From an uncultured Bacteroidota bacterium (GTDB lineage Bacteria; Bacteroidota; Bacteroidia; Flavobacteriales; TMED113), in contig CACAKI010000002.1 in NCBI GenBank assembly GCA_902533035.1, forward strand, positions 12,191 to 76,190: a stretch of DNA of 64,000 bases, read 5' to 3'. Of this stretch, positions 1-64,000 are shown one piece after another; position 1 is the stretch's first letter; each line of letters opens with the position of its first letter. The notes beneath the pieces were generated by a model. It was not told the origin of the DNA. It was given only the letters and a program-made list of their open reading frames with translations, and did no database searches. The position numbers and the translations under genes were made by a program.

Positions 1-493
1 CTATTTTTACTATTGGAGCACTATTTTTGTTATATAAAAATTTTGTGATTTCTTTTCCAAACTTTGTGATATTTTCTCCTTTTACAATTTCACATGCTAT
101 GTTGGCAAACACATTCATCATAGGGAATGGTGAGTCTTTTATATTATCTTTAAATTCTATTTCAATTATTTTTTCTATTTCTTTATTTTGAAAAAGAAGA
201 GAAAATAATCCACTGTCAGTTCCAATAAAATAGTGATTTTCTACTTTAGTTATTATATGCTTTTTATTTTCTTCTATTTCGGAGTCCAAGCCTATTATAT
301 GAACAGTTTTTTCAGGAAAATAAGGATATGCGTTTCTCAATATATAAGCGCATTCACCTAAATGAAAAGGAGTGATCTCATGAGATATATCAATAATTGT
401 AATAGAATTTAAATTTTTATATATATATCCTTTTACACTACTTATAAAATAATCTTTGTTTCCGTAATCAGAAGTGAGGGTGATAATTGCCAT
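1..493 (-). CDS. SAM hydroxide adenosyltransferase / SAM-dependent halogenase family protein (DUF62); C-terminal part lies beyond the window edge
   Basis: Not in the ORF track because it is open at the window edge. My reverse-strand translation from the ATG at 493..491 reads MAIITLTSDYGNKDYFISSVKGYIYKNLNSITIIDISHEITPF...PEKTVHIIGLDSE. That fits the N-terminal layout I recall for this family. Position 1 is out of frame with the CTA at 1..3, so the gene continues off-window. Confidence 0.65.
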   Translation of the reverse strand, partial: MAIITLTSDYGNKDYFISSVKGYIYKNLNSITIIDISHEITPFHLGECAYILRNAYPYFPEKTVHIIGLDSEIEENKKHIITKVENHYFIGTDSGLFSLLFQNKEIEKIIEIEFKDNIKDSPFPMMNVFANIACEIVKGENITKFGKEITKFLYNKNSAPIVKI

Positions 494-553
494 ATTATTT
501 TAATATATATTTTTTTCCTTGAATAGATCTAAAATACGTATTTATTTTTTACA

Positions 554-1504
554 TTGTGTAAAGAAAATTTGTCTGTTTTGTTAGAACGAAAAATAATATT
601 TAAAAATATAGATTTACTTGATGTTTTTGGTACAAAAGAAAAAAAATTAAAAGTAATGAAATCTTATTATCCTAATTTAAATATTACATTAAGAGGAGAA
701 GTAATGTTAGTTTTTGGTAGTAAAAAATTAGTTAATGAATTTGAAGAAAAAATAAATTATATAGTAAAACGCTATAAGATCAATAATAGTTTAGAGGAAA
801 GTGATATTCATTATATTTTTAGTGATATTGAAAATAACTTTTTTCATCAAGATGTTATTTTACATGGATATTCAGGTTTAGTTATAAAACCAAGAACAAA
901 AAATCAAAAAAAAATGATTGAAATGTCTTCAGAGTATGATATGATTTTTGTTTCTGGACCTGCTGGTACTGGAAAAACGTATACATCAGTTGCTTTGGCT
1001 GTAAAAGCTCTTAAAGAAAGAGAAGTAAAAAAAATTATCCTTACCAGACCGGCTGTTGAGAGTGGTGAAAATTTAGGGTTTTTACCAGGTGATCTAAAAG
1101 AAAAATTAGATCCATATATGTCTCCTTTATATGATTCTTTATCTGACATGTTACCTCCTGCTAAACTAAAAAAATTATTAAATGATAATAAAATAGAAAT
1201 TGCTCCACTAGCATTTATGAGAGGGAGAACTTTAGATTCTGCATTTGTGATTTTAGATGAAGCTCAAAATGCTACTATTTCACAAATGAAAATGTTTTTG
1301 ACTCGAATGGGATCTTCTGCTAAATTTATTATTACTGGTGATATGACTCAAATAGATCTACCGAAAAATCAAAAATCAGGATTACTTCATGCAATAAAGA
1401 TTTTAAAAAAAGAAAAAAAAATAGGATTTTTAAACTTGAAAGACACTGATGTAATTAGACATAAATTAGTACAATCAATAATTAAAGCTTACAACAATGA
1501 ATAA
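554..1504 (+). CDS. phoH: PhoH family ATPase
   Basis: 316-aa ORF with Walker [10 protein letters not shown], Walker B-like VILDEAQN and MRGRTL. The track start at 554 is TTG. An in-frame TTG at 578 (MLERKIIF...) is equally plausible. Confidence 0.9.
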
Positions 1505-2441
1505 TACTATAGTAAATACCAATTTTAAATTCCCTGGGCAAACATCTTTTTATAAAGGCAAGATTAGGGATGTTTACACAATTAATAATGAAATTCTTGT
1601 TATGATTGCAACGGATAGAATTTCTGCATTTGATACCGTATTACCAAAAGGGATACCTTATAAAGGACAAGTTCTTAATCAAATTGCTAGTTCTTTTTTG
1701 GATATGACTTCTAAAATAGTCCCTAATTGGAAAATATCAACCCCTGATCCGGTTGTTACAATTGGAAAATTATGTGACCCAATTAAGGTGGAAATGGTTA
1801 TTAGAGGTTATTTGTCTGGGCATGCATGGAGAGAGTATAAATCTGGAAAAAGAACAATATGTGGAGTTCCTATGCCAGAAGGCATGAAAGAAAATGATAA
1901 ATTTCCTAGGCCAATTATTACACCTACCACAAAAGCTAGTGTTGGTCATGATGAGGATATTTCTAGAGAAGATATAATTTCTCAAGGATTAGTAATAGAA
2001 GAAGATTATAAATATTTAGAAGAAAAAACATTGGCTTTATTTAATGCTGGCACAGAATATGCAAAAAACAAGGGGTTAATACTTGTAGACACAAAATATG
2101 AATTTGGCAAAGCTAAAAACGGTGAAATACTATTAATTGATGAGATACATACTCCTGATTCTTCAAGATATTTTTATTTATCAGGTTATGAAGAAAGACA
2201 AGAAAAGGGTGAAAAACAAAAACAATTATCTAAGGAATTTGTAAGGCAATGGTTAATTGAAAATAATTTTCAAGGTAAGGAAGGGCAAGTTATTCCGAAT
2301 ATGAATGAAGAATTTATAAATTTAGTTTCTAATCGTTATATAGAATTATTTGAAAAAATAACTAATCAGAGCTTTGATAGGGTAGATGCTTCAAATCTTT
2401 TAAATAGAGTTGATCATAATATAATGAATGCTATTAGCTAA
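1497..2441 (+). CDS. purC: Phosphoribosylaminoimidazole-succinocarboxamide (SAICAR) synthase
   Basis: 314-aa ORF with the SAICAR synthetase patterns GKIRDVY and [13 protein letters not shown]. Its ATG overlaps the phoH stop by 8 nt. Confidence 0.9.
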
Positions 2442-3054
2442 AAACATAGGATCCAATCCTAAACATGTTTGAACCACATTTATTGGCAATTTTATAATCT
2501 TGGCTCATTCCCATACATAGGATTTCGAAATCAGATGAGTTAATATATATTTGATTCAAGGTGTTAAATTCCTTTTTTATTTTTTCTTCATTTAAAGAGG
2601 CTGTTGCCATACCCATTATGCCTTTTATATTGATAAATGAGAATTGATTTTTGTTGTTATTAATTATATCAAAATTTGATTTTGATATTCCAAATTTACT
2701 TTTTTCCTGAGCTATTTTAATTTGGATTAAACAGTTAGTTACTATTTGTTTTTTTTCTGATACAGAGTTTATTTTTTCTAACAACTCAATGCTGTCAACA
2801 GAGTGGATTAAATGTATGAATGGAATTATATACTTTACTTTATTTTTTTGAAGATGACCTATCATATGCCATTTAATATCTTTTGGAAGTTTTTCATATT
2901 TTTTCAATAATTCTTGCACTCTGTTTTCTCCAAAATCTCTATGTCCAGTCTTGTAAGCATTTAAAATTTCATCAAAAGTTCTATTTTTTGATACTATAAT
3001 TAGTTTTTTAGATCCTATAACTTTTTTGATTTCTTTTATCTTTTGTGCAATCAT
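2434..3054 (-). CDS. yggS: YggS family pyridoxal-phosphate homeostasis protein
   Basis: 206-aa ORF with [22 protein letters not shown] and CMGMS, typical of the YggS/PROSC alanine-racemase-N fold family. Confidence 0.8.
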
Positions 3055-4205
3055 GTTAACTCCATCATTATTAATCCAGTTCTTAATTTTGGAAGAATAT
3101 AAGTACTTTTTGGTGGCATTGTTTTATTTTTTTTTGCTATATCTAAAATTGTTTCAATTTTTATATTTGGAAGTAAGAAAATTAAATTATTTTTTTTTGA
3201 AATTTCATCTAATTTTAATTGAGAATTAGGTATATAATGTATGTTGTCAATTGTTTTAAAATTATGTGTATTTAAAACAGGTTTTAAAATTGAATCTGAT
3301 AAAACAAAAACAGGGATTTTATTTTCTTTTGTTGTTTTACTATCTATTTTAAAGCAATACCATTTCTTATTTATGTAAATTTTTATTTCATTTTTTTTAA
3401 TTGGGAGAATTGTCTTTGTTTCAATAATTTTCTTATTTTTTTTTATTAAATCTAGAAGTATTTTTTTTTCTTCTTTTTTCGATTTTTTTATTACTCTGTG
3501 AAAGCTTTCTAAAGCTAGCTGATCAGAACTTACTAGATATGCTAAACAAGGATTATTCAAAGCAAATGACTCATTATATGAACTAGAAGATGCGAGTCTG
3601 TGATGACCGTCTGCTATATAAAGTTGTTTGATTTTTTCAAAATATTTTTTAATTTTTAGGATGTCCTTCGAAAAATTAATAGACCATATTCTATGTATTT
3701 TTTGATCATTAGTTTTAAATTCATATTGAGCCTTTTCGTTTGTTTTATTTTTTATGAATTTTTCAATTTTTTGTTCTTTTTTATAAGTCAATAATATTGG
3801 TTCAGCATGAATTTTACATTTTTCAAGATATTTTTTAAATAATTCTTCTCTTTTGGTAATTGTATTTTCATGTGTTTTTATACATCCATTTTTATAATCT
3901 TTTGTAGACACACCACAAACAAATCCTATAAACTTTTTATTTTTATGTTTTTGTTCATATAAATATATACTTGGTTGTTTCTTAATTAGAATGTTTTTGT
4001 TTTTGAAATTTTCTATTCTTTTTTTTATTTCAGAAAGATTATTGGCTTTATTTTTTTTTTCTAGAATTTTTAAATAACTAATCGGGTTGGCTTTTAATTC
4101 TTTTTTTATTTCATTTTTGGAGTATTCCGGATATGATTTTATAGAAAAATTTTTTAATTTTTCTTTTCTTGCAATTAAAGCTTGAAATTCAGAGATTTTT
4201 ACCAA
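3051..4205 (-). CDS. DUF1015 family protein
   Basis: 384-aa ORF with the conserved ADGHHR motif and overall DUF1015 layout. It overlaps the downstream yggS-like gene by 4 nt. Confidence 0.7.
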   Translation of the reverse strand: MVKISEFQALIARKEKLKNFSIKSYPEYSKNEIKKELKANPISYLKILEKKNKANNLSEIKKRIENFKNKNILIKKQPSIYLYEQKHKNKKFIGFVCGVSTKDYKNGCIKTHENTITKREELFKKYLEKCKIHAEPILLTYKKEQKIEKFIKNKTNEKAQYEFKTNDQKIHRIWSINFSKDILKIKKYFEKIKQLYIADGHHRLASSSSYNESFALNNPCLAYLVSSDQLALESFHRVIKKSKKEEKKILLDLIKKNKKIIETKTILPIKKNEIKIYINKKWYCFKIDSKTTKENKIPVFVLSDSILKPVLNTHNFKTIDNIHYIPNSQLKLDEISKKNNLIFLLPNIKIETILDIAKKNKTMPPKSTYILPKLRTGLIMMELT

Positions 4206-4209
4206 TGTT

Positions 4210-5163
4210 TTACTTATAAAAATTAATTATTTGATTTGCTAATTCTAGCCCTATTCTATCTTGAGCTTCAATGGTAGAGCCTCCAATGTGAGGCGATAGT
4301 GATATCTTTTCATTCATTAGGATCTTTATACTTGGATTTGGCTCGTTTTCAAAAACATCTAATCCAGCAGACTGAACTTTTCCATTTTCTAAAGCTTTAA
4401 TAAGTTCATCTTCATCAATAACACCTCCTCTAGCAGTATTTACAATACAAACCCCGTCTTTCATCATTTCAAATTCTTTTTTACTAATTAATGCTTTATT
4501 ATCTATTTTTGGTATGTGAAAAGTAATAAAATCAGATTTTCTTAAAACATTTTCAATAGAAGTAGTGGTTATTTTAAAATTTATATTTTGATTATCAAAA
4601 AAAGAAATAGTGATTATACTTTTATCAATAAATTTATCATGAGCAATAATCTTCATTCCTAATCCCAATCCAATTTTTGCTACTTCTTGTCCAATTCTCC
4701 CAAAACCTATTATTCCAAGAGTTTTTTTATTTAATTCTTTTCCTTTAGAATATGTTTTTTTTAAATTTTTAAATCTTGTTTCCCCCTCTAAGGGCATTTT
4801 TCTATTTGAACTATGAACATGTCGAGAGATGTTAAAAAAATGAGTGAATACTAGTTCAGCAACAGAAAGTGATGATGCGGCTGGTGTATTGATAACGTGA
4901 ATACCTTTTTTTTTAGCATATTCTACATCAATATTATCCATTCCAACACCCCCTCTACCTATAACTTTCAAGTTAGGGCAGTTATCAATTAATTCTTTTC
5001 TTGCTTTTGTGGCAGACCTAACTAATAGGACTTCAATATTATTTTCATTTATAAAATCAATTAATTTTTCTTGTTCTATTTTAGAGTTTATAACTTCAAA
5101 ATTATTTGATTCAAGAGTTTTAATACCATTTTCTGATATTCCATCATTTACTAATATTTTCAT
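4210..5163 (-). CDS. serA: D-3-phosphoglycerate dehydrogenase (short form, no ACT domain)
   Basis: 317-aa ORF with the 2-hydroxyacid dehydrogenase NAD-binding motif GIIGFGRIGQEVA, NTARGGVIDE and HIGGST. It lies directly downstream of serC. Confidence 0.85.
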   Translation of the reverse strand: MKILVNDGISENGIKTLESNNFEVINSKIEQEKLIDFINENNIEVLLVRSATKARKELIDNCPNLKVIGRGGVGMDNIDVEYAKKKGIHVINTPAASSLSVAELVFTHFFNISRHVHSSNRKMPLEGETRFKNLKKTYSKGKELNKKTLGIIGFGRIGQEVAKIGLGLGMKIIAHDKFIDKSIITISFFDNQNINFKITTTSIENVLRKSDFITFHIPKIDNKALISKKEFEMMKDGVCIVNTARGGVIDEDELIKALENGKVQSAGLDVFENEPNPSIKILMNEKISLSPHIGGSTIEAQDRIGLELANQIINFYK

Positions 5164-5164
5164 C

Positions 5165-6232
5165 TTAAGCTTTTTTTTCTAATTCATTCATAACATCAAC
5201 TAATACTTGTACACTATCAATATTCATAGCATTGTACATTGAGGCGCGATATCCGCCTACTGACCTGTGCCCTTTCAATCCATTAATTCCACTTTTTTCC
5301 CACATGGAGTTAAACTTTTCTTCTAGTTTTGGTTCATTAAGTAAAAAAGTCACATTCATTGTAGAACGATCTTCTCTATTTACAGTTCCGGTGAAGAGCG
5401 AGTTAGAGTCAATAGTTTTATATAATAGATTCGCTTTCTGATGATTTCTTGTTTGCACCCAATTTATTCCACCATTTTTTTTCAACCATCTTAACGTCAA
5501 CATTGATACATATACTGAAAAAACAGGGGGAGTATTAAACATACTATTTTTATTAATATGAGTTCTGTAATCTAACATTGTAGGAATCATTCTACCTGTT
5601 TTTCCTAGGATGTCTTTTTTGACAATAACTAAAGTTGCACCAGCAGGACCTAAGTTTTTTTGGGCTCCTGCGTAAATTAAATCAAACTGAGATATGTCAA
5701 TGTTCCTACTAAATATATCAGAGGACATGTCACAAACTAGGCTTATAGGTGATTTTGGAAAATCTTTTATTTGAGTTCCAAATACGGTATTATTAGATGT
5801 GCAATGAAAATAATTAGCATCTTTTGGAATAATATATTTTTTGGGAATGTAATTGTAATTCTTTTCTTTAGAGCTAGCAATTATGACAGTTTTTCCAAAT
5901 AATTCAGCCTCTCTAATTGCTTTTGAGGACCATGTACCAGTGTCTAAATAGACTGCTTTTCCATTTTTCTTCATTAAATTAATTGCAACCATTAAGAATT
6001 CTAGGCTTGCTCCACCTTGAAGAAAAAGTACAGAGTAGTTTTCAGGAATATTTAACAATTCTTTTGTTAAACTAATAGCTTCATCCATAACTTGAACAAA
6101 ATCTTCACTTCTATGAGAAATTTCGATAAGAGATAAATTTAAGTTGTTAAAATTTAAGATTGAATTAGACGCTTCTTGAAAAACTTCTTTAGGTAAAATA
6201 CAAGGGCCTGCGCTAAAATTATGTTTCAACAT
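5165..6232 (-). CDS. serC: Phosphoserine aminotransferase
   Basis: 355-aa ORF with the N-terminal NFSAGPCILP and the PLP-lysine region YAGAQKNLGPAG. Confidence 0.9.
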   Translation of the reverse strand: MLKHNFSAGPCILPKEVFQEASNSILNFNNLNLSLIEISHRSEDFVQVMDEAISLTKELLNIPENYSVLFLQGGASLEFLMVAINLMKKNGKAVYLDTGTWSSKAIREAELFGKTVIIASSKEKNYNYIPKKYIIPKDANYFHCTSNNTVFGTQIKDFPKSPISLVCDMSSDIFSRNIDISQFDLIYAGAQKNLGPAGATLVIVKKDILGKTGRMIPTMLDYRTHINKNSMFNTPPVFSVYVSMLTLRWLKKNGGINWVQTRNHQKANLLYKTIDSNSLFTGTVNREDRSTMNVTFLLNEPKLEEKFNSMWEKSGINGLKGHRSVGGYRASMYNAMNIDSVQVLVDVMNELEKKA

Positions 6233-6579
6233 TATTTATGTAAGTAACTTTGTTTTTTTAATAATTCTTCTTCAGACTCAACAATTTTTTCATTTGGAAC
6301 ACAACAATCTACCGGGCAAACTGCTGCACATTGAGGTTCTTCATGAAAACCTTTACATTCTGTGCATTTTGTTGGAACGATATAATAAAACTCTTCATCT
6401 ATAGGGTCCATACTTTTGTCAGAATTTATTTCTTCTCCAGACATTGATTGTACTAACCCTGATAAATTAGTACCTTCTGACAGCTTCCAAGGCATGGAGC
6501 CTTCGTAAATAGCATTATTTGGGCATTCTGGCTCACATGCTCCACAATTAATACATTCATCAGTTATTTTTATAGCCAT
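6232..6579 (-). CDS. 4Fe-4S ferredoxin
   Basis: 115-aa ORF with two cluster motifs, [12 protein letters not shown] and CAAVCPVDC. Confidence 0.85.
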
Positions 6580-6609
6580 ATTAAAAAATTAAAGTACTAT
6601 AAATTTATT

Positions 6610-6617
6610 CAAATATA
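6610..6617 (-). promoter_or_regulatory. Bacteroidota-type -7 promoter box (TATATTTG on the minus strand) for the fdx-serC-serA unit
   Basis: The plus strand reads CAAATATA, which is TAnnTTTG on the minus strand, 31 nt upstream of the ferredoxin ATG. Confidence 0.4.
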
Positions 6618-6669
6618 TTTAAACATATAGTATATTTAATTTTAAAGTTATTTTAATAAATATTTTAAT

Positions 6670-7668
6670 TTGAATTTATCTGATAGAATTAAAGCTTTTG
6701 AAAAATTAGGAATTGTTTGTAGAGATCTAGCTTGTAGTAAAAAACATTCAATATTTGGAGAAGCATCTCTCGAAAATGAATTTTTTACTAAGGAAAATGT
6801 AATTCAAGCACTTGTTTCAATTTCTAATCTATTAACGAAATCTAAACTTGAAAAATGGATTTATTCTTATGATTTAAGTTTATATAAAAAACCAAAAAAT
6901 ATTGGTGTTTTTTTAGCAGGAAACATTCCTTTAGTTGGCTTTCATGATTTTTTATGTGTTTTAATATTAAATCACAAATTTATTGGTAAGTTTTCATCAA
7001 AAGATTCTGTTTTATTTAATTATTTAGTTGATCAATTGTTAATTATAGAACCCAGATTTAGATCAAAAATATTTTTTCAAAAAAAGATATTTCATTCAGA
7101 TATTTTTATATGTACCGGGAATGATTTTTCAGCTCAATATTTCGACTTTAATTTAAATTCTAAGCCTAGAATCATAAGAGACAGTAAAGCTAGTATTGCG
7201 ATTTTTGATGGCAATGAAACCACACAAAATATTATGTTATTAATGAAAGATATTTTTTTGTACTTTGGGTTAGGATGTAGAAATGTGTCAAAATTATATA
7301 TCCCGAGGGATTATGATATTCAATCCATAAAGAAATATTTTTTAGATTATAAACATTTATTGAAGCATAATTTTTATTTTGATAATTATATATATTATAA
7401 GGCTTTTTTAAAACTTAAAAAGGAGAATTTTTTAGATTTTGGAAGTATATTATTATTAGAGTCAAACGAGTTATTTTCTCCTATTTCAGTTCTCTATTAT
7501 GAGTATTATGATGATTTTCATGACTTTCCAGTAGATCTCTCTAAAATACAATGTGTTGTTTCACGTAATAATCATTTGAATCATGTTTTTTTTGGAGAAT
7601 CACAAACTCCAGAATTATTTGATTACGCAGATGGTGTAGATACTATAGATTTTCTTTTAAAGAATTAA
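6670..7668 (+). CDS. Acyl-CoA reductase (LuxC-like) family protein
   Basis: 332-aa ORF with a TTG start. The N-terminus MNLSDRIKAFEKLG and overall layout resemble the LuxC-like 'acyl-CoA reductase' I recall being conserved next to fdx/serC in Flavobacteriia. No catalytic motif was verified. Confidence 0.5.
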   Translation: MNLSDRIKAFEKLGIVCRDLACSKKHSIFGEASLENEFFTKENVIQALVSISNLLTKSKLEKWIYSYDLSLYKKPKNIGVFLAGNIPLVGFHDFLCVLILNHKFIGKFSSKDSVLFNYLVDQLLIIEPRFRSKIFFQKKIFHSDIFICTGNDFSAQYFDFNLNSKPRIIRDSKASIAIFDGNETTQNIMLLMKDIFLYFGLGCRNVSKLYIPRDYDIQSIKKYFLDYKHLLKHNFYFDNYIYYKAFLKLKKENFLDFGSILLLESNELFSPISVLYYEYYDDFHDFPVDLSKIQCVVSRNNHLNHVFFGESQTPELFDYADGVDTIDFLLKN

Positions 7669-7721
7669 TTTTTTTTTTGTAACTTTACATCTGTACTCTG
7701 CCTCATTTAACAATTTATTTT

Positions 7722-9605
7722 ATGAAAAAAAATGTAATTTTATTGCTGTTTTTTTTTCCTTTCTTCTTCTTTTCGCAAGAAGTTTGTTCCGATTATGATG
7801 CATGTAATTATGCTTATGAGGGGGATTGTGAGTATGCTGTATTATATTATGATTGTAATGGTAGTTGTGTAAATGATTTAGATAATGATGAGGTTTGTGA
7901 TGAATTAGAGATTTTTGGTTGCACGGATGGGTCTAGTTTGGATGGGAACCCAATGGCTTGTAATTTTAATCCACTTGCTACTGAGGATGATGGCTCTTGT
8001 TTATATCCTGGTTTTATTTATGATTGTGATGGTGTTACATGTTTAACTGATACAGATGGTGATGGAGTGTGTGATGAAAATGAAGTTTTTGGATGTAATG
8101 ATTCTAATGCTTACAATTTTAATTTACTTGCAACAGAAGATGATGACTCTTGTTGGTATCCAGTTTTTGGTTGTCTTAACCCTTTAGCAGGTAATTATAA
8201 TCCTTATGCAGATTTAGATGATGATTCTTGTGTTTTTTCACCTTGGATTTTTAATTCTACAGATTGTAATATGACAGTTTTAATTCCTAATGATGCTGAC
8301 CTTTTAATAGATGATTATAATTTGGAATTTGGAGACTGGATAGGAGCTTTTTATAAAGATGAAAATAATCAATTGTTATGTGGGGGTGCTGTTATGTGGA
8401 AAGAGGAAACAACTTCTATTGCAATTTGGGGTGCTGAAAATGGTTTAGATAATGGTTTTCAAAATAATGAAGAAATAACTTGGAAAGTATTTCAGAATCA
8501 ATCTGAAAGCATATTAATTCCGGAATTTAATTTTGGGTCAAATACATATAATTGCAATGGATTGGGGGGATTGGAGGAATTATCAGTTTTTAATCAAGAA
8601 ATTTATTTTCCAGCAGGATGGACTATTTTTTCTTCTTATATCATACCTATTGATAATGATGTAGAGAAAATTTTCGAAAATATTGATGATTTAATTATTA
8701 TTAAGGATCAAAATGGAGATGTTTTTTGGCCTTCTTTAGGAATTAATCAGATAGGAGGTGTTAATTTTAACGAAGGTTATATCGTAAAGATGGATTATGA
8801 ATCTTCCGGAAACAATTTGGTTTTATCTGGAGAGCTAATTCCTTCTGATACAGAAATAATTTTTAATGCAGGGTGGAATATTATTTCATATTTAAACAGA
8901 GAATCTGCTCCAGTTGAAGATATGATGGAGTCAATAGAACAAGATTTAATTATCATAAAAGACGAAGATGGATTAATTTATTGGCCCCAATTTGGTGTAA
9001 ATAGTATGATTAATATGTATCCAGGAAGAGGTTATCAAATTAAATTAAATACAGATTTGTCATTTTCTTATCCCTCTGTTTCTAGTGCGAGGTTTTTTGA
9101 TTTTGGAAATGATTTACAAACAACACATTATTCAAACCCTAAAAAAACAGGTGAAAATATGACTATAGGTATTCCTATTTCTAGTTGGGATTGCCCGCTC
9201 TCTTTGGGTGATGAAATAGCAGTATTTTCTAATGATGGTCATTTAGTTGGTTCACAAATTTTTGATGGCAAATCGATGGCTATATCAATATGGGGAAATG
9301 ATTTTTCTACTTTGGAAAAAGATGGAATAGATTCTGGCGAATATTTTTATTTTAAATTATGGGATAATAATCTGAAGGAAGAAAAATATTTGAAAGTAGA
9401 TAGTTGGATTGAAGGTTCTGAATTTTATTATCCTAATTCAATAAGTATCACAGGTAGTATATCAATTAATTTTAATCAAATAGATGAAAAAGAGATAGTG
9501 CAAAAATTTGATTTAATGGGCAGAAACGTAATAAGTTTCAACGAAAATCAAATAGGGTTTATTTTATATAAGGATGGTTCTGTATACAAGAAAATAAAAC
9601 AATAA
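7722..9605 (+). CDS. Secreted modular protein with Cys-rich N-terminal repeats and a T9SS C-terminal sorting domain
   Basis: 627-aa ORF with signal peptide MKKNVILLLFFFPFFFFSQ. It has four copies of a C..D..ACN(Y/F)N..A..DD(D/G)SC module interleaved with DxDxDxVCDE calcium-binding-like loops. The C-terminus ...KFDLMGRNVISFNENQIGFILYKDGSVYKKIKQ looks like a type IX secretion CTD. Confidence 0.7.
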   Translation: MKKNVILLLFFFPFFFFSQEVCSDYDACNYAYEGDCEYAVLYYDCNGSCVNDLDNDEVCDELEIFGCTDGSSLDGNPMACNFNPLATEDDGSCLYPGFIYDCDGVTCLTDTDGDGVCDENEVFGCNDSNAYNFNLLATEDDDSCWYPVFGCLNPLAGNYNPYADLDDDSCVFSPWIFNSTDCNMTVLIPNDADLLIDDYNLEFGDWIGAFYKDENNQLLCGGAVMWKEETTSIAIWGAENGLDNGFQNNEEITWKVFQNQSESILIPEFNFGSNTYNCNGLGGLEELSVFNQEIYFPAGWTIFSSYIIPIDNDVEKIFENIDDLIIIKDQNGDVFWPSLGINQIGGVNFNEGYIVKMDYESSGNNLVLSGELIPSDTEIIFNAGWNIISYLNRESAPVEDMMESIEQDLIIIKDEDGLIYWPQFGVNSMINMYPGRGYQIKLNTDLSFSYPSVSSARFFDFGNDLQTTHYSNPKKTGENMTIGIPISSWDCPLSLGDEIAVFSNDGHLVGSQIFDGKSMAISIWGNDFSTLEKDGIDSGEYFYFKLWDNNLKEEKYLKVDSWIEGSEFYYPNSISITGSISINFNQIDEKEIVQKFDLMGRNVISFNENQIGFILYKDGSVYKKIKQ

Positions 9606-9617
9606 TTATAGGTATAC

Positions 9618-31813: not shown

Positions 31814-34663
31814 ATGCCTAAAGATCTTTCTATAAAATCTATTCTTATTATTGGAAGTGGCCCTATTGTTATCGGCCAGGCTTGTGAATTTGATTATTCT
31901 GGCTCTCAAGCTTCAAGATCTCTTAGAGAAGAGGGTATAGAAGTTTCATTAATAAATTCTAATCCAGCAACTATTATGACTGACCCTGTAGTTGCAGATA
32001 ATATTTATTTATTACCATTAAATTGTGATTCTATTGAAAAAATATTATCAGAGCGAGATATAGATGCAGTTTTGCCATCTATGGGTGGACAAACAGCATT
32101 GAATTTATGTATAGAGGCTGATGAAAAAGGAATTTGGAAAAAATATAATGTAAAAATTATTGGAGTTGATATTGATGCTATTAATATAACAGAGGATAGA
32201 GAGGCTTTTAGAGGTCTTATGGAAAAGATTAATATTCCAGTTGCTCCTTCTAAAATTGCCACTTCTTTTTTAGAAGGAAAATCAATTGCTCAAGAATTAG
32301 GCTTTCCTTTAGTTGTTAGGCCTTCTTTTACTTTAGGTGGTAGTGGCGCTTCTTTTGTTTATGAAAAATCTCAATTTGAAGAAGCCTTAACAAAGGGTTT
32401 ACACGCTTCTCCAATTCATGAAGTTTTGATAGACAAAGCATTATTAGGTTGGAAAGAATATGAATTAGAATTATTGAGAGATTCTAATGACAATGTAATA
32501 ATTATTTGTTCCATAGAAAATATGGATCCTATGGGCATACATACTGGAGATTCTATAACAGTTGCTCCTGCTATGACGCTTTCTGATACATGTTATCAAA
32601 ATATGCGTAATGCTGCAATCAAAATGATGCGTTCTATTGGGGATTTTGCTGGAGGATGTAATGTGCAATTTGCTGTTAGCCCTGATGAAAAAGAAGATTT
32701 AGTTGCTATAGAAATTAACCCTAGAGTTTCTAGATCATCAGCTTTAGCTTCAAAAGCTACAGGTTATCCAATTGCTAAAATATCAGCAAAACTAGCAATA
32801 GGCTACACTTTAGATGAATTAAAAAATCAAATTACTGGTTCTACTTCTGCTTTTTTTGAACCTACATTAGATTACGTTATTGTTAAAATCCCTAGATGGA
32901 ACTTTGATAAATTTGATGGCTGTGACAAAGAATTAGGTTTACAAATGAAATCTGTTGGAGAAGTAATGGCTATTGGAAGAAGTTTTAAAGAAGCTTTACA
33001 AAAAGCATGTCAATCTTTAGAAATTAAAAGAAATGGTTTGGGTGCAGACGGAAGAGGTTGGACTAATCAAGATCAGATATTACACTCTTTAAAAAGGCCA
33101 AGTTGGGATAGAGTTTTTAGAATATATGATGCTATAAACCTAGGTATTTCTTTAAGTAGAATAAAGCAATTAACGGGAATGGATATGTGGTTTTTAAAGC
33201 AAATTGAAAATATTATTTTAATTGAGAAAAAAATAAATCAATTATCCATTGATAATATTTCATCTGAGTTGTTACTTGAAGCTAAAATGAGTGGATTTGC
33301 GGATAGGCAAATAGCTCATCTTATGAACTGTTTAGAAAGTGAAGTTTTTAATAAGAGAAAAGAATTTGATATAAGTAGAGTTTATAAATTAGTGGATACT
33401 TGTGCTGCTGAATTTAAAGCAACAACACCGTATTATTATTCTACTTTTGAAAGAAAATCTTATACTAAATCAGGAGAATTAATAAAATATAATGAAAGTG
33501 AATCCACAAAAAACAAAAAAATTATTGTACTTGGCTCAGGGCCAAATAGGATAGGTCAAGGAATAGAATTTGATTATTGTTGTGTACATGGTGTTTTAGC
33601 AAGTAGAGAATGTGGTTATGAAACTATCATGATTAATTGTAATCCAGAAACTGTTTCTACAGATTTTGACACCGCTAACAAGTTATATTTTGAACCTGTT
33701 TTTTGGGAACATATCTATGACATTATTTTGCATGAAAAACCAGAGGGAGTTATTGTTCAATTAGGAGGGCAAACAGCTTTAAAATTAGCTGAAAAATTAG
33801 AAAAATATGATATAAAGATAATCGGCTCTAGTTTTAATTCTTTAGATATTGCAGAGGATAGGGGTCGATTTTCTGAAATGTTAAAAAAATTAGAAATTCC
33901 ATACCCAGAATTTGGAGTTGCACAATCTGCTGATGAAGCACTAAAAATTTCAAAAGAACTTTCATTCCCAATTCTTGTAAGGCCTTCGTATGTTTTAGGG
34001 GGGCAAGGGATGAAAATAGTTATTAATGATAGAGATTTGGAACATCATGTAGTTAATTTATTGAAAAGTATTCCTGGAAATAGAATCTTGTTAGATCATT
34101 ACTTGGATAAAGCTATTGAGGCAGAAGTAGATGCTATTTGTGATGGAGAAGATGTTTATATTATTGGAGTGATGGAGCATATAGAACCATGTGGTATTCA
34201 TTCTGGTGATTCAAGTGCAGTATTACCAACTTTTAGTTTAAGTGAAAAGGCAGTTCAAGATATGTTAGATTACACTAAAAAAATCGCTTTAAATCTAGAG
34301 GTTGTAGGTTTAATTAATATACAGTTTGCTATTAAAGATGACAGTGTTTATGTTATAGAGGCAAACCCTAGAGCTTCTAGGACAGTGCCATTTATATCTA
34401 AAGCATATTTAGAACCTTATATTAAGTATGCAACTAAAGTAATGTTAGGAAAGAATAAGCTTAAGGATTTTAATTTCCAACCACAAAAAAATGGTTTTGC
34501 TATAAAAGTTCCTGTTTTTTCTTTTGAAAAATTTCCAAATGTAAATAAAGAATTGGGTCCAGAAATGAAATCTACTGGAGAAATGATATATTTTATTAAG
34601 AATTTGGAAGATCCATTCTTTCTGAAGCTTTATTCAGAAAGAAATCTTTATTTAAGTAAGTAA
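31814..34663 (+). CDS. carB: Carbamoyl-phosphate synthase large subunit (form lacking the C-terminal allosteric/MGS-like domain)
   Basis: 949-aa ORF with duplicated ATP-grasp halves (GSGPIVIGQACEFDYSG and GSGPNRIGQGIEFDYCC; EINPRVSRSSALASKATG and EANPRASRTVPFISKA). No carA is adjacent. Confidence 0.95.
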   Translation: MPKDLSIKSILIIGSGPIVIGQACEFDYSGSQASRSLREEGIEVSLINSNPATIMTDPVVADNIYLLPLNCDSIEKILSERDIDAVLPSMGGQTALNLCIEADEKGIWKKYNVKIIGVDIDAINITEDREAFRGLMEKINIPVAPSKIATSFLEGKSIAQELGFPLVVRPSFTLGGSGASFVYEKSQFEEALTKGLHASPIHEVLIDKALLGWKEYELELLRDSNDNVIIICSIENMDPMGIHTGDSITVAPAMTLSDTCYQNMRNAAIKMMRSIGDFAGGCNVQFAVSPDEKEDLVAIEINPRVSRSSALASKATGYPIAKISAKLAIGYTLDELKNQITGSTSAFFEPTLDYVIVKIPRWNFDKFDGCDKELGLQMKSVGEVMAIGRSFKEALQKACQSLEIKRNGLGADGRGWTNQDQILHSLKRPSWDRVFRIYDAINLGISLSRIKQLTGMDMWFLKQIENIILIEKKINQLSIDNISSELLLEAKMSGFADRQIAHLMNCLESEVFNKRKEFDISRVYKLVDTCAAEFKATTPYYYSTFERKSYTKSGELIKYNESESTKNKKIIVLGSGPNRIGQGIEFDYCCVHGVLASRECGYETIMINCNPETVSTDFDTANKLYFEPVFWEHIYDIILHEKPEGVIVQLGGQTALKLAEKLEKYDIKIIGSSFNSLDIAEDRGRFSEMLKKLEIPYPEFGVAQSADEALKISKELSFPILVRPSYVLGGQGMKIVINDRDLEHHVVNLLKSIPGNRILLDHYLDKAIEAEVDAICDGEDVYIIGVMEHIEPCGIHSGDSSAVLPTFSLSEKAVQDMLDYTKKIALNLEVVGLINIQFAIKDDSVYVIEANPRASRTVPFISKAYLEPYIKYATKVMLGKNKLKDFNFQPQKNGFAIKVPVFSFEKFPNVNKELGPEMKSTGEMIYFIKNLEDPFFLKLYSERNLYLSK

Positions 34664-34668
34664 TTATT

Positions 34669-34950
34669 ATGGCTTTTATAAAAGCAGTTTTAATAGGTGT
34701 TGCCGTTTATTATGTAATAGGTTTTGTGTCTAGGCTTCTAGCTCCATTTTTAATCAGAATGTTTTTTAGAAGGATGTCTAGAAAATTTGAAGAACAAGTT
34801 AAAAATGCTAATCAAGCTCAAAATCAAAAAACTAAAAAATATAAAACTCATCAAAAAGGAAAAACTATAGTTGAATATGAAGATGATGAGAAAGAAAAAA
34901 AGAAAGATTATGGAGGAGATTATGTTGATTATGAAGAATTAGAAAAATAA
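34669..34950 (+). CDS. Small membrane protein (DUF4834-like)
   Basis: 93-aa ORF with one N-terminal TM helix, a basic linker and an acidic C-terminus GGDYVDYEELEK. The family is recalled from memory. Confidence 0.5.
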   Translation: MAFIKAVLIGVAVYYVIGFVSRLLAPFLIRMFFRRMSRKFEEQVKNANQAQNQKTKKYKTHQKGKTIVEYEDDEKEKKKDYGGDYVDYEELEK

Positions 34951-34954
34951 CAAA

Positions 34955-37645
34955 ATGAATTGGAAAGATTTATTATTTAAAAAAAAATTACTATTCCATG
35001 TGATTAGTATTACTTTATTTGCTGTAATTACATTAGTTTATTGTAGCCCTATACTTGAAGGGAAAAGAATAAAGCAAGGGGACATTATCCAATTTCAAGG
35101 AATGTCTAAAGAAATACAAGATTTTAGAGACAAAACAGGTAATGAGGCGCTTTGGACCAACTCAATGTTTGGGGGAATGCCTGCTTATCAGATTTCAGTA
35201 AAATATCCAAATAATATATTACTTCATATTGACAAAGCTTTACAATTAGGTTTTCCTAGACCTATAGGTGTGATGTTTTTATATTTTCTAGGTTTTTATA
35301 TTCTAATGTTATCTATGAAATTAGATTATAAATTAGCTTTTTTGGCTTCCATAGCTTTTGGTCTTTCATCTTATTTTCTAATAATTTTAGAGGCAGGGCA
35401 TAATACTAAAGCACATGCTATTTCTTACATGGCGCCCACTATAGCTGGAATGTTATGGTGCTTTAGAGGGAAAAGATTATTAGGTTTCTTTTTGACTTTC
35501 TTGTTTTTAGGGTTACAAATTAGAGCAAACCATCCTCAAATAAGTTATTATTTGATGTTTGTTTTATTTTCTTTTTGGTTAGCATATTTAATTTACTCTA
35601 TCAAAGACAAAAAGATAAAATTTTTTATCTCTAACACTGCAGTTTTTGTTTTAGGTTGTTTTCTAGCTATTATGATTAATATAGCATCTCTTTGGTCTAC
35701 CTATGATTATAGCAAGTATACTATGCGTGGAGGTTCTGATTTAATTCAAGAAGAGTCAGGTCTGAAACAAGATTATGCTATGAAATGGAGCTATGGTAAA
35801 ATGGAAACCTTTAATCTATTAATTCCAAATTTATATGGAGGTATATCAAAATCATTTTTAGAAGATGAAGACTCAGAGATTTATAAGAAAATTATAAGTA
35901 TTCAAAGTAAAAAAGAATCTGAGTTTCTAAAACACTTTAATGAATGGGGTAAAAATATTTTAGGTGTTGATTTTAATTTATATAATGTACTTAGAAGTAA
36001 AAACCAGTCTAAACAAATAACTGAACAAGAAATGGAAACTCTTATGGAGTTACATGGTAAAATACAACAATCTGAAGCAGTTGTTATGCAAAAGCAAAAT
36101 GAAATTGCTTCAAAAATTTTCACTGAAAAATTTGATAATGATTTACAATCTTTACAAGCTAGCACTTCACAATATTGGGGCCCTCAAGCTTTCACTTCAG
36201 GTCCTGTTTATTTAGGCTCTACTGTACTTTTTTTATTTTTCTTAAGCTTATTTTTATTTTTCCATGATACACAAAGAATTAAAATTCTAAAAACATGTCT
36301 TTTAGGTTTATGTTTTATTGCCTTACTATTAGCTTGGGGTAGTAATTTAGAATGGTTTAATAATTTATTTTTTAATTACTTTCCTCTCTATAATAAATTT
36401 AGAACTGTTTCAATGATTTTAATTATAGTTCAGTTGGCTATTCCTATTATTGCAATTTTGGGATTAAACAGTTTTTTAAATTCTGATCTAAATACAAAAG
36501 CAAAAAGAAATAAAATTTTGTTAGCAGGTGGGTTAGGAGTTTTTATTTGTTTAGGATTTGTATTGTTTTGGAAGCAGTTTTATACTTTTTCTAATGATTT
36601 ATCAACTGAATATGCTACTTTTTTTGATGCTTTAAAAAATGCTCATTTTTCTTTATTAAAGAATGATGTTTTTCGAACAATAATTTTGATATTTATTTGT
36701 GCTATAATTTTAATAGCTTTTTCTTTTAAAAGATTGAATAAAAATTGGGTAATTGGCCTTATTACTTGTTTAATACTTTTTGATCTTTGGGATGTTAATA
36801 AGAGATATTTGAATAATGATGATTTTGTTCAAAAAAGTAAAATGGACAACCCATATAATTTCCCAACCAATGATGAGCAAATAAAATCAGATACTACAAT
36901 ATTTAGGGTTTTTAATGGTGATGAGCGTTTTTCTGGCACTAATACATCTTATTTTTTTCATAGTCTAGGTGGCTATCATGGAGCGAAACTAAGTAAATAT
37001 CAAAATTTAATTGACTCTGTTTTTTTACATAGAAACCCTGTTTCAGCATTTCGTATGTTAAATACTAAATATTTGATCCAGAATAAAAATGTGGTTAAAA
37101 CAGAATCTCAATTTGGGCAATCGCCTTTAGGTAATGCTTGGTTTATAGAAAATATTGACACTGTTTCTGAAAATGTTGATGAACTTAATGGTTTAAGAAG
37201 TTTTTTCTTTAATCCAGCAACAACAGCAATTATAAATCAAGATCAATTAAAGGATATAAAAGAATTTGAGTATGATAGTACAGCCACTATTCGTTTAATT
37301 GCCAATAAAAACAATTACAATCCGAGTAGGTTAGTGTATAAAACATCAGATTTAAAAAACACCCAATTAGCTGTTTTTTCTGAGATATATTATCCAAAAG
37401 GGTGGGATGTTTATATTGATGGTGAAGAAGTAAATTATTTTAGAGTTAATTATTTGTTGAGAGGGTTAATGATTCCGAAAGGTGAACATGAAATAGTATT
37501 TGAATTTAAACCTAATTCCTTTTATGTTGGAAATAAAATAGCGCTAGGTTCTTCAATAATTTTTTTAATTACTTTTTTCACAGTTTTAATTTATTATTTA
37601 AAACCTGAGTTGTTAAACAATATATACTCAAAGTCTCAAGTTTAA
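34955..37645 (+). CDS. YfhO family polytopic membrane protein (GT-C-type glycosyltransferase candidate)
   Basis: 896-aa ORF with more than 10 TM segments. The N-terminal block QFQGMSKEIQDFRDKTGNEALWTNSMFGGMPAYQIS is characteristic of flavobacterial YfhO-family proteins as I recall them. It has a large C-terminal extracytoplasmic domain and a final TM helix. Confidence 0.7.
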   Translation: MNWKDLLFKKKLLFHVISITLFAVITLVYCSPILEGKRIKQGDIIQFQGMSKEIQDFRDKTGNEALWTNSMFGGMPAYQISVKYPNNILLHIDKALQLGFPRPIGVMFLYFLGFYILMLSMKLDYKLAFLASIAFGLSSYFLIILEAGHNTKAHAISYMAPTIAGMLWCFRGKRLLGFFLTFLFLGLQIRANHPQISYYLMFVLFSFWLAYLIYSIKDKKIKFFISNTAVFVLGCFLAIMINIASLWSTYDYSKYTMRGGSDLIQEESGLKQDYAMKWSYGKMETFNLLIPNLYGGISKSFLEDEDSEIYKKIISIQSKKESEFLKHFNEWGKNILGVDFNLYNVLRSKNQSKQITEQEMETLMELHGKIQQSEAVVMQKQNEIASKIFTEKFDNDLQSLQASTSQYWGPQAFTSGPVYLGSTVLFLFFLSLFLFFHDTQRIKILKTCLLGLCFIALLLAWGSNLEWFNNLFFNYFPLYNKFRTVSMILIIVQLAIPIIAILGLNSFLNSDLNTKAKRNKILLAGGLGVFICLGFVLFWKQFYTFSNDLSTEYATFFDALKNAHFSLLKNDVFRTIILIFICAIILIAFSFKRLNKNWVIGLITCLILFDLWDVNKRYLNNDDFVQKSKMDNPYNFPTNDEQIKSDTTIFRVFNGDERFSGTNTSYFFHSLGGYHGAKLSKYQNLIDSVFLHRNPVSAFRMLNTKYLIQNKNVVKTESQFGQSPLGNAWFIENIDTVSENVDELNGLRSFFFNPATTAIINQDQLKDIKEFEYDSTATIRLIANKNNYNPSRLVYKTSDLKNTQLAVFSEIYYPKGWDVYIDGEEVNYFRVNYLLRGLMIPKGEHEIVFEFKPNSFYVGNKIALGSSIIFLITFFTVLIYYLKPELLNNIYSKSQV

Positions 37646-37650
37646 GTAGA

Positions 37651-38919
37651 ATGAAAAAGATATTATTAATTAGTTACTACTGGCCACCTAATGCTGGAGT
37701 AGGGGCTAGGAGATGGTTGAATTTTCAAAAGTATTTTTCCAAGGAATTTGCAATTACTGTTTATACACCTGAAAACCCAAGTATGTTAAATGAAGATAAT
37801 TCTTTATTAAACCAGGTATCCTCAGGTACTCAAGTTATAAAACAAAAAATTTGGGAGCCGTATGATTTATATAAAAGATTTACAAAGAAAAGAAAAGTTA
37901 ATCCAGGAGTTTTAATTGATTCCACTAATGGTTTCAAAGATAAATTCACTAATTGGGTTAGGTCTAATTTTTTTATTCCAGATGCTAAATGTTTTTGGAT
38001 TGAGCACTCAGTTTCTTTTTTATCTAAGCTTTTTTTAAAAGAAAATTATGATTTTGTTATTTCTACAGGCCCTCCACACAGCATGCATTTAATAGCTCTT
38101 AAATTAAGAGAAAAGCATAATTTCAAATGGATAGCTGATTTTAGAGATCCGTGGACCAACATGGAGTATTTTTCCAAACTACCTCTTTTAGATTCTTCTA
38201 GAAGAAAACATTTTGATTTAGAAAAAAAAGTAATTTCAAAAGCTGATTTAACATTAACAGTAAGTAAGTTTTGGTCTAAAGAATTTTCTCGATTAGGTGC
38301 TAAAAAAACAGAGGTAGTTTATAATGGATTCGAAAAGTATAATTCTCCAATCCAATTTCATGATAAGTTTAGGATAGGTTATTTTGGTCTTTTTAATGAA
38401 CTTAGGGATCATGACGAAATATGGAAAGCTTTACGTAAAAATATTTCTAGAAATACAAATTTCGAAAAAGATTTAGAGATATATTTTTCTGGTCCTACTC
38501 ATAAAAATTTTCATAAAAACTTAAAAAATAATCACTTAGATAATTATTTAAATTATTGTGAATGGAATAACACAGAGAAAATGAAAGAGGAAATGCTAAA
38601 ATGTAGTGTTTTAATTCTTTCTCAAGCTAATACAGAAGATGCTATGGGAAGGCTTCCTGCTAAATTTTTTGAATATTTAGGAACAGGTATTCCAATTATA
38701 GCTATAGGTAGAAAAAACTCTGATTTATCTAAAATAATTTTAAAAATGCAATGCGGAGTCTTTTTTGAATTTAATAAATTACATAAGCTTTCAAGTTGTT
38801 TTTTAAACTATTATGACAAATATTTGAAAAAGGAAAACAATATAAAGAAAAATGATGTAGATGTTTTTTCTTGGGAGAATCAAGCAAGTAATTTTATAGA
38901 GGTATTAAAAAAATTATAA
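37651..38919 (+). CDS. GT-B fold glycosyltransferase (family 4-like)
   Basis: 422-aa ORF with N-terminus KILLISYYWPPNAGVGARR and C-terminal LPAKFFEYLGTGIPIIAIG, typical of group-1 glycosyltransferases. Confidence 0.6.
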   Translation: MKKILLISYYWPPNAGVGARRWLNFQKYFSKEFAITVYTPENPSMLNEDNSLLNQVSSGTQVIKQKIWEPYDLYKRFTKKRKVNPGVLIDSTNGFKDKFTNWVRSNFFIPDAKCFWIEHSVSFLSKLFLKENYDFVISTGPPHSMHLIALKLREKHNFKWIADFRDPWTNMEYFSKLPLLDSSRRKHFDLEKKVISKADLTLTVSKFWSKEFSRLGAKKTEVVYNGFEKYNSPIQFHDKFRIGYFGLFNELRDHDEIWKALRKNISRNTNFEKDLEIYFSGPTHKNFHKNLKNNHLDNYLNYCEWNNTEKMKEEMLKCSVLILSQANTEDAMGRLPAKFFEYLGTGIPIIAIGRKNSDLSKIILKMQCGVFFEFNKLHKLSSCFLNYYDKYLKKENNIKKNDVDVFSWENQASNFIEVLKKL

Positions 38920-40190
38920 TGAAAGAGACTTCTTCGTATTTTAATAAATTAGTTTCATCTTCTTTTTTAAGAAATGTCATTACTCTCTCTGCTGGAATGG
39001 GTTTAGCATCTTTTATTTCATTTTGTTTTTTATTTATTTTAACTAGACTGTTTACTCCAGAGGAATTTGGAAAATGGGATGTTTTTATGAGAATAATCCA
39101 ATTAGTTGCGATATTATTTACTTTGAGGCTTGAGATGACAATAGTTTTACCTAAGGACCAAAAAGAAGCGACTAAAGTCTCTTTGCTTTCTTTAGTTATA
39201 CTTTTTTTATTGTCCTTTTTGTCTTTAATCATTTTTTTTCTTTTTCATGATTATTTTAATTCTTTAATTGGCAATCCCTTTGATTCTTGGTGGTTAATTT
39301 TAATTCCGTTAGGAGGTTTTTTTCTTGGCTTCTATAATATTTTATTAAATTGGAATAGTCGTTTTGAAAATTATAAAAAAATTTCAAAATCTAATGTTGT
39401 TCATTCTTCTGTTAGCTCTCCTCTATCTGCTGTATTATATTTTCTAGGACTATCTTCCGCTTTAGGGTTAATTTTAGGTCAAATTTTCGCAAGAGTAATT
39501 GCTGTATATTTTCTAATTCATAATTTCTTCTCTGAAATAAAAAAAATTAAATTTTCAGAATTTTTGAATTCATCTAAAAATTTAATTAAAAAATACAGAA
39601 GCTTTCCTCTATTTGAAATTCCACAAAGTTTATTGCAAAGATTTTCAAATGATATAATTTTTTATTTTACTGCTTTTGCATTTGGGGGTGCTACTGTAGG
39701 AATATTGAGTGTTTCAGAAAAAATATTAGCAAAACCTTTAAATATTATTTCTGAGTCTTTTAAAGTTGCATTTTATCAAAGATTAACAATTGAAAAAAAT
39801 AAAACTACATTTTTTTTAAAATCTGTATTGGGCATGTTCTTTTTTGGAGTTCTTGCAGTATGTTTAATTTACTTTATTCCAGTTGATGCTTTTAAGTTTC
39901 TTTTAGGAGATAATGATTGGGTAAAGGTTGGGTTGTATATTAAAATAATTTCCCCATTGGTTTTATCAAGGTTTGTTTTTGTCATGGCAAGTGGTGCTAT
40001 TGCATATAGATTAAAAAATCATATAACTTTATTATGGAGAATTTTATATTGTGTTTTATTAATAATATTATTTTCATGTATTAAGTGGAATAGTGATGAA
40101 GAATTATTATTAATTTACTCTATTCTAGGAGCCTTGATGTATCTTTTTTTAGGTATCTTATCATTTTTTGTTTTAAAAAAGAATAATTAG
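38919..40190 (+). CDS. Polysaccharide/oligosaccharide flippase (Wzx-like, MOP superfamily)
   Basis: 423-aa ORF with about 12 TM segments and the layout of 'polysaccharide biosynthesis protein' flippases. Its ATG overlaps the upstream stop (ATAATG). Confidence 0.6.
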   Translation: MKETSSYFNKLVSSSFLRNVITLSAGMGLASFISFCFLFILTRLFTPEEFGKWDVFMRIIQLVAILFTLRLEMTIVLPKDQKEATKVSLLSLVILFLLSFLSLIIFFLFHDYFNSLIGNPFDSWWLILIPLGGFFLGFYNILLNWNSRFENYKKISKSNVVHSSVSSPLSAVLYFLGLSSALGLILGQIFARVIAVYFLIHNFFSEIKKIKFSEFLNSSKNLIKKYRSFPLFEIPQSLLQRFSNDIIFYFTAFAFGGATVGILSVSEKILAKPLNIISESFKVAFYQRLTIEKNKTTFFLKSVLGMFFFGVLAVCLIYFIPVDAFKFLLGDNDWVKVGLYIKIISPLVLSRFVFVMASGAIAYRLKNHITLLWRILYCVLLIILFSCIKWNSDEELLLIYSILGALMYLFLGILSFFVLKKNN

Positions 40191-40197
40191 TATAAAA

Positions 40198-41043
40198 TTG
40201 AAAGTCCTTATTATTACTCCAGCATATAATGAAGAGAAAGTTCTTCAATTAACTATTGATTCTGTAGTTAATCAAGATTTTTTACCTGTAGAGTGGATAA
40301 TTGTAGATGATAATTCTCAAGATCAAACAAGTAATCTTGCGCGTCAGGCTGCTATTAAGCATAAATGGATAAATTACCTTAAAAAAGAAAAAAAACAAAA
40401 CACAGGCCCAGGCAAAGCCGTTATGGAAGCTTTTTACTTTGGTTATGATAATAAAAAAGTAAATGATTTCGATATAGTTATGAAATTGGATGCTGATATT
40501 ATTTTGCCTAAAAATTACATTTCAGAGATCATAAAAAGAATGGAAGCGGATAAAAATATAGGAATTTGTGGTGGAATTTGTTTAACAAATGGAATAGAAG
40601 AAAGGATTACCAATTTAGATCATGTAAGAGGGGCTATTAAGTGTTATAGAAAACAATGTTTTTTAGAAATAGGTGGTTTATTAAAAAGTATGGGTTGGGA
40701 CACTGTAGATGAACATACTGCACGATTTTTTAATTGGAATGTCTCGGTTTTTATAGATTTAAAAGTTCATCATCAACGTAAAACAAATTTTAAATCTGGA
40801 TATGCTAAAGCAGGATATATTAATGGAAAAATGCTTTATTCTATTAGAATGGATTTTTTCTTAATGCTAACAAATGTTTTCAAGTGGAGTTTGAGATTTC
40901 CATATATTATTTCAGGTTTATCTTTATTTTTTGGATACCTAAAAGCTATGTTTTGTTTTGAAGAAAAAATAGTTTCTAAAGATTTAGGTGTTTTTATTAG
41001 AAAGTATAGGTATAAAAAAATTAGAGAGAAATTTAATTTTTAA
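40198..41043 (+). CDS. Family 2 glycosyltransferase with C-terminal membrane anchor (GtrB/CsbB-like layout)
   Basis: 281-aa ORF with a TTG start. It has the GT-A signature ITPAYNEE...IIVDDNSQD and a DxD (KLDADI). Hydrophobic C-terminal segments are FFLMLTNVF and YIISGLSLFFGYLKAMF. Confidence 0.7.
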   Translation: MKVLIITPAYNEEKVLQLTIDSVVNQDFLPVEWIIVDDNSQDQTSNLARQAAIKHKWINYLKKEKKQNTGPGKAVMEAFYFGYDNKKVNDFDIVMKLDADIILPKNYISEIIKRMEADKNIGICGGICLTNGIEERITNLDHVRGAIKCYRKQCFLEIGGLLKSMGWDTVDEHTARFFNWNVSVFIDLKVHHQRKTNFKSGYAKAGYINGKMLYSIRMDFFLMLTNVFKWSLRFPYIISGLSLFFGYLKAMFCFEEKIVSKDLGVFIRKYRYKKIREKFNF

Positions 41044-41458
41044 CTCTTGTCCAAGTTGTCGTTTTACCAAATAAAGTAAAACCTAGGTATCCTCTTAAAT
41101 CTAATTTATTTTGATTAGTCATGTACACTTCTAATGAATATGTCTTTCCGCTTCTAGCATCATAGATTTCTCCATTAGACCACTCTCCTTTTTTTATATA
41201 TTCTAAATCCTTTAGTATAATTAATCCATTTATAGGGTTTTTCCTTAATGAGGGATTTGGATTTTCTTTATCTAATTTCACCTTTCCATTTTCGTCTAAA
41301 GGTTCTTTAAGCCAGATTATTTTTCCAAAAAAAGAATTTCCTTTTTTATAAATTTCTATTTTGGATTGTTTTTCTTCTTCTAACCAAACTCCCAAAATAG
41401 CATCTGATTGAGATTGGCAAAAAAATGCAATTAATAAAAAAAATATATTTAATCTCAT
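41033..41458 (-). CDS. DUF2147 domain periplasmic protein
   Basis: 141-aa ORF with a signal peptide, then ILGVWLEEEKQSKIEIYKKGNSFFGKIIWLKEP and GEIYDARSGKTY, typical of DUF2147. It lies 2 nt downstream of the M1 peptidase gene. Confidence 0.7.
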   Translation of the reverse strand: MRLNIFFLLIAFFCQSQSDAILGVWLEEEKQSKIEIYKKGNSFFGKIIWLKEPLDENGKVKLDKENPNPSLRKNPINGLIILKDLEYIKKGEWSNGEIYDARSGKTYSLEVYMTNQNKLDLRGYLGFTLFGKTTTWTRVKN

Positions 41459-41460
41459 AA

Positions 41461-44400
41461 TTAGAATGATTTATTTATACCAAGTAGCCATCTAAATTTA
41501 ATATTGTTTTCAGAATTAGGAGGATCACTAAGAAAAAATGGAAAATCAAGTCTAAATAATAATGGTTTTTCAAAATCATAATAACCGTTTACAATTTGAC
41601 CTAAATCACAAGCTAAACCAATTCCTAAATTACTTCTTAGGCTACCAAATGAAAGATTATTTTCCACATTATCATTATTGATGACTCCAATATCATAAAA
41701 CAAATAAGAATCAACAATAGGTAATTTATTGAAAAACCTTAGAGCACCATATTGTTTTGTAATAGATTTTAGCTTGTTTGTAAAAGAGACTTCAATATTC
41801 ATTGATATTCCTCCAATACCATAATTTGTATTTACTGTGCCTTCATCAGTATTTTCAAGCATGTAATTACCAGAGTAACCCCTTAAGTTAAGTCCACCCC
41901 CAACATGGAAATGATTAGTCCCAATGCTATAATCTGCACTTTCTTTTGATATAAATCCAGCAGATCTTGATAGAGTGTAATCCATCATTTGTTCAGGGTT
42001 TGCTCCTGCTGCAAATAACATACTTTCGATAGGGAAGTTTTGACCAAATCCGGCTTGAGCAAAAAATCTAGTTTTTATACCTAAACCAAAAATGTTGTTT
42101 TTATTAATACTAGTTAATGAAATTTGAGAAAAATTATAATCACTTAACCAAGAAGAACTTCTTAATGATAAGTTTATATGCCCTTTTCCAGAAACATACG
42201 CATATTTATGAGATAAATTTACAGATAAGATACTATTATATTTATTTTCAGATGGGTTTCTAAAAGGTCCCCATAAATTTTCGTTTAGAAGATAATTCAA
42301 ATCATTATAATCTTTTCTTATCATTCCTTTAAATCCTATTGTTATGCTATTTTGTTTTTGATAATCTTCTATTTCTAAAGATAAAGAATGAGCATCTAAA
42401 CCATCTAAATGTTTTATTGATCCAGAAAACGAACTATTTTTTATGTATTTGTCTAATGCAGTTGAATAATCAAAGCCATATGAAATAATATCATTTCCAG
42501 GTTTATTAGAGTAATTAGAGTTATTTAAAAATGTGCTATTTATAAAGAAAAAAGAATTAATCAAATGATGTTCTCCTAAATATCCTCCCTTCATATCTAC
42601 ACCTAATTTAATTCCATCATATGAGTTGTATCCTATAGCTGGTCTAACTTTAAATTCATAAAACTTCCAATCTGGGTGTTGGTAGACACCATAATTTAGT
42701 GAATATTTGGTATTTCCTTTTAATCTATTGTTTAGCATATAATTATCACCCAATCTATAAGTAGGGTCAATAATTACATTTTCAATTCCACTTGAATCTG
42801 GAATGTAAACAGAAAAATTATATGTTTGATTTAATTTTCCAAAGCCTGTCCACTTAGGTAAGATTTCATATTTTGTTTTTTTAATAAATTCTTTATTAGG
42901 TATATGGTAACGTTTTTTTAGTCCAAATTTTGAAATAACAACTAAATCAATTGGCATCTCCATACCATTTGGGTCTCTTTTTAATTCAATATTATAATTT
43001 GCTTCATCTATTTGTGTTACATTAGATACAGAATAATCTAAACCTTTGGTGCTTTCAAGCCATTGGTCAAAAAACCAATTTAAATCCACTTTTGAAGATT
43101 TAATTATTGAATTTCTGAAATCCTTAAAATAAGGATGACACATTCTCCAAGTGCTAAAATAATCTTGCATTGCTTTTAAAAATAAATCATCTCCTAAAAC
43201 ATATTGTAGATTATATAGCATTACTCCAGGTTTGTAGTACACATGTCTATATCCACCGCCGTGATGAAGAGCACTTCCAAAATCATGAGAATGTGTATTT
43301 AATTTAGGAGTATTGTTAATAGTAGCATCTTTCATATATCGATTATATATTTCTTCATCAATGGATAATAATTTGAATTCTTCATTTTTAAAAAGACGGC
43401 TTCTAGGAGCTTCAGCTGAATATGGTCCATCAATTTTATTTAAGCCCCAAGCAGTTAAAAACTGAGTAAAACCTTCATCCAAAGAAGCTCTATATGTTTC
43501 ATTACTTCCAACCATACCATAAAACCAATTATGACCTATTTCGTGTACAAATAAATCTCGATAATAAGGGTCAAAACCACTATCTAGTGTTAGCATTGGA
43601 TACTCCATTCCATCTCTCGCATCAGCAACTATCATTTTGTGATATACATACATACCTATATCCTCAGAAAACACTTCTATAGTCTTAGCAGTATAATCTG
43701 CAGCGTTTTGCCATCCGGCTGCGTGATGTTCTTGAGCTAAAGAATAACATTTAATACCATTCCATTCACTTTCTCCGATTCTATATGTTGGGTCAGCTGT
43801 AAAAGCAAAATCATGTACATTTTCTGCGTGAAATATCCATGTTTTTTTAACTTTTGGATTATGAGGGATTATAATAGATGGTTTTTCATTCCAAGGTTTA
43901 TTAGCAAAATTTCTAATATCTATTTTTTTTCTAAGACTTGGTGGAAGAACTTCGTTTCTATTTAGCATATTCCCTGTTCCTTCTACGATGTAATTTGCAG
44001 GGAATGTAAGTTCTACATCAAATGCTCCAAAATTTCCGTAAAATTCTTTTACTAAGTGCTGATCAATAGTCCATCCAAATTTTGCGTCATATACAGCAAT
44101 TCTTGGATACCAATGAACACCATTATAATGTTTTAATTTTTTTGTTTCTTCATCATGTTCTCCATCCCATGAATCATAATATTTCATTCTTCTTCCATAT
44201 GGATACTTATTGAAATAAGTTTTGAAGTCTATATTAAAAATAATTTTTTCTCCAGTTTTAAGAGGAGAGTTTAAATATACTTTTAATATTGTATTGTCTA
44301 GTTCTGTTTTTAGATCTATTCCCTCAGATGAAATTGCTAATATTTCTGTTCCTCTTCCAACACCTTCAAATGTTTCATCTACTCTGTTATTAACTTTTTT

Positions 44401-44733
44401 TAAATTTTCATAGTAAGAATCCTCTTGAAATGCGTTTTGATAAAGATGAAAATAAACAACATTTAATTCATCCGGTGAATTATTCCAATATGTTAGTTTT
44501 TGAGATGCGGAAATTATATTATCTAAATCATTAATTTCTGCTTTTATTTCATAATACACATCTTGTTGCCAATATCCCTCATATGGCTGTTTGTTTTTCC
44601 AATAATTTGGATTGTCTAAATGATTATAAGTGTTTGGTTTGTTTATTGGATTGTAATTGGTTTTGAATGAATTTAAATTTTGTGAAAACACAAAACCAAT
44701 CATTAAAAAAAATAAAAACAAAATCTTTTTCAT
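41461..44733 (-). CDS. Secreted M1-family zinc metallopeptidase fused to a C-terminal Omp85/surface-antigen-type beta-barrel
   Basis: 1090-aa ORF with signal peptide MKKILFLFFLMIGFVFSQ. It has DGMEYPM (GxMEN-like) and HEIGHNWFYGMVGSNETYRASLDE, which is HEXXH(X18)E, at aa 397..420 (nt 43531..43545 for HEIGH). The C-terminal ~450 aa have beta-strand patterning, GGGLNLRGYSG (Omp85 loop-6-like (V/L)RG(F/Y), nt 41875..41886) and a terminal ...LLGINKSF. Confidence 0.75.
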   Translation of the reverse strand: MKKILFLFFLMIGFVFSQNLNSFKTNYNPINKPNTYNHLDNPNYWKNKQPYEGYWQQDVYYEIKAEINDLDNIISASQKLTYWNNSPDELNVVYFHLYQNAFQEDSYYENLKKVNNRVDETFEGVGRGTEILAISSEGIDLKTELDNTILKVYLNSPLKTGEKIIFNIDFKTYFNKYPYGRRMKYYDSWDGEHDEETKKLKHYNGVHWYPRIAVYDAKFGWTIDQHLVKEFYGNFGAFDVELTFPANYIVEGTGNMLNRNEVLPPSLRKKIDIRNFANKPWNEKPSIIIPHNPKVKKTWIFHAENVHDFAFTADPTYRIGESEWNGIKCYSLAQEHHAAGWQNAADYTAKTIEVFSEDIGMYVYHKMIVADARDGMEYPMLTLDSGFDPYYRDLFVHEIGHNWFYGMVGSNETYRASLDEGFTQFLTAWGLNKIDGPYSAEAPRSRLFKNEEFKLLSIDEEIYNRYMKDATINNTPKLNTHSHDFGSALHHGGGYRHVYYKPGVMLYNLQYVLGDDLFLKAMQDYFSTWRMCHPYFKDFRNSIIKSSKVDLNWFFDQWLESTKGLDYSVSNVTQIDEANYNIELKRDPNGMEMPIDLVVISKFGLKKRYHIPNKEFIKKTKYEILPKWTGFGKLNQTYNFSVYIPDSSGIENVIIDPTYRLGDNYMLNNRLKGNTKYSLNYGVYQHPDWKFYEFKVRPAIGYNSYDGIKLGVDMKGGYLGEHHLINSFFFINSTFLNNSNYSNKPGNDIISYGFDYSTALDKYIKNSSFSGSIKHLDGLDAHSLSLEIEDYQKQNSITIGFKGMIRKDYNDLNYLLNENLWGPFRNPSENKYNSILSVNLSHKYAYVSGKGHINLSLRSSSWLSDYNFSQISLTSINKNNIFGLGIKTRFFAQAGFGQNFPIESMLFAAGANPEQMMDYTLSRSAGFISKESADYSIGTNHFHVGGGLNLRGYSGNYMLENTDEGTVNTNYGIGGISMNIEVSFTNKLKSITKQYGALRFFNKLPIVDSYLFYDIGVINNDNVENNLSFGSLRSNLGIGLACDLGQIVNGYYDFEKPLLFRLDFPFFLSDPPNSENNIKFRWLLGINKSF

Positions 44734-44782
44734 AATTAATAGATATATAATGTTTTACGAAGATATTATTTTTTGAGTTATT

Positions 44783-45628
44783 TTATGGTACTTCTGCTTT
44801 TAAACTCATATCAATATTTTTTACTGAATGGGTTAGTGCCCCTATGGAGATGTAATCTATGCCAGTTTTTGCATATTCTTTTATATTTGTCTCATTAACA
44901 TTTCCTGAGACTTCGAGAGGTGTTTTCTTATTTATTAATTTGACCGCTTGTTTCATTTCGGCTATTTTAAAATTATCAAGAATAATTCTAGTGATTTCAT
45001 TGAATTTTAAAATATTTTTTAATTCTTCTATATTTCTTACTTCTACTATGATGGGTAGGTTTTTTACTTTTTTAGAATATTGTATTGCTTTATTTACAGT
45101 ATGTGATATTCCTTGTGTATAATCTACATGAGTATCTTTTATCAAAATAACATCGTATAGTCCCATTCTATGATTTTCTCCTCCTCCAATTTTTACAGCC
45201 CATTTTTCTAAGAATCTAATATTAGGAGTAGTTTTTCTAGTATCTAATACTTTTACATTATATTTTTTTATTAATGATGTTATTTTTTTTGTTTTAGTTG
45301 CTATTCCACTCATTCTTTGCATACAGTTTAACACTAATCTTTCCATTGCTAAGATTGATCGTATTTTCCCAGTAACTTTTAAAATAGTATCATTAATAGT
45401 TATATTTTGACCATCTTTTTTTAAAATTTCTACTTTTAAATTTTTGTCATAATAATGAAATATATTTTTTGCTAATTCAACTCCTGCAACAATCCCATTT
45501 TCTTTACTCATTAAATTTGCGGTTCCTGGTTTTTTTTCTGGTATACAACAAATTGAGGTGTGGTCACCATCTTTTATGTCCTCTTCAACACATCTTTCAA
45601 TAAATCTGTGTAATTTTTTTTGATTCAT
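44783..45628 (-). CDS. nadC: Nicotinate-nucleotide pyrophosphorylase (carboxylating)
   Basis: 281-aa ORF with the QPRTase patterns LDTRKTTPN, ENHRMGLYD, LIKDTH and EVSGN. Confidence 0.9.
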   Translation of the reverse strand: MNQKKLHRFIERCVEEDIKDGDHTSICCIPEKKPGTANLMSKENGIVAGVELAKNIFHYYDKNLKVEILKKDGQNITINDTILKVTGKIRSILAMERLVLNCMQRMSGIATKTKKITSLIKKYNVKVLDTRKTTPNIRFLEKWAVKIGGGENHRMGLYDVILIKDTHVDYTQGISHTVNKAIQYSKKVKNLPIIVEVRNIEELKNILKFNEITRIILDNFKIAEMKQAVKLINKKTPLEVSGNVNETNIKEYAKTGIDYISIGALTHSVKNIDMSLKAEVP

Positions 45629-45662
45629 TTGTATTTTTTTGTAATTGCAAATTAAAAAATAA

Positions 45663-45670
45663 TAATTTTG
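45663..45670 (+). promoter_or_regulatory. Bacteroidota-type -7 promoter box (TAATTTTG) upstream of rlmH
   Basis: TAnnTTTG match 25 nt upstream of the ATG at 45696. Confidence 0.35.
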
Positions 45671-45695
45671 AACTTACGTTAATTGTTAAATTTTA

Positions 45696-46145
45696 ATGAA
45701 AATAAAATTAATTTTTTTAGGTAAAAAAAAGACAAATTCTTTAACAGATTTAATAATGAGTTATTTTTCAAGAATTCAAAAAGAGATAACTACAGAATTA
45801 ATTTTCATATCAAATTCTAATAAAAAAAAAGATTTGTATTCTAAAAAAATTAATAATTGTATTAACAATAATGATGTAGTTTTTTTAATTGATGAGAATG
45901 GGAAACATTATGATTCTATTTCTTTTTCTGAGAAAATAAAAAGACAACTTCAAAATAGTTCAAAAAGTATTGTGTTTATTGTTGGAGATGCATATGGTTT
46001 TCCAGTAAATTTATATAACATTTCAAGTGAAATAATTTCACTCTCAAAATTCACTTTTCCTCATGAAATAGCTAGACTAATTATTGTTGAACAGCTTTAC
46101 CGTGCAATAACAATTATTAAAAATCACCCCTATCATCATGAATGA
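45696..46145 (+). CDS. rlmH: 23S rRNA (pseudouridine1915-N3)-methyltransferase
   Basis: 149-aa ORF with SPOUT-fold RlmH patterns IVFIVGDAYGF, LSLSKFTFPHEIARLIIVEQLYRA and C-terminal NHPYHH. Confidence 0.85.
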   Translation: MKIKLIFLGKKKTNSLTDLIMSYFSRIQKEITTELIFISNSNKKKDLYSKKINNCINNNDVVFLIDENGKHYDSISFSEKIKRQLQNSSKSIVFIVGDAYGFPVNLYNISSEIISLSKFTFPHEIARLIIVEQLYRAITIIKNHPYHHE

Positions 46146-46713
46146 AATGGTTTTAGCATCACATAATGAAAATAAAATACGAGAATTTAGACAAATATTT
46201 TTTTCTCAAAAAATTATTTCTTTGAATCAATTGGATTTTAATAATGAAATAGAAGAGACTGGTTCTACTCTAGAAGAAAATGCTTTAATAAAAGTTAGAG
46301 AAGTATTTAATTTTTCGAAAAAAATTTCTATTTCTGATGATAGTGGTTTAGAAATTGATTATTTGAATGCTGAACCAGGAGTTTTTTCTGCAAGATATTC
46401 AGGTTTAAAATCAAAACCAATTGATAATATTAAAAAAGTATTAAAAAACTTAGGAAATACTTTAGAAAGAAAAGCAAGGTTTCGAACTGTAATTGCCTAT
46501 AAAGATGATCAGCAAGAAAAATTATTCCAAGGAATTATAGAGGGTAATATATCTAAAAAAATGAGAGGTTTAGGTGGATTTGGTTATGATCCTATTTTTG
46601 TGCCAAATGGATTTGAGATGACATTTGCTGAAATGAAACCAGAAGTAAAAAATAGCATAAGTCATAGAGCTCTAGCTATTCAAAAATTATATGAATTCAT
46701 TAATTTGAAATAA
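46138..46713 (+). CDS. rdgB: Non-canonical purine NTP pyrophosphatase (RdgB/HAM1 family)
   Basis: 191-aa ORF with VLASHNENKIREF, DDSGLEIDYLNAEPGVFSARY, GFGYDPIF and SHRA. Confidence 0.85.
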   Translation: MNEMVLASHNENKIREFRQIFFSQKIISLNQLDFNNEIEETGSTLEENALIKVREVFNFSKKISISDDSGLEIDYLNAEPGVFSARYSGLKSKPIDNIKKVLKNLGNTLERKARFRTVIAYKDDQQEKLFQGIIEGNISKKMRGLGGFGYDPIFVPNGFEMTFAEMKPEVKNSISHRALAIQKLYEFINLK

Positions 46714-47665
46714 TTTTTTCTATTACTTTAGAGATAAATTCTTTAGTCCTTTTCCCTGACGCAGTAATCATTTGTGGAACTATGCTTTCTTTTGAGAAGC
46801 CAGGTATAGTATTTACTTCAATTATATAAGGTGTTGTTTCTTTGACTATAAAATCAAAACGAACAATACCATGTAGTTTTAATACAGAATAAGCATTTTT
46901 AGATATGCTTTTTATTTCTTCTTCTATTTTTTTCTCAAGTATTGCTGGTGTAATTTCTTCAGATTGACCTAAATATTTTGCATTATAATCAAATATTTCA
47001 TTTTTTGAAATAATTTCTGTAATAGGCAAAGCTTCAAGTTTATCATTTGAGAAATTATGAACAGCACAGGTTAACTCTCTTCCATTTATAAATTCTTCTA
47101 TCATGAAATCTTTACCATATTTTTGTGCTAATTCAATACCTGCATTTAATTTATTTTCGGAATTTATTTTACTTACACCAAAACTAGAACCACTGTCTAT
47201 TGGCTTTACTATACATGGATATTGAATTCTTGGATCAGATTTTTTATTTATTATAGAATATGGTACAGTAAATCCTTTTTTTCTTAAAAATTGATTACAA
47301 TTATATTTATTGAAAGTCAATTTTGATGCACTTTTATTTGATGAGCTATAGGGTATGTTTAAAGATTCAAAATAGCTGCATAAATCACCTGTTTCACCAG
47401 GTGCTCCATGAACTAAAATAATAACAGCATCAAATGTTATTTTTTTACCATTTTCATTTAATGAAAAATCATTTATTTTTATTTTTTTTTCTGTTTTCAG
47501 ATTAATTATTTGCCAGGATTTTTTGGATACCAGAATGATATATCCAGTATATTTTTTTTTATCCAATTTGGAATAAAAGTATTTTCCGCTCTTGATGGAT
47601 ATTTTTTTTTCCACAGAATCTCCTCCAACTAGTATAGCAATATTTTTTTTTCTTTTTATTTCCAA
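46700..47665 (-). CDS. ddl: D-alanine--D-alanine ligase
   Basis: 321-aa ORF with IAILVGGDSVEKKIS, HGAPGETG and ATP-grasp EVNTIPGFS. Confidence 0.9.
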   Translation of the reverse strand: MEIKRKKNIAILVGGDSVEKKISIKSGKYFYSKLDKKKYTGYIILVSKKSWQIINLKTEKKIKINDFSLNENGKKITFDAVIILVHGAPGETGDLCSYFESLNIPYSSSNKSASKLTFNKYNCNQFLRKKGFTVPYSIINKKSDPRIQYPCIVKPIDSGSSFGVSKINSENKLNAGIELAQKYGKDFMIEEFINGRELTCAVHNFSNDKLEALPITEIISKNEIFDYNAKYLGQSEEITPAILEKKIEEEIKSISKNAYSVLKLHGIVRFDFIVKETTPYIIEVNTIPGFSKESIVPQMITASGKRTKEFISKVIEKIISN

Positions 47666-47736
47666 TTTAAGTTATAGCTTAATATAAAGTTATAAGATTT
47701 ATTAAATAATCATCTATTTCTAAATATATTTGTTTT

Positions 47737-48528
47737 ATGAAAAAATATAAGGCTTTAATACTCTTTCTTTTTTCAACACTTATATTTTTATTTGTGTTTT
47801 TCTTTTTAGTTAATTTAATTTTAAAAAATCACACACATCATAATCAGTTAATTGAAGTGCCAAGTTTAATTGGAAAATCAATTCAAGAATCACATAACGA
47901 ATTAATTAATTTGAAATTAAATTACGATCTTTTGGATATTGGCGCATATAATCCAAATTATAAAATAGGCTCTGTTGTTAATCAAGATCCACTTCCTTAT
48001 GATAAAGTTAAAGAGGGTAGAAAGATTTATTTAACTATAAATCCAGATAGAATCCCGTATACTACTTTCCCAGATATTTTAGATAAACCATTTCGGTATG
48101 CAATAGCTCTTCTTAATAGTTATAAATTAAAAGTAGGAGACATATATTATAAAAATGACATTGCAGCTAATGTTATTTTAAAATCAAAATTTGAAGGTTT
48201 TACAATAAAAAAATCAGATAGCCTTCCTATATTTTCTTTAGTTGATTTATATGTTGGGTCAGGCATGCCATTGAATCAATTTGAATTTAAAGTACCTCAA
48301 TTAAGCGGATTGTCTATAACTGCTGCGGAAATTAATTTAAAAGAAAGTTTTTTGAATTTAGGGGATGTGTATATTGACGATGTAGTGTTAGATAGTCTAA
48401 CTCTTTTTGTATATAAACAAAGTAAAAGACCACTAAGCACTTCTCAAGTTTATAAATTTAATTCACAAGTTAAAGCTCCTTCTGTTGATATTTGGGTTAC
48501 AAATGATTCTTCTAAATTAATTTATTAA
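47737..48528 (+). CDS. PASTA domain-containing membrane-anchored protein
   Basis: 263-aa ORF with an N-terminal TM helix followed by about three PASTA-like repeats (for example VPSLIGKSIQESHNELINLKL...GSVVNQDPLPYDKVKEGRKIYLTIN). Confidence 0.6.
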   Translation: MKKYKALILFLFSTLIFLFVFFFLVNLILKNHTHHNQLIEVPSLIGKSIQESHNELINLKLNYDLLDIGAYNPNYKIGSVVNQDPLPYDKVKEGRKIYLTINPDRIPYTTFPDILDKPFRYAIALLNSYKLKVGDIYYKNDIAANVILKSKFEGFTIKKSDSLPIFSLVDLYVGSGMPLNQFEFKVPQLSGLSITAAEINLKESFLNLGDVYIDDVVLDSLTLFVYKQSKRPLSTSQVYKFNSQVKAPSVDIWVTNDSSKLIY

Positions 48529-48531
48529 TAT

Positions 48532-49563
48532 ATGGTCGAACAATCAAATCGCGCTGCCAATCTATTTGAACATTATAATTTTGTAGTTGAAAAGGGGCAT
48601 GATATTATTAGATTAGATAAGTTTTTGATATTGAGACTTGCAAATAAATCTCGAAACAGAATTCAGCAGTGTATAATTAATGGAAACGTTTTTTGTAACA
48701 ATAAGAAACAAATTAAATCTAATTATAAAGTTAAGCCAAATGATGAGATAAGTATAAGATTTGAATACGAACCTTTAGATAAAAGTATTATACCAGAAGA
48801 TATCCCTTTAGATATTTTATATGATGATGATGATATTATAGTGGTAAATAAAAAAGCTGGAATGGTAGTGCATCCTAGTTTTGGACATTACTCTGGAACA
48901 TTGGTTCATGCTTTACTTTTTAAATACACTGAACTTAACAAACTTGATAATCAAGAAAGACCAGGTTTAGTTCATAGAATAGATAAAAATACCACTGGGT
49001 TATTAGTTGTTGCTAGAAATCCAGACACGTTAACTCATTTATCTGCTCAATTTGCTGATCATTCTATAGAAAGAAAATATATTGCTTTAGTTTGGGGAGT
49101 TTTGAAAAACGATAGTGGAACTATTGAAGGAAATGTAGGTCGAAATTTAAAAAACAGAAAAATTATGGATGTTTTTGAAGAAGAAGGTAAAGGAAAACAT
49201 TCAGTTACTCATTATAAGGTTATTGAGCGTTTTAGTTATGTAACATTAATTGAGTGTCAACTAGAAACAGGAAGAACACATCAAATTAGAGTGCATATGA
49301 AATATATTGGTCATCCATTATTTAATGATAATGAATATGGTGGTGATAAAATTTTAAAAGGAACTCGTTTTTCAAAATATAAACGATTTATTGATAATTG
49401 TTTTAAAATATTACCTCGTCAAGCATTACATGCAAAATCGTTAGGTTTTATTCACCCTAATACTAAAAAGAAAATACACTTTGATTCAGATTTACCTCAA
49501 GAATTTCAAGAGCTAATTAATAAGTGGAGGGTTTATTCAAATTCTAATTTATTTACAAATTAA
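48532..49563 (+). CDS. rluD: RluA-family 23S rRNA pseudouridine synthase (RluD-like)
   Basis: 343-aa ORF with an S4-like N-terminus (IRLDKFL), catalytic HRIDKNTTGLLVVA and GRTHQIRVH. Confidence 0.9.
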   Translation: MVEQSNRAANLFEHYNFVVEKGHDIIRLDKFLILRLANKSRNRIQQCIINGNVFCNNKKQIKSNYKVKPNDEISIRFEYEPLDKSIIPEDIPLDILYDDDDIIVVNKKAGMVVHPSFGHYSGTLVHALLFKYTELNKLDNQERPGLVHRIDKNTTGLLVVARNPDTLTHLSAQFADHSIERKYIALVWGVLKNDSGTIEGNVGRNLKNRKIMDVFEEEGKGKHSVTHYKVIERFSYVTLIECQLETGRTHQIRVHMKYIGHPLFNDNEYGGDKILKGTRFSKYKRFIDNCFKILPRQALHAKSLGFIHPNTKKKIHFDSDLPQEFQELINKWRVYSNSNLFTN

Positions 49564-51123
49564 GCGATTAACACTTACAATTGGAGTTTCTTTACTAGGA
49601 AAAAGGTGTTCATGTTTTATCTCAGGCTCTAAACCTGCTCTTTTGGCTTCGATTAAAAAATTTTCATATTCAATGATATATTGATCTGAGTACCCATGAG
49701 TTGCATCATAGGCAGTCATTGAGTTTTTTCCTAAATTATGATAGGTTTTTTTTGGATCAATTGAGTGTAGTTCCACAATTAATAATCCATATTTATTTAA
49801 AAATGGTTTCCAATCTGAAAAATGCTCATAAAGATTTTGACTTAGAACATCATTTTTTATTCTCTTTCCTCTAAAAGAAAAACTACATGTTGAATTTGAA
49901 ATAGATTTATTTTTATTTTTTGGTTTTTTATAAACTCTATTATGATCTAAAAAAGATCTTACGTTTAAGAGATCTTCTAAATTCACATTATATTCTGTTT
50001 TTATTTTTTTTGCTAATTCTTTTGGATTTCCAATGTCTCCAAATGCTGTATTTGCCCAAATATCAGCATTTCTTATATTCTCTTTAGTAACCTCTAAAGC
50101 TTTATAATTGAAATCACTTCCAATAATTATTAAAGGATAATCTTTTAAAAATTTACCTCTTTTTGTTTTATAGTAAATTAAATCAAAAATATGTTCTATT
50201 AAAGATCCATCTCCGCAACCTATATCTATAAAACCTTTTGGTTGTTGTTCAATAGGTAAGTTGAATAGATCTATAATAATTTCATCTACTTTTTGAAAAT
50301 ATAATTTATGAGCACCTCCACTTCCCCAAACATTCATTTTTCTATCTACGTGAATTTCAGCACTGCCTTCTTTTTTCTCCCAAAGAATATTAGGGTTTTT
50401 AAAAATAAGTTCTTCTAATTTTCTAAAAGTAGGCAAATAAGAAACAGTCACTCCATATGCAGAGGATCTTTTAAATAGAAATTCACCAAATGGAGTAATA
50501 GTTTGATTATCTATGTTTACCATTTTTAATATTGAAAAAAAATTAGTTAGTAATTTTCTCCAAGTTTCTTTTATTTTTAGATTTTTTAAGTTTTCAATTC
50601 CTGGGATTTTTTTTCTAGAAAGAAAAACTAAAATAGGGCCTAAAAGAATTCCCTCAATATGTTTTTCTAGATTTAATTTTTGATTATCAGGTGTTAAGAT
50701 TTTTTGGCGATTTTTTAGGTATTTATCGATGAGATTAAATAATCTTGTTCCTTGTTCAGAGTGTGATTCTTTATTTTTTTGAAAAATTTTTTCATAGTTA
50801 AATTCTTCTGAAAAGAAAGGTTCGATAATTTTATATGTGTGGTAAATTTTCAATAAATCAATAGATCTATTTTTTGAAAATAAAATATCATCATTTTTGA
50901 AATTTTGAGAAAGCCAACCTTGACAACAAAGTAATCTTAAAGCAACATTTAAATATCCTTCACTTGCATTAAATTTTTTTGATAAATTAGAAAGACTTAT
51001 CTCTTTTTCTATAAGTTCATTTAATATTTTCTTTTTTCCTAAGGCAAGAACTGTCGGAATTAAAGCTATTCCATCAAGATGATAGAATATATAGGATCTC
51101 ATTTCTGCTTTATTTTTTTTCAT
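49549..51123 (-). CDS. Atypical large class I SAM-dependent methyltransferase with a winged-helix-like N-terminal domain; substrate unknown
   Basis: 524-aa ORF. The N-terminus (FYHLDGIALIPTVLALGKKKILNELIEK.EISLSNLSKKFNASEGYLNVALRLLCCQGWL) resembles the dimerisation/winged-helix domain of small-molecule O-methyltransferases. SAM motif I GFIDIGCGDGSL is at aa 297..308 (nt 50203..50229 for IDIGCGDGS). There is a ~200-aa linker between the two and a long C-terminal extension. Confidence 0.6.
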   Translation of the reverse strand: MKKNKAEMRSYIFYHLDGIALIPTVLALGKKKILNELIEKEISLSNLSKKFNASEGYLNVALRLLCCQGWLSQNFKNDDILFSKNRSIDLLKIYHTYKIIEPFFSEEFNYEKIFQKNKESHSEQGTRLFNLIDKYLKNRQKILTPDNQKLNLEKHIEGILLGPILVFLSRKKIPGIENLKNLKIKETWRKLLTNFFSILKMVNIDNQTITPFGEFLFKRSSAYGVTVSYLPTFRKLEELIFKNPNILWEKKEGSAEIHVDRKMNVWGSGGAHKLYFQKVDEIIIDLFNLPIEQQPKGFIDIGCGDGSLIEHIFDLIYYKTKRGKFLKDYPLIIIGSDFNYKALEVTKENIRNADIWANTAFGDIGNPKELAKKIKTEYNVNLEDLLNVRSFLDHNRVYKKPKNKNKSISNSTCSFSFRGKRIKNDVLSQNLYEHFSDWKPFLNKYGLLIVELHSIDPKKTYHNLGKNSMTAYDATHGYSDQYIIEYENFLIEAKRAGLEPEIKHEHLFPSKETPIVSVNRLICK

Positions 51124-51139
51124 TATTCAAATATGGTTG

Positions 51140-51147
51140 CAAATCTA
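51140..51147 (-). promoter_or_regulatory. Bacteroidota-type -7 promoter box (TAGATTTG on the minus strand) upstream of the methyltransferase gene
   Basis: The plus strand reads CAAATCTA, 17 nt upstream of the ATG at 51123. Confidence 0.3.
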
Positions 51148-51169
51148 ATATTTTCACTAATTTTATCAA

Positions 51170-52057
51170 ATGAAAAACATACTATATATATTAATTTCTT
51201 TTTTTTTTATTTCTTGTACTAGTGAGGTAAGTATTTTTTCTGCTTGTGATTCTCCTCAGAGACTTCCTTGTTGTGATGGGGGAGAGTTTTCAGTTTTAAC
51301 ATTTAATAGGTTAGAAAGTACGTCTTTAAATAGTTCTTTAAGATTAATTCAAGATTTAAATCCTGATATAGTGGGTTTGCAAGAATCTTATGGGGTTGGT
51401 TTAGATATTGCTACTACTTTGGGCTATTGTTATTATGGAGATGAAGATTCTAGTGTCGCTTTTTTATCCAAGTATGAGATAGATTATGTCAACGAAAATC
51501 ATATTAGACTTCATCTTAGTGAAGATGAAGTAATAAACTTTTTTAATGTTCATTTTACAGCCTTTCCTTATCAACCATATCAAATTCGAGATGGGGAATT
51601 GACTACTGTTTGGCAGATAGAACATGAATCTGAAGAGACCAGAAGAGATGAATTTCAAGCTTTACTCACTGACTTACATTCTTTGATAAAAGATGAGGAA
51701 ATAATTTTAGTGGGAGATTTTAATGAGCCCTCACATTTAGATTGGACTCTAGATGCTGCAAATCAAGGTTTAAATTTTGGTTTTGAAGTTAATTGGCCCA
51801 TTTCAAGTAATTTGGAATTGATAGGAATGGCAGATGCTTATAGGGAAAAATATGCTAACCCCATTCAATATCCAGGTTTTACATGGACGCCTTTTCAATC
51901 TAATAATGAAGTACATGATAGGATAGACTTTATTTACTTCTCAGGTAAGATAGAGTTACAAGAAGTATTTTTGGTTGGACCTGATCATTTTTCTGATATT
52001 GTACTTGATTATTATCAATCAGACCATCGGGCAATTTTAGCTAGATTTAGATTTTAA
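51170..52057 (+). CDS. Endonuclease/exonuclease/phosphatase (EEP) family lipoprotein
   Basis: 295-aa ORF with lipobox FFISC and the EEP motifs IVGLQES, LVGDFNE, IDFIY and SDHRA. Confidence 0.7.
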   Translation: MKNILYILISFFFISCTSEVSIFSACDSPQRLPCCDGGEFSVLTFNRLESTSLNSSLRLIQDLNPDIVGLQESYGVGLDIATTLGYCYYGDEDSSVAFLSKYEIDYVNENHIRLHLSEDEVINFFNVHFTAFPYQPYQIRDGELTTVWQIEHESEETRRDEFQALLTDLHSLIKDEEIILVGDFNEPSHLDWTLDAANQGLNFGFEVNWPISSNLELIGMADAYREKYANPIQYPGFTWTPFQSNNEVHDRIDFIYFSGKIELQEVFLVGPDHFSDIVLDYYQSDHRAILARFRF

Positions 52058-52130
52058 TTTATTCTTATTAAATAAAAAGAGTTATTATTTAAAGAATTAA
52101 AAATGTTAAAAATAATACAAGGAATAATTT

Positions 52131-53507
52131 TTATTTTCCAATACAAAAATCTTTAAATATTGAGTCTAAAATATCTTCATTAGTAATTTCTCCAGTGATT
52201 TCCCCTAGACAGTTTAGAGCTTCTTTTATATCTATCGCTAACAATTCTCCAGATATATTAGATTGAATGCCATTCTTTACTGCATTAAGGCTTTTTAAGG
52301 TGTTTGTTAAAGCCTCAAAATGTCTTTGGTTAGTGATTACAAAATCTTGATTTGTTTTTTCCCATTTTTTCGCTTTTTGTAAAATACATGATAAAATATT
52401 TTCTATACCTTCATTATTCACAATGGCACTATATATTATTTTCTCATTAATTTCTTTAATATTTATTTCTTTCTTTTTTAAGTCTATTTTGTTTGCTATT
52501 AAAATTATTTCAATGTCTTTTTCTAAAAAAGAAAGAATATCGTTTTTTAATTGAACTTCACTAAAATCATTAATGTCAAAAACATAAATTATAACAGCCG
52601 CTGTTTTTATTTTTTCATATGTTTTTTGAATTCCAATTTTTTCTATCTTATCTTTTGTTTTTCTTAGCCCTGCTGTGTCAATAAATCGAAACTGAAATCC
52701 TTCTAAAGTAAAAATTTCTTCAATAACATCTCTAGTTGTTCCTTTAACATCAGAAACAATGGCTCTTTCTTCATTTAATATTTTGTTTAAAAGTGTAGAT
52801 TTTCCAGAATTTGGTGGACCTACAATAGTAATCGGTATTCCATGTTTTATTGCATTCCCATATTTAAATGATGCTATTAATGGAGTTATTTTTTCTTTCA
52901 TTAAAGAAAGTAATTCAAGTAATTCTTCTCTATTTGCAAACTCAACATCTTCAGTGCTGAAATCTAACTCTAGTTCAATAAGTGCACCAAATTTAATTAA
53001 TCGATTTCTTAATGATTTTATATTTTCAGAATAACCACCTCTCATTTGTTTCATTGCTAAATGATGGCTTTTTTCATTTTTAGAGCTAATTAAGTTGGCT
53101 ACTGATTCTGCTTGAGATAGGTCTAGTTTTCCATTTAAAAAGGCTCTTAAAGTAAATTCTCCTCTTTTTGCTAATGAACATCCATTATTAATTAATAATT
53201 GAATGATAGTGTTCTGTATGTATTCTGATCCATGACAAGATATTTCAATAACATCTTCTCCGGTGTATGATTTTGGGCTTTGGAAATAAGTGAGAATGAC
53301 TTCATCAAGTTCTTTTTTTTGAGTTACTATTTTTCCATAATAAGTGGAATTTGGTTTAAAATCACTTATTTTTTTAATTTTTTTAGAGGAAAATATTTTT
53401 TTACAAATGCTTTTTGTTTTTTTTCCCGAAATTCTAATTACTGCAATTGCTCCTTCACCTTTTTTAGTAGAGATTGAACATATAGTATTTTCTTTTATTT
53501 TTTTCAC
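52131..53507 (-). CDS. mnmE: tRNA uridine-5-carboxymethylaminomethyl modification GTPase
   Basis: 458-aa ORF with G-domain motifs GPPNSGKSTLLN, DTAG and NKID, and the C-terminal FCIGK. Confidence 0.95.
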   Translation of the reverse strand: MKKIKENTICSISTKKGEGAIAVIRISGKKTKSICKKIFSSKKIKKISDFKPNSTYYGKIVTQKKELDEVILTYFQSPKSYTGEDVIEISCHGSEYIQNTIIQLLINNGCSLAKRGEFTLRAFLNGKLDLSQAESVANLISSKNEKSHHLAMKQMRGGYSENIKSLRNRLIKFGALIELELDFSTEDVEFANREELLELLSLMKEKITPLIASFKYGNAIKHGIPITIVGPPNSGKSTLLNKILNEERAIVSDVKGTTRDVIEEIFTLEGFQFRFIDTAGLRKTKDKIEKIGIQKTYEKIKTAAVIIYVFDINDFSEVQLKNDILSFLEKDIEIILIANKIDLKKKEINIKEINEKIIYSAIVNNEGIENILSCILQKAKKWEKTNQDFVITNQRHFEALTNTLKSLNAVKNGIQSNISGELLAIDIKEALNCLGEITGEITNEDILDSIFKDFCIGK

Positions 53508-53525
53508 TTTATATAATAATCAGAA

Positions 53526-53533
53526 CAAAAGTA
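53526..53533 (-). promoter_or_regulatory. Bacteroidota-type -7 promoter box (TACTTTTG on the minus strand) upstream of mnmE
   Basis: The plus strand reads CAAAAGTA, 19 nt upstream of the mnmE ATG. It sits back-to-back with the sucD box at 53558..53565. Confidence 0.4.
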
Positions 53534-53557
53534 CTTATTTTAAGACAATATATTTTC

Positions 53558-53565
53558 TATGTTTG
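53558..53565 (+). promoter_or_regulatory. Bacteroidota-type -7 promoter box (TATGTTTG) upstream of sucD
   Basis: TAnnTTTG match 52 nt upstream of the ATG at 53618. Confidence 0.35.
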
Positions 53566-53617
53566 TCTTTGAATTAATAAAAATATAACTTTAAGGAGTT
53601 ATTAAATTAAATATCAT

Positions 53618-54496
53618 ATGAGTGTTCTTATTGGAAAAGAATCAAAAATTATAGTGCAAGGTATAACAGGAAAAGAAGGGTCATTTCATACTCAGAAAAT
53701 GATTGATTATGGCACTAATATAGTTGCGGGTGTTACTCCAGGAAAAGGAGGACGTAATCATTTAGGAAAGCCAGTTTTTAACTCTGTTTTTGAAGCAGTT
53801 AATGAATTAGAAGCGAATGTTTCTGTGATTTTTGTTCCTCCAAAATTTGCAGCTTCTGCTATTATTGAATCAATAGACGCAAAAATAAAAGTAATAGTTT
53901 GCATTACTGAGGGCATACCAGTAAGAGATATGATCATCGTAAAGAGTAAATTAAAAAGTAGTGAATCAATTTTAATAGGGCCAAATTGCCCTGGTGTGAT
54001 TTCTCCAGGTTTAGGAAAAGTTGGAATTATGCCAGGTTTTATTCATTCATCAGGTAATGTAGGTGTAATTTCCAGATCAGGAACACTAACATATGAAGCT
54101 GTTGATCAATTAACAAAAATTGGTTTAGGTCAATCTACTTGTATCGGTATAGGAGGTGATCCAATTATAGGAACTAGCATTTGTGATGCGGTAAAAATGT
54201 TTATGGAAGATGAAGGCACATTTGCTATCGTAATGATTGGTGAAATTGGAGGAGAAATGGAAGCAGAGGCTTCAAAATGGATTAAAGAGAATGGCACTAA
54301 GCCTGTAGTTGGTTTTATTGCTGGTAAAACAGCACCTGCAGGCAGAAAAATGGGCCATGCTGGGGCTATTATTGGTGGAAAAGAAGAAACAGCGAGTATA
54401 AAAATGCAGATTATGAAAGAATGTGGAATACATGTTGTTGAGTCTCCAGCTGATATAGGAAAGGTTACTTTTAATGTTTTAAATTCTGTGTCATGA
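53618..54496 (+). CDS. sucD: Succinate--CoA ligase subunit alpha
   Basis: 292-aa ORF with [20 protein letters not shown] and the phosphohistidine loop GHAGAI. No sucC is adjacent. Confidence 0.95.
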
Positions 54497-55239
54497 AATT
54501 ATTAAATGGAAAAGTTTCAATTGTTACAGGTGGCTCTAGAGGGATAGGTCGATCTATTTGTTTAAAGTTTGCCGAACAAGGTTCTGATGTTATATTTACT
54601 TATAAATCTTCTAAAGAAAAAGCAGAAAGTTTAAAAAATGAATTACAATCATTTGGTGTTAAATCAGAAGCTATTATGTCTGATGCTAGTGATTTTGAAT
54701 CTGCTCAAGACTTAATACAGAATATAGAAAGTAAATTTTCTAAAATTGATATTTTAATAAATAACGCAGGTATTACCAAAGATGGATTACTCATGAGAAT
54801 GAGAGAAGAAGATTTTGATGAAGTCATAGCAGTTAATATGAAATCTGTGTTTAATATGACAAAATGTGTTCAAAGAATAATGTTGAAACAGAGGTCCGGT
54901 TCTATAATTAATTTAAGTTCAATTGTTGGTGTTAGAGGTAATGCAGGGCAGTCAAATTATGCGGCTTCAAAAGCTGGTGTTATAGGTTTTACAAAATCAG
55001 TTGCTTTAGAGCTAGGTTCTAGAAATATTAGATGTAATGCAATTGCTCCAGGTTTTATTAAAACTGAAATGACAGATAGTTTAGATCAAAAAATAGTTGA
55101 AGCTTGGATGAATTCTGTGCCATTAAAAAAAGTTGGTAATGGTTCGGATGTTGCAAATTCTTGTTTGTTTTTAGCATCAGATTTGTCTTCGTATATTACT
55201 GGGCAAGTTTTAAATGTTTGTGGAGGGTTATTGACATAA
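54493..55239 (+). CDS. fabG: 3-oxoacyl-[acyl-carrier-protein] reductase
   Basis: 248-aa ORF with SDR motifs [13 protein letters not shown] and YAASKAG. It overlaps sucD by 4 nt. Confidence 0.9.
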
Positions 55240-55243
55240 TTAT

Positions 55244-57310
55244 ATGATATTTGCTTCCATTTCTTTTTTTCACTTTTTTTTAATTCTTTTTCTCTCTTTT
55301 ATTATAAGTTTTTTTCTTTATTTTTTTAGAGAAAAACGACTTAAGGATTTATCAATATTTATTAAGTTTTTTTTGTTTGTACTACGGTTTGGTACTTGTT
55401 TTTTGATTTTAATACTATTACTCAATCCATACATAGAAAATAAAAAAGAAATTATTGAAAAACCAATTTTTGTAATTTTTCAAGATAATAGTTTTTCAAT
55501 TATTAGTAATAAGGATTCTTCATTTTATAAATCGGATTATAAAGATTCGTTAAATGAGTTTTTAATTTCTCTAAAAAATAATTTAAATGTTGAGTTTTTT
55601 TTATTTGGCAATCATGTTAGAAATGATTCAATTTCATTTGATGATAAGTTCTCTGATATTAGTTCAATTTTTAATTATTCTGAGGATATTTTTTCACATT
55701 CAAATGTAGGAGGTTATTTATTATTATCAGATGGAATATTTAATAAAGGAAAAAACCCACTATATATACAAAAAAAATTAAATGCTCCTTTATATTGCTT
55801 AGCTCTTGGTGATACTAATAAATTAAGAGATCTTTCTATTCATTCTATAGATTATAATAAAATAGGTTTCCCTGGAAATGAATTGCCAGTTGAGCTTACT
55901 TTTAGAGCAAATAATTTAAAAGGTGAAAAAATTAAATTAATAGTTAAATCAAAGAAAAATAAAATATACGAGAGTGTAATTGATATTGAAACAATGGATT
56001 ATTTTAAAACTATTTCATTTTACGTTAGATCAAAAAAAGCAGGTTTAAATAAATTTGATGTTTCAATTTCTCTTATTTCTTCTGAGAAAGAACATAATAT
56101 TAATAATAATTTTTCTTCTTTTTATATAGATATTGTAAATAAAGAGAAAGATATATTGATGTTATATGAATTTCCACATCCGGATGTAGTTGCCATTAAA
56201 TCTGCAATTCAATTAGATCAACAGTATCAAATAGATGTCGTAAGGGCTTCGGATTTTAAAAAAGATATCACAAAGTATGATTTAGTTATTCTTTATCAAT
56301 GTGATTCTTTGGATGATGAAATACAACAAATCAAGAAAAATAATATTCCTATATGGTATATTATAGGTCAACAATCCAATTTTTCAAAAATTAATAAGAT
56401 TCAGAATACTATCTATTTTAATGAATATGCTAGTTTTTTTTATGAGGTTTTTGTTTCTTCTAATCAATTTTTTGAAAAATTTAATTTAGGGGAAGATGTT
56501 TTGCAAATGATCAGTAATTCTCCTCCATTAATAAATACAAAAGGTTTTTCTTTAAATGGGGATGTTAAAGTTCTTTTTAATGAGAAAAGTATGGTTTCTT
56601 CAGAAGAAAACCCTATTTGTTTTTTTGCTAAAAATAATCAAGAATGTTTTTTAATTTCTGAGGGTATTTGGCGTTGGCGTTTAAATAATTTTTTACAAAA
56701 ATCTAATCACAATAGTTTTAATACATTAATTATTCAAATTGTAAAAAACTTGTTGATAAAAAATAATAAAGATAGATTCAGATTAAATTATAGATCTGTT
56801 TCTGATTTTGGAGAGTCATTAATTTTTGATGCAGAATTATATGATGAAAATCTAGAGAAGATACCTAATAAAGATATTAATTTGAGTTTAAAGAATTCAG
56901 AAAATGTTTTATTTGAGTATTCTTTTATTTCTATTGGAGATGAATATGTGTTAAATATAGGGCAATTGAATCCTGGTGATTATCAATTTGTTGCAAAAAC
57001 AAATCATGATGGAAAAACATTTTCTAAAAAAGGTTCTTTTTTAGTTAAAAATTCATTATTAGAAAAAAAGAATACGGTAGCTAACCATAACTTGTTATAT
57101 AATTTATCAAAACAACACGATGGATATTTTTTTCATTTAAGTGATATGAATATTATGCAAAATAAAATTTTAAATTCTGATAATTATGAGTCGTTAATTC
57201 ATTATGAAAGTGAAAAAACTTCATTATATAATTCAATTGTTCCATTAATTTTGATTTTGTTTTTTTTGATTTTAGAATGGTTTTGTAGAAAAAAGTTTAT
57301 TGGATACTAA
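55244..57310 (+). CDS. Large membrane protein anchored at both ends, function unknown
   Basis: 688-aa ORF with two N-terminal TM helices (ISFFHFFLILFLSFIISFFLYF and FLFVLRFGTCFLILILLL) and one C-terminal TM helix (LYNSIVPLILILFFLILEWF). The ~580-aa middle region has no motif I can name. Confidence 0.5.
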   Translation: MIFASISFFHFFLILFLSFIISFFLYFFREKRLKDLSIFIKFFLFVLRFGTCFLILILLLNPYIENKKEIIEKPIFVIFQDNSFSIISNKDSSFYKSDYKDSLNEFLISLKNNLNVEFFLFGNHVRNDSISFDDKFSDISSIFNYSEDIFSHSNVGGYLLLSDGIFNKGKNPLYIQKKLNAPLYCLALGDTNKLRDLSIHSIDYNKIGFPGNELPVELTFRANNLKGEKIKLIVKSKKNKIYESVIDIETMDYFKTISFYVRSKKAGLNKFDVSISLISSEKEHNINNNFSSFYIDIVNKEKDILMLYEFPHPDVVAIKSAIQLDQQYQIDVVRASDFKKDITKYDLVILYQCDSLDDEIQQIKKNNIPIWYIIGQQSNFSKINKIQNTIYFNEYASFFYEVFVSSNQFFEKFNLGEDVLQMISNSPPLINTKGFSLNGDVKVLFNEKSMVSSEENPICFFAKNNQECFLISEGIWRWRLNNFLQKSNHNSFNTLIIQIVKNLLIKNNKDRFRLNYRSVSDFGESLIFDAELYDENLEKIPNKDINLSLKNSENVLFEYSFISIGDEYVLNIGQLNPGDYQFVAKTNHDGKTFSKKGSFLVKNSLLEKKNTVANHNLLYNLSKQHDGYFFHLSDMNIMQNKILNSDNYESLIHYESEKTSLYNSIVPLILILFFLILEWFCRKKFIGY

Positions 57311-57327
57311 TTTTTTCTATGATTTAT

Positions 57328-57335
57328 TATATTTG
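57328..57335 (+). promoter_or_regulatory. Bacteroidota-type -7 promoter box (TATATTTG) upstream of the SPFH gene
   Basis: TAnnTTTG match 33 nt upstream of the ATG at 57369. Confidence 0.35.
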
Positions 57336-57368
57336 AGCAATAATAATTAAATAATAAAATTTATCATC

Positions 57369-58205
57369 ATGAAAACAGGTCAGCCAGAAATAAATACAAA
57401 AAGAGCAACTTTTCTTTTAACACTTGGTTTTATAGTAATATTAACAGTCCTGTTTTCGAGTAGGCTTTTTTACACCATTCCACAAGGATTTGAAGGTTAT
57501 ATATTTTATACTTTTGGTAATGGACTTGATAAAGACAATGTTAAAGGTCAAGGTTTTCATTTAAAATTTCCATGGGATAATTTGATAAAATATGATATTA
57601 GAATTCAAGAAAACATGAGTCAAATGGAAGTTTTAGCTGAAAATGGATTAACAATTAAAATGGAATTATCTTATAGATATCATCCTATGCCGGGAAAAGC
57701 TGGTTTTATAGAGGAAAATATAGGTTCTGATTATCATGAAAAAATAATAATTCCAGAAATACGATCTGTTTCGAGAGAAGTAATAGGTGAATATTTGCCA
57801 GAAGAATTATATTCTACAAAAAGAGAAACAATCGAAGATGAAATTTTTGAAAAAACTCAAATAGCTTTGACAAAAAAATTTATAAACCTCGATGCTATAT
57901 TAATTAGAGATGTTACACTACCTCAAACACTTCAAGATGCGATTGAAAAGAAATTAAAGCAAGAGCAAGAAGCATTGGAATATGACTTTAAAATAGAAAA
58001 AGCGCAAAAAGAAGCCCAAAGATTAGAGATTGAAGCTCAAGGAAAAGCCAAGGCTAATGAGATTTTAGATGCTAGTTTGACAGAAAATATTTTGAGAGAA
58101 AAAGGAATTGAAGCAACTCTTAAGTTGTCTGAATCAACTAATTCTAAAGTAGTAGTGGTTGGCTCTGGAAAAGATGGATTGCCATTGATATTAGGAAATA
58201 ATTAA
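57369..58205 (+). CDS. SPFH/band 7 (prohibitin-like) membrane protein
   Basis: 278-aa ORF with an N-terminal TM helix, an SPFH domain and a coiled-coil segment EQEALEYDFKIEKAQKEAQRLEIEAQGKAKANE. Confidence 0.85.
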   Translation: MKTGQPEINTKRATFLLTLGFIVILTVLFSSRLFYTIPQGFEGYIFYTFGNGLDKDNVKGQGFHLKFPWDNLIKYDIRIQENMSQMEVLAENGLTIKMELSYRYHPMPGKAGFIEENIGSDYHEKIIIPEIRSVSREVIGEYLPEELYSTKRETIEDEIFEKTQIALTKKFINLDAILIRDVTLPQTLQDAIEKKLKQEQEALEYDFKIEKAQKEAQRLEIEAQGKAKANEILDASLTENILREKGIEATLKLSESTNSKVVVVGSGKDGLPLILGNN

Positions 58206-60187
58206 TATTTATTTTTTGTTAATAATATATTTTTGAGTTCTTTTTGATTGTCTCTATATATTGAGGCTTCAATAAAATTCAGCGATTTAGCTGCTTGTTC
58301 CATTAATTTTTTATTTTCCTTTATCATTTTTTGTATTTCTTTTTCAGATTTGGTTTTCAAATCTTTTTTTAAAATTCTTTTTGGGTTTAATATTTCCTTT
58401 TCTTTTTTTATTTGAAATTCATACTTGATGTTACTTTTTAAATTTTTTGGAGTTATTTTATTTTCTATGTTATATTTTGTTTGCACTTCTCTTTTTCGAT
58501 TTGTTTCAAAGATGGTTTCTTTTATAGACTCAGTTATAGTATCAGCATATAAAATAGCTTTTCCATTAACGTTTCTGGCTGCTCTTCCTATAATTTGAGT
58601 CAATGATTTTTTAGACCTTAAAAATCCTTCTTTATCAGCATCTAAAATAGCAACTAATGAAACTTCTGGAAAATCTAATCCTTCTCTTAACAAATTAACT
58701 CCAACTAAAACATCAAAAGTTCCAGCACGAAGATTTTCCATAATTTCTATTCTTGAAATAGTATCTACTTCTGAATGAATGTATGCACACTTTATTCCAG
58801 ATTCTATTAAATACTCGCTTAGTTTTTCTGCCATTTTTTTAGTTAGTGTAGTGACTAATATTCGTTCATTTTTTTTTATTTTCTCATGAATTTCATTTAA
58901 TAGATCATCTACTTGATTTTTAGAGTTTTTTATTTCGATTTCTGGTTCTAAAATTCCATTTGGTCTAATTAATTGCTCAACTACAACTCCTCCACATTTT
59001 TGCATTTCATATTCTGATGGGGTGGCGCTTAGATATATTGTTTGCGGGGTTAAAGCTTCAAATTCTTTAAAACTCAAAGGTCTATTATCTAATGCAGATG
59101 GTAATCGGAAACCATAATCTACTAAATTGTTTTTTCGTGCTTGATCTCCTCCGTACATACCTTTTACTTGAGGAATTGTCACGTGACTTTCATCTATAAC
59201 AAATAAAAAATCTTTTGGAAAATAATCAAATAAACAAAATGGTCTTTCACCCTTTAATCTTTTATCAAAGTATCTTGAGTAGTTTTCGATACCAGGGCAA
59301 TAACCTAATTCTCTTATCATTTCAATATCTAATTCAGTCCTTTTTTCTAATCTGTCCGCTTCTTCTTTTTGATTATTTTTGATGAAGTAATTTTTTTGAG
59401 TATTTAAATCTCTTAAAATATTTTCTATAATTTCACTATTTGTATTTGACAAAAACATACTATTAGGATAAATTGTTAAATTATTTTTTTCTTTTATACT
59501 ATTGTTTTTCAAATCGATTTCTGTTATTTTTTCTATTTCATCTCCCCAAAATTCTATTTTATATTTTTTTTCTATGTAAGTAGGTAATAATTCAATTGAA
59601 TCTCCAATAATTTTAAATGTTCCAGGGTCTAAATCATGTTTTACTCTATTATACATTGCGGAAACTAATAAGCTTAGTAATTTTTTTCTTCTAATATTTT
59701 GATTTACTTCAATATTTAGAGTGCTTTCTTTGAATGATTTGGGGTTTCCTAATCCGTAAATGCATGATACCGAAGAAACTACTATTATATCTTTTTTCCC
59801 AGAAAGTAGAGATGATGTGGTGCTTAATCTCATTTTTTCTATTTCTTTATTTATCGATAAATCTTTTTCTATATACTTTCCAGTAACCGGAAGATATGCT
59901 TCGGGTTGATAATAATCATAATATGAAACAAAATATTCTACTGAGTTATTTGGAAAAAACTCTTTAAATTCTGAAAATAATTGTGCTGCTAATGTTTTGT
60001 TATGACATAAAATTAATGTTGGCTTTTTTATTTTATTAATTACATTGGCAATAGTAAATGTTTTTCCTGAGCCTGTTACTCCCAGTAAACACTGATTTTT
60101 TTCTCCTTGATTTAATCCATTAGTAAGTTTTTGTATTGCTTCTGGTTGATCTCCAGTTGGCTTGAAAGGAGCTTGTAGTTTAAACAT
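58202..60187 (-). CDS. uvrB: Excinuclease ABC subunit B
   Basis: The ORF track gives 58202..60223. I prefer the internal Met at 60187 (MFKLQAPFKPTGDQPEAI...), which matches the usual UvrB N-terminus. Motifs seen are GVTGSGKTF, IDESHVT and a C-terminal UVR-like helix. Confidence 0.93.
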   Translation of the reverse strand: MFKLQAPFKPTGDQPEAIQKLTNGLNQGEKNQCLLGVTGSGKTFTIANVINKIKKPTLILCHNKTLAAQLFSEFKEFFPNNSVEYFVSYYDYYQPEAYLPVTGKYIEKDLSINKEIEKMRLSTTSSLLSGKKDIIVVSSVSCIYGLGNPKSFKESTLNIEVNQNIRRKKLLSLLVSAMYNRVKHDLDPGTFKIIGDSIELLPTYIEKKYKIEFWGDEIEKITEIDLKNNSIKEKNNLTIYPNSMFLSNTNSEIIENILRDLNTQKNYFIKNNQKEEADRLEKRTELDIEMIRELGYCPGIENYSRYFDKRLKGERPFCLFDYFPKDFLFVIDESHVTIPQVKGMYGGDQARKNNLVDYGFRLPSALDNRPLSFKEFEALTPQTIYLSATPSEYEMQKCGGVVVEQLIRPNGILEPEIEIKNSKNQVDDLLNEIHEKIKKNERILVTTLTKKMAEKLSEYLIESGIKCAYIHSEVDTISRIEIMENLRAGTFDVLVGVNLLREGLDFPEVSLVAILDADKEGFLRSKKSLTQIIGRAARNVNGKAILYADTITESIKETIFETNRKREVQTKYNIENKITPKNLKSNIKYEFQIKKEKEILNPKRILKKDLKTKSEKEIQKMIKENKKLMEQAAKSLNFIEASIYRDNQKELKNILLTKNKY

Positions 60188-60938
60188 TTTTGATAGATTG
60201 AATTTCTTTTTTCCATATTGCAAATGAGAATTCCGCCTGTATTTTCAACATTTTTTCTCCATTTATTGCTTTGGCTCCATTTTCTTGTCCTTTTTTTAAA
60301 AATAATGTTTCTTCAGGGTTATAAATTAAATCATACATATAGTGTTTTTTTGAAAGCATATTGTAATTTATTTTAGGTGCACTGTTTATAAATTGTTTAC
60401 CACCTAATATAGTTGTATTAATAATTAATTTATGAGTATTTAAATACTTTTCAGAACATTTATATGAAATGATGTTATTTTTTGTTTTTTCTCGAGAAAC
60501 AATTAAATATTCAATGTTTTTTTTTTGTAAAACATAACATACTGATTTAGAGGCGCCTCCATTACCTAACACAAGAGCTTTTATTTTTTGTTTTGGTAAA
60601 AATGATTCTAGTGATTTTTCAAATCCAATAACATCAGTATTATAACCTTTTATTTTTCGGGTCTTTTTGTTAATAAAAATAGTGTTTACCGATTTAATTT
60701 TTTTTGAAATTTCATCTAATTGGTCAATGTACTTTATAATAGATTCTTTATATGGGGAAGTGATATTTAAACCAATTAAATGTTTTTTTCTGAGTAAATT
60801 ATGAAGTTCTCTAATATGATTTAATTCATATAAATTATATGAAAAATTTTTCAATCCTTCTCTTTGAAATTTATTTTCAAAATAATTTTTAGAAAAAGAA
60901 TATTTTAAGTTTTTCCCAATTAAACCAGTATTATACAT
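60180..60938 (-). CDS. aroE: Shikimate dehydrogenase
   Basis: 252-aa ORF with GLIGKNLKYSFSKNYF, LNITSPYKESI, VNTI, GYNTDVIGF and LGNGGASKSV. Confidence 0.85.
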   Translation of the reverse strand: MYNTGLIGKNLKYSFSKNYFENKFQREGLKNFSYNLYELNHIRELHNLLRKKHLIGLNITSPYKESIIKYIDQLDEISKKIKSVNTIFINKKTRKIKGYNTDVIGFEKSLESFLPKQKIKALVLGNGGASKSVCYVLQKKNIEYLIVSREKTKNNIISYKCSEKYLNTHKLIINTTILGGKQFINSAPKINYNMLSKKHYMYDLIYNPEETLFLKKGQENGAKAINGEKMLKIQAEFSFAIWKKEIQSIKNV

Positions 60939-61866
60939 TTTTTTTCTTACTAAAATATTCTATTGTTATTAGAGTGAAAAATCCAGCAAAAACAAAAAAC
61001 AATAAATAAAAATTATTTTCTACATACTGTATGATATTTCCATTTTTATTTAATTCATCTTTAATTGGATCTATTACTTTTAACATCATAGTTGTTGATG
61101 ATTCTGATCTAATAGGCCAAATAAATATTAATGACCCAAGCACGAATCCTGTAATTATAGCTAGAGTTTGTTCTCTATACTTTTTAAATAACCAAGATAT
61201 CACTTTTGCTAAAGTAAGTATTCCGAATATCATTCCTAAAATAAAAACAATTAAAAAAATTAAAGAATCTATATTTTTATGAAATGTATTTATACTTTCT
61301 TTTAATAAAAGATTATAATTTCCTAGGATTAACAAAAGGTATGAACCAGATAATCCAGGGACAACCATCCCAATAATACCAATGATTCCACAAAAAAATA
61401 TAAATATTAGGTTAGTGTTTTCTTTTTGAAATTCAGGTATCACAGTAAGTGAAATTGCAAGGATAGTGCCAATTAAAAAAAATAAAACATGTTGCACTTT
61501 CCATTTTGGAATCATCTTGATGAGAAAAGGAATTGATGCTAGTATTAATCCAAAAAAATAAGATAGTGTAAATTTTTTATTTTTGTCTAGTAGTTCAAAA
61601 TATTCTAAAGCTTGAGCAAATAAAAGAGCACTTAATATTATTCCTAGTATTATAGGTATTAAAAATTCTAGTGATAAATTTTTATAAACTTTTTTGAAAT
61701 TAAGGTTTAATATGTTTGTGAATGTTTTTTTATTGATTGCAGATATAGTATGGATTAGTTTTTCATATATTCCCAATATTAATGCCATTGTTGCTCCAGA
61801 AAGACCAGGAATAATATTAGCAACGCCAATTAACATGCCTTTTAATACATTTTTTATAAAATACAC
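60931..61866 (-). CDS. DUF368 family polytopic membrane protein (family recently linked to polyprenyl-phosphate recycling)
   Basis: 311-aa ORF with duplicated signature loops NIIPGLSGATMALILGIYE and MVVPGLSGSYLLLILGNY. It has about 8 TM segments. Confidence 0.8.
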   Translation of the reverse strand: MYFIKNVLKGMLIGVANIIPGLSGATMALILGIYEKLIHTISAINKKTFTNILNLNFKKVYKNLSLEFLIPIILGIILSALLFAQALEYFELLDKNKKFTLSYFFGLILASIPFLIKMIPKWKVQHVLFFLIGTILAISLTVIPEFQKENTNLIFIFFCGIIGIIGMVVPGLSGSYLLLILGNYNLLLKESINTFHKNIDSLIFLIVFILGMIFGILTLAKVISWLFKKYREQTLAIITGFVLGSLIFIWPIRSESSTTMMLKVIDPIKDELNKNGNIIQYVENNFYLLFFVFAGFFTLITIEYFSKKKNV

Positions 61867-61876
61867 AATATTTTAT

Positions 61877-62170
61877 TTATCGATTATTTTCTAAATAAGC
61901 CTGATATCCGCCGGCAAGATTAGAGACATTTTTCATAGAATATTTTTCTCTTAAAATATGCACTACTGCTGCGCCTCTTCTGCCAGTGTTGCAGTATATA
62001 ACTACAGCTTTATTTTTTTCTATTTTTTCTATTGAATCTAAAATTTGATCCATTGGTATATGTAATTCGGAAATATAACCTTCATCAAATTCATATTTTT
62101 CCCTTATATCTATAATTTGAATATTTTGAGATTTTAAATTTAAAAAATCTTCAATTGTTATTTCTTTCAT
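61877..62170 (-). CDS. Single-domain rhodanese-like sulfurtransferase
   Basis: The ORF track gives 61877..62227. I prefer the Met at 62170 (MKEITIEDF...), which removes the overlap with the upstream gene. The active-site loop is YCNTGRRGA. Confidence 0.8.
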   Translation of the reverse strand: MKEITIEDFLNLKSQNIQIIDIREKYEFDEGYISELHIPMDQILDSIEKIEKNKAVVIYCNTGRRGAAVVHILREKYSMKNVSNLAGGYQAYLENNR

Positions 62171-62175
62171 GACGT

Positions 62176-62934
62176 TTATTTTAAAAATTGATGAAATGTG
62201 TCTCCTCTTAATCCTAATCTTAAACATTCTAGAGGTATTACAGATTTTGGATCTATATTTCCTAAATTAACATTACATCCCATTAATTTGATAAACCAAA
62301 CTTGTTGATCTTTTTTTGGAGCCTCCCACAATATTTTTTCATTTGGTATTTTGGTTAATATTTCCTCTATTAAATCGGATCTTATTTCTCCATCTTTTCT
62401 AAAAACTCCTACAGTTCCACTTTCCCTAGCTTCTGCTATTACTTTCCAGGATCCAGCATCTAATTCTTTTTGCATTAATTGAATCCATTTAGAAGGGGCA
62501 AGAATTTTATTTGATTTTTTATATCCAACTTCTGAGAAAACAGTAAATTTTTTGGATAACTCTGATATATATTCACATTTTTGTTGATGATTCATGTCAA
62601 TTGATCCATCAGAAATCTCAATAGTATCTAGATTCAAATTTTTAATAAATTTTATAAAATCATCAAACATATTTCTTATAATAAAAGCTTCAAATAATGT
62701 ACCTCCCAAATGTACTTTTATATTATTTTTTTGATATAATTTGATTTTTTCTTTTATATTTTTTGAAATTATTCCAGTTCCAAAACCAAGCTTTATGATG
62801 TCTATAAAATTAGCACAAGATTCCACGAGATTTTGAGCTTCTCTAGTACTTAACCCTGTATCCATAACCATTGTTAAGCCGATATCTCTATTTTTTTTAG
62901 TTCTAGTTGGTATATTTGGTAACTTAAAATTCAT
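62176..62934 (-). CDS. comA: Phosphosulfolactate synthase (ComA family)
   Basis: 252-aa ORF with RTKKNRDIGLTMVMDTGL, IDIIKLGFGT, HLGGTLFE and DTIEISDGSI, matching the (2R)-phospho-3-sulfolactate synthase TIM-barrel family as I recall it. Confidence 0.75.
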   Translation of the reverse strand: MNFKLPNIPTRTKKNRDIGLTMVMDTGLSTREAQNLVESCANFIDIIKLGFGTGIISKNIKEKIKLYQKNNIKVHLGGTLFEAFIIRNMFDDFIKFIKNLNLDTIEISDGSIDMNHQQKCEYISELSKKFTVFSEVGYKKSNKILAPSKWIQLMQKELDAGSWKVIAEARESGTVGVFRKDGEIRSDLIEEILTKIPNEKILWEAPKKDQQVWFIKLMGCNVNLGNIDPKSVIPLECLRLGLRGDTFHQFLK

Positions 62935-62953
62935 CTTTTTCTAAAAATTAATT

Positions 62954-62961
62954 CAAAAATA
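62954..62961 (-). promoter_or_regulatory. Bacteroidota-type -7 promoter box (TATTTTTG on the minus strand) upstream of comA
   Basis: The plus strand reads CAAAAATA, 20 nt upstream of the ATG at 62934. Confidence 0.35.
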
Positions 62962-63004
62962 CAAAATACTTAATGTCTTATTAAATCCTAAATAAAAAGT
63001 TATT

Positions 63005-63012
63005 TACATTTG
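63005..63012 (+). promoter_or_regulatory. Bacteroidota-type -7 promoter box (TACATTTG) upstream of glmM
   Basis: TAnnTTTG match 24 nt upstream of the ATG at 63036. Confidence 0.35.
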
Positions 63013-63035
63013 TAAACAGTCTTATTAATTTAATA

Positions 63036-64000
63036 ATGGTACTTATAAAATCAGTTTCTGGAATTAGAGGGACAATTTTTCGAAAAGGAGAAGAAAATTT
63101 AACTCCTTTTAATGTTCTTAAATTTGTTTCTATTTTTGGTGTATACTTAAAAAATAAAAAATCTCATCCAACAGTAGTTTTAGGTAGAGATGGGAGAGTG
63201 TCTGGCACTCATATATCTAAAGTAATTTCACTTCGTCTTTCAGAAATGGGTATTAATGTTATTAATATAGGTTTAACAACTACACCTACGGTAGGGTTTT
63301 ATGTCTCTAAAAAAAATGCTACAGGTGGAATTATGATATCAGCTAGTCATAATAGTATAGAGTGGAATGCGTTGAAATTTTTTAATGATAAGGGAGAGTT
63401 TCTAACAAAAAAAGAAAGTAATTATATTATTTCTTATGATATAAAAAGTGAAAAATCTAATTTTTTAGAAGAAAAAAAAGGAAAAGTTATTTTAGATAAT
63501 TCTGCTTTGGATTTTCATATTTCTTCTATTCTGAAATTAGAAGAGGTTTTGGTTCAAAAAATTAAAAATAAAAACATAACGGTTGTAGTAGATGGAATAA
63601 ATTCTTCTGGTGGAATCGCAGTTCCAAAGTTATTAGAAAAATTAGGTGTTTCTGTTATAAAATTAAATTGTGAGCCAAATGGGCTGTTTGATCATAATCC
63701 AGAACCTGTTCCAACTAATTTGCAAAAAGTATCTTCTTTTGTTAAATCTAAAAAAGCTGATTTTGGTATAGCAGTTGATCCCGATGTTGATAGGTTAGTG
63801 TTTATTTGTGAAGACGGTAGTTTTTTTGGTGAAGAATACACTATAATTGCATTAGGAGATTATGTTTTGTCTAAAATAAAAGGCAGTACAGTTTCTAATT
63901 TATCTTCTTCAAATGGGCTACGTGATATTACAAAAAAATATGATTTGGAGCATTTTTTTTCTGCTGTTGGAGAAAGCAATGTAATAGATATTATGAAAAA
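63036..64000 (+). CDS. glmM: Phosphoglucosamine mutase (alpha-D-phosphohexomutase family), truncated by the window end
   Basis: Not in the ORF track because it is open at the window edge. My translation is MVLIKSVSGIRGTI...VVLGRDGRVSG...GGIMISASHNSIEWNALKFF...AVDPDVDRL, with the phosphoserine loop SASHN and the metal-binding DPDxDR. Confidence 0.85.
   Translation, partial: MVLIKSVSGIRGTIFRKGEENLTPFNVLKFVSIFGVYLKNKKSHPTVVLGRDGRVSGTHISKVISLRLSEMGINVINIGLTTTPTVGFYVSKKNATGGIMISASHNSIEWNALKFFNDKGEFLTKKESNYIISYDIKSEKSNFLEEKKGKVILDNSALDFHISSILKLEEVLVQKIKNKNITVVVDGINSSGGIAVPKLLEKLGVSVIKLNCEPNGLFDHNPEPVPTNLQKVSSFVKSKKADFGIAVDPDVDRLVFICEDGSFFGEEYTIIALGDYVLSKIKGSTVSNLSSSNGLRDITKKYDLEHFFSAVGESNVIDIMK

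What the first reader, a model, noticed from the sequence alone, without database searches (positions are those of the whole stretch)
41461..44733. M1 zinc aminopeptidase-like domain fused to an Omp85-type beta-barrel: an autotransporter-like (type Vd-style) protease?
The 1090-aa protein has a signal peptide and a complete M1 catalytic core (DGMEYPM; HEIGHNWFYGMVGSNETYRASLDE, which is HEXXH-X18-E). Its C-terminal ~450 aa look like an outer-membrane barrel. That region has alternating strand patterning, a GGGLNLRGYSG segment resembling the conserved (V/L)RG(F/Y) loop-6 motif of Omp85/BamA/TpsB-family barrels, and a terminal aromatic residue (...INKSF). Omp85-type barrels fused to an enzymatic passenger are known for patatin-like PlpD (type Vd secretion). 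A peptidase passenger on such a barrel would be a different cargo class, and would be a T9SS-independent way for a flavobacterium to display an aminopeptidase on its surface. A DUF2147 periplasmic protein is encoded 2 nt downstream, probably in the same operon.
Basis: partly seen in the sequence, partly recalled or inferred. Interest (0 to 1): 0.55.

Follow-up and report, generated by a model that had tools for sequence, protein, structure and literature searches.

The report
M1 aminopeptidase fused to Omp85 barrel
This gene encodes a zinc aminopeptidase joined to a BamA-like outer-membrane barrel, a fusion that databases label only as "M1 peptidase" although it is common in Bacteroidota and related phyla; the barrel is real, but whether the enzyme sits on the cell surface or in the periplasm is untested, and what is known about related proteins favours the periplasm.

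Summary
ORF 41461-44733 (-) encodes a 1090-aa protein with a signal peptide and the first three domains of an M1 aminopeptidase (HEXXH-X18-E; catalytic Tyr499; Foldseek E 1e-22 to IRAP/ERAP1). Residues 692-1090 form a confidently predicted 16-strand beta-barrel. All top 50 PDB fold matches of the barrel are TamA or BamA. The 74-aa loop between strands 11 and 12 carries a near-invariant LRGY motif, and strand 13 carries FxDxG, both Omp85 hallmarks. A barrel profile aligns in register with E. coli BamA (E 3.5e-5), and one family member passes Pfam's Omp85 threshold. The barrel takes the place of the helical M1 domain IV. There is no POTRA domain. The architecture occurs in at least 581 species-level genomes of Bacteroidota and also in Calditrichota, Gemmatimonadota, KSB1, Zixibacteria and Marinimicrobia, always annotated as "M1 family peptidase". 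I found no description of it in the literature. The "type Vd autotransporter / surface display" reading is unsupported: Omp85 N-terminal domains are periplasmic, and the type Vd prototype PlpD was shown in 2024 to keep its enzyme in the periplasm. The most likely reading is an outer-membrane-anchored, periplasm-facing aminopeptidase. The link to DUF2147 is local only (3 of 80 loci). It is a new variant of a known kind and moderately interesting.

The parts
41461..44733 (-). Whole gene: 1090-aa M1 aminopeptidase-Omp85 barrel fusion protein (stop codon 41461-41463)
   Evidence: ORF list. More than 5000 homologues, the top 120 all full length. AF2 full-length model has pLDDT 84.2 and pTM 0.81.
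44680..44733 (-). Signal peptide, residues 1-18 (type I, no lipobox cysteine)
   Evidence: Sequence MKKILFLFFLMIGFVFS|QN. AF2 helix 2-19 followed by a low-confidence stretch. The cleavage site is inferred, not predicted by a tool.
43732..44574 (-). M1 domain I, the N-terminal beta domain, residues ~54-334
   Evidence: DSSP strands 57-334. The Foldseek alignment of ~650 columns with IRAP/ERAP1/APN covers domains I-III.
43048..43731 (-). M1 catalytic (thermolysin-like) domain, residues ~335-562. It holds DGMEY (374-378), H397-E398-x-x-H401, E420 and the catalytic Y499.
   Evidence: Pfam PF01433 E 2.1e-12. Motif translated. Y499 aligns with PepN Y381 (hhalign 96.7%, E 4.6e-10). The residues are invariant or nearly so.
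42769..43047 (-). All-beta sandwich, residues ~563-655, equivalent to M1 domain III. It occupies the place where a POTRA domain would be but is not one.
   Evidence: Six strands and no helices in DSSP. The region aligns with PepN 455-508 and lies within the M1 Foldseek alignments. No POTRA hit in Pfam.
42661..42768 (-). Conserved 36-aa linker, residues 656-691 (family motif IDPxxRLADxxxLNN; D656, D663 and N669 nearly invariant). It is shared with short paralogues that lack the peptidase.
   Evidence: Translation. Conservation. pLDDT ~83-92 in the full-length model. Aligned in the short form P0127.
41464..42660 (-). 16-strand Omp85-type beta-barrel, residues 692-1090, ending in an aromatic residue (F1090)
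   Evidence: AF2 barrel-only model has pLDDT 87.2 and pTM 0.86. The 50 best Foldseek PDB hits are all TamA/BamA, E 5.8e-9 to 4.2e-7, probability 1.00. Dyad hydrophobicity in the strands. hhalign against BamA gives E 3.5e-5.
41815..42036 (-). Loop 6 equivalent, residues 900-973, between strands 11 and 12, with GGGLNLRGY (945-953)
   Evidence: Translation. Loop position. G946 in 63/65, G947 in 64/65, R951 in 64/65 sequences.
41683..41715 (-). Strand 13 core with the FxDxG motif (SYLFYDIGVIN, residues 1009-1019; F1012, D1014, G1016)
   Evidence: Aligned in register with BamA FFWDMGTV. F in 62/65, D in 61/65, G in 56/65 sequences.
41033..41458 (-). Downstream DUF2147 gene (141 aa, own signal peptide), 2 nt after the stop codon. 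It is a local neighbour, not a conserved partner.
   Evidence: Pfam PF09917 E 1.7e-35. Present downstream in only 3 of 80 related loci.

Best explanation
The gene encodes one polypeptide made of two modules. After a Sec signal peptide come the first three domains of an M1 zinc aminopeptidase: the N-terminal beta domain, the catalytic domain and the beta-sandwich domain III. Where other M1 enzymes carry the helical domain IV, this protein has a POTRA-less, 16-strand barrel of the Omp85 (BamA/TamA) superfamily. The two are joined by a short, conserved and rigidly predicted linker. Shown: the domain identities, the barrel fold, the Omp85 motifs, the conservation of the catalytic residues and the phylogenetic spread. 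Inferred: the barrel is inserted in the outer membrane by BAM. Because strand 1 of an Omp85 barrel starts at the periplasmic face, the peptidase module stays in the periplasm, held directly under the outer membrane. There it would remove N-terminal residues from oligopeptides that have crossed the outer membrane, or from unfolded envelope proteins. The periplasmic face of the barrel may do the capping job that domain IV does in soluble M1 enzymes.
For: M1 module: Pfam PF01433. Foldseek of the full model against IRAP, ERAP1, ERAP2 and APN gives E 1e-22 to 1e-18 over ~650 columns. HEXXH-X18-E is present. Y499 aligns with PepN Y381. All six catalytic positions are kept in 57 of 61 full-length members of a diverse set. 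Barrel: 16 strands, pLDDT 87, pTM 0.86. The top 50 PDB fold hits are all TamA/BamA. A 74-aa loop lies between strands 11 and 12 with a near-invariant LRGY motif, and FxDxG sits on strand 13. hhalign of a 65-sequence barrel profile against E. coli BamA gives 71.8% probability and E 3.5e-5, with window 848-1068 matched to BamA 588-793 in register for strands 12-15. Family member P0262 scores 26.1 bits on Pfam Omp85 against a 24-bit cutoff, and P0341 carries PF03865 ShlB. Rigid coupling: full-length pTM 0.81 and linker pLDDT ~83-92. Periplasmic placement: the Omp85 strand order; no helix or long segment in the linker that could span the pore; no lipobox; no Pfam hit in the C-terminal 423 aa, including T9SS sorting domains. 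Periplasmic turns T6 and T7 are unusually long (22 and 15 aa) while extracellular loops L1, L3 and L5 have 2-6 aa. The experimental precedent is that PlpD's enzyme domain is periplasmic (PMC11116518). A housekeeping role is suggested by presence in at least 581 species genomes, retention in a ~1.7-Mb streamlined genome, and stable synteny with nadC.
Against: The topology was not tested. I could not obtain model coordinates, so I did not see on which face of the barrel AF2 places the M1 module, nor whether R951 contacts D1014. The window protein itself gets no Pfam Omp85 hit. TM-scores to BamA/TamA are moderate (0.4-0.56) with high rmsd. The exopeptidase motif is DGMEY rather than GXMEN, and parts of the active site have low pLDDT (residues 381-390, 411-420 and 481-500), so aminopeptidase activity is inferred only. 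Four lineages have lost catalytic residues, and short paralogues lack the peptidase yet keep the linker and barrel. This hints that the barrel does more than anchor an enzyme. No conserved partner gene points to a substrate.
Confidence: 0.6

Rival explanations
1. One reading: a self-exporting surface aminopeptidase. The Omp85-type barrel, or a BAM hybrid-barrel intermediate, translocates the N-terminal M1 module across the outer membrane and displays it on the cell surface without the T9SS.
For: The enzyme-then-barrel order matches passenger-then-translocator order in type Va and the originally proposed type Vd. Globular aminopeptidase passengers exist on classical autotransporters, for example AaaA of P. 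aeruginosa (PMC3426542, found). TpsB-type Omp85 barrels do conduct polypeptides, and P0341 has a ShlB-type Pfam hit. Marine Bacteroidota would plausibly benefit from a surface aminopeptidase (inference).
Against: No Omp85 barrel has been shown to export a domain of its own chain, and the only proposed case, PlpD, was refuted (PMC11116518). There is no POTRA domain and no pore-spanning helix: the linker is 36 aa with a 4-residue helix. A loop-6 equivalent with the conserved lock motifs is present and would be expected to occupy the lumen. The passenger would be a ~640-aa zinc enzyme of three domains that must cross unfolded with no energy source. Extracellular loops are short, while the periplasmic turns are elaborated.
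Confidence: 0.2
2. A transport-coupled peptidase. The barrel is a working channel rather than an anchor. Peptides or unfolded polypeptides pass through the Omp85 pore or its lateral seam and go straight to, or come from, the M1 active site docked at the periplasmic mouth, with the barrel replacing domain IV as the wall of the substrate chamber.
For: The barrel sits exactly where domain IV, the lid of the active-site chamber in M1 enzymes, would be. The inter-module geometry is predicted to be rigid (pTM 0.81). The linker and barrel motifs are conserved even in members without an active peptidase, which suggests the barrel has its own function. Strand 16 is only 4 residues long, reminiscent of the weak BamA seam (a comparison from general knowledge).
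Against: No structural contacts could be inspected. BamA/TamA-type barrels are closed by loops 4, 6 and 7, and none is known to import peptides. No genomic link to peptide transporters was found.
Confidence: 0.1
3. An envelope quality-control factor. The barrel keeps a BamA-like ability to bind beta-signals or nascent outer-membrane proteins, and the tethered peptidase degrades stalled or misfolded substrates, comparable to BepA acting at BAM.
For: Heinz and Lithgow proposed periplasmic quality control for enzyme-fused Omp85 proteins (PMC4104836). BepA, a metalloprotease, acts at the BAM complex (PMC13655028, listed). The family is core-like and retained in streamlined genomes.
Against: M1 enzymes are exopeptidases acting on free N-termini, a poor fit for clearing folded or stalled barrels. 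There are no POTRA domains to receive substrates. There is no co-purification or genetic evidence, and the two Bacteroidota BAM structure papers do not mention a peptidase.
Confidence: 0.08
4. The C-terminal region is not a membrane barrel but a soluble M1 accessory domain of the ERAP-type helical domain IV kind, making this an ordinary long aminopeptidase.
For: Databases annotate the whole family only as M1 peptidase, and Pfam finds nothing in the C-terminus of this protein.
Against: Both AF2 models give an all-beta, 16-strand closed sheet with high confidence. All top fold hits are BamA/TamA. The strands show dyad hydrophobic patterning. There is profile similarity to BamA and a Pfam Omp85 hit in a family member.
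Confidence: 0.02

Closest known systems
PlpD / FplA (patatin-like Omp85 proteins, the 'type Vd' family)
   Same: One chain with an N-terminal hydrolase and a C-terminal 16-strand Omp85 barrel. It is not a known assembly or translocation factor. By analogy, the enzyme probably works on the periplasmic side.
   Different: PlpD has a patatin phospholipase and one POTRA domain. This protein has an M1 zinc aminopeptidase (three domains, ~640 aa) and no POTRA. phmmer with the barrel does not retrieve PlpD-type proteins. PlpD's dimerisation and lid dynamics are unknown here.
'noNterm' and 'Metallo' Omp85 subfamilies of Heinz & Lithgow 2014 (PMC4104836)
   Same: These are Omp85 barrels with no N-terminal extension (noNterm) or with an N-terminal metallo-enzyme domain (Metallo). 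That paper left open the same question of a periplasmic or surface location for the fused enzyme.
   Different: Their 'Metallo' domain is PF00149 and that subfamily is conserved only at genus level. The family here carries PF01433 (M1) and spans several phyla. It could not appear in their Pfam-based census because the Omp85 HMM misses nearly all members: 1 of 43 scanned.
BamA / TamA barrels
   Same: 16 strands, a long loop 6 between strands 11 and 12 with an (L/V)RG(Y/F) motif, FxDxG on strand 13, a short last strand and a C-terminal aromatic residue. They are the best fold matches and align in register by profile.
   Different: No POTRA domains. Sequence identity is ~11-14%. The RGY motif lies ~40 residues later in loop 6 than BamA's VRGF in the hhalign alignment. 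Periplasmic turns T6 and T7 are long.
Four-domain M1 aminopeptidases (PepN, APN, ERAP1/2, IRAP)
   Same: Domains I-III, HEXXH-X18-E, the catalytic Tyr, and the Glu of the exopeptidase motif.
   Different: The helical domain IV is replaced by a membrane barrel. The exopeptidase motif is DGMEY instead of GXMEN. The protein is exported by a signal peptide. It is a deep-branching subfamily: no NCBIfam model reaches its cutoff.
AaaA-type classical (type Va) autotransporter aminopeptidase
   Same: An aminopeptidase covalently linked to an outer-membrane barrel.
   Different: AaaA, from my own knowledge, has an M28 passenger and the 12-strand type Va barrel with a pore-spanning helix, and is surface exposed. 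Here the barrel has 16 strands of the Omp85 type and no such helix.

Membership tests
M1 zinc aminopeptidases (MEROPS M1, Pfam PF01433) | HEXXH-X18-E zinc-binding motif within the thermolysin-like catalytic domain | tested here: met
   HEIGH...X18...E at residues 397-420. PF01433 E 2.1e-12, above the gathering score. In 65 aligned sequences H397 is kept in 58, E398 in 60, H401 in 57 and E420 in 59.
M1 zinc aminopeptidases (MEROPS M1, Pfam PF01433) | GXMEN exopeptidase motif that binds the substrate's free N-terminus | tested here: inconclusive
   The motif is D-G-M-E-Y (374-378). G, M and the key Glu are conserved (E377 in 57/65 sequences), but Asn is replaced by an invariant Tyr. Exopeptidase specificity therefore remains inferred.
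M1 zinc aminopeptidases (MEROPS M1, Pfam PF01433) | Catalytic tyrosine that stabilises the transition state | tested here: met
   hhalign aligns HVY(499)YK with PepN TVY(381)EK (96.7% probability). Tyr is present in 61/65 sequences.
M1 zinc aminopeptidases (MEROPS M1, Pfam PF01433) | Domain I-II-III fold | tested here: met
   Foldseek against IRAP, ERAP1, ERAP2, APN and F3: E 1e-22 to 1e-18 over 620-700 aligned columns.
M1 zinc aminopeptidases (MEROPS M1, Pfam PF01433) | C-terminal alpha-helical (ARM/HEAT-like) domain IV covering the active site | tested here: not met
   Residues 692-1090 form a beta-barrel and there is no helical domain. This is a departure in architecture and does not exclude the catalytic domain from the family.
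Omp85 superfamily (BamA/TamA/TpsB; Pfam PF01103 and PF03865) | 16-strand transmembrane beta-barrel | tested here: met
   Both AF2 models give 16 strands. The strands are amphipathic with alternating hydrophobic residues. The top 50 PDB fold hits are all TamA/BamA with probability 1.00.
Omp85 superfamily (BamA/TamA/TpsB; Pfam PF01103 and PF03865) | Long loop 6 between strands 11 and 12 carrying the (V/I/L)RG(F/Y) motif | tested here: met
   The loop spans 900-973 (74 aa) between strands 11 and 12, with L950-R951-G952-Y953. R is present in 64/65, G in 58/65 and Y or F in 58/65 sequences. Caveat: hhalign places BamA's VRGF ~40 residues earlier in the loop.
Omp85 superfamily (BamA/TamA/TpsB; Pfam PF01103 and PF03865) | (F/G)xDxG motif on strand 13, the partner of the loop-6 arginine | tested here: met
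   F1012-Y-D1014-I-G1016 lies on strand 13 and aligns with BamA FFWDMG. Conservation is F 62/65, D 61/65, G 56/65. The R951-D1014 contact itself could not be checked because no coordinates were available.
Omp85 superfamily (BamA/TamA/TpsB; Pfam PF01103 and PF03865) | Significant match to the family sequence profile | tested here: inconclusive
   The window protein has no PF01103 hit, even at E<=10. Only 1 of 43 diverse members hits PF01103 (P0262, 26.1 bits against a 24-bit cutoff) and 1 hits ShlB. The barrel profile against a single BamA sequence gives 71.8% probability and E 3.5e-5. Homology is likely but remote.
Omp85 superfamily (BamA/TamA/TpsB; Pfam PF01103 and PF03865) | [quoted passage not shown] | tested here: not met
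   There is no POTRA Pfam hit in any of 43 members. The region before the barrel is an all-beta sandwich plus a 36-aa linker with no beta-alpha-alpha-beta-beta unit. The recognised 'noNterm' subfamily shares this absence (PMC4104836).
Type Vd secretion (PlpD-like) | Patatin-like passenger plus a POTRA domain plus an Omp85 barrel | tested here: not met
   There is no patatin domain and no POTRA domain. Only the barrel type is shared.
Type Vd secretion (PlpD-like) | Passenger translocated to the cell surface or released | not testable with these tools
   This needs protease shaving or labelling experiments. For the prototype the feature has itself been refuted (PMC11116518).
Classical autotransporter (type Va) | 12-strand C-terminal barrel with an alpha-helical linker through the pore | tested here: not met
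   The barrel has 16 strands. The only helix in the linker is 4 residues long, 666-669.
T9SS cargo | C-terminal sorting domain (CTD) | tested here: not met
   The C-terminus is the last barrel strand. The Pfam scan of the C-terminal 423 aa found no secretion-tail domain at E<=10.

The most novel reading that the evidence does not exclude
The Omp85 barrel is more than an anchor. It substitutes for M1 domain IV and forms, with the catalytic module, a single gated chamber. Polypeptides or peptides would then pass through the barrel, by pore or lateral seam, directly into or out of the active site. That would make it a transport-coupled outer-membrane peptidase. The mirror version, the first genuine case of an Omp85 barrel exporting an enzyme domain of its own chain, would be comparably novel and is counted separately among the rivals. 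The linker and barrel are conserved in lineages that lost catalysis and in short paralogues without the peptidase, which is consistent with the barrel having a function of its own.
Probability: 0.12. Interest if true: 0.8.

Novelty: new variant of a known kind. Interest (0 to 1): 0.55.

Why it matters
The PlpD work raised the question of what Omp85 barrels do besides assembling and translocating proteins. This family would be a second enzyme-Omp85 lineage, and a much more widespread one. It is present in at least 581 species-level genomes of Bacteroidota, occurs in several related phyla, and is kept in ~1.7-Mb streamlined marine genomes. It is invisible to Pfam-based censuses because the Omp85 HMM misses it, and every record is labelled simply "M1 peptidase". 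It also gives a defined molecular candidate for part of the cell-associated aminopeptidase activity of marine Bacteroidota. Finally, it is a natural test case for whether an Omp85 barrel can ever export a covalently attached enzyme. If the enzyme is periplasmic, it shows a way of holding a peptidase under the outer membrane without a lipid anchor.

Tried and rejected
1. Pfam and NCBIfam on the whole protein and on the C-terminal 423 aa alone found nothing for the barrel (one SNAPC3 hit at E 0.3, noise).
2. Profile searches of PDB sequences with the full-length alignments A1 and A3 returned M1 enzymes and no Omp85 proteins up to E 10; only 60 of 73 hits were shown for A3.
3. Foldseek with the full-length model was swamped by M1 hits, so I made a barrel-only model.
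4. hhalign of the full-length profile against BamA gave only 16.8% probability. It improved to 71.8% with a more diverse barrel-only profile.
5. DUF2147 as an operon partner was rejected: it is downstream in only 3 of 80 loci.
6. The gene neighbourhoods of the window and of a short paralogue are housekeeping genes with no transporter, chaperone or T9SS link.
7. Promoter and terminator scans were uninformative in this AT-rich DNA: 26 sites against 28 expected, and no terminators.
8. Five literature searches found no description of an M1-Omp85 fusion. A hit in a domain-combination preprint was unrelated. The Bacteroidota BAM and TamL papers do not mention such a protein.
9. I could not obtain model coordinates or PAE, so the face of the barrel on which AF2 puts the M1 module, the R951-D1014 contact and the pairing partner of strand 675-679 remain unchecked.
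10. A coevolution analysis of inter-domain contacts was considered and dropped, because only ~400 sequences were at hand.

Full report
**1. The observation**

The ORF at 41461..44733 on the minus strand encodes 1090 aa. Homologues align from residue 1 to residue 1090, so the gene model is sound. The N-terminus, MKKILFLFFLMIGFVFS|QN, reads as a Sec type I signal peptide without a lipobox cysteine. I read this from the sequence; AF2 gives a helix at 2-19. Pfam finds Peptidase_M1 at residues 394-558 (E 2.1e-12). HEIGH-X18-E lies at residues 397-420. A 100-sequence alignment shows G375, M376, E377, Y378, H397, E398, H401 and E420 invariant. hhalign places Y499 on the catalytic Tyr381 of E. coli PepN (96.7% probability). 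The DUF2147 gene starts 2 nt after the stop codon.

**2. The C-terminal region**

Pfam and NCBIfam see nothing in the C-terminus, even at E<=10. I used AlphaFold2 with a 100-sequence alignment.

- The full-length model has mean pLDDT 84.2 and pTM 0.81.
- A model of residues 656-1090 alone has pLDDT 87.2 and pTM 0.86.
- Both models give the same 16 beta-strands between residues 692 and 1086.
- Nearly every strand has one hydrophobic face and one polar face, the pattern of a transmembrane barrel.
- Foldseek of the barrel model against the PDB returns only TamA and BamA barrels among the best 50 hits (E 5.8e-9 to 4.2e-7, probability 1.00, TM 0.36-0.56).

The internal landmarks of the Omp85 superfamily are in the right places.

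- The only very long loop (74 aa, residues 900-973) lies between strands 11 and 12, where loop 6 lies in BamA. It carries GGGLNLRGY.
- Strand 13 carries F1012-x-D1014-x-G1016.
- In 65 diverse family members, R951 is kept in 64, D1014 in 61 and F1012 in 62.

There is also support at the sequence level.

- A barrel-only profile of 65 sequences aligns with E. coli BamA residues 588-793 (hhalign probability 71.8%, E 3.5e-5). FxDxG and strands 12, 14 and 15 are in register.
- One family member, P0262, passes Pfam's own Omp85 gathering score (26.1 against 24 bits).
- Another member, P0341, carries a precomputed ShlB/FhaC hit.

I conclude that this is a remote but genuine Omp85-type barrel.

**3. What lies between the enzyme and the barrel**

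The full-length model matches IRAP, ERAP1, ERAP2 and APN over ~650 columns (E ~1e-22), which covers M1 domains I, II and III. Residues 563-655 are an all-beta sandwich equivalent to domain III, and they align with PepN 455-508. They are not a POTRA domain: there is no beta-alpha-alpha-beta-beta unit and no POTRA hit in 43 members.

A 36-aa linker follows (residues 656-691, family motif IDPxxRLADxxxLNN). It is conserved and confidently modelled (pLDDT ~83-92), and its only helix is 4 residues long. The barrel therefore takes the place of the helical domain IV of soluble M1 enzymes.

**4. Distribution**

- The first homologue search found more than 5000 hits. The best 120 are nearly all 1050-1180 aa at 49-99% identity, and those with a source name come from marine Flavobacteriales or Bacteroidota.
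They include Flavobacteriales, Chitinophagales, Sphingobacteriales and Weeksellaceae, with the whole protein matched at 44-52% identity.
- A search seeded with the distant member P0262 showed the same ~1000-1100-aa architecture in KSB1, Gemmatimonadota, Calditrichota, Zixibacteria, Marinimicrobia and Eisenbacteria.
- phmmer with the barrel alone against 1.84 billion cluster representatives found only 292 hits. They are this family and its fragments, with no BamA, TamA or TpsB. The barrel is therefore its own deep subfamily.
- Where the databases give a name, it is almost always "M1 family (metallo)peptidase", "aminopeptidase (N)" or "hypothetical protein".
- The window comes from a 27% GC genome, and a close relative sits on a 1.67-Mb contig. 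The gene is thus retained in a streamlined genome.

**5. Variants within the family**

- Of 61 full-length members examined, 57 keep all six catalytic positions. Four lineages (P0133, P0141, P0177, P0229) have lost several.
- Short paralogues of 615-632 aa (P0127, P0129, P0135, P0139) have their own signal peptide and an unrelated ~190-aa N-terminal region. They share the same end of the sandwich, linker and barrel (hhalign E 6.8e-70 from window residue 637 onward).
- The linker-plus-barrel module therefore persists without an active peptidase.

**6. Genomic context**

DUF2147 lies downstream in only 3 of 80 related loci. nadC lies upstream on the same strand in 34 of 80, often with a BrkB/YihY-family membrane protein gene between them. 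rlmH is nearby in 31 of 80. The neighbours in the window are housekeeping and glycan-synthesis genes. No conserved functional partner emerged.

**7. Mechanism**

*Shown:* a secreted protein with an apparently intact M1 active site, rigidly joined to an Omp85-type barrel.

*Inferred:* in every Omp85 protein, strand 1 begins at the periplasmic face and loop 6 is on the extracellular or lumenal side. The strand count here reproduces that register, so the polypeptide that precedes strand 1 is periplasmic unless something threads the pore.

Several points argue that the linker does not thread the pore.

- The linker has no pore-spanning helix.
- A conserved loop 6 is present and would be expected to fill the lumen.
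- The extracellular loops L1, L3 and L5 are 2-6 residues long, whereas periplasmic turns T6 and T7 are 22 and 15 residues with helices. This fits a docking surface on the periplasmic side.
- The one proposed precedent for self-export through an Omp85 barrel, PlpD ("type Vd"), was shown in 2024 to keep its enzyme domain in the periplasm. The authors argued that export of a folded domain is energetically implausible (PMC11116518).

I therefore favour an outer-membrane-anchored, periplasm-facing aminopeptidase (confidence ~0.6). It would trim peptides that have crossed the outer membrane. Surface display (~0.2), a transport-coupled chamber (~0.1) and a quality-control role (~0.08) remain open. 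I could not inspect model coordinates, so the topology is an inference and not a result.

**8. Comparison with what is known**

It works most like PlpD/FplA, an enzyme attached to an Omp85 scaffold, but it is not a member of that family because it lacks both the patatin domain and the POTRA domain. Within the Omp85 superfamily it resembles the POTRA-less "noNterm" group and the enzyme-fused "Metallo" group of Heinz and Lithgow (PMC4104836). The fused domain there is PF00149, and that group is conserved only at genus level. Within M1 it is a deep branch with a DGMEY motif in place of GXMEN and no domain IV. Five literature searches and four targeted readings found no description of an M1-Omp85 fusion. 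The absence of a paper in this library is not proof that none exists.

**9. Verdict**

The autotransporter mechanism is unsupported and, on current knowledge, unlikely. The DUF2147 link is incidental. The architecture is a new, widespread and unannotated variant of two known kinds. Interest is 0.55: a specialist in Omp85 or type V secretion would want to know about it, and the topology experiment is simple and decisive.

Noticed in passing
window 17351-22190 (+): A complete rRNA operon: 16S at 17351-18874, 23S at 19133-22016 and 5S at 22081-22190. It explains the jump in GC from ~27% to 44-48%.
   Followed up: yes
proteins P0127, P0129, P0135, P0139 (metagenomic; context of P0139 in locus L083 4308-6155): Short paralogues of 615-632 aa have their own signal peptide and an unrelated ~190-aa N-terminal region with no Pfam match. 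They carry the same linker and Omp85-type barrel but no M1 peptidase. The neighbourhood of P0139 is housekeeping genes.
   Followed up: partly
proteins P0133, P0141, P0177, P0229 (full-length family members): These lineages have lost several catalytic residues (zinc ligands, the catalytic Glu, the Glu of the exopeptidase motif) but keep the barrel motifs. They look like pseudo-peptidases on an intact barrel.
   Followed up: partly
protein P0142 (637 aa, metagenomic): An N-terminal transmembrane segment and a von Willebrand A domain (VWA_2, E 8e-15) are joined to the same barrel. This is either a third architecture or a gene-call or assembly fusion.
   Followed up: no
window 41815-42036 (-), residues 900-973: hhalign aligns BamA's loop-6 start 'YENFYAGGSSTVRGF' with 'ESMLFAAGANPEQM' (residues 903-916), not with the invariant GGGLNLRGY about 40 residues later. 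Loop 6 seems to hold an insertion or a displaced motif.
   Followed up: partly
window 42697-42711 (-), residues 675-679: A short strand in the linker (KYSLN) remains a strand in the barrel-only model, so it pairs with some element of the barrel domain. It may act as a plug or a rim extension. The partner could not be identified without coordinates.
   Followed up: no
loci L004, L007, L016, L039 and others, just upstream of the match; window 44783-45628 (-): nadC lies upstream on the same strand in 34 of 80 related loci. In 27 of those 34, nadC lies 0.8-2.2 kb upstream, and in most of them the gap holds a ~300-aa ORF; the one tested (locus L004) is a BrkB/YihY-family membrane protein (Pfam E 4.2e-62). 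In this window nadC is directly adjacent with a 49-nt gap.
   Followed up: partly
window 34955-41043 (+): A run of envelope-glycan genes on the opposite strand: a YfhO-like membrane protein, a GT4 glycosyltransferase, a Polysacc_synt flippase and a GT2 glycosyltransferase. It converges on the DUF2147 gene, and the two 3' ends overlap by 11 nt at 41033-41043.
   Followed up: no
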